A DNA stretch of 64,000 nt from Paraspadella gotoi (taxonomy: Eukaryota; Animalia; Chaetognatha): the NCBI GenBank assembly GCA_051294375.1, contig CM119270.1, forward strand, positions 9,929,086 to 9,993,085, written 5' to 3'. The number at the start of each line of letters is the position of its first letter. Positions within the stretch are counted from its first letter, which is position 1. Under the pieces are notes generated by a model. It had not been told where the DNA came from. It was given only the letters and a program-made list of their open reading frames with translations, and searched no databases. Both the position numbers and the translations under genes were made by a program. Positions 1-64,000 of this stretch are shown in pieces.

Positions 1-511
1 GCAAATCCATGAAAAAAAATTTGAAATTATTATTTTTTAATTTTAGCCTAATTTTTACTCAAAATTATTAATAAATATAGTTAACTAACATTTTATAAAA
101 TATAAAATTTAGAAATAAACTTACCAAAATATTTTTATAAATGTTTATTTTTATATTTCAAAAGCTCATATAAATATTATAAAATTTTAATAATTTGATT
201 TATCATAACTTTTGCTATTTTATAACAATTTTATATACATTAAAAACCGTCATTTCCGACAAGAAAGATAAAATTATACAAAAAAATGGTCATCACCATC
301 GAATTCTACAGACAACATTACACTAAAATAGCTATGTACCTCATTTGTTATATTTTGTTATTTTTCAACGCTCTATTCATTATAATGAATTAAAATTTTT
401 CGATGTGGTATTGGAGCAGTATGTTGTCGCAAGGGAAGCTGATGAATGACTGATTGACTCTCTCTTATTGAACTCGTCTGACGGTCATCAAATGTTGATA
501 TTGTGGCGAAT

Positions 512-719
512 TGTGGATGCAACAAGTTTCAGATTAAGAATGATTTATTCTTCAACAAGGTTAATAACAATAACAGTCAAAAAGCTCAGATGCTAAGTCA
601 TAATAGGTATTTACAAGGTCAAAGTTGACCATAAAGCAAATGAGGGAAAACGATTGAGGGTAAGGTTGGTAAGGACAGTTTTGACCGAGGTTGCATGTTG
701 TTGTTGTTGTTGCTCCACA
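512..719 (-). mobile_element. 3' LTR of a Ty3/Gypsy retrotransposon (element on minus strand)
   Basis: TGTGGA...TCCACA termini. Directly abutted at 720-728 by CATCCCCCC (minus-strand polypurine tract GGGGGGATG). The same ~210-bp sequence recurs as a solo LTR with TSD at 25957-26166. Confidence 0.9.
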
Positions 720-2150
720 CATCCCCCCACATCACACGTCGAGTCGGCGAGAGGGTCTTTGTTCGCCTGGAAAGCGGCGTTTTGTGCCGCCACCCATTTT
801 AGCGCGCGCGGTTTTCCGCGAAGGACTTCGAGTAGAGGATCGAGATGATGAGCGGCGGAGGTGGCGTCGTGAGCATGGTCAAGAAGGATGCGGCGTTGAT
901 GATCGATGCCGAGATGGTGTTCCATCAAGAAGTCAGTGCCGAGAATGGGTGTGGAGATGTCGGCGATGATTACAAGAAAATTCATTCCCCAAGTCTAATC
1001 CCCATTTCTCGAATGCCAAGTTTAAACGGGCGTGTCGTTTGCGGCACGGAGTAGCGGGGCGTTGGCGGTGGCACGATCGGCGACAGAGGTGGAGATGAGT
1101 GTCGCCTTGGAGCCGCCATCGACGAGCCACTCCCGGCCAGCGTCGGGGTCGCGCACAAGAAAAAGTTTAGAATTGTTTTGGCCGGCGACGCGGACGACTA
1201 GCGGCCGCCAGCGTTGGCATTTGATGGCGCCATTGGGCATGGGCGGCCGTCACGGTTTGTGCCGTGGCATTTATGGGCGTTGGTGCCAAAGTGATAGTGA
1301 TAGAAGCACTTGGGTTCACCGGGAGGAGGTTCGCGCAGTGGTGGAGAGCGAAGCGTCAGAATTGGGCGGCGTTGTTGCTGCGGACGCTGATGCTGCGGAC
1401 GCTGCTGCGAGAATGGCCGCTGCGTTGAGCATGGTGGCGGTCGGCGTACTGCCTTCGCGTAAGAGATGGCGGCGTCATCGGCGTCGTTTGATGATTCATT
1501 TGGAATCTCCAGTGGCTCGTCCACTGTGACCTCGATGGAGGTGACGGCTTCACGAAGGTTGAGGCGCGATCAGAGCTATGGAGTTGGCCAGTAGGGAGGA
1601 AGAACTCGTCGGCGTCTTTGGCGATGTCGACGGGGTTCTTGTCTTTCCTGACGGCGTGTTCCCTGATGCTCTGTAGAAGGGCTGCAGCCAAGATCGCGGC
1701 TTTTATATGTTCGATCGTAAGGCCCTCGAGGATGGCGTCGATAGCAGAAAGGTGTTGTGAGGGAGTGACTCCCTCAGTGAAGTCATTTTCAGGGCTTTTG
1801 CGGCGCGCCGGTTGGCGTCTTCACTGTATACGCTCTTGAGGTGGGCGACATGGTTGATGTAGGCGTCGGGGCCTTCATCCGTGCACACTGCACAGTGCCT
1901 AAGGGATCAGGCGGTGACGAGCGATAGGAATGACGCAGAGGATGTGTGCCTTCTTTTCCGCTGGTTCGGTGATGCCAGTGGCGCCAAATTCCACGGCAGT
2001 GTGATCCAACCATTCTTCTATGTGGTTGGGGTCGAAGGTTGTTATCTTAGGGTTTCGCCTTCTCGCAGGGGCGTCGGAGGGAGGACGGGGGCAAACGGCG
2101 TTGCCAGCGTGGGCTATTGTTTTCGTTTTAAGGCAATTCCGTTGACGCAT
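720..2150 (-). pseudogene. Frameshifted, internally deleted Gypsy gag-protease(-pol remnant)
   Basis: Minus-strand fragments in order: gag N-terminus NPKITTFDPNHIEEWLDHTAVEFGATGITEPAEKKAHIL (KLPPFW/DUF7041-type); gag C-terminus CFYHYHFGTNAHKC; retropepsin LFLVRDPDAGREWLVDGGS...AAND...IADISTPILGTDFL; then a short RT-RNaseH connection piece (LDPLLEVLRGKPRALKWVAAQNAAFQANKDPLAD) fused straight to the PPT. RT core, RNase H and integrase are absent; no 5' LTR seen. Confidence 0.85.
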
Positions 2151-2661
2151 TGCTTGCGTCTGCTGATGGAGGATTTGGTCTTTCCGTGGCTGAGGCGAGT
2201 CTCACGTTTATATCATAAATCATTTAGAAAAGTTTTTCAATTTTATTTTCAAGAGATGCTGCGGATTTCGAGGCGGCGGCATCGTGAAAGGCATCGTCAC
2301 GGTCGTTGTCATAATTTATATAAAAATATATCATCGCAGGAGTATCAAGCCACCAAAATCGAATCGGATCGGAGGCTTGGGCGAAATGGAATCGCCGAAT
2401 CCTGATTGGTCAAGCACGAACGGAATCGACCAATCAGCTTGCAGAATCATTGAATTGTAAATTTTACCCACGTTGCCGATCCTCTTCCCAAGATATAAAT
2501 AGACTTAGCTTGTTCTAGTTTCAGTAGAATTGATCAAGACTCCTGCGCGCGTCTCACCGTCACCTTTATTCTCAGAATAAAACTTCTTCTTCTTCTATAT
2601 AAAATAGAATATATATATAGCTAATAATATTTTGTGCCGCTCTTATTTTTAAAAAGTAATA

Positions 2662-3103
2662 TATGGTGGAGTAAAATCTACCAATTCATCAGCGGCCATT
2701 GGTGCCGGAGGCAAGTCATTCGCCTCCCAACCCAAAGGTCCGGGGATCTAGCCTGGTGATCGCCTAGCAGTTAAGAGGGACTTCCGAACACATCATCAAC
2801 AACAACACTTTCAGGCAACATGCCTCAACCTGTTGATGCACTTTCCACCAACAACAATTCACAGAAGAGAAGCAAAAGTCTTCTCCCTATGGGAGTGGGG
2901 ATGTATGGTGGACTAAAATCTACCAACCGTTTATCAGCGGCCATTGGTGCCCGAGGCAAGTCATTCGCCTCCTAACCCAAAGGTCCGGGGTTCTAGTCCG
3001 GTGGTCGTCTAGAGGGATGGGGCGCTTAATCCGCCTGTAACAGGGTGTTACCGCCTGATCCGAAGCTCAGGGATTGCTTATATTGAACGGTTCTGTCACT
3101 AAC
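2662..3103 (+). mobile_element. TRIM-like family A, deleted copy (partial LTR 2662-2780, internal region, LTR 2904-3103)
   Basis: Direct repeat starting TATGGTGGA at 2662 and 2904. PPT GGGAGTGGGGATG precedes the second. Homologous to the complete copy at 51561-53185. Confidence 0.8.
2692..2764 (+). other. tRNA-like (Gly-like) cassette inside TRIM-A LTR; also at 2937-3009 (+), 52685-52757 (-), partial at 53098-53152 and ~58573-58626 (-)
   Basis: GCGGCCA...TGGTCGC acceptor-like stem; A-box-like TGGTGCCG(A/G)AGG; TTCGC-CTCCCAA (Gly CCC anticodon-loop-like); CCGGG-GTTCTAG-CCCGG T-arm/B-box-like. The anticodon stem does not pair, so this is not a functional tRNA gene. Confidence 0.65.
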
Positions 3104-3129
3104 ATTTATTTTTTAAATTTTTATTCTAG

Positions 3130-3278
3130 GGACCGAAGGCAAGCCGTCCCTGTCTCAATTGTCAAAAATGATTTACACGAACGCGTTTATGGACGAAGTA
3201 CAACGAATCTCATGTGTTGCCGATTCCGTCATTCCGCATAGATCCCTCAGTGACGCCACGATCTTCAACGGCTACACG
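3130..3278 (+). CDS. Cytochrome P450 (clan 2-like), internal exon with K-helix ExxR
   Basis: ttctag|G acceptor, (G)TEGKPSLSQLSKMIYTNAFMDEVQRISCVADSVIPHRSLSDATIFNGYT, |gtgaaa donor in phase 0. Confidence 0.9.
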
Positions 3279-3720
3279 GTGAAAAACAATGAACCGACGT
3301 ATTTATGTGTTTTTTATCGCGAATACGGTATTTTAATCGTCAGAATTAGTTGTCATTTAAAACTGTGCGACAGGGAAGCTTCACAAAGATTAAACCAGGG
3401 ACGTCCAGAAATGGCAGTCGAGAAATGGCATTATTTTAGTAGCTCCTTGAGTACTCACAGAGCAATTTGGTCGGTCGGTTGGTCTGTCCGGCTCTCCGTC
3501 GATCTGTCAAGTCATTATGAATAATAATTGGCATGAGATCCTTTAATTAACTGTAATGTAGAAGATGAAAAATAGTAATAATAAAAGTGAGGAGAGGTGA
3601 AGAATTGTGAAGAATTATGACGATGTAAGAGAAGTAGAAAAGAAGTGAGTCTAGCTCTCTCCTGATCCACTTTTATCATCGCCCGGACCAACTTGACCTT
3701 ACGGTCGCCTCGGCGCTATT

Positions 3721-3844
3721 ACTGTGTCCGGTCAAACTAAGGTCTTTGCCAAAGCTCGGGCAAAGTGACCGTGTGGAAAAGACTGGCTCGGAGAAAGAGG
3801 AGAGAGGAAGGGTTTTGAGAGAGAGACCGGTGGTAAGTCGCCTC
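3721..3844 (+). repeat. Short interspersed repeat (second copy 10651-10772)
   Basis: actgtgtccggtcaaactaagg...gccaaagctcgggcaaagtgaccgtg...taagtcgc is recognisably repeated at 10651. Confidence 0.6.
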
Positions 3845-3919
3845 AATAACAACATGATCGCCTTGAGATGCTATCACAAAAAAAAAGTTAATTCGCCCAA
3901 ACCCCATTTTTGTCTTCAG

Positions 3920-4077
3920 ATCACGAAAGAGGAAAGCGTCTGGGCGAACATTTGGGCAGCGCATCACGATCCCAACTTGTGGGACGAACCGGAGGAGTTT
4001 AGACCCGAACGATTCATTGACGGCGAAGGAAGATATTCGAAAAATCCCAACCTCATCACATTTTCCGTCGGCGCGAG
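3920..4077 (+). CDS. Cytochrome P450, exon with PERF motif and start of heme-binding loop
   Basis: ttcag| ITKEESVWANIWAAHHDPNLWDEPEEFRPERFIDGEGRYSKNPNLITFSVGA(R) |gtag; phase 0 in, phase 2 out. Confidence 0.93.
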
Positions 4078-4429
4078 GTAGAAATTTCTTTTTTTTTACT
4101 TTTAATACTCTGTAGTAACGAATCATACATAACATTAATCCCAAAACTAACTCTCCCCTGCACTTCTCCCTAATTCAATCTAATTAGAACTAGAACACTA
4201 GGGCAGAAAGTATTTTTAACCGTGGGGTTCACTCGATTTCCAGAAGACAACACTAACTTCTCTCTCCCCAACATAATAAAATGTGTTAAGTAACTCTGTT
4301 AATTATGTTTAAATAATTAAAATAATATAGAATATAAATAAGTTTTTTAAAATTAAGTGTCAAAAAGTATAACAAGTAATCTTTCAAGTTTTATATATGA
4401 GGAATATAACGAATTCTCATCAATTTTAG

Positions 4430-4607
4430 GCGCTGCATCGGAGAAAAACTGGCGACAATGGAACAATTTCTTTTCACTGTTCGTCTCGTGCAGAGATTGG
4501 ATTTTCGTTGCACGACAGACTTGCCCGACACCTATGGAGAACTCACCCTCGCCCGTCATCCAGGATTTTATCAAGTCAAAGCTTCGACCAGACAATTTCA
4601 TTCTTAA
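4430..4607 (+). CDS. Cytochrome P450, terminal coding exon with heme-ligand Cys
   Basis: ttttag|G completes Arg; RCIGEKLATMEQFLFTVRLVQRLDFRC...QFHS*. The spliced motif FSVGARRCIG matches FxxGxRxCxG. Upstream exons lie outside the window. Confidence 0.92.
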
Positions 4608-4922
4608 ACTTTTTTGGTAATCTATATTTTTGATGCGTACGTATAGCCATTAACCAACAAAAACTGGTGAGAGTTCATTACTTTTGTATGCATTTAACAA
4701 TATGTAAAGTAATGTTACATAGTTTAAAAAATTCAAGTGTCATCAAATCGGATATCCGATTTGATGTCATAAAAGTAAAAACTTAATCATTGTTCCTGCT
4801 GGTTTCATCACAACTTTTTCGGAGACATATATGTATCCTGACTCAAATTCAAAAGTGGTTTTCGTTGTCCCTGATAATTATTTTCATTTAGTATGATAAT
4901 ACATAGATTTTAACCTGCACGT

Positions 4923-5212
4923 TGTGGCGGTATATTCACACCGCCTCACGTCCACCATCCTACAGCCAAATCCATTGGCTCAGAGGGGGATCACACCATC
5001 CCAAGTGTAGTGTTCCATCCACAGTCCTAATGACTTCCCTCTGCGTTGGCAAAGCGAGACCGTCCTAGGGTAACCGCGCCAGTGACTGGAAGCGTCACTG
5101 AGGGTCAGAAGCCCCCAAAGCCAATAGCGAGATGCCCCATCCCAATGGGCATCACAGGCAACCCGGCTGTTGCCATAAGTGGTGAGCCCTACTATCGAAC
5201 ACGCAGCCTTCT
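4923..5212 (+). mobile_element. TRIM-like family B: LTR (4923-5177) plus PBS-like start of internal region
   Basis: TGTGG...GCCATA unit, with other copies at 20612, 22178 (-) and 29334. Followed by AG-TGGTGAGCCCTAC, resembling the tRNA-Trp PBS TGGTGACCCCGAC. Interrupted at 5213 by a TIR element. Confidence 0.75.
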
Positions 5213-8212
5213 CAGTAGCGCGGAGCATAAATACAAGATATGATATATGACCTCTTGTGTCCCCTTAATTTTTTGTATTTGTTATAATACTAAGCCCCAA
5301 GATAAAAAAAATGAAAATTCGCTCGCTCAATTTTCCCATTCTATCGATTTTATTAAGCAATTTGATGCAAAAAAATTGTAAAAAAATAGCAAAATTTGAT
5401 ATCAAAGAAAGCTGATTAAGTTCACTTTTTTAAGTGAAATATTGCTAAAACAAAGAATTAAAACCCGTTTTCATCCATAAAAATTTAAAAAAATATGTTT
5501 ATATAAATATTGAGTGATTTGAAAAGTATTTTCATAAAATATTGTTAAAAATTAAGCAAAATGGAAAATAAGTACCAAGCCACATAACGCAGTCAATATC
5601 CTTTTTAAAGCTTATAAAAGCTTTTAGTAGCTACATTAAACTTTATACAGCTTATAATAAGCTTTACTAAAAATATTAATTGACTTACCATAGGCCTTAC
5701 CCATTACCACTCTCCCTCCCTTCCGTAGATCGCTCTGGCCGATCTGTCTTCTTTTTTTATCAAAATGAAAAAAATTCTCATGAAAGATTGGTTAGATCGT
5801 TTTAAATAAGAACTACCCTGTTAATTATTAGTACAATTAATAATAATAATAATAATAATAACTATTACAATTTGTTCAGCAAAATTAATTTTAGATCAGA
5901 AGATGTTTTATCACTATTTTCATAAACCTCTATCAATTTTAACATTTTGTTGGCTCATTTTAGTCTGTATAACAAGGATATTAATTTCTTACAATAAATA
6001 AATATAATCCTAAAATGTATTGACACTCGTGGCGGCGTGTTGGCATGCCCATAGGGAGAAAAAGGGCTCGACGTCGACTACGCTTTGTTGGAAGCTTTAT
6101 CTCTCTGATTCACTCACTCACACACTCTCTCTCTCTCTCTATGAGTCTCTCTCTCTGAAGAGAACTTCTGTCTCAACGCTTGCGGTCCGGGCGTTTGAAG
6201 AGTCGCTCGTCCAAAAAAATCGCTGAGAATTTCCCAAAAGTCTAAACGTTTATTCTCGGTGACAGAAGTGGCAAATACGTGACAATAACGTGACAAAATA
6301 AGTCGCGAAAAATAACCGTTTTCGGACGAGCAACGACTTTCCGAAGTGTGGTTCTAAAACGACTGAAAAGCGGATCATAAAAATTCTAAAAGTAAACGTT
6401 CAAAAATGAACAACGTTATAAACGGGCCGACATTAAGAGAGAGAAAAAAATGACCCTAAAAAATGATACGAAAAACGAGGCGAATTTCTCTTCACTCTCT
6501 CTCTCTTTCACAACTTTAAACTTGCCAATTTTTTGTAATTAAAACTACAAATATGCACTGATTGAAGAACGAAATGACGTTCAAAACATGTCAAATAATA
6601 AATAAATTCGTTGTGAAAATCCGAAATTTCTAAATCTTTTACCAACGAAATGAAAGAAAAACCAACAGATTATGAAGACGAAAAAGAAAGTGAACTGGAA
6701 TATCCCGATTTTTTTTATGTAAAGCATTGTTTACGAGCCTTTACGTCGACGTTTTTAACTCGTCAACACGTTTTTATTATAATAAACAAGTTTGAAACTT
6801 TGATCGTCGCCATTTTTAAAGTGAGTAAGAAAGTGGGGCAACTCAAACGTAAATGTTATTTTATTCTTCACATTCAATTGTCTTCGCGTAAAACGTTCGA
6901 GACAAGACCCAGTTATTGCCCCGTTGTCAGGTCCAATGGCTAGGTTTGTTTAAATGACATGACTGGCAAAGTTGGCTTAAGTTTGATAATCGCTATCGTT
7001 TTTATTTTCTGACCTTTTTTTTTTTTTAGCTAAAATATTTTCTAAATGCTTTTATTAACATAATAAAGTTTTGGGAACCTCTTACATATTTAGATATCAT
7101 TTCCTCATTTAAAATATTTAATGATCAAAACATCATTCGTAAACTAGATGGATAACCACCAAAACATTGTGTTAGCCCAACTTGCGTGCTTTTGAAAGGG
7201 TTCAGCCATCCCGTGACAAGCGAGGCTTAGGCCTTGCGCGCCCAAAGGCCTGGCTATGGAAAATAGAGGTGGAGATTAAGCCAAAACACTCTGATCTTGA
7301 ATAACCATTTTCATTTACTTAATTTTATTGTTGATATCAGTTTTAGTTTTTGACACTCTGCTTTAAAAGTGTTTTGTTTCATGCTTTTGTTTTTTATCAT
7401 TTTTAATTGTGTCAAATAAGAGAGTTTTTAACATTTACAAACAATAGATTTGGTAAATATTAAAAATAATCTCTCTAACTCTGTTCTTATCTCAAACTCA
7501 CTAAAATGGAAGAAAAAAAGAATATCAGACTTGACTTAAAGGCAACAATAGTGTAAAGTAGCCACCGTGGGTGAAATGCCTGATGCTTTTTATATCATAA
7601 ACAAAACCTTTTTAATAATTTATTTTTATTTTTGTTATATTATAAAAGTTTTAAACACCATTTGAATAAATACACAGATCCATAAATTTATTAGTTTTCT
7701 AATCGCCTTAGTTTATTATTTCGCTTTATTTTTTGTGGTTCAAAAAAATGAAAAACTTTAAATATTAATAGATAAAGTAACTTTTTACAAATGAAAACAG
7801 CTATATAACTCCTTATTTCATATATATTTGATTTCAACTATTTGATTAACCATCTTTCCTATTATTTGAATTTTTTGGTATTTTTCCCCCAAAATACAAT
7901 TTTTTAATAATATTTAAACATTATTTGATACAAGTTTTTTATATTTATATAGTTGAAAAGAGTTTTAAATACTTGGATTTAGCTATATTTTAGAAAAATT
8001 AATAATACTAACCACTTTAATTTTATTTTTAAATTTGCTATTTTTTTCGATTTTTTTGCATCTTATCGCATTATAAAATCAATAGAACGGGAAAATTGGC
8101 CAAGCGAATTTTTAATTTTTTGATCTTAGGGAATAGTTTACATGTGTTTCAAAAAATTAGGAGGGCACAAGATGTCCTTTATTATTTCTTGTATTTATAC
8201 TCCGCGCTACTG
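5213..8212. mobile_element. ~3.0 kb TIR DNA transposon, non-autonomous or decayed
   Basis: Long imperfect TIRs (~180 bp): CAGTAGCGCGGAGCATAAATACAAGA... and ...TCTTGTATTTATACTCCGCGCTACTG. Flanked by TCT on both sides (possible 3-bp TSD). No intact transposase seen. Confidence 0.8.
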
Positions 8213-8704
8213 TCTAGGGGAACGGTAAGTACTGTAGTTTAAACTCCAGCATGTGCAGCACTTTTTTAGGAAAAACCCCTTCTGAATCTATCAATCTATG
8301 AATGCTCTTTGTCTTACAGACTGTTTGAAGGATACTACCAAACATGCTTATTAGAAACTGTGTTAAATGTTATGCCTTACCCTTTATGAAATTGGTACAA
8401 CCAATATAAAAATTATCCATCTTAAATAAATAGCTATCTTGCCCTGACTTGACAGCTGTGTGGCTTTAGGCCTCCATCACTCTTAAAATATATAGCATAG
8501 CAGTCCTACAGTCTTCAATCAAACTCCTCACAGTGCTCGTTTATTCACTCCCAGAATTTACCTGGTCCCCTATCCAATGAAGTGAAAATTATTTCAGAAG
8601 AATTTTCAATTGTATGGAAAAACCATCCCTAATAGTATTAGACGGGGACATACGTATTGTAGTCCCACTAGCTCAAAATACAAGAGCTGAAATTTTATTC
8701 GTAA

Positions 8705-9191
8705 TCTCTTAAGCATCATCCATCTATAACTCATTTTTACGGTCCGTCGCTCCACCCCTCTAATATTGTCTCGGAGCACCACACTCTATATATGTCAGAA
8801 CATCTAATTATGATAAATTATGCCAAAAAAAATGATGTCGTCCTCCTCGTCCTGTCCGATCCGTCCCTTCGTCCGTCCGCCGTCCCACCTTAGCAATAAA
8901 AACACCACAATATACGTATTGATGGATGGATTTAATCACCATTTTGTTCGTATAGTAGTGTGGTGATGAGCGATAGTGAAGTTCGATGGAACGTCGAGGA
9001 AATGAGTTAACATGGACAATTACCACACACAATATTTTCACTATTTGAACACCAAGCTCTAACAGGGGGCTGATTGACTGAATATTGGGTAGAAGTATGT
9101 GATTGAAAGGAAATCAAGTTTCGATGGAATTAGTGTGAGTTAATGCACTTTATTAATGCAAAAAAACAATAAACTGAATCTTCTCATTTTG
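8705..9191 (+). mobile_element. Degenerate DINE-1/HINE-like element copy, truncated by N gap
   Basis: Matches the core, GTCC microsatellite and ~90-bp repeats of the copies at 34262 and 49372, with many indels. Confidence 0.65.
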
Positions 9192-12100
9192 NNNNNNNNN
9201 NNNNNNNNNNNNNNNNTAATACCAAAATAGCTATATAAAAAATGCGCTTATCTAATTCATATTGCGTATTAATATTGAAGATGAAATTCAAAAAATTCTT
9301 TAAATTTTAATAAAAATGAACTCAAAGATTTTAATGAGAAATATCTTAATTTTAAACAAATAATAAATTAATCTTTTACAAGCGCGATTGAAAAAATTTG
9401 GCAAAATTGCCAATGAAACAATTTAACATTATTTTGCCTTTCTTTATTCTTTAAATTATACTATGACGCCTCGCCCTTATTACTTCCGTTATACTGTTAG
9501 TGTTAGCCATCTTATTTTTTTAGCGTTAAAATAAAAAACTTAAACTTACAGTTAGCTATATTATTCTTGTGTATCTGTACATTACACTTACGTGATTATA
9601 GTGTTTTTTGTTCTTTAGCGTCTCCATGTCTTTTTGTGTATCTTTTAGCGTCTTCATTTTCGATTTTTAGTCTCTTTGTCGTGTTTTATTAGATCTTACA
9701 TTACGTGATAGTGTTTTTTATTCTTGTTGCTTCATGATTTTTTGTGTATCTGTTAGCCGTCTCATTTTTTTAATTAGTATCTTTTTCTGTTATCTGCTTA
9801 CTTATCATATTTGATATTTCTATTCAATAGTAATTGGTCCCTCTGCCGTTATTAACTATTGATACAAATATAATTTTAGGAATGTTATATGTTATACTCC
9901 AGGCATTAAAGCTTATATGAACTTGTTTATAAAATTAAAACCGTTGAATATAAACATGTTTGTAATTTTTAGTTTATTTTTGCTCATGTTTTTCAATAAT
10001 GCTTTTATATTTTCATGTTTTGTTCTTGTTTTCATATTTTTGTTTTTGTTTTTTACCATATTCTGTTGAACTTTTTATTAACATATTTTCGTTTATCTAT
10101 TATATTTTTGTTTTGTTCTTTTTGTCATATTTTGTTTTTATTGTTTACGCATTATCAAAAAAAATAAATTACAATTTAAAATAAAACTATTGCTTTCTTG
10201 ACATTTGACATTTTTCCGTTTTTTATTTTCCATTTATATTTTTACATTTGATCCTTAACACGTTCTTGAATTATTTTTTGATAGTTTTAGAATAGTTCAT
10301 AAAGCAGTTATTAATGATTTAAACGTTAGTGTCGTTTTTTTTATTGAATTCAAATATGTAGTTTAGGTTATATACTTGTTTCTCCAGTCGATGAACGTCC
10401 TTGAACAATTATTTTTTATAGTTTCTTATGAATTAGTTCCATAACATTTATTATATGATTTAAACGTTATTTTGTATATTCTTATCTGAATTGAGTCATA
10501 ACATTTATTAATATTCTATAAACGTTAGTCTTTTGTTTTTATTGAATTTCATATAACATAGTTTAGTTTTCCAGTCTTTTACACTGTTGACTGTTATGAT
10601 TTGTTGTCAATATGTTTTGTATTAAGAAAAAAAAAAAAAAAAAAAATATTACTGTCGTCCGGTCAATCTAAGCGTCATGCCAAAGCTAGGCAAAGGACCG
10701 TGTTGAATTAGACCGGCACGAGAAGAGAGGAGAAGAAGGTTAAGAGAGTAAGACGAGGTAAATAAGTCGCACTCTATATATATATTTGTCATCTCTTCTC
10801 TCTCTCTCATGCTACGATTCATGCCTGGATCGTTCTTTTTTTTGGAAATAATCTGATGATTTTTTTCTTTCTTAAAACTTTTATTAACATTTATTCCGCG
10901 CTTTTTTTCACATACAAAATCCCAATTTTATCGAGATTTCTTCGGATTTTTGAATAAAATGTTTAAATATCTTACTTGCCACATTTTCAACCAACTATGT
11001 CGAGAACTGATGACCTAATAGACGCTTTTGATTGCAACCGAAACGTTCGTATATAAAAAAAAATCAACTTGACCGAGATTAGTCGCCGGTTTGCTAGGGC
11101 AACGGATAACGATATACGGAGAGTGAACCTAATATTGCGTATCGTTGGCGGAAAACTTTCTGTCTCTCTCTCTCACCTCTCTCTCTCTTTCTCTCCTCTC
11201 TCTCCTTTCTCTTCTCCCTCTCTCTCTCTCTCTTTTTTTACAAAAAACATTTTTTAGCACTTTTTTTCACCACGACGAGCAAACGATATTAAACGATTCC
11301 AAGCTCTTCCTCTCTCTCTCTCTCTCTCTTCTTCTTCTCTTTCTATCTTTTTCTTCTCGTCTCTCTCTATCTTCTCTCCTCTCTCTCTCTCTCCCTCTCC
11401 TACTCCTCTCTCTCTCCTCTTCTCTCTCTCTCTTTCCCTCTCTCTCTCTACTATCTCTATTTTTATTTTTAGTCTCTTTTTTTTTCACCACCTCCACTCG
11501 GCGACGAGGTAAACGATTCCGGCAACTGCGGCAGGCGTCAGTCAGCTTCTTTCTCTCCTCTCTCTCCTCCTCTCTCTCCCTTTCTCTCTGTCGTCTCCTC
11601 TCTCTGTACGATCTCTAGATAAGTAAAAAATATTAAAATGACATGGCAATTGTCACATGTCATCAGCTAATGTGACATGTAGCGATACCTGTATGTATGT
11701 AGTATCATTTTCTAAAAAATAATTTTTTTTTTTTATTATTACTAGTAACTTATGGAGCCGTCGGCCCACTTTATGCAAATTATATCTAAAATAGGAGTCG
11801 AGAAGAGAAATATATCAAAATAAACATTACTTTTTTTTATTCTGAATACAATTTGTACTATTATTAAATGTATAAATATTTTAAGGATATATTAATTCAT
11901 TTTTATCTTTTAAAATAATAAGATTATGTGGAGTTTTGTTAACTATTTATAAATTAATTAAATTAGAAATATAAAATTGAACCTCCGGTTGTTCTTCCTA
12001 AAAAAGAACAATAAAAATTTCATTCAAGCATTAACAATTTAATTAAAATGAGGAAAATAAATTTTTTTTTTGATAAGTAAAAAAAAATTGAAATCAAAAA

Positions 12101-12949
12101 ATATCATTATCGTTAACTGAGTATGTTCAACTAGTATATTTTGTTAATAGGGATATTTATTTATTTCTATTCACGTCTAAATATTTTGTTGCGTCCTCTC
12201 TGTCCTCGCTCTCTCTCCGTCTCTTTTCTTTCTCTCTTGTGTGTCTCTCTCTTTGTCTCTCTCTGTCTCTCTATCTGTTGTCTGTCTCTCTCTGTATGAT
12301 CTTTGCGGGGGGAAAAATTTCGGATTTTTTCCGTTTTTTTTTTAAAAAAAATTTTTTTCTTTGATTTATTTTTTTTTTTTTCTTAATTAAAAAAACTTTT
12401 ATATCGCCATTTATTATTTATCTCAATACAAGAATCCCAAAATACAAAACACTTACCTAGATTTCGTGGGTCGTGCGGGCAACGAGTAAACAATGTCAAG
12501 AACAATAAAAAAATCCAATGACCCAATTTCACGACGCTTGCGAGGCAACGCGATAACGATATAAACGAATACCTATAATTGCGTTCTCGTTGTGGAAAAT
12601 CTCTCTCCTCTCTCTCTTATTTCCGCTCTCTTCTCTTGTCTCACTCTCTCTCCCTCTTTTCTCTCTCTCTCTCTCTCTCCTTCTCTCTCTCCTCTTTCTA
12701 CTCCTTTTTTTGTTTATCATAAAAAAAATTCTTATTAAGTTGTTTTGCTTTTCTTTTGATGGATCATGCATTGCCGAACCCGAGCCTTTGGTATTGAGGT
12801 AGGAGCTCGCGACTAGCTGCTCCTTTCTCCGGTACGATTCAGCTTCTCTCTCTCTTAAATTAGTATGTTCTTCTCGCTCTCTCTTCTCCGTCGCTGTTCT
12901 TCTGATTCTGATTTAGTGACGTTCAGTCTCGTTCGTGTCTCTATATTCC

Positions 12950-13888
12950 AACTTGCATACTTTTTTTCAACTGCAATTTTTTTCAACTGCATAATTTTTT
13001 AACTTGCATAATTTGGGTTGTTGTGGTTTTAACTGCATAACTTTTTTTAACTTGCCATAATATTAACTTATATATATATATATTTTTATACTTGCATAAT
13101 TTATATCTATAATTTTTCAACTCGCATAATTTTTTCAACTCGCATATTTTTTTAATTTGCATAAATTTTTCAACTTGCATAATTTTTTTAACTTGCATAA
13201 TTTTTCCAATTTGCATAATTTTTTAATTTGCATAATTTTTTAACTTGCATAATTTTTCAACTTGCATAATTTTTTTCAACTTGCATAATTTTTTCAATTT
13301 GCATAATTTTTTTAACTTGCATAATTTTTTTAACTTGCATAATTTTTTCAATTTGCATAATTTTTTAAACTTGCATAATTTTTTTGAATTTGTATAATTT
13401 TTAAACTTGCATAATTTTTTAAATTGCATAATTTTTTCAACTTGTATATTTTTTTAACTTGCAGAATTTTTTAATTTGCATAATTTTTTCAACTTGCATT
13501 ATTTTTAACTCTGTATAATTGTTTCAACTTGCTATAATTTTTTCAACTTGCATAATTTTTTCAACTTTCATAATTTTTTCAACTTGTATGATTTTTTTAA
13601 CTTGCATAATTTTTTAATTTGCATAATTTTTTAAATTGTATCTATTTTTCAACTTGTATAATTTTTAAACTTGCATAATTTTTTCAATTTGCATAATTTT
13701 TTCAACTTGCATTATTTTTTAACTTGCATAATTTTTCAACTTGCATAATTTTTCAATGCCATAATTTTTTCAACTTGCATAATTTTTTTAACTTGTATAA
13801 TTTTTTTAACTGCATATTTTTTTTAATTTGCATAATTTTTTAATTGCATAATTTTTTCAACTTGCATAATTTTTTCAACTTGCATAAT
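12950..13888 (+). repeat. 18-19 bp tandem satellite (caacttgcataattttttt), roughly 50 units
   Basis: Directly visible array. The unit is related to the 18-bp internal repeat of the HINE-like elements. Confidence 0.95.
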
Positions 13889-15502
13889 ATAGCAGTCAGT
13901 ATTACTAAAAAAAAAAGAAGTTATAAAATTATTCTAATTGAGAAGGATACAACTGACCAGTAGCTAATAAAAGCATCATGAACAATTAATTAAAAACTAT
14001 GTTTATTATGCTAAAAAAAATTCAAAGTTATAAATTTTTTCATATATTTAATTATTTAAATTATTTATTTTCTATATCAAAACATAATCGTAATAAACTT
14101 CCTATATATGTATTTGAAGGCCTATATTAGGTAGGTAAGTCCCTTATAATATAAAATTTTTCTTCAATCATTTGGCATAGTTATAATTTTTTTTAATTTA
14201 AATTATTTGAAAAAAATTAAAATAATATTTTAATAAAGAAAATTAATTACAACTATTAAAGATAGAATAATGGTTATGGACTCAAAACGAAAGGAAATTG
14301 TTCATAGATTATAGATGATGCATGATATTTTCATTTTTAAAAAAATTTAAACCATTTTTTAATTTTTTTTATTCTACTTTATTGATTTTATATAGCTAAT
14401 TTTAATATTAATTTTAAAAAAAACTGTCATTAGGAAAAATTTGTTTACCCTTTTTTTGTGTAGCCCAAAGGTCCGGAAACATATCCCGGGACATCTCATT
14501 CTTGTGCACTCGATGCCGATTAAATCGATGTAAAAAGGAACCGTGTATAAATATAATCACTGCGAAAATTAAAAAACATAAAATTATTTTTTTTACAAAT
14601 TTAATGCTTCACTGATGGTATGTTGTTCATAATTGACTTTTCGTATGTAACTTTCACTACGCCTTAATGGTCACGTGACCAATTTCCACCAATCACAGAT
14701 CGCAATTTAAGATTCTTTTAAAAATTTTAAAATTTGCAGTAGATCCTGAATATTTTTTTGGAATTTATTATTGTGAAATCAAATAAAACTACATTGGGTA
14801 AAGGAATCACCGACAGGCAACATATTTAGAAAAATTATATGTGCATATGATCCGCCCTAGGCCTGTCTATTGTACAATTTACACGAAAACGTGTTTAAAG
14901 AAAAGTCAAAACAATTGTAAAACAAATACTTGTAATTGTTATCAAATGGGCATGAATACTTTAATGGCATCACGACATCGTGTCTGATTTGTTTGATTCA
15001 CTGAACCAAGGAAAGTCGACCGTTTTCCTGAGATTTCGCCATCTTCATCATCCTCTGTTTCGCAGCAACGGCCTCTTGATAATCCTGCATTACAAATATT
15101 TCTTATGAAATTGGTACAACCAATTATATATTATTAAAATTAATAAATAATCTATCTTGACCCCTGACTTTGGACAATGACATAGCAGGTCCCTGCAAGC
15201 TTTCAATCAAGACTCTCTCTCAGTTTCGTTTATTCACTCCTAAATTACCTGGCTTCCCTATCAATGAAGTGGTATAATGTTTTAAAGAATGTTTCAATTG
15301 TATGAAAAGTAGTATATTGTACTCCGCCCAGCATCAAAAATACAAGAAGCTGAATTTTATGAAAATTGGTACAACCAATATAAAAATTATCCATTCATTT
15401 AATAAATAATTATTTAGTATGTTAATTATTTATTTAGTCTATAAACATTTTTAATTTAGGTTACGATTAATTCGTCAATGATTGAATATTAAAATATCTC
15501 AC

Positions 15503-15747
15503 CTTGAACGTTCTCACGTGAGAAAAAGTCTTGAAGGGGCGTGGAGATAGGAATGAGGGCGTGTGAAGGGCTGAGGCGCATTGAGGGCGTGGGGGCGCTG
15601 CGGGTTTGGGGGTCGGAGCGACGGGGAACAGAGGGGGTTGGCGAAGATTCCTGGCTCGACTCGGCGATGGTGGCGTGAGTGGGGGCGGGAGTGGTGAGGA
15701 AAGGGTGAAAGTCTTCGAGCGATCGACTTAATCGGTGGTTTAAGTAT
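15503..15747 (-). CDS. PRRT3/4-like exon 12 (Ser/Pro/Thr-rich tail)
   Basis: gttcag| (G)YLNHRLSRSLEDFHPFLTTPAPT...LQDFFSRENVQ(G) |gtgaga; phase 2 in, 1 out. If the donor is not used, a stop follows at 15489. Confidence 0.72.
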
Positions 15748-16145
15748 CTGAACATTTAATAAAAAAATAAAGAAAAAATAATAAATAGTGGAGATTCTGA
15801 GTATTATTATATAAGAAAGAAAATAAAATCGACGGACGAATTCTTTAAAAATTCCATTGCCCGATAAGAAATTATTTTGAATTCTTCTTTGTATTGTTTT
15901 GTTTACCAATGTAACCAAAGTTTCTCTCTCTATAAAAATGAATGCCACTTTGTACAATTAGCCAATTCGATTACATTCGCTTTTCTGATTTCAATAAATC
16001 GATTCAACTCATTTTGTTCGCCATTTTTATCTCAAGTTAAGCGTTGCTCAATTATCTACATAACATGAATCACATGAGCCCATTCACCCAAATTTTTCCA
16101 AGCATTTTCCATCTCACCTCTCCTCACACACCCCGACTCCCTCAC

Positions 16146-16284
16146 CCGCTTTCCAGTCCCGACTCTGCATCGAATGGTCCCTCCAGCTGCTGACCCAAGA
16201 GACTCTTTCTCGATCGAGCGCCGACGCCGACGCGAGAACAGGAGCCTCGTTGGGGAATGGCCAGGCCGAGACCGCGGTTCTCGC
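16146..16284 (-). CDS. PRRT3/4-like exon 11
   Basis: atccag| (G)ENRGLGLAIPQRGSCSRVGVGARSRKSLLGQQLEGPFDAESGLES(G) |gtgagg; phase 1 in, 2 out. Confidence 0.75.
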
Positions 16285-16473
16285 CTGGATGGAGGAAAGG
16301 GAGAGGAAAGGGAGGAAAGGGAAGAGGAAAATATAGGGAAAAGATTGGACAAAGGAAGAAAGGAGAGACGAAAAAGGGAGAAAGAAAGGGAGAAAAAAAG
16401 AAAAAGGAGAAATTTATAAAGGAGAAGAAAAAAGGAAAAACGAAGGAGAAAAAAACGAGTTGAAAATGAAGTC

Positions 16474-17160
16474 AACAAGTTTGAGCAAACAATGTCGGAT
16501 CTGCCTACGATAATTAAGTGGTAATAAGCTAACTTGGTTAACTTGCATAATTTAATCAACTTGCATTATTTGGTCAACTAGCATAATTTGGTCAACTGAC
16601 ATAATTTTGTCAGCTGGCATAATTTGGTCAACTGACATAATTTGGTCAACTGACAAAATTTGGTCAACTGACAAAATTTGGTCAACTTACAAAATTTGGT
16701 CAACTGACAAAATTTGGTCAACTGACAAAATTTGGTCAACTGACATAATTTGGTCAACTGACATAATTTGGTCAACTGACTTAATTTGTTTAACTGACTT
16801 AATTTATTTAACTGATTTAATTTGTTTAACTGACATAATTTGGTTAACTGTCATAATTTGTTCAACTGACATAATTTGGTAAACTGACATAATTTGGTTA
16901 TATCCATCTCAATCACAGTTTCCTACCTACACACAAAATTTCATACCAATCCATCCATCCAATCACGAGTAATTGGAGTTTTTTGCTAAGGGTGGACGGA
17001 CGAAAGGACGGATGGATGGACATTTTTTTGCATAATTTATCATAGTTCGAGGTTCTGTTATGATAATAATTATTTACCGACAATATTTTGGGGTGGGACC
17101 GACGGACCGACAAAGTGAATTATAGAGTCGGAATCTGCTGATTAGCAAATCTGACTAAAA
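16474..17160 (-). mobile_element. DINE-1/HINE-like (Helentron-associated) element with 18-bp internal tandem array
   Basis: AACAAGTTTGAGCAAACAATGTCGGATCTGCC end; aatttggtcaactgacat array; GGAC microsatellite; GTCGGAATCTGCTGATTAGCAAATCTGACTAAAA end (subterminal inverted repeat plus palindrome); T-rich flanks, no TSD. Confidence 0.8.
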
Positions 17161-17229
17161 AAAGGGGAAGACAGAAAAGGGTGAAAGATTTAAAAGAATA
17201 AAAGGAGAGAAAAAAGAGAAGGAAAAAAA

Positions 17230-17262
<33 letters not shown>

Positions 17263-17281
17263 ATCTCTCTATCTAACCCAC

Positions 17282-17415
17282 CCGAGAGCGTGAGAAGGCC
17301 TTGCTTGTTCAACTCCCTCTCTATCGAGTCCGAGATGGAACAGGACGGAGGACGAAACGTCCAAGTTGCCTCCGATTTGATGGAACGCAAATCCGCTTCG
17401 CTGTCGAGACCAAAT
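17282..17415 (-). CDS. PRRT3/4-like exon 10 (RPPS motif)
   Basis: Follows a 61-nt intron: ttttag| (R)FGLDSEADLRSIKSEATWTFRPPSCSISDSIERELNKQGLLTLS(G) |gtgggt; phase 2 in, 1 out. Confidence 0.82.
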
Positions 17416-17476
17416 CTAAAAAAAGATTGTTCAATCAAAACAAAACGATGGAGCAATCAAAACCACTCGAGCTTAC

Positions 17477-17751
17477 CTGTCAACCAACGGCCCTCCTCCG
17501 TCTAGCGAAGTCATCATCATCTTTTCACTCTTCCTCCTCATTTCCTCCTCCTCTTCCTCTTCCTCGATTCCAAGGCGCCCATGTCCTAACCCGGCATCTT
17601 TTTTAAAAATGGCGCCGGTGGGAAAACCAGGTTCGAATCCGGCGTTGTCGACGCGGAATCTAGGGGCGACGTGGTGGAACCGGGCGCGGTCCTGGTCGAC
17701 CTCGGGCAGTTCGTTTTCGTCCGGAGTGGAACAACTGTTGCCTTCGCCGCT
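17477..17751 (-). CDS. PRRT3/4-like exon 9
   Basis: aaag| SGEGNSCSTPDENELPEVDQDRARF...VDNAGFEP...GGPLVD(R) |gtaagc; phase 0 in, 2 out. The AAG acceptor is weaker than the others. Confidence 0.7.
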
Positions 17752-18189
17752 CTTTTTGGGGGTCGGGGGGAAAGGGGGGAGGAAATGAAAATAGTGCACT
17801 GGTGGTCAATGTTCAAATCGTCAAATATTGAAAATAATTTTTATTTTCAATAATTTTTATTTAATTTTTTTTTAATTATTGGGTATTTGGTTTTGAATTC
17901 TTGTTTTTTTTAATTTCTCTATCTCTATCTCTCTCTCTCTCTCTTTTTTTTTTTATTTCTTTCTTTTTTTCCTCGCCAACCTTTTGAAGTGGATACATTG
18001 GTAGACGCGTCAAAACAGCGCCAATCAAATTCCGAGAGATGAACCTCCGCTTCATCTTGACTTTTCTTTCTTTCTTTTTTTCTTTCTCTCTTTCTCTCAT
18101 CACAGAAGATAGCTCGATTCCATTTCGGTGATTTCTCCCCGAGCTTCTGATCCGGTTCCATCTCTGTATCTTCTGTGATGCTCTCTTGC

Positions 18190-18600
18190 TTTATTTCTCT
18201 CTTTCATTATTTCTTTATTTTTTTATTTCCTTATTTCTTTATTTCATTATTTCATTATTTCATTATTTCATTATTTCATTATTTCATTATTTCTATATTT
18301 CTATATTTCTATATTTCTATATTTTTTATTTCTTTATTTCTGTATTTCTGTATTTCTTTATTTCTATATTTCTTTATTTCTTTATTTCTTTATTTCTATA
18401 TTTCTATATTTCTATATTTCTTTATTTCTTTATTTTTATATTTCTTTATTTCTTTATTTATTTATTTATTTATTTTTTTTTTATTTTTTTATTTTTTTAT
18501 TTTTTTATTTCTTTATTTCTTTATTTCTTTCTTTCAATTATTTTTTCTTTTTTTTTCTTCCTTTCTTTCTTTATCGATTTACTTTATTTATTTTTCTTAT
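18190..18600 (+). repeat. 8-bp minisatellite (tatttctt/tatttcat/tatttcta)
   Basis: Visible tandem array; explains the spurious FISLFLY ORFs. Confidence 0.9.
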
Positions 18601-18938
18601 TTTGGAAGACAATTTTTGGCTCAGAGACATTTTTCAGCCAAAACAAAAACATCAGAGACCGAAAAAATCGATACAAAAACGATCAGTATTTATAGAGGTC
18701 AATCGCATCATCGACACGGGTTCATTTTCCCGATGGCATGAAACCCTTCTTCTCATTGGTCGGTTCCGATGGTGATTCGTCTAATGAGAGAATCCTCGGC
18801 GAATTATATCAGAGTCGCGGATCCGATTCCAACTTTGGTTCCGATTCCCTTTTCGATGAGTAGGCCAATCCGTGTCTCACCTTACACCAACCAACTACCA
18901 CCCAAAGATTCACCCAACATCCCCTCACCCACCCTTAC

Positions 18939-19038
18939 CTCTCCGTCCAAGTCCAAGCGGATAAATCCGTCTTGAACAACGAGTAGGGATTTTGTGACCG
19001 ACTTTGTCGCTGACGCCGTCGACCCTGGCGTCGCGCAT
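18939..19038 (-). CDS. PRRT3/4-like exon 8
   Basis: ccacag| (R)CATPGSTASATKSVTKSLLVVQDGFIRLDLDGE |gtaagg; phase 2 in, 0 out. Confidence 0.82.
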
Positions 19039-19450
19039 CTGTGGAGGAATTTCGATTACCTAAATTTCATTTGCATATTGGAGAAAAATAGCTTTAGGTC
19101 TAACCTAGTTTCAAAGTGTGATATGAAACTATTAGTCGTTTAAATTCGTTCATCTTTAATTTACGTAGAATGATGGGTTTAAACCTAATTGGCATTAAAA
19201 AGAAATCTATCAATTTGATAAGGATAATGGATTGAAAAATAGCAGCAGTGAAAATTTTGCAATTTGTGACACAAATTGTGTAAAAACTATAGTAAAAGCA
19301 AAATGTTCAAGTTGTCAGTATAATCTTCAAGCTAAATAGTCGATTCCGTCATTACTTTTGAGTTAAGAAAAATGTTGGTCTTAAAAAAAATATTTGTTAG
19401 AAATTAAGTTTTAAAAAGTCTACTTCGTCGCCGCCATTTCTGTCACCCAC

Positions 19451-19694
19451 CTTGACGTGGTGTAGTCAATCGTCGTGGCGCAGTGAGTCTCCATGGTGGC
19501 GCAGCGATCATCTTCCTCGCTTGGAGTTGGAGACGCGCGGGAAAAGTCACGATGGTGACGCAACTTGTGCCCCAAACCAGAAGTTGGCGTGGAGTCGTAA
19601 CTGAACGGAGACGAGTGGTGAGAGCGGCGGGGGGTGTCGACGACGTCGTGACGCTGCATTCCCCTGCAGGTGGCGCAGCAGAAGCCGCAGCAGC
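19451..19694 (-). CDS. PRRT3/4-like exon 7 (Cys-rich membrane-proximal tail)
   Basis: caacag| (G)CCGFCCATCRGMQRHDVVDTPRRS...TIDYTTS(R) |gtgggt; phase 1 in, 2 out. Confidence 0.8.
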
Positions 19695-20129
19695 CTGTTG
19701 GAGGAAAGGTGGAGGAAAAATGGAGAAGAGAGAGATATTAAGGGAAATAATTAAATAAATTCAATAAATTCAATAAATAATATAATATATATATATATAT
19801 ATAAAATATATAAAATTTCATAATATATAATAATCGAAAAACTAGAAACGTGAATAAAAATAAAACAAAACAAAACTAAACCAAAATAATAAGAATTTGA
19901 ATTTCGACGGGATTCGGATTTAGATTTTATCTGTTCTTTGGTCGTCGGTTGTCAGAGAAACCGTCTCCCTTGGGAGAATGATCCAGCAAATTATATTAGT
20001 TATAATATTCATAATGTTTACAGAGTTATATGGCGAAAATGCAAACCATAGATGATTGCAATATGTTTTCCAACGTTTTAAATGCCAAGAAACTCAAGTC
20101 AGGAAAACAAATTCTCAATGGGGAGAGAA

Positions 20130-20209
<80 letters not shown>

Positions 20210-20214
20210 GAGAG

Positions 20215-20246
<32 letters not shown>

Positions 20247-20388
20247 TCTAAGAAAAGATGACGGCTGCAACAAAATTGTCAAAGAGACGAAAAGACATAG
20301 GTGAAAACCAGACAGACGGACTGACCGATAGAGACGGAGAGATTTAAATCCAAACAGCCATGACATCCACACAGACCTCTTAACGAAC

Positions 20389-20557
20389 CTGGATAAGGAT
20401 TCTTCGGTCGGTGTCTGAGAAGGAGATTTGCCGCGACGACGACGAAGATAATGAAGACGACTTCGAGGGAGCGCATGACCGAATGGAAGCACCACCAGAG
20501 GAACGGGGAAGGGGGCGCTCGATTGAGCACACCGTAGACAAAAAGCATGCCGAACAC
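20389..20557 (-). CDS. PRRT3/4-like exon 6 (TM6 end, TM7)
   Basis: cctag| VFGMLFVYGVLNRAPPSPFLWWCFHSVMRSLEVVFIIFVVVAANLLLRHRPKNPYP(G) |gttcgt; phase 1 out. An in-phase alternative donor lies 12 nt further on. Confidence 0.88.
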
Positions 20558-20611
20558 CTAGGGAGTTCAAGAGAAAGAGTACAGAAGGCTTCGTATTATA
20601 AAATGAGGTAC

Positions 20612-20844
20612 TATGGTGGTATATTCACACCACCTCACGTCCTCGATCGTTCAGCCAATACCATTGACTCAGAGGGGGGACACACCATCCCAGGCGTTGC
20701 GTTCCATCCACAGTCCTAACGACTTCCCTCTGCGTCCTAGGGTAACCGCACCAGTGACTGGATGCGTCACTGAGGGTCGGAAACCCCCAAAGCCAACAGT
20801 GAGATGCCCCATCCCAATGGGCATCACAGGCAACGCGGCTGTTG
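20612..20844 (+). mobile_element. TRIM-B LTR, 3' end clipped, inserted after GTAC in a host repeat
   Basis: TATGGTGGTATATTCACACCACC...GGCAACGCGGCTGTTG; homologous to 4923-5177. Confidence 0.8.
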
Positions 20845-20992
20845 TGACCAGAACTTGTTCCGAGAAAACTGCTGGACCAAATTTATTGATCCTTATGTGA
20901 ATACAAATAGAACTATCGAGGCGAATTTCAATATTTGACCTCTGAGCTTCCCAAGACCCCTCCAGCTCCCGTTTTCGGGTGCAATCCTTACT

Positions 20993-21085
20993 TTTTATCG
21001 AGCCATGACCGGCGAAGCCGGTTCAGGCTCTATAATGTTTTAGGATTGCTTCTTTGTGACGTCGTCGTCGTCGTCACGCTGTTTT
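20993..21085 (+). mobile_element. End of a second HINE-like family (inverse copy at ~33865-33966)
   Basis: TTTTTATCGAGCC-ATGACCGGCGAAGCCGGTTCA-GGCTC-TATAA hairpin end followed by (GTC)n; reverse-complement copy at 33865-33966. Confidence 0.6.
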
Positions 21086-22177
21086 TATATAAAAACTACT
21101 GCGCTTTTATAGTTTTGGCTGGGACTTACCGTTTTTTTTAAATAAAAATTATTATGAATTACAATGAAGTATTATAAAAGTGTGCCATCATAGTAAGTTA
21201 AAAATTTAGATATGGCTTCTTATCTTGAAATAGCTTTGATATTTTCTTATACATTTGTTGTTTTAATTTTTTTGTTTGAATTTCCACTTCATTATTATTT
21301 ACTGCAATATGCCAAATGAGATTATAGTACTCATTATAATATCCAAATTAGTATATAGAAATGCTTTAATCTAATTTACATATTGCAGAATTTAATATTG
21401 AAGATGAAATTCAAAAAAATTTTTTAAATCTATAATAAAAATGGGAACTCCAAATAACTTTTTAATGTACTAATTCATAAGAAACTATAAAATATAACGT
21501 TCAAGAACATTCAAAATTCAAATTTTTAAACCAAAAAATCAAGAAACAAAAGACACAAACGTTTAATGGACTCATCAATAAAATATTATGAACTAATTCA
21601 TAAGAAACTATAAAATACAAGAACAAATACAAATACAAGAACGTTCAAAATTCAAATTTTAAACCAAAAAATATGAAAACAAAGACAAAAACAAAAAAAT
21701 AAAGCATAAACGAAAAACAACGTTAATAAAAACAAGAACAAAATAAAAAATATAAAGCATAAATGAAATATACCTAAAATGTATAATTATAATGTGTTAA
21801 AGTAAAGGCAAAAAATAGGAATTTTTTTTTATAAAAAATTTTTAATAATCGTAAAACGTCAAGGTTTTATTTTTATAAAACGTCATTATAAGTATTTAAT
21901 GCTTAGTGTATAAATATACCAAAAATTTATAATAAAATGTGTTAAAGTAAAGGGCAGAGGACCACAATGCTATTAATAGAATAAAAAACTACAATCAATA
22001 TATTATATATCTACATATATACAACACACATATACAGTACATATATATATAAGCACGCAAATCAACAGAAAGGAGACACTTATAAAAACTAAAGACGCTC
22101 AATAAAAAACAAAGAAGAAAAAAGACGCTAAAACGAAATGAGACCTACAAGAGACGCTAAAAAACAAATGAGTATCT

Positions 22178-22512
22178 TATGCAACAGGTTGCTGTGATGG
22201 CATTGGGATGGGCATTTACTGTTGGTTGGGGGCTTAACGACTCATAGCATCCAGTACTGGCGCGGACCAGGCGGTCCGCTTTGCAAGCAAGATGGGATCA
22301 TTAGGACTGTGGATGGATATAAGTGGGATGTGTGCCACCCTGAGCCAATGTTTGGCTGAACGATCGTGGAGTGAGCGGTTGTGTATATACCCCACAGGAT
22401 CGGCAAGACTCACTCAGTCCTCAAGCCTGAGAGGTGTTGGACAGACTGGTACCAAGTGGGAGAGAGAGGAGAGAGCTGCAGTTGTGGGGGCATATCGGTT
22501 TGTCGTAGCGTA
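22178..22512 (-). mobile_element. TRIM-B copy (LTR 22178-22396 plus internal region), indel-ridden
   Basis: Reverse complement of 29200-29604 with many single-base deletions. Confidence 0.75.
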
Positions 22513-23476
22513 CCCCAGGGGCATAGGCGTTTGTCTACTACCCAATCAGCAGGCAATAGCTTTATACTAAATTCTTTCATATACTCACCCACTTTGCAAC
22601 AGCCTTGCTGTATCCCATTGGGATGGGGCATCCTCAACTGTTGGCTTTCTTCCACCCTCATTACCCATCCATCACTCCCTTACCTACTCTCGCTTTGCAA
22701 CCAAAAGGAAGTGCAAAGGACTGTTGATTGGAACAATATGCCTGGGTTTTTCCCACCTACCAAATATTTGGCTGAACATTTGGATGGAGGCTGTGAATAA
22801 CCGCCAAAAATATCAACGTATCACGTATCACGCTAATAAAAACAAAGAAAATAAAAAATAAAAAGACGCTAATAAAAATAATGAATAATAATAATAAAAA
22901 CAAAGATGCTAATAAACATACCACATAAAAATAAAAATGTGGTCCCACAATACCTACAATACATCTAAAATTTCATTCAAGATAAAAAATTTTTAAGATG
23001 AGGAAATGAAATTTATTTGAATAAGTAAAAAAAATATTTGGAAGTCAAAAATATCATAGTCGTTAACTGATTATTGTCAACTATATATTTTGTTAATAGA
23101 GATTATAATTTTTTGACCGTTATTATTGAAAATAGTTTAGCCTTATAGCGACGAGTTTTCATTTCATACAATCAATATCAATCTCATTAATTTTCAATAA
23201 TATGCAAAAAAATAAGGTTTTCAACCTCATTTTGAACTAGATGAACAAAAGACTTCAGTCTTATTTCAATTGAAAAAAAAATAGAAAGTTAATTGATGCT
23301 TAATCACACTCTAATAAAACAATTTTATTTTTATCACGCCACTTTTTTTTAATACAAAATCCCAAATTTATTTCCGAGATTTTCGTGGATTTTTATTTTT
23401 TACCTTCTAAAAACTTTTATTATTATTTTATTATTCTCTCTATATTTCTCTCTCAATCAACTCTCTGTCGCTCTCT

Positions 23477-23522
<46 letters not shown>

Positions 23523-23534
23523 ATTAACTCATCA

Positions 23535-23780
23535 CGTCAATGAATGACTAGCATCGCATCAATGAATGACTATCATCGCATCATATGAATGACTATCATC
23601 GCATCAATGAATGATTATCATCCGATCAATGAAGGACTATCATCGCATCAATGAATGATTATCATCGCATCAATGAATGACTATCATCGCATCCATCATT
23701 TGGTTATCCATCGCATCAATCCTTCGGTTATCATCGCATCAATATTTGGTTATCATCGCATCAATATTTGGTTATCATCA
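23535..23780 (+). repeat. ~22-bp minisatellite (atgaatgactatcatcgcatca); inverse copies at ~27000-27090 and ~31410-31650
   Basis: Visible tandem units, always next to CT/GA microsatellite-bearing repeats. Confidence 0.8.
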
Positions 23781-25559
23781 AAAGTAGGCCTGCGATTCCT
23801 ATTGCTTTTAAGATTTTTTAGCCCGGATCGCTTTCGGTTTCGAGTGCACATCACTTCCTTCCTTTAGAAATTTTACATTTGTTATTATTTATAAAAATAT
23901 TCTCTTGAGACATGTAATTCATTCAACAATCTTTTTTGTTAACAAATAACAACTGAAATTTTTACTATGAAAACTTGTAAGATTTGTAAGATTGTAAGAA
24001 TCGTTTGAGTGGAAATTACTTTAAATGAAAAAACAAAAAACCTGTTTCCCTATTTGCTTTTTTCTTTTTTATTAAATGTAAATACAAGCTGCATTAATTA
24101 TTCAATTAATCAATTAATTAATCAAAAAATCAATTAACTAATCAACTAATCAATCAAAAAATTAATTAATCAATTAATTTATCAATCAACTAATTAATAA
24201 TTTTATTTATCAATAAATTATTAAAAAAACCAATTAATTAATTAATCAATCAATTGATCAATCAATTAAACAATGTCAGTATTATCATTGTCGTCATCTC
24301 CAACGTCATTTTTGCTTTTGTCCTTATCAGTGACCTGACAAAAAGACCTAAAAACTAACAGGCCTGATATGAATTTCATTTAATTGATCAATCAATAATT
24401 CAATTAATCACGATGGTGATATCCTCGTCGTCATCATCATCATCATGGTCGTCATTTCTTTTGTCATAATGAAAAGACGAAAAAACAAACAAGTTTGAGC
24501 TAACAATGCCAAAACTGATCAGTTAATTAATTATTCAATCAATTAATCAACAACAACTAGTATTTACATTGGCTGAGAAAAAGGTCAGCCATAACAAGGT
24601 CGGGTAAGAACAGGTCATTCTTATTGACCATTACTGTACTACGGGTCACAAAGTACAAAGACTTCATCGTCGTCTTTTTCATTGTATTCGTCGTCGTTGT
24701 CGTCTTTGTTAAAACCTAAATGTTCTATGTTAATCTTTTAATTAATCAATATGTCATTAATTAATTATTAATTACCGCTAATGATCGTGGGCAGATCCGG
24801 CATTGTTTGCTCAAACTTGTTTATTAATAATTTAGATTTATTTATTTTATATATATTTTTTTATTTGCTTTTTTGTTCAGTGCGAGAGGGGAAAAAAAAA
24901 GAAGAGAAAGAGAGAGGGAGAGAGTTTGTTAGAGATATAAGTATGTATAAGCACAATATTATGCAATATTGCCAATAAAGCAGATCAATCTTTTTGGTTC
25001 AAACTAGTTTGTAACATGAAAAACCTTATGGATTTAAAAAAAAGTAGACTTAAATTTAAAGAAAAACAACAAAAATATAATAAATAAAATTTTTAGTTTT
25101 ATTGAATTTAAAAAAGCTTAATTTATATTTTAATTTAACTTATAACTACAGTTTTTTCATATAAAAAAAATCTTTTGTTCAGCTCAGATTTTATTTCAAT
25201 ATATTAAAAAGAATAATTAAAAAATTAAATGTAATTTTTTTCATCGTGAATTTTTTTTTCATTTTGTTGTGTTTAAAATAACAAAAGTTTAAAATTGTTT
25301 TTAACAACGATTTACAATGTATTAAAAAATCGTTGTTGAAAGCAATTTCAAACTTCTTCTATTAGTAATTTTTTTCATTGATTCTCGACCAAAGAGAAAG
25401 AGAGAACAAAAAAAAACCAAAAAATAAAAGAAGAAAATAAGAAAAAGTGAATAAAAATATTAAGAGAAAACAATTTTAAATGTTGAAATCAAGAAAGAGC
25501 AGGGGGTTGCAAAGATTTTAATACATTAAATACCTTTCATTTCTAACCAATAAAAACAA

Positions 25560-26184
25560 ATGACCAGGAAGCAAACACGCAGGGTTATTATAGGTTCCGG
25601 GTTCAATCCTTCATTCTCAATTTTTTTATCGCTCCTGGTTTCGGGTTCTTCAAAAATCGGCCGCTTCCACACTCCACAGTGTTCGCTTACGCTTTCCGGA
25701 TCGCGTCCACATCTCTGGTTTAAAACTTCAATACTGATGCTACTATTTTTTTTTAAAAATGAACAAAACATTTTTAGCCTTTTTTGGCCTCCCAGGGGTC
25801 CAACCCCAGGGCCATGTATCTCTGGTCAGGGGTTGAATATCAAAATTCGCCTCGATAGTTCCATTTATATTGTCATTAGCACTCTAAATGTAAAATTTCA
25901 TGAAATTCGATTGGGTAGTTTGGTGGGAACAGATTCTGGTAACAAAAAAGGGGTACTGTGGACGACACAAGTTTCAGAGTAAGAATGATTTATTCTTCAA
26001 CAAGGTTAAAAACGATATCAATAAAAGGCTCAGATGCTAAGTCAAAAACAATAGATATTTACAAGGTCAAAGTTTGACCATAAAGAGAAATGAGGGAAAA
26101 CGGTCGAGGGTAAGGTTGGCAAGTTCGGTTTTGACCAAGGTTGCGTGTTGTAGTTGTTCGTCCACAGTACCTCATTTTATAATA
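25560..26184 (+). repeat. Interspersed host repeat, possibly Helitron/Helentron-like; partial inverse copy at 20595-20960
   Basis: Shares gaactatcgaggcgaattt, ccagaa.ctgttcc and tattataaaatgaggtac with 20595-20960; interrupted by a solo LTR. Confidence 0.65.
25957..26166 (-). mobile_element. Solo LTR of the Gypsy element at 512-2150
   Basis: TGTGGACGA...TCGTCCACA 9-bp terminal inverted repeat; 4-bp TSD GTAC (25953-56 and 26167-70). Confidence 0.93.
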
Positions 26185-26233
26185 TGCAGCCTTCTGTAAA
26201 TGTGTGAGAGAGAGAGAGAGAGAGAGACATTAC

Positions 26234-26329
26234 TTGCGTTGCCCCCATGAGGATTTGCGCTAAAGCGGCGACGACAGCGACGTCTAACGCTGGAGAGACG
26301 CAACACGAACAGGAACGATCTCTCTCGTA
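26234..26329 (-). CDS. PRRT3/4-like exon 5 (TM6 start)
   Basis: tttcag| YERDRSCSCCVSPALDVAVVAALAQILMGATQ |gtaatg; 96 nt, phase 0/0. Confidence 0.85.
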
Positions 26330-26648
26330 CTGAAAGGGAGAAAAAATAAATGATGCTTGATCTTTTAATTTTCATTTAAATTTACATATGTACGATACAT
26401 ATAAATTATTTTTCATTTATTTTAAATTTTGAAAATGGTATTACGTAAAAGACGATCAGGACGGGCGCGAGGAGCGAGGGTAAGCCCTAAATCGACTCAA
26501 CTGTTTACAAATCCTCAATTTCCCAATCCCACTGAGCGTTAATCGAAAACGGGGGATAATACAATTGAAGAGATTTGTCTCCAATCCCTTTTCGTCCTCA
26601 CATGAGAAGAATACACCATTAACACTCACACTTCACACCCACACTCAC

Positions 26649-26768
26649 CTGCTTCGCCCTGTTTTTGGCGGCGACGACGACGAAAGCTCTTTTGATCACG
26701 TGATGACTCGCCAAGAAAATCAGTGTGAGGATCATGGACCACAAGACGTAAAACCCTTGCGCCGCCCA
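26649..26768 (-). CDS. PRRT3/4-like exon 4 (TM5)
   Basis: cttag| WAAQGFYVLWSMILTLIFLASHHVIKRAFVVVAAKNRAKQ |gtgagt; 120 nt, phase 0/0; not in the supplied ORF track. Confidence 0.88.
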
Positions 26769-27171
26769 CTAAGTAGATAATGTGTTAAAATATTTGTGAG
26801 AAAAATAAACTATTAATTAAATAACAAGAACGGTAATTCCAATGTGATGCGCCGCAGTGACTTTATTTTCACATGTATTTCCCTTTGATGACATATGACA
26901 TGACATGACTAAAAAACAGAAACAAAAAATCTTAAAGGAATAGTGATCTCACCAGACGAGAGGAGGAAATAAAGAAATAAAAAAAGAAAGACAAAAAATT
27001 GATGCGATGATAACCAATAATCAATAATTGATGCGATGATAACCAAATGATTGATGCGATGATAATCATTCATTGACGCGATGAATCATTCATCGTAAAT
27101 AAAACAATATGAGTGAGAGAGAGAGAGAGAAAGAGAGAGAGATATATAGAAGGAGAGAGAGAAAGAAAGAG

Positions 27172-27579
27172 AAAACAAGTTTGTGCAAACAATGTCGGAT
27201 CTGCCTACGATAATTAAGTGGTAATAAGCTAACGTGGTCAACTTGCATAATTTAATCAACTTGCATAATTTGGTCAACTGACATAATTTGGTTAACTGAC
27301 TAAATTTGGTCTACTGACATAATTTGGTCAACTGACATAATTTGGTCAACTGACATAATTTGATCAATTAAGATAATTTGGTCAACCGGCATAATTTGGT
27401 CAACTGGCATAATTTTATCAACTGGCCTAATTTGGTCAACTTGCATAATTTGGTCAACAGGCATAATTTGGTGAACTTGCAGAACTTGATCAACTTGCAG
27501 AATTTGGTCAACTGGCATAATTTGGTCAACTTTAAGAATTTGGTCAACTGGCATATTTTTGTCAATTGGCATAATTTGG

Positions 27580-27610
<31 letters not shown>

Positions 27611-28329
27611 GAGAGAGATAGAGAGAGAGAAACTTTAAAAAATACAAAAAAATGTGTCTTTTGGTTTTCTAATTTGAACTCTTTTCCACTCCTACGATTC
27701 CATCAAAAAATTTATATCCAGCTTTATCACATACTTTCCTACCCACACACAAAATTCAATTTCGATTTATCTATCCAATTTTTAATAAACATAATAATTA
27801 TGTGTAAATTTAAGTAAAAATACTTCAAGTAAATATGACTTTTGTTTTTTCCATTTTAACTCATTTCCACTCGCACGATTCCATCGAAACTTTAAATCCA
27901 GCTTAATCACACACTTTCCTACCATCATACAAAATTGCAAGTCAGTTGCCATATCCACTCATGAGCAATAGTGAAATATATTTTTTTGTTTTTTCCATTT
28001 AAACCAATTTCCACTCGCACGATTCCCTCGAAACTTCATATCCATCTCAATCACACAGTTTCCTACCCACACACAAAATTTCATACCAATCCATCCATCC
28101 AATCACGAGTAATTAGAGTTTTTTGCTAAGGTGGTATGGACGGACAGACAGACAGACAGACAGGCAGACAGACAGATGGACGGACATCATTTTTTTTGCA
28201 TAATTTATCATAATTAAATGTTCTGACATGATATAAGTGTGTGCCCGACAATATTGAGGGGGCGGACCGACGGACCGACAAAGTGAATTATAGAGTCGGG
28301 ATCTGCTGATAAGCAGATCCGACTAAAAA
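27172..28329 (-). mobile_element. DINE-1/HINE-like element, 18-bp-repeat subfamily
   Basis: Both termini, 18-bp array, ~90-bp repeats and GACA microsatellite present. Confidence 0.85.
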
Positions 28330-29162
28330 GAAGTCCAACTGTAAGAGATGATTTCAATGATTTTTCAATCTCATTTACATATTGCAGTATTAAATCTAAA
28401 TTAGACTATTTTCATTTTGAAATTTTCCGACTAAAAAGAAGTCCAACTGTAAGAGATGATTATTTAATATGATCTTAAATGAGATTTTTCAATCTCATTT
28501 ACATATTACAGTATTAAATCTAAATTAGACTATTTTCATTTTGAAATTTTTGGGAACAAACACGTTCCAGGCAAAGTGCAAGAATGATTGGAACACCGTA
28601 CCTTCATAAGCGACGGCACTTTTACTCGCAAGTGGCAACTCTCTTTCCTCTTCCTTTCTCATTTTCTCATTTCCTTGAATTTGGTAATACTTCTATTCTA
28701 GGGCCGAGAAATCTTCCTCACCCACTCCGCCCCCCCTCAGTGAATCAGGGAATCCTTGTCTTCCTAATGGGCGGAGCTCTTCTAAATTGTTTCATCACCG
28801 TCGGAGGCCGAAGTGAAAATCGGGGAAGAGAAAGACGTGAGATTCGCTAATCGGAGCAAAGAAAAAGAAAAAGTAGGAGGAAAGGGGAGAGGAATAAGAT
28901 TTAAGAAATAGGAGGAAATAGGAGTCATTAAAGTAATACTTATAAAAAATATATAAGTACTCTGTTATGTAGTTCTCTTTGTCAATATTTTGGCGACAAC
29001 AACAACGACAACAACAACGACAATAACAACGACAACAACAACAACGACTCTTTTTGCTATCGTCGTTTTTCTCTCTGAAAATGATTTTGATCATTACATG
29101 TTGTAAATATATTCGTGAAACATCTTATTTTTTCTTAAAATTCCTGCTAATTCATTTACCTA

Positions 29163-29604
29163 AGTGGTGAACCCTACCATCGAACACGCAACCTTCTCAG
29201 GATATGCTACGACAAACGCCTATGCCCCCACAACTCGCGCTCTCTCTCTCTCTCTCTCTCCCACTATGGTAACAGTCCTGTCAGACACCTCTCAGACTTG
29301 AGGAACCTGAGTGATGTCTTGGCCCGGGGATCCTGTGGTGGTATATTCACACCAACTAACGTCCACGATCGTTCAGCCAATACCATTGGCTCAGAGGGGG
29401 AACACACCATCTCAGGCGTTGTGTTTAATCCACACTCCACACAGTCCACAGTCCTAACGACTTTCCTCTGCGTTGGCAAATCGAGACCGTCCTAGGGTAA
29501 CCGCGCCAGTGACTGGATTCGTCATTGAAGGTCGGAAGCCCCCAAAGCCAACAGTGAGAAGCCCCATCCCAATGGGCATCACAGGCAACCCGGCTGTTGC
29601 CATA
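29163..29604 (+). mobile_element. TRIM-B: internal region (29163-29333) plus 3' LTR (29334-29604)
   Basis: AG-TGGTGAACCCTAC PBS-like start; ~170-bp non-coding internal region ending GGGGATCC; then the TGTGGTGG...GCCATA LTR. Confidence 0.78.
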
Positions 29605-30257
29605 ATATCGTCTTTTTGGTTGTCATTGCGTTCATTTTATTTTTGTTAGCACTTCCTTGTGATGTCTCAAGTTTAAGTGAAAGCTATACGAAGAAAACCC
29701 CCCCAAAAAAAAATATTGAAAAAGGAAGTGTAACGAATATTAAATAATTAAAAGAGTAAAATCTAAACATGTAAAAATCAACGGTTTTAAAGGAAAATAA
29801 AAACAAAAAGAAAAGAAAGAAATCAACTTCAAGATATTGAATGGAAGAAGATCGAGAGAAGAAATTCAGAGATGTAAATTCGGCAAAGAAGGAGATTGAA
29901 AGGGAAGAAAAGGAGAATATGGATTCAAAGAGGCGGAGTCAATTAGTGAAAAAAAAAACACCCTACTAAAAAAATAAAAAATTAAAATAAAATATAAGCT
30001 AAAAAAAGACTACATAAACTTAGGTAGTAGAAAATTCTTTCTTTGCCTCACGACATCATCATCCTCTCATGAGCGACTCTGTCCTCTTATCATAACTTTC
30101 ACTTTAGTTTAATAGGAAAAAGAGGCGCTTTTTCGATGATTAAAGAACCTTTTTAAATAATTTTTTTTTCGACTCGAAAGATGGCGAAGAGGATTTTTTA
30201 AAGCTGAAGTTTTCTTTTTTGGGTTTGCTCCATAACCGTGTTCAAGATTTATCACAG

Positions 30258-30336
<79 letters not shown>

Positions 30337-30361
30337 GAGAGAGAGAGACTTTTCCAATCAC

Positions 30362-30484
30362 CTGCAAAAAATGAAAAGTTTTAAAGATGGCGGCGATGAC
30401 GACGCAGGACATCGTGACGAGAAAGTGGAAGGTTGTGACGGTCATCACAGTCGCCGGATGTTTGAGTCCGTGAAGCAAGGAAGT
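30362..30484 (-). CDS. PRRT3/4-like exon 3 (TM4)
   Basis: tttcag| TSLLHGLKHPATVMTVTTFHFLVTMSCVVIAAIFKTFHFLQ |gtgatt; 123 nt, phase 0/0. Confidence 0.88.
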
Positions 30485-32025
30485 CTGAAAGAGGAGAACA
30501 ATTTTATGTTTTACAGTTGATTTTTTTTTGTTTAGTATACTAATCTAAAAAGTCAGGGGTGAAATAATCCTTAAGTTACGCTGACAAGTTTGAAAGAAGG
30601 AATACCTATTACTTTTACCATTCGTACTTCTCTTTCATTTCAAAACAGCAATTGATTATTAAATATTCGGGATCACACGCATTTTTTTCAATTTATAAAA
30701 AAATAGAAAATCGCGAACTGTGATTGGTCAATATTGGTCATCTGACCTTAAAATCTTTGTATTTTAAAGATTTTTTTTAGGATAAAAAGTTATTTGGAAT
30801 GAATATTTCGCACAAAACAATTGACAAAGATTTTGATAAATGTCTATGAATGAGTTGTATTCATTGTATTTCCAAGTGTTAACTGAAGTTTAGCCTAACA
30901 ATGGCCAGCGCCGCAACTTTCATAGTTTTAATTTTGCTTCCCGAATCAGATTCAGTCCCACATTTATTGATGTAGAAAAATAAAACTTAAAAAATCGACA
31001 AAACCAATCGCTATCCTTGGAAAGAAAAGACCTACCATTAAATTTGCCAAAAACGATGAATGAAAAAAAAATCTTGAAAAGATACAGGATCCTCGAACGA
31101 GACCTTACATGTCAAAGAAATTAATGAAAAGTAACTATAATCTAATTTGCATATTGCAGTAAATCATAATGATGTGAAAAATTCAAACAAAAAAATACTT
31201 GAATCGATATAAAAAAAAATAAATACACATTTCAGCTGCTCACATAATGGAACTTGATAACTAGAAACATTGTTTGATAGTTTAAAACCATAAACCGGCA
31301 AAAAAAAAGATAGAAATTTATTTTTTATTTTTGAGAGAAGATTATTAGAAGAGAAGTGGCGAGCGAGTTTCGCCTCGACTATGGTACGATGATAATTAAT
31401 ACATCTGAATGAGATGATAAGCATTCATTGACGTTATGATAATCATTCATTGATGTGATGATAACCATAGTGATTGATTGACTGATTGATATAATAGTAA
31501 TTGATGGATGTAATAGTAATTGATTGATTTTATGTAATTGTAATTGATTGATGTAATAGTAATTTATTTAATGCGGATGATAACCAATAATTGATGCGAT
31601 GATAACCAAAAATTGATGCAATCATTGACGCGACTGAGTCATTCATTCGTAAATAAAACAAACAAACCGTGTGTGAGTGAGAGAGAGAGAGAAAGAGAGA
31701 GAGAGAGTGTACGAACTTTGTTTCCAAACATAAAAACATATTCTGACTAATCTCAGAAGCCGTAAAATAAATCCACGAAAAACTCGGATTGTAAATTTGG
31801 GATTTTGTATTGAGAAAAAAGCGCGGAATAAATGGCCGATAATAAAAGTTTTTAGAAAGGAGAAAAATAATCAGAATTTTCGAAAAACGCACGATCACGC
31901 AAGAGTCGTACAAGAGAGAGAGACAGAGAGAGAGACCGAGAGAGAGACACACAGAGAGAGAGAGCAAAGAAGAGAGAGAGACACAGAGAGAGAGACACAG
32001 AGAGAGAGACACAGAGAGAGAGAAA

Positions 32026-32550
32026 GAGAAAGCTGGACAGCTGCTGGACAGCCGCTTCAGAACTGAACTCGTTTTTAGACGAATCTGAATAGGGTCGAAC
32101 TCCTTTCCTTTCTATAAATAAATATTAAAAAATAAATACTTGGGTATAGAGTCATATAAGAAATTTTTTGTACATTGAAAGTATAATTAAAAATGTATAA
32201 ATTTTCGTTTGAGCATGTTCCCAAACTAAATTTTTGACCCACCCCTTTGAGAGGGGCTTACCCTATTCGAAGAAAAAATAATCAGAGAGGAAGAGAGATA
32301 AAAGTGGAGAGAGAGAGAGAGAGATAGAGAGAAGCTGGACAGCTGCTGGACCGCCGCTGCAGAGCTGAACTCGTTTTCGAAGAATCTGAGTAGGGCCAAA
32401 CTCTTTTCCTTTCTATAAATAAATATTAAAAATAAATATTTGGTATAGAGCCATATAAGAAATTTTTTGTACATTGAAAGTATACTTAAAAATGCATAAA
32501 TTTCCGTTTGAGCATGTTCCCATACTAAATTTTTTATTCACCCATTGAGA
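32026..32550 (+). repeat. Two tandem ~300-bp units of an interspersed repeat
   Basis: agctggacagctgctggac...catgttccca.actaaatttt occurs at ~32030 and ~32333. Confidence 0.7.
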
Positions 32551-32551
32551 G

Positions 32552-33149
32552 TAGCGGGAGCCGACCAAATTCAAATTTTAATGGGAACAGCATTAAACTA
32601 ATTCATTATTGGTATTAATTATTGTTAAAATATTTTTTTGCAAAAATGTTCCGAACCATGAGTAATTCGCTAATTAATATTATTATATGTCTATATAATG
32701 TTAAAATTTTTTGGATATTTTAAGTTTTTTTAATTGATTCTGATAGAGCTTAAAAAGTTAAGCAAAAAATATAATTACAACTTTTTAAAATTTTGATGTT
32801 TTATTACTAAAAATTAGTAAAAACTGCTAAAATCATCGGATGATGATGATGATGATGATTTTTTAAGGTTTTTCTCAATTTTAACCCACTTATCATCAAA
32901 ATATTGGAAAAAGAATTATACTTTGTGTAGATAACTTTTCATAAGCTATTTGAATCTGCTTTTAAAAATAAAAAATTCCAAAAAAAATTTTTGACATTTC
33001 CTATCTATAAATAAATATTAAAAAATTAATTACTAATGCTTCTTGCCATTTTAGAAAATTTTGCTCCATTGAAAGTTTTCTCAGAAATGTATGAAGTTTC
33101 ATTTGGAAGGTTCCCAAATCAAACTTCTGACCCACCCCATTGACGAAGT
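32552..33149 (+). repeat. ~600-bp AT-rich interspersed repeat; inverse copies at 57628-58231 and ~63292-63894
   Basis: tagcgggagccgaccaaattc...cacccc attgacgaagt is near-identical in reverse complement. Confidence 0.8.
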
Positions 33150-34261
33150 CTTCCTATTGAGAGGGCTTCCCCTATTCAGAAGAAAAAAAGAGAGAAAGAG
33201 AGAGCGACATATAATTAAAAGAGAGATAGAGAAAAGCCTGACAGCCGCTGGAAACAGAAGCAGCAGCGATGGAGAAAAAGAGAAGAGAGAGCGCGACATA
33301 TTATTAAGAGAGAGAAAAGCTCAACAGCCCTTTTACTCTTACCTAACAAGTAAATACCTATGGCGCCCGAGGGAGCGCAAACGCCTCCCCAATCTGAAGG
33401 ACTCGGGTTCGCGCCCTTGTGAAGCATACAAGAAAAGCGGAAAAAAAGAAAAAGAAAAAAGGGAGAATGGATGGTAAACTGCTGTGCGGCATCGTCCTTA
33501 ATATTGGTGAGCCCACAATATATATATATATATATATAAATATAATTTTTTTTGTTAAAAAGAGAGAGAAGAGAGAGAGAGAGAGAGAGATAGAAGGAAG
33601 CTGACGATGCTGCACGACGCTGCAGAGCCAGAACTCGTTTTTAGACAAATCAAGAAGAAAAAAGAGAGAAGAGAGAGAGAGCACATATAATTAAAAGAAA
33701 GAGAGAGCGGAAAGAGACATATAATTAAAAGGTTTTTGTTTTATAAATAAAAATAAACAAATAGGAATATTGATATGAAACATGGGAATATTAAAGATCC
33801 TGATGATTAGAAGCCATATATAAATTTCCTATGATATCACACTTTTAGAAGCCACGATTGCAAAAAAGCGTGACGCAGACGACGACGACGACGACTACGG
33901 CACAAAGAAGCAAAAGCGAATTATTATAGAGACACGACCGGCTTCGCCCGGTCTGTCTCGATAAAAATATCTTGTTTTGATTTTCATTTCATTCAACTGC
34001 AAATGAGAAACCAAAAATACCCGTGTTACATCTTTCTCTCTCTCTCTCTCACTCATGACATAGATCCACTAGGAGTCCAGTAAAATTGATTTTGTATCAG
34101 GCATATAAACTCTCTTTCTCTCTATATTTTAAAAACGTCTGGTGAATGATAGGACATATAAGGAATAATTTATAACAGGGTCTCACAAGTTAATTACAAT
34201 TAAAATAAAATGATACAGAGTTGACCGATATTGAACCTTATCACCCATTCATCGACTTGGG

Positions 34262-35496
34262 TTTTTAGTCGGATCTGCTTATCAGCAGATTCCGACCCTA
34301 TAAATCACTTTGTCGGTCCGTCGGTCCCACCCCAAAATATTGTCGGTAAATCATTATTATCATATCAGAACGTCGAATTATGATAAATTATGCAAAAAAA
34401 TTCCATCCGTCCGTCCGTCCAATTACTCGTGATTGGATGGATGGATTGGTATGAAATTTTGTGTGTGGGTAGGAAACTGTGTGATTGAGATGGATATGAA
34501 GTTTCGATGGAATCGTCCGAGTGGAAATTGGTTTAAATGGAAAAAACAAAAAAATCTATTTCACTATTTGAACGCCAATTGCTCATGAGTGGATAGGGCA
34601 AGTGACTTGATATTTGTATGATGGTAGGAAAGTGAGTAATTGAGCTGGATATAAAGTTTCGATGGAATCGTGCGAGTAGAAATGAGTTAAAATGGAAAAA
34701 AACAAAAATCATATTTACTTGAAACATTTTTACTTAAATTTACTCATAATTATTATGTTTATTAAAAATAGTGAAACAAGTAATTTGCAAATTTTCATAG
34801 ACAAATTGAAAATGAATTTTGTTTGTGGGTAGGAAAGTATGTGATAAAGCTGGATATAAATTTCTTGATGGAATCGTAGGAGTGGAAAAGAGGTCAAACC
34901 AAAAGACACATTTATTTGAATTTTTTAAAGTTTCTCTCTCTCTATCTCTCTCTGATTGATTGATTGATTGATTGACCAAATTATGCCAATTGAAAAAAAT
35001 ATGCCAGTTGATCAAATTCTGCAAGTTGACCAAATTATGCCAGTTGACCAAATTATGCCAGTTGACCAAATTCTGCAAGTTGACCAAATTATGCCAGTTG
35101 ACCAAATTATGCCAGTTGATAAAATTATGCCAGTTGATAAAATTATGCCAGTTGACCAAATTATGCCGGTTGACCAAATTATGTTAATTGACCAAATTAT
35201 GTCAGTTGACCAAATTATGCCAGTTGACCAAATTTTGTCAGTTGAACAAATTATGTCAGTTAACCAAATTATATCAGTTAACCAAATTATGTCAGTTGAC
35301 CAAATTATATCAGTTAACCAAATTATGTCAGTTGACCAAATTATGCAAGTTGATTAAATTATGCAATTTGACCAAGTTAATTATCATAATTATAATCATC
35401 ATTATTATAATCATCATTATTATCATAATTATTATCATCATCAATTATCATAATTATCATAGGCAGATCCGATATTGTTTGCTCAAACCTGTTTTT
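34262..35496 (+). mobile_element. DINE-1/HINE-like element, 18-bp-repeat subfamily
   Basis: TTTTTAGTCGGATCTGCTTATCAGCAGATTCCGAC...(GTCC)n...~90-bp repeats...18-bp array...GGCAGATCCGATATTGTTTGCTCAAACCTGTTTT. Confidence 0.85.
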
Positions 35497-37873
35497 AATT
35501 AGAAGCATTATCTTGTCCCTTTCCAGACGATAGCGCAGCCGACAACAAAAGCTGAGCTGTTTTGGTATCAAAGAAGCCCAGGGCATTATTTTTTACTCTT
35601 TAAATCTTTCTCACTCTTTCACAATTTCCTATCTCTTTTTCATGTCTTTGTAAGTTCTTTTAATGCTTGCTTGTGAAGCAAGAAAAATACTTTACAATCT
35701 ATGAAATAATAATTAATTTTTTTATTTATTCAATTTAGAGACCTTTCATTAGGCAATTATAACATTTGGGATAGAGAGGAACATAAAGAGAGAAAGAAAA
35801 AAAAATTTGAATTAAATTATGTATCTTAATCTCATTTGCATATTATAATTTGCATATAGTAAAAAATGCCTAATGTGTGTAATAGTTATAAAAAGTTAGT
35901 TTCATTTTTTCATTCTAGTCTATGACTAGTAACGAAATAACCGAGAGGTAAACCTTAACTCCTTACTCGATCCGCCTTATTACAAATAAAGTACGATTTT
36001 TAATTCTTCAGCATTAATCATTCTTCTTGTCAGACTTTGAAGAATCTGACCGCGCTTCGTCCGAGTAAAAAAATATGAGGGCGAAGGAGGAAGGAATCTT
36101 GTGACTTGCGACGAGAACGTGAAAGGAAAGAAAGAAACTAATCTTTTTTGACCTCGAGTCTCGGGAGGAAAAAGAGGAAGAAAAAAATTAAATATAAAAA
36201 GAGTAAAAACTAAAGAGAAAAGAAATAAAATTTAAAAAAGAGGGAAAAATGAATTTAGCGAAAATTGGTCAGAAAATGACTAGGGCAGTGATTTCTATCG
36301 AGGAATTGAGCAAAAAAAACCACTTTTTGCAATATTGCTAGAATATTACCTACAAAATTAATTAAATTGCAACCCGAAGACAAAGTGGGCTAGACTACGG
36401 ATTAATTGAAGGAAATAGTTAGTAATATTTTAAATTAGCCTCCATATTAGTAATTATACTTTCGTTTCAAATTTTGTCTCTTCTAAATTTATCTCAAGTT
36501 CCAACAGTTATATATTTCAATAGCATTCCCAGAAACTCAGCGGCTATTTTGTATAACATTTTGTTCTAAAGTAGAATAAAACAACAGAAGAAGAACGAGA
36601 GGGAGCCGAAGATTTAATACATCTCCATTTTTAGGATCTCAAGGGAGCTAAGAAAGCAATATTTTAACACTGTTTGATTTATTAATAACCAAACTTTGGC
36701 AATTCTCACCAATTATTTCGAGGAATATACTTCAAAAACTAGATTAGACAGATTATGCAATAGATCCAGCTCTCTATCCGTCATTCTTTGAGCGGCCACA
36801 AGACCACGTTTACGCAACAATTTTGCTCACGTTCTACGTTACGGAGTCAGCCTCGAATGGTTATCGTACTACGGATGAGCTGTATAGTTGTCGCGAGTTG
36901 ATAGGAGTGAGTAATATAATGATTTATTTGTTTCTTTGTCTCATATGATATAAGCAATGCAGTGAAAGTGAAGTAAATTTTTTTCCTTAAAACGTTTGTG
37001 TATTTTAGTTTTTTTATTATCTTACCTCTCTGACATTAAGATATATGATGTATGATGAAAAAGAAAACAATTTTTGATGCTTTCTACTCTGAATCAACCA
37101 ATAACATTAACCTAAAAGCTAAATATTATATAAATCATGACATTTTTCTTATAATGTCTCAGATCTATTATGTCAAGCTGGCTAATGACTGATATAATAG
37201 TTTCACGACAGTCCTACTGATCAGTGCGTAGGGGTCGTGCCGAAACAACATCTTATCTCATCTTTTCTTCTTGAATTTCCTCCAATCAATAGATTGAGTC
37301 TCCAACCGACTCGGCAAAAGAATATTTTATTTCATGATTAGATACAATATTCTTTCGAATTTTTTCGACACTATATTTATCTATATTTCTATACTTATAT
37401 TATTATACTATATATGTCTATCTATCTATCATATTATAAATTTATTCTCCCTATTTTATATATATATATATATATATAACATTAATCTTATATATCTATA
37501 TTCGACTTGTCAATTATTATTTTTCTGTCTTCCTATTTTTAAATTTATTTCTTCGTCTATTATATATCTATACGGTTGAAACTATATCTATATATTGTAA
37601 CAGAGATGGATAGATATCACGAGTGGTACAGAGAGCAGATTAATTGGCTATAATATAGTTATTATCAAATCTCCCTTTATCGAGGGGAACCGTACCTAAA
37701 GAAATAAAAATACTGAGCTAAAACGATATATATACTTTATCAGTATATATAATATATCTATATATCTATATCTTATATTTACGATTACTTTATTCTATCT
37801 CTTATCGGACTGCTCTCTACGATCCGAGATATTAAAATCACTACCAAAATTTCAAACAAACAAACAAACAAAA

Positions 37874-38717
37874 ATGTACTTCTCGCGCACTATTGTCCGT
37901 AACCGCACGCCAAGAGAGAATGACCGTCGTGCAAAACTGTGCCGCCGCGCAGCCATGAGGGAACGGCCGTTGCGGAGGCTATGGATGCACGCGGAAGTGC
38001 AGAGGTCTGAGCCATCATGCGGAGCACACCGAAAGATGGATTCGAAATACATTCTTTTATACACGAAAACGCCGGCAACCGACAGCGATCCGTGGACGAA
38101 GAGACGACCGAGCACGCGATTGATCGAGAACATTCTACAACCACATGATGCATCCTTCAATCGGCTCCGCGAATCAGGGCGTCGACGTGCGGAAGATGAG
38201 TCGATCATGACTTTCACCCTCTGAATTGACCCGCTGCCAGGACGACACACGCCCACCGCTGTTTCGACCGACGAAGACAGGAGACCTCTTTGCCGAGGTT
38301 ATGAGGGCCGACGAATCGGCTGACGCGTCCGTTGGAAACCGTGCGCCGCCCGACTGTCTACCATTTTCCGACGCCAATTCTGCCGGCGCCAACATCGACC
38401 ACGGTCTCCGTCCGCCGAGAAGCCGCACGCCGCCGCTTCGCGGAGCTATTCTCTGGTCCGCTGGGATGCCACGATTTCGTCTCTGATTCGAATCCCCGAA
38501 TGCAACAACACTACCACCGAATCATTAGGAAATGGAGCGTACCGTAGAGGGCCGTGGCCGACGCCGAACGCGAACCCATTTCCGCGGGAAGGAGTCTTCG
38601 CACGTCTTTGGGCTTATCGAATGCGTTCTTGCCATGCAGCCGCCGCCGCCCGCCGCCCAGGACTTTGCTTCGAGAGTCCTGCGCCCCGGGATTCCATACA
38701 CCACTTGCTTTACTTAA
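37874..38717 (+). pseudogene. GC-rich, apparently intronless, frameshifted ORF of unknown family
   Basis: ATG after aaacaaacaaaa; sharp GC-rich island with overlapping ORF pieces in all three + frames; no recognisable domain. Confidence 0.4.
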
Positions 38718-39154
38718 ATTTTAGTTTTATTATTAATTATTAGAGCGATACTGCGCTTGAGCTGAATGATGAATCGAATGTCATTTACGTGAGGATTTTA
38801 TGTTCCTTCTTCTACTGCATGTACATGAATGTCCGAATTCTATTAGCGTCGGTGATCCTGTGAAGGCATTTCCAATGACATAGAAATAAAAGGTAGACAA
38901 GTGGTTACCTTATTCCCGTTCTCCAGGAGAGGCCGCAATTCATACCTAGCCATGGACCAGACCGACTGAAAATCGAAATCGAAATTTTGTACAAAACTTA
39001 CGCTTTTTGTCGACTCTAGAGTTAGGTTGTCATACCTGGCTTAGCTTATAGATATAACATTATTGTGTCGTCTCATCATACCGTCAACTTTTACAATATG
39101 CCGCCCGGATCATCTTATCGCAGAAAGTTTGGCAACACGACGCGACGGAAACAA

Positions 39155-39420
39155 TTAGAAAATTCGAAAATAGGTAAACACGCTGCTGCCTAAAAAATTT
39201 TCGCGATATTCTATTTCATTCATCTTAGCAAATAACAGCGCATGTAGAGCGTATATCCCTACCAAACAACAACTCTTTCCCTTCTGCAGGAGAAACCGAA
39301 AGCTGACAAATGAATTTAATTTCTGAAACACGAGGCCCTTGTTTGTACAAAATTCTAACCAATAATCACAAAATAAATTCCAATGAGTCAAGAACATCTT
39401 CCCCTTAGAATCTTTTTTGC
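39155..39420 (-). pseudogene. Possible fragment of a tyrosine-recombinase N-terminal (SAM-like) domain
   Basis: HWNLFCD...FCTNKGL...F..FLLQKGKS..LV.IY...AL resembles the W..F..WC...G...F..FL...GxS..T...Y..A pattern of DIRS/Crypton recombinases. No catalytic RHRY part seen. Confidence 0.35.
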
Positions 39421-42400
39421 GCCCTGGATCCCTGAAGGTGGAATGCCGCTGCACCCTGCAGGGGTCTGAAACTCCAAGAAGCAAACAAATCGCCTGCAGC
39501 GGATGCAGCTCCTGCTACACCAACGTCAAACGGTTGTGAGAGCCCACCAAAAGGCCTAAGGGTTGTTGAGAGGCACCAAAAGGGCTAAGGGTTGTGAGGA
39601 GGCCACCAATATATCTATGGTTGTGAAGGCACCTAATATTATANNNNNNNNNNNNNNNNNNNNNNNNNNNNNNNNNNNNNNNNNNNNNNNNNNNNNNNNN
39701 NNNNNNNNNNNNNNNNNNNNNNNNNNNNNNNNNNNNNNNNNNNTTACCATGAAAAATCGTTTTTAGTTTCTTCTTAATTAAGAATGATATCGTATTTGGA
39801 ATGATCGTCGTAAAAGAAATCATGTCTTACTGTATATTGAAAGCATAGAAATTCACCCAGAGACTTCTATGTTATAAAGAGAAGATAACTATAACCAACC
39901 GTTTTTTTAAATAAAGGGTGTTTCATATTTATCAGTGGGAAAAAAAGAAATAATAGTTAGTAAAGTTCCAAATTCATTGTTGAAAATACCCAAATAGAAA
40001 TCACTGCCCTAGATTTTCTGATATTTTCTTTTTTGCGTAGCCACTACCCACAGACATTTCGACATGAAGCCATATAAACAATTCTGAGACTATAAAGTTT
40101 TTTGTGAACTTAAATTTTTTCAATTCATAAATAAATAACTTATGACACAATGAAAAATAACGTGGCGAAACGGTCTCGTGCTGATTTTGTCCCTTTAAAA
40201 TTGTTTCTGAGCCAAATTAATTGATCATTACTTTTGGTAATATGTGCGATATACACTACTGGACATTACTGTATCTGACCATAACCCTTGACCATCAACA
40301 AAAAAGCTAACAAGATCAAAAATAGTAAAAAAGATGATGCAATATAGCTCGAAACGCTTACAAAATTTTAGACCATTGCTTTTATAAATGCAAAAAAAAT
40401 ATTAATATTATTAAAACAAAACTTTAACGATAACCTAATAGTTAACCGAGACCAAGATGAATATTTTTTTACCCATCATTTCCTCAATTTATATGAATCA
40501 TTTGTTTGTAATTAGCACATTAATCTAAATAACAATATGACAAATTCATTTTCAATTTTCTTTATGAATGGGAAGTTTTCTCTGCTTACTCCCCTTGTGT
40601 CTAATTATTTAATATTTTAAAGGTATTTTCAAAAACCTTATATAATTACTATATTTTTCACTTTTTTTCAATTCTTTCAAACAAAAACAAATCATAAAAA
40701 CATTTTACATTAATAAAAAATTGATTGAATGATTTTGGAAAAAAATATTTTGAAACTTGAGAATAATGGATTATGAGTCAGGAAAAAAATTTTGCAATTC
40801 TAAAAAAATCAGCCTCTAGCCTTTCAATTTTTCTAAAGGCTGTTTTTTTTATTTTTTTGATATTTTGATTTTCTATGCAAAACCATTATTCTCAATGAGC
40901 ATAGGTCGGACGAAATTTTTTCCCAACAATTTGAAAAAATTTCAACTTTTCTAATTAGGCTTTTTGGGGGAAATAAAAAATAAATTATTATATGATGGGT
41001 ACATCTGAAAGTGATATGTCTCTATATGACAAAAAAATTTTTTCAAGTTTATTTTTGAAATTTAAGTATTGTACCAATAGAAATAAGTGAGATACTCCTG
41101 CTTTGCCAAAATTTTTATTTAACAAAGATTTGTACTGCGTAATTTAAAAAAAGTTATTTTTTTAAATAACTTTTGAAAGAAAAGAAGTAGCAAGGTGGAT
41201 GTGGTATCAAATTAAAGCCCTAATCATGGGACACCTTTCTAAAGAGTTTTATTAAATTAAATCCATAAACTTTACACAGCTTTTGTTTAAATCAGAGTTA
41301 AAAGTATAACAGTTTTTTGCTTTAAAAATTTCAATGAAGGCATATGAAATTTTTTTCTTTTCTTTTTATAATTTGAAAAATTACATTTTGTTTATTATTA
41401 ATTTTTTTTATTCCATAAAATTAGTTATATTTTTCAGTTAAAGTAAAAAAACAAGCAAAAATTTATGTTATAGCTTGATAAAATGTATTTTTAAATATTA
41501 AAAATAATAAATACAAAAATGTTTTCAGCTTGATATAAACAGTCTGGACATCTACCTTCTTGTCTGTGAAAAAAAAATTGTCATTTTTCATTATCTTTAA
41601 CTGCAAACTAAAAGCTTGACACCACTGCTTGTTTATCATAATAAAGTTGTAAAAAATTATATAGCTGGTAACATATTTGACAAAGCAAAACATTATTGTG
41701 TTAAATTGTATTGATAATTTTTTTTTTAAATATAGCAAGGAATTTAATTCTATTATTTATCATCCATTTTAATTAAGAAAAAATATTTCTCGTAATAGCC
41801 CATTGGAAAGGGTTCATTGACTGACTTAATGATAAAATTTTTTAGATTTCTTTACTGCCCCCATTTCACAAGATATAAAAGGTCATGGTTATCATGTCAA
41901 TAAGTCCAGATTATCTGTACCCTTTCTGCAACCTGCATTCCAAATTTTATTTTTTTCCCTTTCAAATGTATTAAATAAAAAAATTATTTGAGAGAACAAT
42001 CGGCATGGAGGATGCCATTGGTAAGCCTTAGTTACCCCACTTCCCGATCAAATTTTTAAATGAGGTTTTTTTTCGCTCTATTTGAGACATAACACCAACT
42101 ATTAGTACTATTATTTTTTTTCTATTACAATTCTATGAATAAATATGAATAAGTAACTTTTTTTAAAAATTTATTATCTTTCACCCTATATTCAGTCATA
42201 TCTAAAAAACAAAAAAAGATTTTGCATTGATATTTTGGATATCAACATATGAAACTATAACGTTTCAAAAAATAAAAAGAATATAATAATATTGAACAGT
42301 GAATTTTTTTTATGCACGGAACAGTAACGTTACGCCATTTTTCATTGTTTCTTATTGACAAAATTCTCCAAAAACTGATGCTAAAAATTAAAATTAAAGA

Positions 42401-43244
42401 CCTTTTAAGGAAATATTTTTAAAAGAGAGAAAAAATACGTCAACTCAAGACCTAAAACGTTTCGCATATCTCCCGCATCATGTTTTTTCAAGAGTTTCTT
42501 TCCTAATTTTCCATCGCCGAAAGAAATCACAAATTAGATTTATATTTGATGAACAGCAAAAAAGTTTGGGAAAAAGAAAAAAAGACTTAGTGGAAAAAGT
42601 AATGAATAAAAAAGTCTGAACGAATAAAAGGAAAAAAATTTCTGACCTCAAAATACATTTTTAAGTGAAAAACTACGAGCATAAAAAAAAAAAGAAAAGA
42701 AAAAAACATGAATAATTTCTTTAAACATTAATTAGACGTTCTTATCCCATCTCCGGTTTTGCATATCATCATTCAAATTATTTTCGCTTCACGCTTGAGT
42801 TGGATTCCACAAATAGTTGCCACAGGAAGACCCTATTCAGGCCCATCCAAAGTTTAAACCGTTTATTCTAATCAAATATTGTTAAATATAATTATATTTT
42901 AAAAGGATTTTGACATTCTTTCCTCTCTCGTTTCTCAGATTCTTCTCAGAACAAAGAAATGTTTCGCATTTCAAATTCAAATCTGAAAAAAAATGTTTGT
43001 CGTTCGTCTTAATTAAAAAAAAGATTGTGACTCAGAATCTAAACTTCGTTTCTGTGACGGGGACCTGTCACTTCTCTACGATTTCACCCCCTCCATCCCC
43101 CACCCCCCCTTTCGTGTTACACATCATCTCCTCCGGCGATTCGAAGTTGTCTCTCGATGCGTGAGAAATGTTAACGACAACGAATTTCGAGTTTATGTAC
43201 CATCGAAAAATATTACTACTATACTAGTAACGTAGAATATCATC

Positions 43245-43277
43245 ATTTTCATCCTCATCATCAATCATCCATCATCA

Positions 43278-43353
<76 letters not shown>
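43245..43353 (+). repeat. (ATC)n microsatellite
   Basis: Visible. Confidence 0.95.
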
Positions 43354-43354
<1 letters not shown>

Positions 43355-43421
43355 GCCGAGTCCTGAAAAATAGGGATGGCTTCGGTCAGCAGTACTAGCC
43401 CTAAAAAAACCTTTTCCTCAC

Positions 43422-43632
43422 CTTGGCGGCGACCAAAAGCACGACGAAGAGAAGGTGGAAGGCGCCGGCGCCGCAGGGCAGCGCTGCCGCGACGACGGCG
43501 TCGTGGAGCCACGCCGGAAATCGATTTTCGGCGTTGTAGGCGTCTATGTAGAGAGACGCCGACCGCGCCGCCGAGAGGAGGAGGAGGAAGAGGTGGGAGA
43601 AGACGAGACAGATGCGGCCGGCGAATGGGTGA
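43422..43632 (-). CDS. PRRT3/4-like exon 2 (TM2-TM3)
   Basis: cacag| (S)HPFAGRICLVFSHLFLLLLSAARSASLYIDAYNAENRFPAWLHDAVVAAALPCGAGAFHLLFVVLLVAAK |gtgagg; phase 2 in, 0 out. Confidence 0.9.
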
Positions 43633-46206
43633 CTGTGGTGGATGGGAGTGTGGGGAAGAGTGGGGAATGCGTGGGGAAGAGTGGGGAATGTGTAAGGCGG
43701 ATTAAGATGTGGGCAGGGTGGGAAGGATGTGGAAAAAAAAGGAAAAATGTGGGATGATTGAAAAGGCGGCTCTCTAACAGCGTACTTTAACATCAAGAAA
43801 AAACTATTGAGTGAAATAATCACGAAAAAAAGGACAAAAAATAAATAATTGAACAAAAGTAAAGAAAAAAAGCAAACATCGACCCAACAGCTGCACATCC
43901 GAATCATTAGAATTCTTTCCTTCGGTTTAATCGTCTGCTGTTCATCTCTTCATCTCCACCTGTCGAGTGACGATCGATCTGTCCATGTCAAACCTTTGAC
44001 CCCTAGAGCAATTTTTCAAAAGCTTCTCGAAGAGTTTTTAACCATAAAAAAAACTAGAAGCAACAATCCAGTCTTAATAAATAAATAAATTAATAGATCT
44101 CTATTTTGTTAAATAAAATAGTGAAATAATAATACCGTGTACCTTTTTAAATGTACAATCCTACATTTTTTTTAATTATACCTCAGTACAATAATAAATG
44201 AAATAACAGACTGATCGAAAATTATTTTTTGAGTCAGGTAAAAGACGTGATTACTGATTGTAATTATAAAGCTCTAGCGTATTGAACTTGAATATACATT
44301 AAAGAAAGTTTTTCCCCCAGGAGTCTGAAATCGAAGTCTCCAAGATTTCTTTCAAGTCTCAATCAGAGCGCGATTAGTAATTAAAACCTTTTTCGATCTT
44401 CTTACTAGATCTCCTACCGCCTAGTAAGCAGGTAAGGAATGAAGAATCAAGATGCTTTAAAGAGTAAGAACTGTTTTGGTTGTATATTAAAACATTTGTA
44501 TCAATTGTCCTATTGTTCTATTATTTTTAATTTTCTTAAATTCTGTTGTAGCATTTAGTATCGGCAGCGTTTGCTTCCTGGTCGATGTACTATTGATGTG
44601 TCGTTTGATGTTATTGCTTTGCCAGTTACGTTTTCGTTGGCGTCATCATCGTTTACGTCGTCCTCTTCAAGATATCCGTCATTCTAATAACTGTCAAAAA
44701 CCATTTTTCCAACAATACGGAACACTTCAACGGGTGACGAGGTAAGCTGAAGGTAAGGAAGAAAGAAGTAAAAACAAAAGCGTTACAATATCGTCGCAAA
44801 CGCTAAGCGATTGCGACGATAAAAATGACTCAAAGAAACACACGAGTAAGTAATAGGTAGGTGATAGGTAAGGTAAGTTCGACTCTGGCGGTTGGCGTTT
44901 ATTGGACGGGACTGGTTGTCGCTGTCGATTGGTAAATTCAAATCATTTTGGATGAAAGAGGTCATAGGTGATTGAAGACTACTAATGTCTACTAATTATC
45001 TGCAGTCGAGAGAAACAATTTTTACCTTAATCAGCTCTCATTTGCAAAGTCTGACTTGGTTCGATTTAATTGGCTTCAACTCAGATACTGGGCGTACCTT
45101 TCTCTGCCCCCAAGCGGCGATAAGCGCGGGCCCCCGGGGCGTTTGCTCCAAACCCGTGGTAGTGGTGGCCTTTTTTGGTAGTTGTTTTTCGTGTGATGAA
45201 AGCTTTAAGAGTAAGCTAAAGAAGTGTAAATGGTGGAGTGATTGATCGCTATATCGAGGATCGATACTTAAACTTGAAGAAGCTTCTTGACGGAGAGTTG
45301 GTGTAGTACATGAAGTTTAAGAGGAAAGTTCGATATAAGGAAATGTAGGGCGCGAGCGAGAGAGATCTGGCGCGGGGGATCTCGTTTTTATTGTCGATCG
45401 AAAGCCCACAAATCTTTTGACAAAAAGACCGAATAAGATCAGATTCACAATCGATCTTGACTCCACCTCGTGTGCTAGTTAAGTATCCCTTTAATTAAAT
45501 ATCCTAATTTAATTATACCATCTTTTACTTAATTTAAACTACATCGACCTATATGTGACAGCAAATATTTGCATGCATGTAAATTCAACACATAGTTAAA
45601 TGATTAATCATATATACATATGTTAATGATATATCATAAACGAGGAGAAAAAAAGAAATTAGGTCACCAATAATGATCATCCTCAGATTAATCGAGTCAA
45701 GCCGCTTTGCTGTTTGCATTAAAGAAAAAAGGCCGATCGACGCATCCACTCACGATCGAAATATTTGGAAACGACAAAAGAGGCTTTTAACCTAAAAAAG
45801 TGGAAAAGGCCAAGGTGAAGACTGAAGACCCTTTCACTGACTCTGAGCCCGAGGAGGCGCGGGATCAAAGGCAAGTGACCGATAAAAAGGGGGGAGGCGA
45901 CAAAAGGCGAACGACTAGATCGTCAAGTCAACAAACGTCGACAGATATCAACAAATGTCAACAGATGCGAGTAGATTCGATAATCGACGAAACCACGTTT
46001 ATTTTGTCTTTAGGGATTCAGCGCTCAGCAGTGTTAAAGGCCTAGAGATGAAGAAATAAAACTATCAATCAATCAATTTATGATTTAATAGATCATTGAA
46101 TTAAATAGAAATATTACTAAATCAAGGGATTGTTTACTAAATAAATGGTTATTTACTAAATGAATGGACTATTTACTAAATGAATGGACTATTGACTAAA
46201 TTAAAA

Positions 46207-46246
<40 letters not shown>

Positions 46247-46268
46247 TATCAATCTATCAATAAATCAC

Positions 46269-46507
46269 CTGAAGCACAGCCGTATGACGCTAAAAAGAGC
46301 CATGAGGCCGACGAAGGCGAAGGCGGCGACGCCGGCCCATCGATGAGCCGTCCAGGCGACGCCGAGTTGGTCGATGGCGGCGTCGAAATCCGGCGTCGGA
46401 TCGGGAATCGGAAGTCCGAATAGCGACGTCGGCGGCGTGCCGGCGTTGAGCGACGTCGTGGGTGGCGTGGTCGCCGGTGGAGGCGGCGTCGCGCCGCTGG
46501 ACGTCAT
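46269..46507 (-). CDS. PRRT3/4-like exon 1 (N-terminus and TM1)
   Basis: Acceptor ctccag at 46534-36; MTSSGATPPPPATT...PDFDAAIDQLGVAWTAHRWAGVAAFAFVGLMALFSVIRLCF; phase-2 donor gtga. The frame is open back to the acceptor (46533), so an upstream coding exon is possible. Confidence 0.88.
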
Positions 46508-47352
46508 GGTTGAGTTCGACCCCAAAAAATTATCTGGAGGAGAAAGAGAAAGAGGAGAAGTCAAGTGGCGAGGATAAAATTAAAGGAAGTCTGACCTCGG
46601 GTCGGCTTATTTTTTTTTTAAGTTTTATTGTCGGTCGTCGTCGTCGTCGTTCTTGTTCGTTTTTGACAATTTATTCACGGGTACATAAAACACTTCAACA
46701 AAAAAATAGTTTTTGAAACGTAAAGTTTTGAGGAACTTGAAGTGTAAAAACAAGGAATTTAAAATGAAAAAACCGTTTCGAGTTTTTAATCGGCAATTCT
46801 CCGCTACAGGAATTCGCGGGCGCCGCGATATCAAACTGAGAATTACAAAAAAAGATTTATTTCGGTTTTCGTTCGTTTGAAGGAGAAAAAAATCGCGGGA
46901 TTTATAGATATTTGATGTCGTTGATCTCTTATAAATATATCCGGTGTTTACGGCTCGAGGACAGAAACGTGTGGAATCTGTAGATTTATCGCGAGGGTGG
47001 CTAAAATAGATGATCTAAATAAGATATAGGTTTGCTGTAGCTTGTCTGTAGGTTTAATCGCTTTTTAATGTGCGAATGTACATCGAATTTATTTATTGAG
47101 GTAGACGTTTACGACAGAAAAAGTGCAAAGATTTAAATTTTTCCCCTTCCTTTTTAAAATATTTATGGGCGAAAAAATCTCTAATTAGTTTAACACCTGG
47201 GGCAAAAAAACCTAGTTACCAAGTATTTGTAAATAAAGTGTATTAATATTAAAATAGCTCGAAATAATTATAAAAACATTATTAGTGTCCTGTTCTTAGA
47301 TAAAAATGAATATGAATGCAGATGCTTGAAGGCGTATTCATCTTTTTTAAGG

Positions 47353-48380
47353 AAAACAAGTTTGAGCAAACAATGTCGGATCTGCCTACGAAAACTAATT
47401 AATTAATTAATCGATTAATTAATTAATTAATTAATTTTAATATTTAATATTTAATAATTAATTATAAATTTATATACAGCTTAACATATCGATGTCCTTA
47501 AAATAAAGTAAATGTGACTTATATTTTTTCAATTTAAACTCATTTCCACTGGCAACATTTCGTCAAAACTTTACATCTAGCTTCTTTCACAAACTTTCCT
47601 TCCCGCTCACAAAATTTTATCTCAATCTATTATGGATTAAAATAAGTAAAAAGAGTCAAGTAAATATGACTCTATTTTTTTCATTTAAACTCATTTCCAC
47701 TCAGCCAATCACGAGTTATTGGGGCTTTTTGCTAAGGTAGGACAGATGGACGGATTGATTGACTGATTAATAAATTAGTGATTAATTAATTTACTAATTG
47801 ATTAATTAACTGATTAATTATTTGATTTTTAATACATCCTGCATATACATTTAATATAAAAGGAAAAAAATCATAATCAATTAGTGAAACAGGTTTTTTG
47901 TTTTTTTTTAATTTAAACTCATTTCCACTCAAACTATTCCATCGAAACTTGATTTCCTGTTCAATCACACACTTTCCTATTCACATACAAAATTCCAGGT
48001 AATCAGCCCATCCACTCATGAGCAATTGGTGTTCAAATAGTGAATATATTTTTTTGTTTTTTCCATTTAAACTCATTTCCACATGGACGATTCCATCGAA
48101 ACTTCATACCAGCTCAATCACACACTTACCTATCCACACACAAAATTTTATTCAAATCCATCCATCCATCACGAGTAATTGGTGTTTTTTGCTAAGGTGG
48201 CACGGACGGACGGACAGACGGACGGACGGACGGACATCATTTTTTTTGCATAATTTATCATAATTCGATGTTCTGACATGATATAAGTTAGTGCCCGACA
48301 ATATTGAGGGGGCGGACCGACGGACCGACAAAGTGAATTATAGAGTCGGGATCTGCTGATAAGCAGATCCAACTAAAAAA
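47353..48380 (-). mobile_element. DINE-1/HINE-like element, (ATTA)n subfamily
   Basis: Same termini as the other copies; the 18-bp array is replaced by a TTAA-rich tract. Confidence 0.85.
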
Positions 48381-49371
48381 AAGAGAAAATTCTTCAGTGT
48401 CCGATGTTACTGTCAAAACTTATTTTGTCTTTCGCGGGAGATTTTTTTTTTTTAAGGAAAAACCTTCACAAAAACAGATTCACGTTTCGAAAAAAAAAAG
48501 TTAGGAATTGGCGGCGATGGTTTCGAACCTCTCATCCCCGGGGGTGTGGAGGAGGAGGAGGAGGAGGGGGAAGTTGAGGTTGAGCCTGGTCCGAGAGTCA
48601 GAAAAGTTAAAGACGTGAAAAGTGTCCGTGGTCGAACCGCGCATCTGATTAAATCAAGAGAAGCGAAGATGACCGATCCGTGATTTGGTAATCGAGTCGT
48701 TGATGTGTTGGTAAGAAAATAAAAGATTTGGTGCTAAGAATTGAGGGATCGGGTGATGCTGGAGATCCGATAAGGATATATCGACGATAACCAATTAAAA
48801 GGACGGGTTCATGATGAAATGTTAACTTGCATCGAAAGAAAGAAATCATTGTTGTGGTGATCGACAACTTGGTGATTGGTGAATCGGTGATACGGTGATC
48901 CGGTGATTCGGCCCATCCCTTATATCCGGGATCTTTCAAGGGCCAAACAAATTCGCGAGCCGTGAGTGAGTCACCCGTGAATCGATAGAGATACCGGAGG
49001 AGGAGGACGAGACCGGTTGGGCTTTTTTTATTCTTTTGGTCGTCGTCGTCTTCTTTGGCTTCGTCTTCATCGTCGTCGTCGTTTTCGTTGTCAGCGTCAT
49101 CGTCCGTTTGGCGGTTGAAAAGTGGCCGAGCGAGTCTCCCCGAAAGGTTGATGCATTTAAAGTTTATTTTAAAAAAATAATTTTTTGAAATCGGAGAATG
49201 AATCGAAATTATGCGAATTTAACCGAAGAGGTCATAGAAAGTTCGATGAAATGATACTTTTTTATTAGGATCCGAATTTTTTTGGGAGAGAAAGTTGTTT
49301 TCCTCTTCCTTCTAATTACGCGAACTCAAATTTGATACGAAATAAGAATTTTTATTTTACGATTTTGTTTC

Positions 49372-50443
49372 TTTTTTTAGTCGGACCTGCTTATCAGCAG
49401 ATCCCGACTCTATAATTCACTTTGTCGGTCCGTCGGTCCGCCCCCTCAATATTGTCGGGCACTAGCTTATATCATGTCAGAACATCGAATTATGATAAAT
49501 TATGCAAAAAAAATTATGTCCGTCCGTCTGTCCGTCCGTCCGTCCGTCCGTCCGTCCGTCCGTCCGTCCGTCCGTCCGTCCGTCCGTCCGTCCGTCCGTC
49601 CGTCCGTCCCACCTTAGCAAAAAACACCAATTACTCGTGATTGGATGGATGGATTTGAATGAAATTTTGTGTGTGGGTAGGGAAGTGTGTGATTGAGCTG
49701 GATATAAAGTTTCCATGGAATCGTCTCAGTGGAAATAAGCTTAAATGGAAAAAACAAAAAAATATAGTTCACTATTTGAACACCAATTGCTCATGAGTGT
49801 CAATCAATCCATCCATCCGTCCCACCTTAGCAAAAAGCCCCAATAACTCATGATTGGCTGGTTGGATCGGAATAAAATTTTATGTATGCGTAGGAACATG
49901 TGTGATGAAGCTGGATATAAAGTTTTGACGGAATCATGTGAGTGGATATGAGTTTAAATGGAAAAAACAAAAAAACAAAAAGGCGTTTACTAAAATCTTT
50001 TTACTTATTTTAACCAATAATTGGATGAATAGATTGAGTTCAAATTTTGTGTGTGGGTAGGAAAATGTGTGATGAAGCTTGATATAAAGTTTCGGTATGA
50101 GTGGAAATGAGTTTAAATGAAAAAAATATGAGTCACATTTAGTTGACTCTTTTTACTTATTTCAACCCATAATAGATTGAGATGAAATTTTGTTAGCGGG
50201 AAGGAAAGTTTGTGAAGAAGTTAGATATAAAGTTTTGACGGAATTGTGCCAGTGGAAATGAGTTTAAATGGAAAAAATATAAGTCACATTTACTTTATTT
50301 TAAGGACATCTATGATGATAAGCTGTATATAAAATAATAATTAATTATTAAATATTAAAATTAATTAATTAATTAATCGATTAATTAATTAATTAATTAA
50401 TTTTCGTAGGCAGATCCGACATTGTTTGCTCAAACTTGTTTTT
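49372..50443 (+). mobile_element. DINE-1/HINE-like element, (ATTA)n subfamily, long (GTCC)n
   Basis: Both termini present; inverse of 47353-48380. Confidence 0.85.
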
Positions 50444-51560
50444 TTTTTATTGTTTTTGAGCTGAAGAAAATGATGATGAATCGAGAAAAAATGTAGTTGA
50501 ACAGAAGAAACCAGTTTTTGATTTTCGCTGTCTTTAAAACGAAATTGCGTCAGGTGACCGGGTTTTGTGTTTTGACTTCGTTAGGGGGTGTCAAGAGAAT
50601 TTTGACCCAGGTCATGGTTATGAAGCTTGGAGATGATGAGATGGTGAGATGGAAAATATAAGGTTTTAGTTTAGGTTATAAAACTACTAAACGATAAAAA
50701 TAATCTACTTAGACTTCTGAACATAGAACTGATTCTTCCTAAATCAGACACAAATTTACTAAATTTGCTGAATATTTCGATTAACGAATCTTCTTTGTGA
50801 TAAAACGGAGATAGATGCAAAACCTCACGATCTTCGTCGATCAAATGTCACTCCCTTCCTTTCAGGGGGCGTCATGGAATTTCGTCGTCGCCCACATTTT
50901 TTTGTCCTTCATTCGGAGGCGGAATAAGTTTGATATTGAAAAGACAATGAGATAAAAGTCGCGAAACACTTTTCTTCTTTTTTATAATCGGGAAGTTTTG
51001 AATTTCCGGGAAGTGAGAAATAAGAAATCCGCTCCATCTGTTATCTTTATTAACAATTTATTAAAAACGGAATCAGTTTCATCGGCTAATCGGTTTATCA
51101 ATTTTTATTCGGGGGAGGAGGTTGGGGGGGCAGGTGGAGGGTGTTTGGGGGGGTAGGCGGAGATTGGGGGGGTGGTAGGAAGGGGTTGGGGCGGCTGGGG
51201 GTGGAGGTTGTGGCGGTGGGAGGAGGTAGGAGGGAGGTAAAGAAGAATGTTGAGCGTCTCGTGTTTCTCATTAAAATTTTTCTTCGTTCTGGTTCCAAGG
51301 AAAAAAAACTTTGTAAGCAACAGATTAAGTTTCCCCTTTTATTTTTGTTTTTTAAAAAAATGGTCTTATGACGACAACGACGACGACGACGACGACTTCG
51401 ACAAGGATGGCATCGTAGAATGAAGAGAGCAGTATCCATCAGAAGATAACTTAATTTATGTAAGTTTTTAGTTTTTTATGTTCGGATTTAGGATTAGGTG
51501 AGGGTTAGTGGTTACTAACTGGTGAGGGTTGGGGATTGATTTATAGGTTCGGCTACAGAC

Positions 51561-53185
51561 TGAAGAGACAGTAATTATTGTTATGTGACAGAACCGTTCA
51601 ATATAAGAAGTCACTGAGCTTCGGATCAGGCTGTAACACCGAGCTACAGGCGGGTTAAGGTCCGGGATCACTAAATTCAAATTATAATTAGGCTAAAACC
51701 GACCTCGGATTTCGAAAGGATAGCTCCTGACGATTCCGAAAATGTATTCACTTTACTATTTTTTCAAAGGCGTCATCGTTTTTTCGATTTTTTTGGTACT
51801 ATATAAAATAAAAGAAACCTATTTGAAGAGTTGCAGCCCAAACGGTAAGGCGGTTTCTCATGAAATTTGACATGAATTACCTTTAGGTCACGAACTCCAA
51901 TTCTATGAAAAGATACTTTCAAAATTTGCCTTCCTTCATAGAAAATTTGATTATTTTAGTCAATTTTTGGGATTAATTCCTTGATATTTTTGAAACAAAA
52001 AACATTTTTCCAAAAACGCGCTCATAGAATCTCCCCCACCTTTCTTTTCTTGCCCAAGATATTTTTTTCTTCAAGAAGAGTCCAGCGGTTTGAGCTGCAA
52101 CTTCGTCAAGAAAATTAAATTCTGTACTCATTATTTTTGCAAGATTCACCACAACATACACAAGCACGGGATGTGATGATGGAGTTCGTTCAACGCCGAT
52201 GTCTTAAAAAAATGGCTTACTGTTTTTAATTTTATTAATTCAGATTTGATTTTTTTTCAGAGATGATATAAACATTTACATAAAGTAAAAAGTCAAATGG
52301 AAATAAATTTGATAAGTTTTTTAACTCATAAAATTCATAAAAGCATTTAAGACTTATTAGTGATACAACTCCAAGTATGTACTTGTACCAAAAGAAGAAT
52401 TAAAAATAAGAAGTAGAAATTGAGCTTACTGTAAAGAATAAGTTTTAAGTTAAAAATTTGGTAGTAGAAATTTAGTTTATATTTAAAAAATCTTTTTCTC
52501 TTGAAAATTTAGTTTTACCGAAGAAAAAATTTTGTTTAAAATTTTATGAACATTTTAGGTAGATTTTTAAAAGTTTTTGATTATTTTCTAATAGAAAACC
52601 TCTTATAAGATGTGAGAAAATGATTAAGATACAGTAAATAAATATTTCTACAATTTTAGGTTGAGTGATCCCTCTTAACTGCTAGGCAACTACCGGGCTA
52701 GAACCCCGGACCTTTGAGTTGGGAGGCGAATGACTTGCCTTCGGCACCAATAGCCGCTGATGAATGGTTTAGTCCACCATACATCCCCCCCTCCCGTAGG
52801 GAGAAGTCTGTTGCATCTCTTCAGTGAATTGTTGTTGTTGGTAAAAAGTTCATCACCAAGTTGAGGCATGTCGCCTGATGTGTTGTTGGCGGAAAGTGCA
52901 TCGACAGGTTGAGGCATGTCGCCTGAAAGCGTCGTTGTTGCTCTTGTATTCGGAAGTCGAGCTCACCAATGAAGAGACAGTAATTATTGTTATGTGTTAA
53001 TGACAGAACTGTTCAATATAAACGGTCCCTGAGCTTCGGAACAGGCTGTAACACCGAGTTACAGGCGGGTTAAGCGCCCCGTTCCTCTTAACTGCTAGGC
53101 GACCACCAGGCTAGAACCCCGGACCTTTGGGTTAGGAGGCGAATGACTTGCCTGATGAATAGTTGGTGGATTTTAGTCCACCATA
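51561..53185 (-). mobile_element. Complete TRIM-like family A element with 4-bp TSD
   Basis: 5' LTR 53185-52970 (TATGG...TCTTCA); PBS-like T-TGGTGAGCTCGAC; 188-bp non-coding interior; PPT GGGAGGGGGGGATG; 3' LTR split into 52781-52671 and 51659-51561; AGAC at both flanks (51557-60 and 53186-89). Confidence 0.9.
51660..52672. mobile_element. ~1 kb AT-rich insertion splitting the TRIM-A 3' LTR, possibly Kolobok-like
   Basis: TTAA next to both junctions; short inverted repeat GGGATCACT / AGTGATCCC near the ends. Confidence 0.5.
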
Positions 53186-56100
53186 AGACTTTGTTTAAAT
53201 ATTAATGTTAAAATACAGGATAAAGGAACAGAAATGGAGAAGAGAGCAAAAATTCTATATCTTTGTCTCACTGCCGTTTTCTACCAAAATCTGCATTGGC
53301 ATGAGGGGCTATAGAAGATCATCCGTGTAAATATTAAAATTCAAGTTCGATTTATAAAAAAAAATTAATTAATTAATTATTTAAATAAATAAATAAATAA
53401 ATAAAGAAAAATTAATTAATTAATTAATTAAATAATTAAATAAACATTTTCAAAAAAATGAATGAAATGAATGAATGAATGAATGAATGAATGAATGAAT
53501 ATAGGAATGAGTCAATTTTGGAATGAATGAATTAAGGGATTTAGACGATATTGTTATGAATATTGAAGACGAGGACGACGACAACGACGACGATGACGAT
53601 ATTGACACCGACGATCGTGCCGCCTTTTTCTCTCATCTCTCTCGGGGAACATCTGGAAAAAAAGGAAAGCAAACGGAAAACGTAAACAAAGAATTTTTTT
53701 GGTTTTGGATGCGATTTCCAGATAATCCCGTCACCGGAAGTGACGTTTCATGCAAATTTAAACCAAACACGATGAGAAGCAAAACTAGACGGGGGATGAA
53801 ATAAAAAAAACATCAACAACATCAACGACGAAGATAACGACAAAAAAAAAACAAGAACAACAGTGTTGTTCAACGACGACGACGATAACCCAGCCAGATG
53901 AAATCGTAAACCTCGAAGACCACATGTATGCGTTTTGAGGAGATTCAAATCGCGAAACAAAAATAAGATTCAAGAGTTTTTTTTTGAAGTTTTGGGTTTG
54001 TTTTTTTTTTTTTTTTTTTTTTTAAACTTTTTTCTTATTTTAGTTTGTATTTTTGGAGGGGGAGGCCAGACCAGAGGAGGAGGGCTTTTTTTTTCTCTCT
54101 CTCTTCCTCTGCGGGCTTCGTAATTCATATCGACCACCGCCCTGTTTTCTCTTAACTTTTACGTTTTTTTTCTTTGTTTCTTCTTTTCTCTCCTTCGCCT
54201 CAGATATTGAGAATTTTTTTAATTCTGCACATTTTTTTTTCTTTTCTGTTTAATTCAAATCGTTTGACGCGGAGAAAAAAAGAGAAGCAGGGAATTGGAA
54301 AGGAAGATAGAAAAGAAAAAACCAAGGGAATCTAATAGTGGTAGAAACAATGAAATAGGAAGTTAAAGTCTCCGTGTAGGAAAAAGCACAATAGTAGAGT
54401 AGAAAGAGCTAAAAACTAGAAAATTAGCAGTTTAAAAATATTTGTAATCTTGGTAGTCTTTCTAACAAATTGCCCCAGTTCCTCAGCCCCGAACGCGAAG
54501 AAACCGGGAACGGATCCCACATTTTTGGCCCAGCTGTTGTCTTGAAACGCACGAAAGGTTTAAGAAAAAAACTTCACAAACTTTTAACGATCTTCGGACT
54601 TCTAAAAAAAATATAATCCAAATCATATTGAAAATCCCAAACTTCTTTTTTCAATTTAATTTCGGGGAAGAATGAGCAGAATTTCGAATCTAAAAAGATA
54701 ATCAAGAAAGGCAAGCGCGATCAATCGTTTCGACAACGAGAGCGGTTCAATTTTCGGATGGGAAAGCAATTGTCAGTTTTTAGTCGGATCTGCTTATAAG
54801 CAGATCCCGACACTATAATTCACTTTGTCGATAAGGTCGGTCCGCCCCCTCAATCTTGTCGGGCATTAACTTATTTCATGTCAGAACATAAGTTATGCAA
54901 AAAAAAAACGATGTCCGCCCGCCCGTCCGTCNNNNNNNNNNCAATTGACCTGAAATTTTGTATGTGGGTAGGAACATATTTGATTAAGCTGGAAATCAAG
55001 TTTCGATGGATCTTTTGAGTGGAAATGAGTTTAAATGGAAAAAAACAAAAAACCTGTTTCACAAATTGATTATGCTTCTTTTTCTTTTTATATTAAATGT
55101 AAATGCAACTCAATAGGGTGAGTCAAAAATTTAGAGTGAATACATGCTCAAACGAATATTTAGACATTTTTAAGAATACTTTCAATGAACAAAAATTTAT
55201 AATATGGCCCTATACTCTAGTAATTAATTTTTTAATATTTATTTATAAACAGGAAAGGCCAAAAATTTTTTTAGAATTTTTAAATTTTAAGACCAGATTC
55301 AGATAGCTCATACAAAGTATAATTCTTTTTTAAATATTTTTACGATAAGTGTGTCAAAAATAAGAAAAACGTAAAAAATTATCATCTTTCGATGAATTTA
55401 TCAGTTTTTTTATATTTTCACTTAGAAAACGTAAGAATTTTTAAAAGCTGTAATTATATTTCTTGTTTAACTTTTTATGCTATATCAGAATGCAAAAAAT
55501 TTTAAGATTTTAAAAAAATATTTTTTGCTCTATATAGTAATATAATATTTTTTAATTAGGCTAGTACCCTCAGAAGAAAGCATTTTTGACAAAAAATATT
55601 TTAATACCATAATCTATGGTCATGATAGATTATTTTAACGCTGTATACATTAGCATTTAAATTTCATTGGCTATTGCTAATGCAAGATGTATAAATTAAT
55701 CAAAATAATTAATCAGTTAATTAATTTATTAGTCAATTAATTAATCAATTTTTAATTAATCAGTCAATTAATCAATCAAAACAAACATTTCGGATCAAGT
55801 TAATTATTTAATAAACTAATTAATTAATTAACTTGAATTAATTCATTATTAATTATTTAATTACCGATATTGATCGTGGGCAGATCCGACATTGTTTGCT
55901 CAAACTTGTAACGTTAAAGAACGCGTAATGATATTAATAATTATTGGCAGATTTAAACATTTACCTTACAAAAAACCTTTAAAATGAATAATAGAAATAT
56001 TTTTTAAAAATATTTTACCGTCTTAAACCTGAAATTTTTTTCAAGTGTGTGCAGTGCACTGTGCAGTCAATATTTCTAAAAAAGTAAAGGAAACATAGAT

Positions 56101-58405
56101 AATTTAAAATAGAACCGAATGAGACGGAGTCGAAGTTGTATTTTTTTTTTTGAGGCTTATTTTTTTGACGTCATCTGATGCTTCTTTCTGTTTTTCTGAG
56201 TCTCTTTTCTTTCGATCCGTCGGTTTTATTTATTTTCCGCCTTCCAGTTTTTCAATATTCTTTTGTTTGATTTTAATTGTCGAATCCAATCTCTTTAGTT
56301 TTTTTATATCTTACCACGCACTTAGGCGTCTTCGGCATGCATTTTTAATCGTAGAAAGTATTTAACAGTCGAATGAATAGCTTTTATATCTAAAAAAATA
56401 ATACAAGTTCAACGTAATTAGTGATCGATATGTAAACAAATCTGGCCGTGTAAACAGATATTTCAAAATAGAATATTCTGCTTCATATTTGATTTCTCGG
56501 TCAAAATGTGCCGACTTTAACTTCTTCTGAGATGGTTTTGAAAATAGGGAACGTCCACCTGGATCCCCTTACGATTTTCTCAAAACACGAAACAGGAAGA
56601 AGAAAATTCACCTCTAAAAATTGATCACATGAGAGCGAGAGGGAGAGTCATGAATCGTCTTGGGAAATTACCCATGCTCTCTTTCACAAGAAACACGGAA
56701 ATATAAGGAATGGAGAAAGAAATAGAAAGAGAGAAAGAGAGCGAGAGAGAGAGAGAGATTTTCATTCCAATATTCTCTTGTCGTCCCATTTCTTATAATT
56801 TTACTTTCTTCGACGTATTAAAAGAAAAAAAATAGATACGATCCCAAAATACAACAATTTTCAAATCAATCGGTTAGTTTACAAAAACAAAAAACAAAAA
56901 CATAATCAAAATAAAAATAAAGAAAACATAAGGTAGGTTAATTATCTTCTTCCCCAAAATATTCGGTCGTCCCACAAAAATTCGAAATATTTTTTTTATC
57001 GTTAAATTTCTCGGTCTGAGTTTTCCCCGAATATTTTTACGGGTTTTTCACGGAAAGATGATGAAAGAAGCGACGAGGGCCGAAGACAGGGGAGAAGGTT
57101 TGTTTATTGACATTCGAGCCAATCATTCACTATTTTACGCTCATTTCTCTTCCCCCTTTTTTTTCAAGTAATATTTTTTTTATTATAAAGGAATGTTGAC
57201 TAATTTACGTTTTATAGACAGCCATGAAAATCAATTTTTTAAAAATGAGATGAAGAGAGAGGAGTCAAGGAGAGAAGAGGGTTTCATTAATTAATTAATT
57301 AATTTTTGGCCAACTTCATTAAAAAAAAATTTAAGTAAAATTCTTTACAGTGAATAGTTGATTAATCAAATCCCAGATCTTCATCGACGAAAAATTGAGA
57401 AAGGACGAAAAATTGTTTTTCTATCTTTGATGTAGAAGAAAAAAAATCGTTTTGGTGAATTTGAGTTTCTCTCTCTCTTTCTCTNNNNNNNNNNCTCTCT
57501 CTCTTCTCTTCAAAAACATTTTTCTCCCAACAAGGCCGCAGGTACAACGCGTCTCATGTAGATCAATAGGTCAAAGAAAAGTAGGTTTACTGTATTATGG
57601 GCAAAAGCTTTATTAGGTTAGAGCCAAACTTCGTCAATGGGGTGGGTCAGAAGTTTGATTTGGGAACCTTTCCAAATGAAACTTCATACATTTCTGAGAA
57701 AACTTTCAATGGAGCAAAATTTTCTAAACTGGCAAGAAGCATTAGTAATTAATTTTTTAATATTTATTTATAGATAGGAAATGTCAAAAAATTTTTTTTG
57801 AATTTTTTTATTTTTAAAAGCAGATTCAAATAGCTTATGAAGTTATTTACACAAAGTATAAATCTTTTTTCAATATTTTGATGATAAGTGGGTTAAAATT
57901 GAGAAAAACCTTAAAAAATCATCATCATCATCATCATCCGATGATTTTAGCAGTTTTTCCTAATTTTTAGTAATAAAACATCAAAATTTTAAAAAGTTGT
58001 AATTATATTTTTTGCTTAACTTTTTAAGCTCTATCAGAATCAATGAAAAAAACTTAAAATATCCAAAAACAATTTTTAACATTATATAGCAATATAATAA
58101 TATTAATTAGCGAATTACTCATGGTTCGGAACATTTTTTGCAAAAAAAAATTTTAACACAATAATTAATACCAATAATAGATTAGATTAATGCTGTTCCC
58201 ATTAAAATTTGAATTTGGTCGGCTCCCGCTAATTTTGGTTTGGGTTCCTTCATGCCAACGATCTTCTTACCCAGTGGGCGGATTTCCAGGAGGCTCTTTT
58301 TGTTCTTTCCCCGGGACCCAAACCCATCTTCCCTGAGGCCCAAACATGTCTGGATGCATCTTTAATTTGTCCTAAACAGCAAAGTGACAAAGTAAATATA
58401 AAAAA

Positions 58406-58445
<40 letters not shown>

Positions 58446-61400
58446 GAAGAGACAGTAATTATTGTTATGTTTAATGACAGAACTGTTCAATATAACGGTC
58501 CCTGAGCTTCGGAAACAGGCCTGTAACACCGGATTACAGGCGGGTTAAGCGCCCCGTTCCTCTTAACTGCTAGGGCGACCACCAGGCTAGAACCCCGGCC
58601 TTGGGTTAGGAGGCGAATGACTTGCCTGATGAATAGTTGGTGGATTTTTGTCCACCATAAGACTTTTGTTTAAATATAATGTTAAAATACAGGATAAAGG
58701 AACAGAAATGGAGAAGAGAGATCTATTTGTCTCACTGCCGTTTTCTACCAAAATCTGCATTGGCATGAGGGCTATAGAAGATCATCCGTTGTAAATATTA
58801 AAATTCAAGTTCGATTTAAAAAAAAAATTAATTAATTAATTATTTAAATAAATAAATAAATAAATAAAGAAAAAAATTAATTAATTAATTAATTAAATTA
58901 ATTAATATAAACATTTCAAAAAATGAATGAATGAATGAATGAATGAATGAATGAATGAATGAATGAATGAATGAATGAATGAATATAGGAATGAGTCAAT
59001 TTTGGAATGAATGAATTAAGGGATTTAGACGATATTGTTATGAATATTGAAGACGAGGACGACGACAACGACGACGATGACGATATTGACACCGACGATC
59101 GTGCCGCCTTTTTCTCTCATCTCTCTCGGGGAACATCTGGAAAAAAAGGAAAGCAAACGGAAAACGTAAACAAAGAATTTTTTTGGTTTTGGATGCGATT
59201 TCCAGATAATCCCGTCACCGGAAGTGACGTTTCATGCAAATTTAAACCAAACACGATGAGAAGCAAAACTAGACGGGGGATGAAATAAAAAAAACATACA
59301 ACAACATCAACGACGAAGATAACGACAAAAAAAAAAACAAGAACAACAGTGTTGTTCAACGACGACGACGATAACCCAGCCAGATGAAATCGTAAACCTC
59401 GAAGACCACATGTATGCGTTTTGAGGAGATTCAAATCGCGAAACAAAATAAAGATTCAAGAGTTTTTTGATTTTGGTTGTTTTGTTTTTTTTTTTTTTTT
59501 TTTAAACTTTTTTCTTATTTTAGTTTGTATTTTTGGAGGGGGAGGCCAGACCAGAGGAGGAGGGCTTTTTTTTTCTCTCTCTCTTCTCTGCGGGCTTCGT
59601 AATTCATATCGACACCGCCCTGTTTTCTCTTAACTTTTACGTTTTTTTTCTTTGTTTCTTCTTTTCTCTCCTTCGCCTCAGATATTGAGAATTTTTTAAT
59701 TCTGCACATTTTTTTTTCTTTTCTGTTTAATTCAAATCGTTTGACGCGGAGAAAAAAAGAGAAGCAGGGAATTGGAAAGGAAGATAGAAAAGAAAAAACA
59801 AGGGAATCTAATAGTGTTAGAAACAATGAAATAGGAAGTTAAAGTCTCCGTGTAGGAAAAAGCACAATAGTAGAGTAGAAAGAGCTAAAAACTAGAAAAT
59901 TAGCAGTTTAAAAATATTTGTAATCTTGGTAGTCTTTCTAACAAATTGCCCCAGTTCCTCAGCCCGAACGCGAAGAAACCGGGAACGGATCCCACATTTT
60001 TGGCCCAGCTGTTGTCTTGAAACGCACGAAGGTTTAAGAAAAAAAACTTCACAACTTTTAACGATCTTCGGACTTCTAAAAAAAATATAATCCAAATCAT
60101 ATTGAAAATCCCAAACTTCTTTTTTCATTTTAATTTCGGGGAAGAATGAGCAGAATTTCGAATCTAAAAAGATAATCAGAAAGGCAAGCGCGATCAATCG
60201 TTTCGACAACGAGAGCGGTTCAATTTTCGGATGGGAAAGCAATTGTCAGTTTTTAGTCGGATCTGCTTATAAGCAGATCCCGACACTATAATTCACTTTG
60301 TCGATAAGGTCGGTCGCCCCCTCAATCTTGTCGGCATTAACTTATTTCATGTCAGAACATAAGTATGCAAAAAAAAAACGATGTCCGCCCGCCCGTCCGT
60401 CCGTCCGTCCGTCCGTCCGTCCGTCCGACCTTAACAAAAACACCGATTACTCGTGATTGGATGGATGGATTGGAATTTGTATGTGGTTAGGGAAGTGTGA
60501 GATTGAGCTGGATATGAAGTTTCGATGGAATCATCCGAGTGGAAATGAGTTTAAATGGAAAAAACAAAAAAATATATCTCATTATTATTTGAACACCAAT
60601 TACTCATGAAAGGATGGGGCAATTGACCTGAAATTTTGTATGTGGGTAGGAACATATTTGATTAAGCTGGAAATCAAGTTTCGATGGATCTTTTGAGTGG
60701 AAATGAGTTTTAAATGGAAAAAAACAAAAAACCTGTTTCACAAATTGATTATGCTCTTTTCTTTTTATATTAAATGTAAATGCAACTCATAGGGTGAGTC
60801 AAAAATTTAGAGTGAATACATGCTCAAACGAATATTTAGACATTTTTAAGAAACTTTCAATGAACAAAAATTTATAATATGGCCCTATACTCTAGTAATT
60901 AATTTTTTTAATATTTATTTATAAACAGGAAAGGCCAAAAATTTTTTTAGAATTTTAAATTTTAAGACCAGATTCAGATAGCTCATACAAAGTATAATTC
61001 TTTTTTAAATATTTTTACGATAAGTGTGTCAAAAATAAGAAAACGTAAAAAATTATCATCTTCGATGAATTTATCAGTTTTTTTATATTTTCACTTAGAA
61101 AACGTAAGAATTTTTAAAAGCTGTAATTATATTTCTTGTTTAACTTTTTATGCTATATCAGAATGCAAAAAATTTTAAGATTTTTAAAAAAATATTTTTT
61201 GCTCTATATAGTAATATAATATTTTTTAATTAGGCTAGTAGCCTCAGAAGAAAGCATTTTTGACAAAAAATTTTTAATACCATAATCTATGGTCATGATA
61301 GATTATTTTAACGCTGTATACATTAGCATTTAAATTTCATTGGCTATTGCTAATGCAAGATGTATAAATTAATCAAAATAATTAATCAGTTAATTAATTT

Positions 61401-63131
61401 ATTAGTCAATTAATTAATCAATTTTTAATTAATCAGTCAATTAATCAATCAAAAAAACATTTTCGGATCAAGTTAATTATTTAATAAACTAATAATTAAT
61501 TAACTTGAATTAATTCATTATTAATTATTTAATTACCGATATTGATCGTGGGCAGATCCGACATTGTTTGCTCAAACTTGTACGTTAAAGAACGCGTAAT
61601 GATATTAATAATTATTGGCAGATTTAAACATTTACCTTACAAAAAACTTTAAAATGAATAATAGAAATATTTTTTAAAAATATTTTACCGTCTTAAACCT
61701 GAAATTTTTTTCAAGTGTGTGCAGTGCACTGTGCAGTCAATATTTCTAAAAAAAGTAAAGGAAACATAGATAATTTAAAATAGAACCGAATGAGACGGAG
61801 TCGAAGTTGTATTTTTTTTTTTTGAGGCTTATTTTTTTGACGTCATCTGATGCTTCTTTCTGTTTTTCTGAGTCTCTTTTCTTTCGATCCGTCGGTTTTA
61901 TTTATTTTCCGCCTTCCAGTTTTTCAATATTCTTTTGTTTGATTTTAATTGTCGAATCCAATCTCTTTAGATTTTTTTATATCTTACCACGCACTTAGGC
62001 GTCTTCGGCATGCATTTTTAATCGTAGAAAGTATTTAACAGTCGAATGAATAGCTTTTATATCTAAAAAATAATACAAGTTCAACGTAATTAGTGATCGA
62101 TATGTAAACAAATCTGGCCGTGTAAACAGATATTTCAAAAATAGAATATTCTGCTTCATATTTGATTTCTCGGTCAAAATGTGCCGACTTAACTTCTCTG
62201 AGATGGTTTTGAAAAATAGGGAACGTCCACCTGGATCCCCTTACGATTTTCTCAAAACACGAAACAGGAAAAGAGAAAATCACCTCTAAAAATTGATCAC
62301 ATGAGAGCGAGAGGGAGAGTCATGAATCGTCTTGGGAAATTACCCATGCTCTCTTTTCACAAGAAACACGGAAATATAAGGAATGGAGAAAGAAATAGAG
62401 AAGAGAGAAAGAGAGCGAGAGAGAGAGAGAGATTTTCATTCCAATATTCTCTTGTCGTCCCTTTTCTTATAATTTTACTTTCTTCGACGTATTAAAGAAA
62501 AAAATAGATACGATCCCAAAATACAACAATTTTCAAATCAATCGGTTAGTTTACAAAAACAAAAAACAAAAAACATAATCAAAATAAAAATAAAGAAAAC
62601 ATAAGGTAGGTTAATTATCTTCTTCCCCAAAATATTCGTTCGTCCACAAAAATTCGAAATATTTTTTTATCGTTAAATTTCTCGGTCTGAGTTTTCCCCG
62701 AATATTTTTACGGGTTTTTCACGGAAGATGATGAAAGAAGCGACGAGGCCGAAGACAGGGGAGAAGGTTTGTTTATTGACATTCGAGCCAATCATATCAC
62801 TATTTTACGCTCATTCTCTTCCCCCTTTTTTTTCAAGTAATATTTTTTTATTATAAAGGAATGTTGACTAATTTACGTTTTATAGACAGCCATGAAAATC
62901 AATTTTTTAAAAATGAGATGAAGAGAGAGGAGTCAAGGAGAGAGAGGGTTTCATTAATTAATTAATTAATTTTTGGCCAACTTCATTAAAAAAAAATTTA
63001 AGTAAAATTCTTTACAGTGAATAGTTGATTAATCAAATCCCAGATCTTCATCGACGAAAAATTGAGAAAGGACGAAAAATTGTTTTTCTATCTTTGATGT
63101 AGAAGAAAAAAATCGTTTTGGTGAATTTGAG

Positions 63132-63164
<33 letters not shown>

Positions 63165-63897
63165 TCCTTCTCTTCAAAAACATTTTTTCCCAACAAGGCC
63201 GCAGGTACAACGCGTCTCATGTAGATCAATAGGTCAAAGAGAAAAGTAGGTTTACTGTATTATGGGCAAAAGCTTTATTAGGTTAGAGCCAAACTTGTCA
63301 ATGGGGTGGGTCAGAAGTTTGATTTGGGAACCTTTCCAAATGAAACTTCATACATTTCTGAGAAAAACTTTCAATGGAGCAAAATTTCTAAACTGGCAAG
63401 AAGCATTAGTAATTACATTTTTTAATATTTATTTATAGATAGGAAATGTCAAAAAATTTTTTTTTGAATTTTTTATTTTTAAAAGCAGATTCAAATAGCT
63501 TATGAAGTTATTTACACAAAGTATAATCTCTTTTTCAATATTTTGATGATAAGTGGGTTTAAAATTGAGAAAAACCTTAAAAAATCATTCATCATCATCA
63601 TCATCTGATGATTTTAGCAGTTTTTACTAATTTTAGTAATAAAACATCAAAATTTTAAACAGTTGTAATTATATTTTTTGCTTAACTTTTTAAGCTCTAT
63701 CAGAATCAATTAAAAAAACTTAAAACATCCACCAAAAAATTTTTGACATTATATAGCAATATAATAATATTAATTAGCGAATTACTCATGTTTCGGAACA
63801 TCTTTGCCAAAAAATATTTTAACACAATAATTAATACCAATAGGATTAGTTTATGCTGTTCCCATTAAAATTTGAATTTGGTCGGCTACCGCTAATT
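52967..63897 (+). repeat. Near-identical tandem duplication (52967-58234 and 58442-63897)
   Basis: Same sequence order and identical 93-aa ORF at 53523 and 59007; differences are mostly homopolymer indels. Confidence 0.95.
54777..55909 (+). mobile_element. DINE-1/HINE-like element with nested ~570-bp repeat; duplicate at 60250-61581
   Basis: TTTTTAGTCGGATCTGCTTATAAGCAGATCCCGAC...GGCAGATCCGACATTGTTTGCTCAAACTTG. Confidence 0.8.
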
Positions 63898-64000
63898 AGG
63901 TTTGTTAATTTGTCGGACGACGGCCTCCGACCCGACAGCGAAAACCCATTATGCGATAGAAACCAGTGTTGTGAGCGTTTCCAATGGAAACCTAACCCCG

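Follow-up and report, generated by a model that had tools for sequence, protein, structure and literature searches.

We think it somewhat probable that the LTRs of a miniature LTR retroelement (TRIM) in this stretch of DNA combine a tRNA-like sequence with a twister-type fold whose predicted role is to cleave the RNA of the element to units, which would be circularised and copied to DNA. We refer to the whole stretch of 64,000 nucleotides as the window.

The element at 51557..53189 and its other copies

The TRIM lies on the minus strand in the order 5' LTR, PBS, interior, PPT, and 3' LTR. It is flanked by a 4-bp TSD of this one insertion, AGAC (left, 51557-51560; right, 53186-53189). The 5' LTR (53185-52970) is 216 bp long and has the ends TA...CA. 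It lacks 18 bp of the tRNA-like cassette: the gap falls between 53152 and 53153 and takes the A-box part, just as the preliminary description had said. The missing 18 bp also appear as loose contig ends at 53152 (62, 86, and 35 contigs in three runs). The PBS, TGGTGAGCTCGAC (52968-52956), is of the tRNA-Trp type, and 11 of its 13 letters match the Trp PBS as drawn in Fig. S2 of PMC10886601; the match rises to 12 of 13 with the contig-majority letter at 52960. The interior (52969-52782) is 188 bp long and non-coding, and a Pfam search with the two ORFs of at least 60 amino acids that overlap it gave no match. The PPT (52795-52782) adjoins the 3' LTR.

The 3' LTR is in two parts, both on the minus strand. 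The proximal part (52781-52673) starts with TATGG and contains a hairpin, the cassette, and the first P5 strand of the twister-like fold. The distal part (51663-51561) contains the UAA cleavage site (51657-51655), the P3 hairpin, and the P4/L4 loop (51625-51618), and it ends in CA. Between them, within the twister core, is a non-coding, MITE-like insertion of 1009 bp (51664-52672) with 9-bp terminal inverted repeats, GGGATCACT; its ends are placed to within a few bases. The insertion is present once in the window, contigs cover it at a separate and lower depth, and other contigs bridge it (from 51629 to 52669 and from 51659 to 52692). Without it, the TRIM is about 620 bp long. The element had been described as complete, and its LTRs, PBS, 188-bp interior, PPT, and TSD stand, but the insertion that splits the 3' LTR had gone unmentioned. 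The twister-type fold 3' of the cassette had been overlooked along with this 1-kb insertion. Overall, the TRIM is real, but this is a damaged copy. With neither the A-box part nor the presumed catalytic G in its 5' LTR, and with its 3' LTR interrupted within the ribozyme core, this copy is likely dead.

A second family copy (copy C; 2662..3104, plus strand) is truncated, with half of the 5' LTR and the PBS deleted. It immediately precedes a cytochrome P450 exon and is likely intronic. Copy C has two intact cassettes, as found with a tRNA model (2692-2764 and 2937-3009, plus strand), and a twister core with the G-A present and without the first P5 strand (3012-3070, plus strand). Another LTR, at 58445..58659 on the minus strand, is a duplicate of the 5' LTR. 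It shares the outer flank of that LTR, and it is a segmental or assembly duplicate rather than an independent insertion.

The TRIM family is highly repeated and has no proteins. Its host would be an intron-bearing eukaryote, probably an animal; homologue searches gave no match. In four runs, 5842, 13439, 2278, and 910 contigs were placed on the stretch with the element (contig depth does not give copy number), and the contig flanks at both LTR ends are many, unlike one another, and AT-rich (agreement of 0.41-0.53). A metagenome scan with an 18-mer found 17 loci, all of them chance matches, and none could be extended.

The tRNA-like cassette

The cassette of the 3' LTR (52757-52685, minus strand) is a degenerate tRNA-like sequence of 73 nt. 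It has a weak A box (52749-52738) that departs from TRGCY/YGG and a B-box-like sequence, GGTTCTAGCC (52705-52696), and its anticodon loop reads CCC (Gly-like) in the register of the model. We scored the 64-kb window with a generic tRNA covariance model trained on 22 phage tRNAs, which gave nine matches at E <= 10. The three intact cassettes rank 1 to 3 of the nine (22.3, 21.1, and 14.6 bits; E = 6e-4, 1e-3, and 0.08), with the cassette at 52757-52685 in first place, and the next-best site in the window has 8.5 bits. Because three intact copies hold the top three ranks in the window, the tRNA likeness of the cassette exceeds chance. By contrast, ARAGORN predicted no tRNA genes. The Rfam tRNA model (RF00005) gave 10.5 bits on the intact cassette at 52757-52685, as compared to a gathering score of 29, and no match to the other two at E <= 10. 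The claimed tRNA likeness is upheld, but the cassette is too degenerate for a tRNA gene. A viral scan for the Gly-like tRNA pattern gave four loci and no tRNAs.

The GGTTC of box B is present in four of the five LTR copies that cover the site (one of the four is the duplicate, at 58594), and these are also the majority letters in the contigs. At 2746, a B-box position of copy C, about 99% of the contig depth has the T restored. Box A does not follow TRGCY plus YGG (the TRIM has TGGTG...AGG). The bulk of the contigs keep the cassette and its B box, but the positions of the A and B boxes are not visibly more conserved in the contigs than their neighbours, and box conservation cannot be separated from the general uniformity of the family. 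On the sense strand, the absence of T4 terminator runs is not significant (P = 0.36-0.53 versus shuffles), nor is the folding energy of the cassette (z = -0.6 to -1.5). The ranks of the cassette under the tRNA model and its retention across contigs support the proposal that the TRIM is non-coding and that a tRNA-derived cassette, probably of the Pol III type, is a regular part of the family.

Two other parts of the preliminary description did not survive. A compensatory pair in the acceptor stem proved to be one event in one copy: about 99% of the depth in run X1 has the other letter at 52752, and a paired change among five to seven private changes is expected by chance in 8-16% of cases. The cassette had also been offered as a possible tRNA mimic for processing, packaging, or priming. 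We rejected self-priming because the 3' end of the cassette is not complementary to the PBS, which instead matches the 3' end of tRNA-Trp.

A very improbable alternative is that the cassette is an old SINE head carried along as a passenger and that transcription depends on Pol II or on read-through. This would fit the weak A box and the lack of visible selective conservation of the boxes, and retrozymes are described as promoterless and dependent on read-through (PMC7761336). However, the bulk of the contigs retain the cassette with its B box, and the tRNA-in-LTR arrangement recurs across many lineages (PMC10886601).

The twister-like fold

The 5' LTR contains a fold like that of type-P5 twisters (53096-53021, minus strand). 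Its first side has a P5 strand (53096-53091), a P2 strand (53087-53084), and the P1 6-mer (53078-53073), and its second side has UAA (53072-53070), P3, L4 (53040-53033), and the P5 partner (53026-53021). The presumed catalytic G at 53083 is A in this copy and G in the contig majority. We called majority letters at 53083, 53041, 53022, and 53024; with those at 53022 and 53024, 53021-53026 is exactly complementary to 53091-53096 (6 bp).

The Rfam consensus line for P5, together with Table 1 of PMC8501958, served as the basis for a descriptor. Within 128 kb (both strands), it matched the two LTR cores only, one strictly and the other, in the 5' LTR, with the G relaxed. Matches to shuffled sequences numbered 1 of 20,000 and 5 of 20,000, respectively; these figures are optimistic because the descriptor was loosened after the LTR had been inspected. 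The descriptor recovered 21 of 24 control loci. Among the six loci of the first control patterns, just L022 passed the descriptor, and it has 65.6 bits in Rfam; L023 has 17.9 bits, which is under the cut-off.

The core motifs of twisters are present: UAA, GC, an 8-nt L4, and G-A (the last in the 3' LTR of copy C and in the contig majority). L4 is a single letter away from that of Schistosoma. At 51648-51640, the P3 strand is identical to the Schistosoma P3 strand as given in PMC8501958. Segments that are complementary, and so predicted to pair, were found for P4, T1, and T2. The T1 pairing is preserved by a two-sided swap (CCG with CGG or UGG, versus CCC with GGG).

Other features fit less well. 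The 5' strand of P2 has 3 nt and two direct pairs, as compared to four in Rfam and in Table 1 of PMC8501958. Two control loci can be parsed with a 3-nt P2 strand, yet they can also be parsed with four, and the controls mostly have four. P1 is reduced to the 6-mer GGCGCU, which has no intramolecular fold, so that a P1 helix could form only between two copies (self-duplex of -8.3 kcal/mol). Self-complementary 6-mers make up 14 of the 407 in the LTR, so the chance level is about 3-4%. No LTR copy matched the Rfam twister models at E <= 10. With a P5 model of our own, the matches were confined to P4/L4 (12.3 and 9.5 bits; E = 0.5 and 2.1), and the P4/L4 segment of the 3' LTR ranked second of five under it, which is not significant. 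In the minimum-energy fold of both natural copies, the G-A strand and L4 are buried in another helix, and a fold constrained to have P2 and P4 is about 12.7 kcal/mol less stable, pseudoknots not counted.

Other small RNAs were considered as well. The Rfam hammerhead model had no match in the LTRs, and an antisense hammerhead (CTGATGA after the hairpin) was rejected as it has no GAAA and no stem II. An HDV-like reading was rejected by eye because the upstream P2 partner is absent. Matches to the snoRNA sR38 (10.7-14.9 bits versus 50) were taken as chance.

These observations bear on two further explanations. The element could be an ordinary Helenus TRIM, of the published kind with tRNA sequences in the LTRs: the cassette would drive Pol III, strand transfer would be normal, and the twister-like stretch would be a captured, inactive relic of, for example, an RTE 5' end or a SINE. 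We consider this rather unlikely. The element has all of the structural traits of Helenus, P2 and P1 are defective, Rfam scores are absent, an alternative fold is favoured, and twisters are known from the 5' ends of RTE elements, a possible source (PMC8501958 and PMC7761336). Against this, a relic would have no need to keep the core motifs together with the swapped T1 pair and a P5 that is perfect in the contig majority. It is less probable still that the twister works as a monomer whose P1 is a single G-U pair, trimming the 5' and 3' ends independently and without LTR-LTR pairing. Twister cleavage is possible without P1, though inefficient, according to PMC8501958 and PMC6154101, and the self-complementary 6-mer has its chance level of about 3-4%. 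But the 6-mer cannot form an intramolecular stem, and the alternative helix dominates the fold of the monomer. The cutting down of P1 to a self-complementary 6-mer suggests that the pair of LTRs would cleave jointly.

A candidate animal LTR retrozyme

In the life cycle that we propose, Pol III would initiate near the cassette of the 5' LTR. Because GGCGCU is too short for a hairpin, we propose that the 5' and 3' LTR copies would exchange strands and form one common 6-bp P1, and both cleavage sites would be active only after the whole unit is transcribed. As has been demonstrated in hammerhead retrozymes, a host ligase would then join the 5'-OH end to the cyclic-phosphate end. Host tRNA-Trp would prime at the PBS. 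Copying of the circle beyond a single unit, and insertion with a 4-bp TSD, would rely on a CsRn1-like Gypsy for RT and integrase. A Trp PBS and a 4-bp TSD are traits of the CsRn1 clade (PMC2582038). The window contains a Gypsy remnant at about 512-2350, with a gag-like CX2HX9C motif and a protease-like piece, and the junction of PPT and LTR, GGGGGGATG-T(G/A)TGG, is common to this remnant and the TRIM. In full, the design would be an animal LTR retrozyme with a tRNA-type Pol III promoter, an obligate-dimer twister with a shared palindromic P1, RtcB-type ligation of two ends that lie close together, a circle of about 420 nt, and copying by a CsRn1-like Gypsy; we hold this complete version tentatively, as a possibility that we would rate somewhat below even.

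TRIMs with tRNA sequences in their LTRs are already catalogued as Helenus/TRIMp3 (Kojima 2024, PMC10886601), with animal families that have 4-bp TSDs, so the main idea of the preliminary description, an animal tRNA-based analogue of Cassandra, was already known; a catalogued family was among the outcomes that this description had itself named as refuting it. Like Helenus, our element is a non-coding TRIM of less than 1 kb (the limit there is <1000 bp) with two LTRs, a PBS, and a PPT, with a tRNA-like sequence and a GGTTC B box in each LTR, and with an inferred Gypsy helper. As in animal Helenus, the PBS corresponds to a tRNA 3' end and not to the complement of the cassette, and the TSD (AGAC) has 4 bp. 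The box A of TRGCY plus YGG is stated for "most" Helenus families, and in the fish Helenus families, the A box is also degenerate and the letters of the anticodon arm and T arm look similar by eye. Pol III transcription is not validated for Helenus either (PMC10886601). Unlike in Helenus, the cassette is close to the LTR start and is followed by the twister-like fold, and the LTR begins with TA and not TG. The word "twister" does not occur in the text of PMC10886601, and exact family-specific motifs of the TRIM had no matches in the available consensus file (Data S1), in a comparison of exact motifs only. In published LTRs of the gall-wasp Helenus-2, we saw a hammerhead core by eye behind the tRNA.

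We compared the element to ribozyme-bearing and Pol III-driven elements as they are described in the available parts of the sources cited. Plant LTR retrozymes (Cervera et al. 2016, PMC4918200; PMC7761336) are likewise non-autonomous LTR elements with a PBS, a PPT, 4-bp TSDs, Gypsy-like end boxes, a ribozyme in each LTR (here predicted), and a model of unit-length excision and circularisation. They differ in having type III hammerheads, a tRNA-Met PBS, and units of 600-1000 nt; no tRNA-type promoter is described there, and circles and cleavage are shown for them and predicted for the TRIM. The fold shares the order P2-GA-T1-P1-UAA-P2-GC-P4-L4 with type-P5 twisters (RF02684; PMC8501958), but its P1 is a self-complementary stub of 6 nt, its P2 5' strand has 3 nt, and its T1 pair is swapped. 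The Perere-3 twisters of Schistosoma (PMC8501958) have close L4 and P3 letters and a retroelement setting, but they are of type P1 and are at the 5' end of a non-LTR element. Dimer-dependent cleavage via a stunted palindromic stem has precedents in metazoan non-LTR retrozymes, the minimal hammerheads of Penelope elements, and SINE-like promoter-hammerhead repeats of Schistosoma (PMC7229834, PMC6765202). These also have a promoter and then a ribozyme, and they form small circles in animals, but the ribozymes are hammerheads and there is no LTR, PBS, or PPT. The Cassandra TRIM also has a Pol III promoter derived from a small RNA in its LTR (putative in our element); it differs in being 5S-derived, from plants, with validated Pol III transcription and no described ribozyme (PMC10886601).

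The tRNA-in-LTR design alone is already known, and this TRIM combines the Helenus and retrozyme kinds. A literature search at the level of titles and abstract openings, with most subscription journals outside it, found no twister in an LTR element, in animals or otherwise. If the twister is active, then the range of LTR retrozymes would widen beyond plants and hammerheads to include animals and twisters, and within the literature searched this would be the first strand-swapped dimer of a twister in nature. An active twister would also explain how RNA ends are defined in a Pol III-driven LTR element without a terminator in the LTR. If the hammerhead core in the gall-wasp Helenus-2 sequences is true, then a Pol III promoter plus an interchangeable ribozyme would be a wider, unrecognised design.

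The element and its family

The element is a non-coding TRIM on the minus strand, flanked on both sides by the 4-bp target-site duplication (TSD) AGAC (51557–51560 and 53186–53189) that a preliminary description had reported. Between the duplications are a 5' LTR (53185–52970), a 188-bp interior (52969–52782) that holds a PBS (52968–52956) and a PPT (52795–52782), and a 3' LTR (52781–51561). That description called the copy complete, but a 1009-bp insertion (51664–52672, across which contigs join), bounded by 9-bp inverted ends, interrupts the 3' LTR, so this copy is incomplete. The insertion is a MITE-like 1.0-kb element (inverted ends GGGATCACT) and, according to the contigs, is itself repeated. 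Aligned over 190 letters, the LTRs show 13 differences, with gaps extra, so the copy is not young, and both of its LTRs are damaged.

A truncated second copy (2662–3104) lies directly upstream of the first of three exons of a cytochrome P450 gene (Pfam p450; 3126–3281, 3917–4078, and 4428–4580) and is likely intronic. The 5' LTR also has a duplicate with the same flank (58445–58659). Near-identical blocks about 5.5 kb apart (53189–53765/58660–59249 and 55388–55910/61061–61582) carry small indels beside short N gaps and reflect either segmental duplication or assembly duplication. Elsewhere, an 18-bp tandem repeat forms dispersed arrays in both orientations (16400–16950, 27100–27640, and 34910–35450).

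Of the Logan contigs from four runs, 5842, 13439, 2278, and 910 were placed on 51450–53300. Summed contig depth over the LTRs was 3–4 orders of magnitude above that of the flank (depth does not equal copy number), and both LTR termini show loose contig ends with dissimilar AT-rich letters. Loose ends of 62, 86, and 35 contigs from three runs carry the 18 bp that this 5' LTR lacks. The full cassette, a 73-nt tRNA-like sequence inside the LTR, is therefore the normal state and a regular part of the family, as had been proposed, which rules out a one-off SINE insertion. The family is uniform over the cassette: the variants listed from the contigs are mostly at 1–15% and peak at CpG sites.

A tRNA-derived cassette in a known class of TRIMs

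The tRNA likeness of the cassette stands. With a covariance model built from 22 phage tRNAs and run without filters, the three intact cassettes ranked 1, 2, and 3 among 9 matches (22.3, 21.1, and 14.6 bits; the next-best site had 8.5 bits). However, ARAGORN found no tRNA gene, and the Rfam tRNA model gave 10.5 bits on one cassette (versus a cut-off of 29) and no match on the two other copies. Both the acceptor arm and the T arm fit; pairing in the D stem and the anticodon stem is broken. From these comparisons, the cassette is, by its sequence, tRNA-derived but not a tRNA gene. Two copies have CCC in the anticodon loop, and one has CCT. As to the Pol III boxes, the B box is good but the A box is weak, and we infer a promoter role. 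The compensatory acceptor pair reported between copies occurs in a single copy, at a level that chance can explain. At 2753, 15–16 contigs from each of two runs, and 5 from another, diverge directly past the B box into dissimilar tails; these may be other families or SINEs with a common tRNA-like head.

The main idea of the preliminary description, a TRIM with a tRNA-like sequence inside the LTR, is already known: such TRIMs are named Helenus and are reported from fungi, from six phyla of animals, and from a single plant (Kojima 2024, PMC10886601). In animals, Helenus families come with 4-bp TSDs and PBSs of Gypsy type; priming by the cassette was not found, and Pol III use is without experimental proof (PMC10886601). 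Our element has all of the structural features that define Helenus. Its PBS matches tRNA-Trp, as printed in PMC10886601, at 11 of 13 letters, or at 12 of 13 with the contig-majority letter at 52960. An exact-motif search of the Helenus consensus file (PMC10886601) did not find the motifs of this family. By eye, two gall-wasp families in Data S1 of that paper (Helenus-2_SyJa-LTR and Helenus-2_SyUm-LTR), both with a Trp PBS, have a hammerhead-like core 3' of the tRNA-like part (CTGATGA, a stem, and GAAAC, with a GTC triplet and a stem upstream), which the paper does not mention.

A candidate twister fold behind the cassette

We compared the LTR to the Rfam P5 consensus and to a Schistosoma table of twister ribozymes. 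Behind the cassette, the LTR has, in order, a P5 strand, GAGG, G-A, a T1 strand, a 6-nt P1 region, and UAA, followed by a 3-nt P2 strand and GC; a P3 hairpin comes next, then P4, whose loop has 8 nt, and last the P5 partner. The two LTR cores were the only matches in the window to our twister descriptor, which retrieves 21 of 24 control loci; on 20,000 shuffles it gave 1 and 5 matches, with a descriptor that was loosened after the LTR had been seen. T1 pairing is preserved by a swap on both sides. In the contig majority, position 53083 is the presumed catalytic G, and P5 pairs exactly over 6 bp. P1 is self-complementary and, in a folding computation, pairs between copies only. Among twister candidates of type P5, two that lie on the same viral contig (L029:27-93 and L039:27-93) also parse with a 3-nt P2 strand.

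The candidate fails two twister features: P2 has two direct pairs rather than four, and P1 is reduced to the self-complementary 6-mer. Both natural copies favour a fold that hides the core and is about 12.7 kcal/mol lower. The Rfam twister models did not match the LTR copies, and our own twister model matched the P4/L4 part only (E 0.5 and 2.1). In this 5' LTR, the two changes at 53083 and 53041 harm the core and, at the same time, make the alternative helix in which it is hidden a perfect one.

Proposed propagation and novelty

The account we lean towards, every step of which is inferred, begins with Pol III transcribing the element from the cassette of the 5' LTR. Two twisters would then pair, strand-swapped, via the palindromic P1 and excise the unit between the two UAA sites (406 nt for this copy without the insertion, or about 420 nt with the full cassette). 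A host ligase would circularise this unit, and a Gypsy helper would copy it, primed by tRNA-Trp, and integrate it. The circle step is modelled on hammerhead retrozymes (PMC4918200, PMC7761336, and PMC7229834), and the idea of dimers that cleave by way of a stunted palindromic stem is taken from Penelope hammerheads (PMC6765202). The main rival, which we regard as rather unlikely, is that the element is an ordinary Helenus carrying an inactive relic of a twister.

For propagation by paired twisters, the Trp PBS and the 4-bp TSD, both traits of the CsRn1 clade (PMC2582038), and the broken remains of a Gypsy element within the window suggest a helper from that clade. This CsRn1-like remnant (about 512–2350, minus strand) has gag-like and protease-like pieces, a PPT, and a 200-bp 3' LTR (709–512), and it shares its PPT-LTR junction with the TRIM. 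The remnant has a gag-like CX2HX9C motif, and relatives of one piece bear a retroviral-type protease domain. Both pieces have stops and frameshifts, most of pol is apparently absent, and neither a 5' LTR nor a PBS was found. The same Gypsy family also has a solo LTR at 25957–26158, which is 86% identical to 512–708 and has the 4-bp TSD GTAC.

In the literature that we searched, we did not find an LTR element with a twister in a probable animal; none was found in the Helenus paper (PMC10886601) or in the accessible part of a 2026 TRIM survey (PMC13570524). The family belongs to a known class, with a tRNA-like sequence inside the LTR, and what would be new is a candidate twister-bearing LTR.
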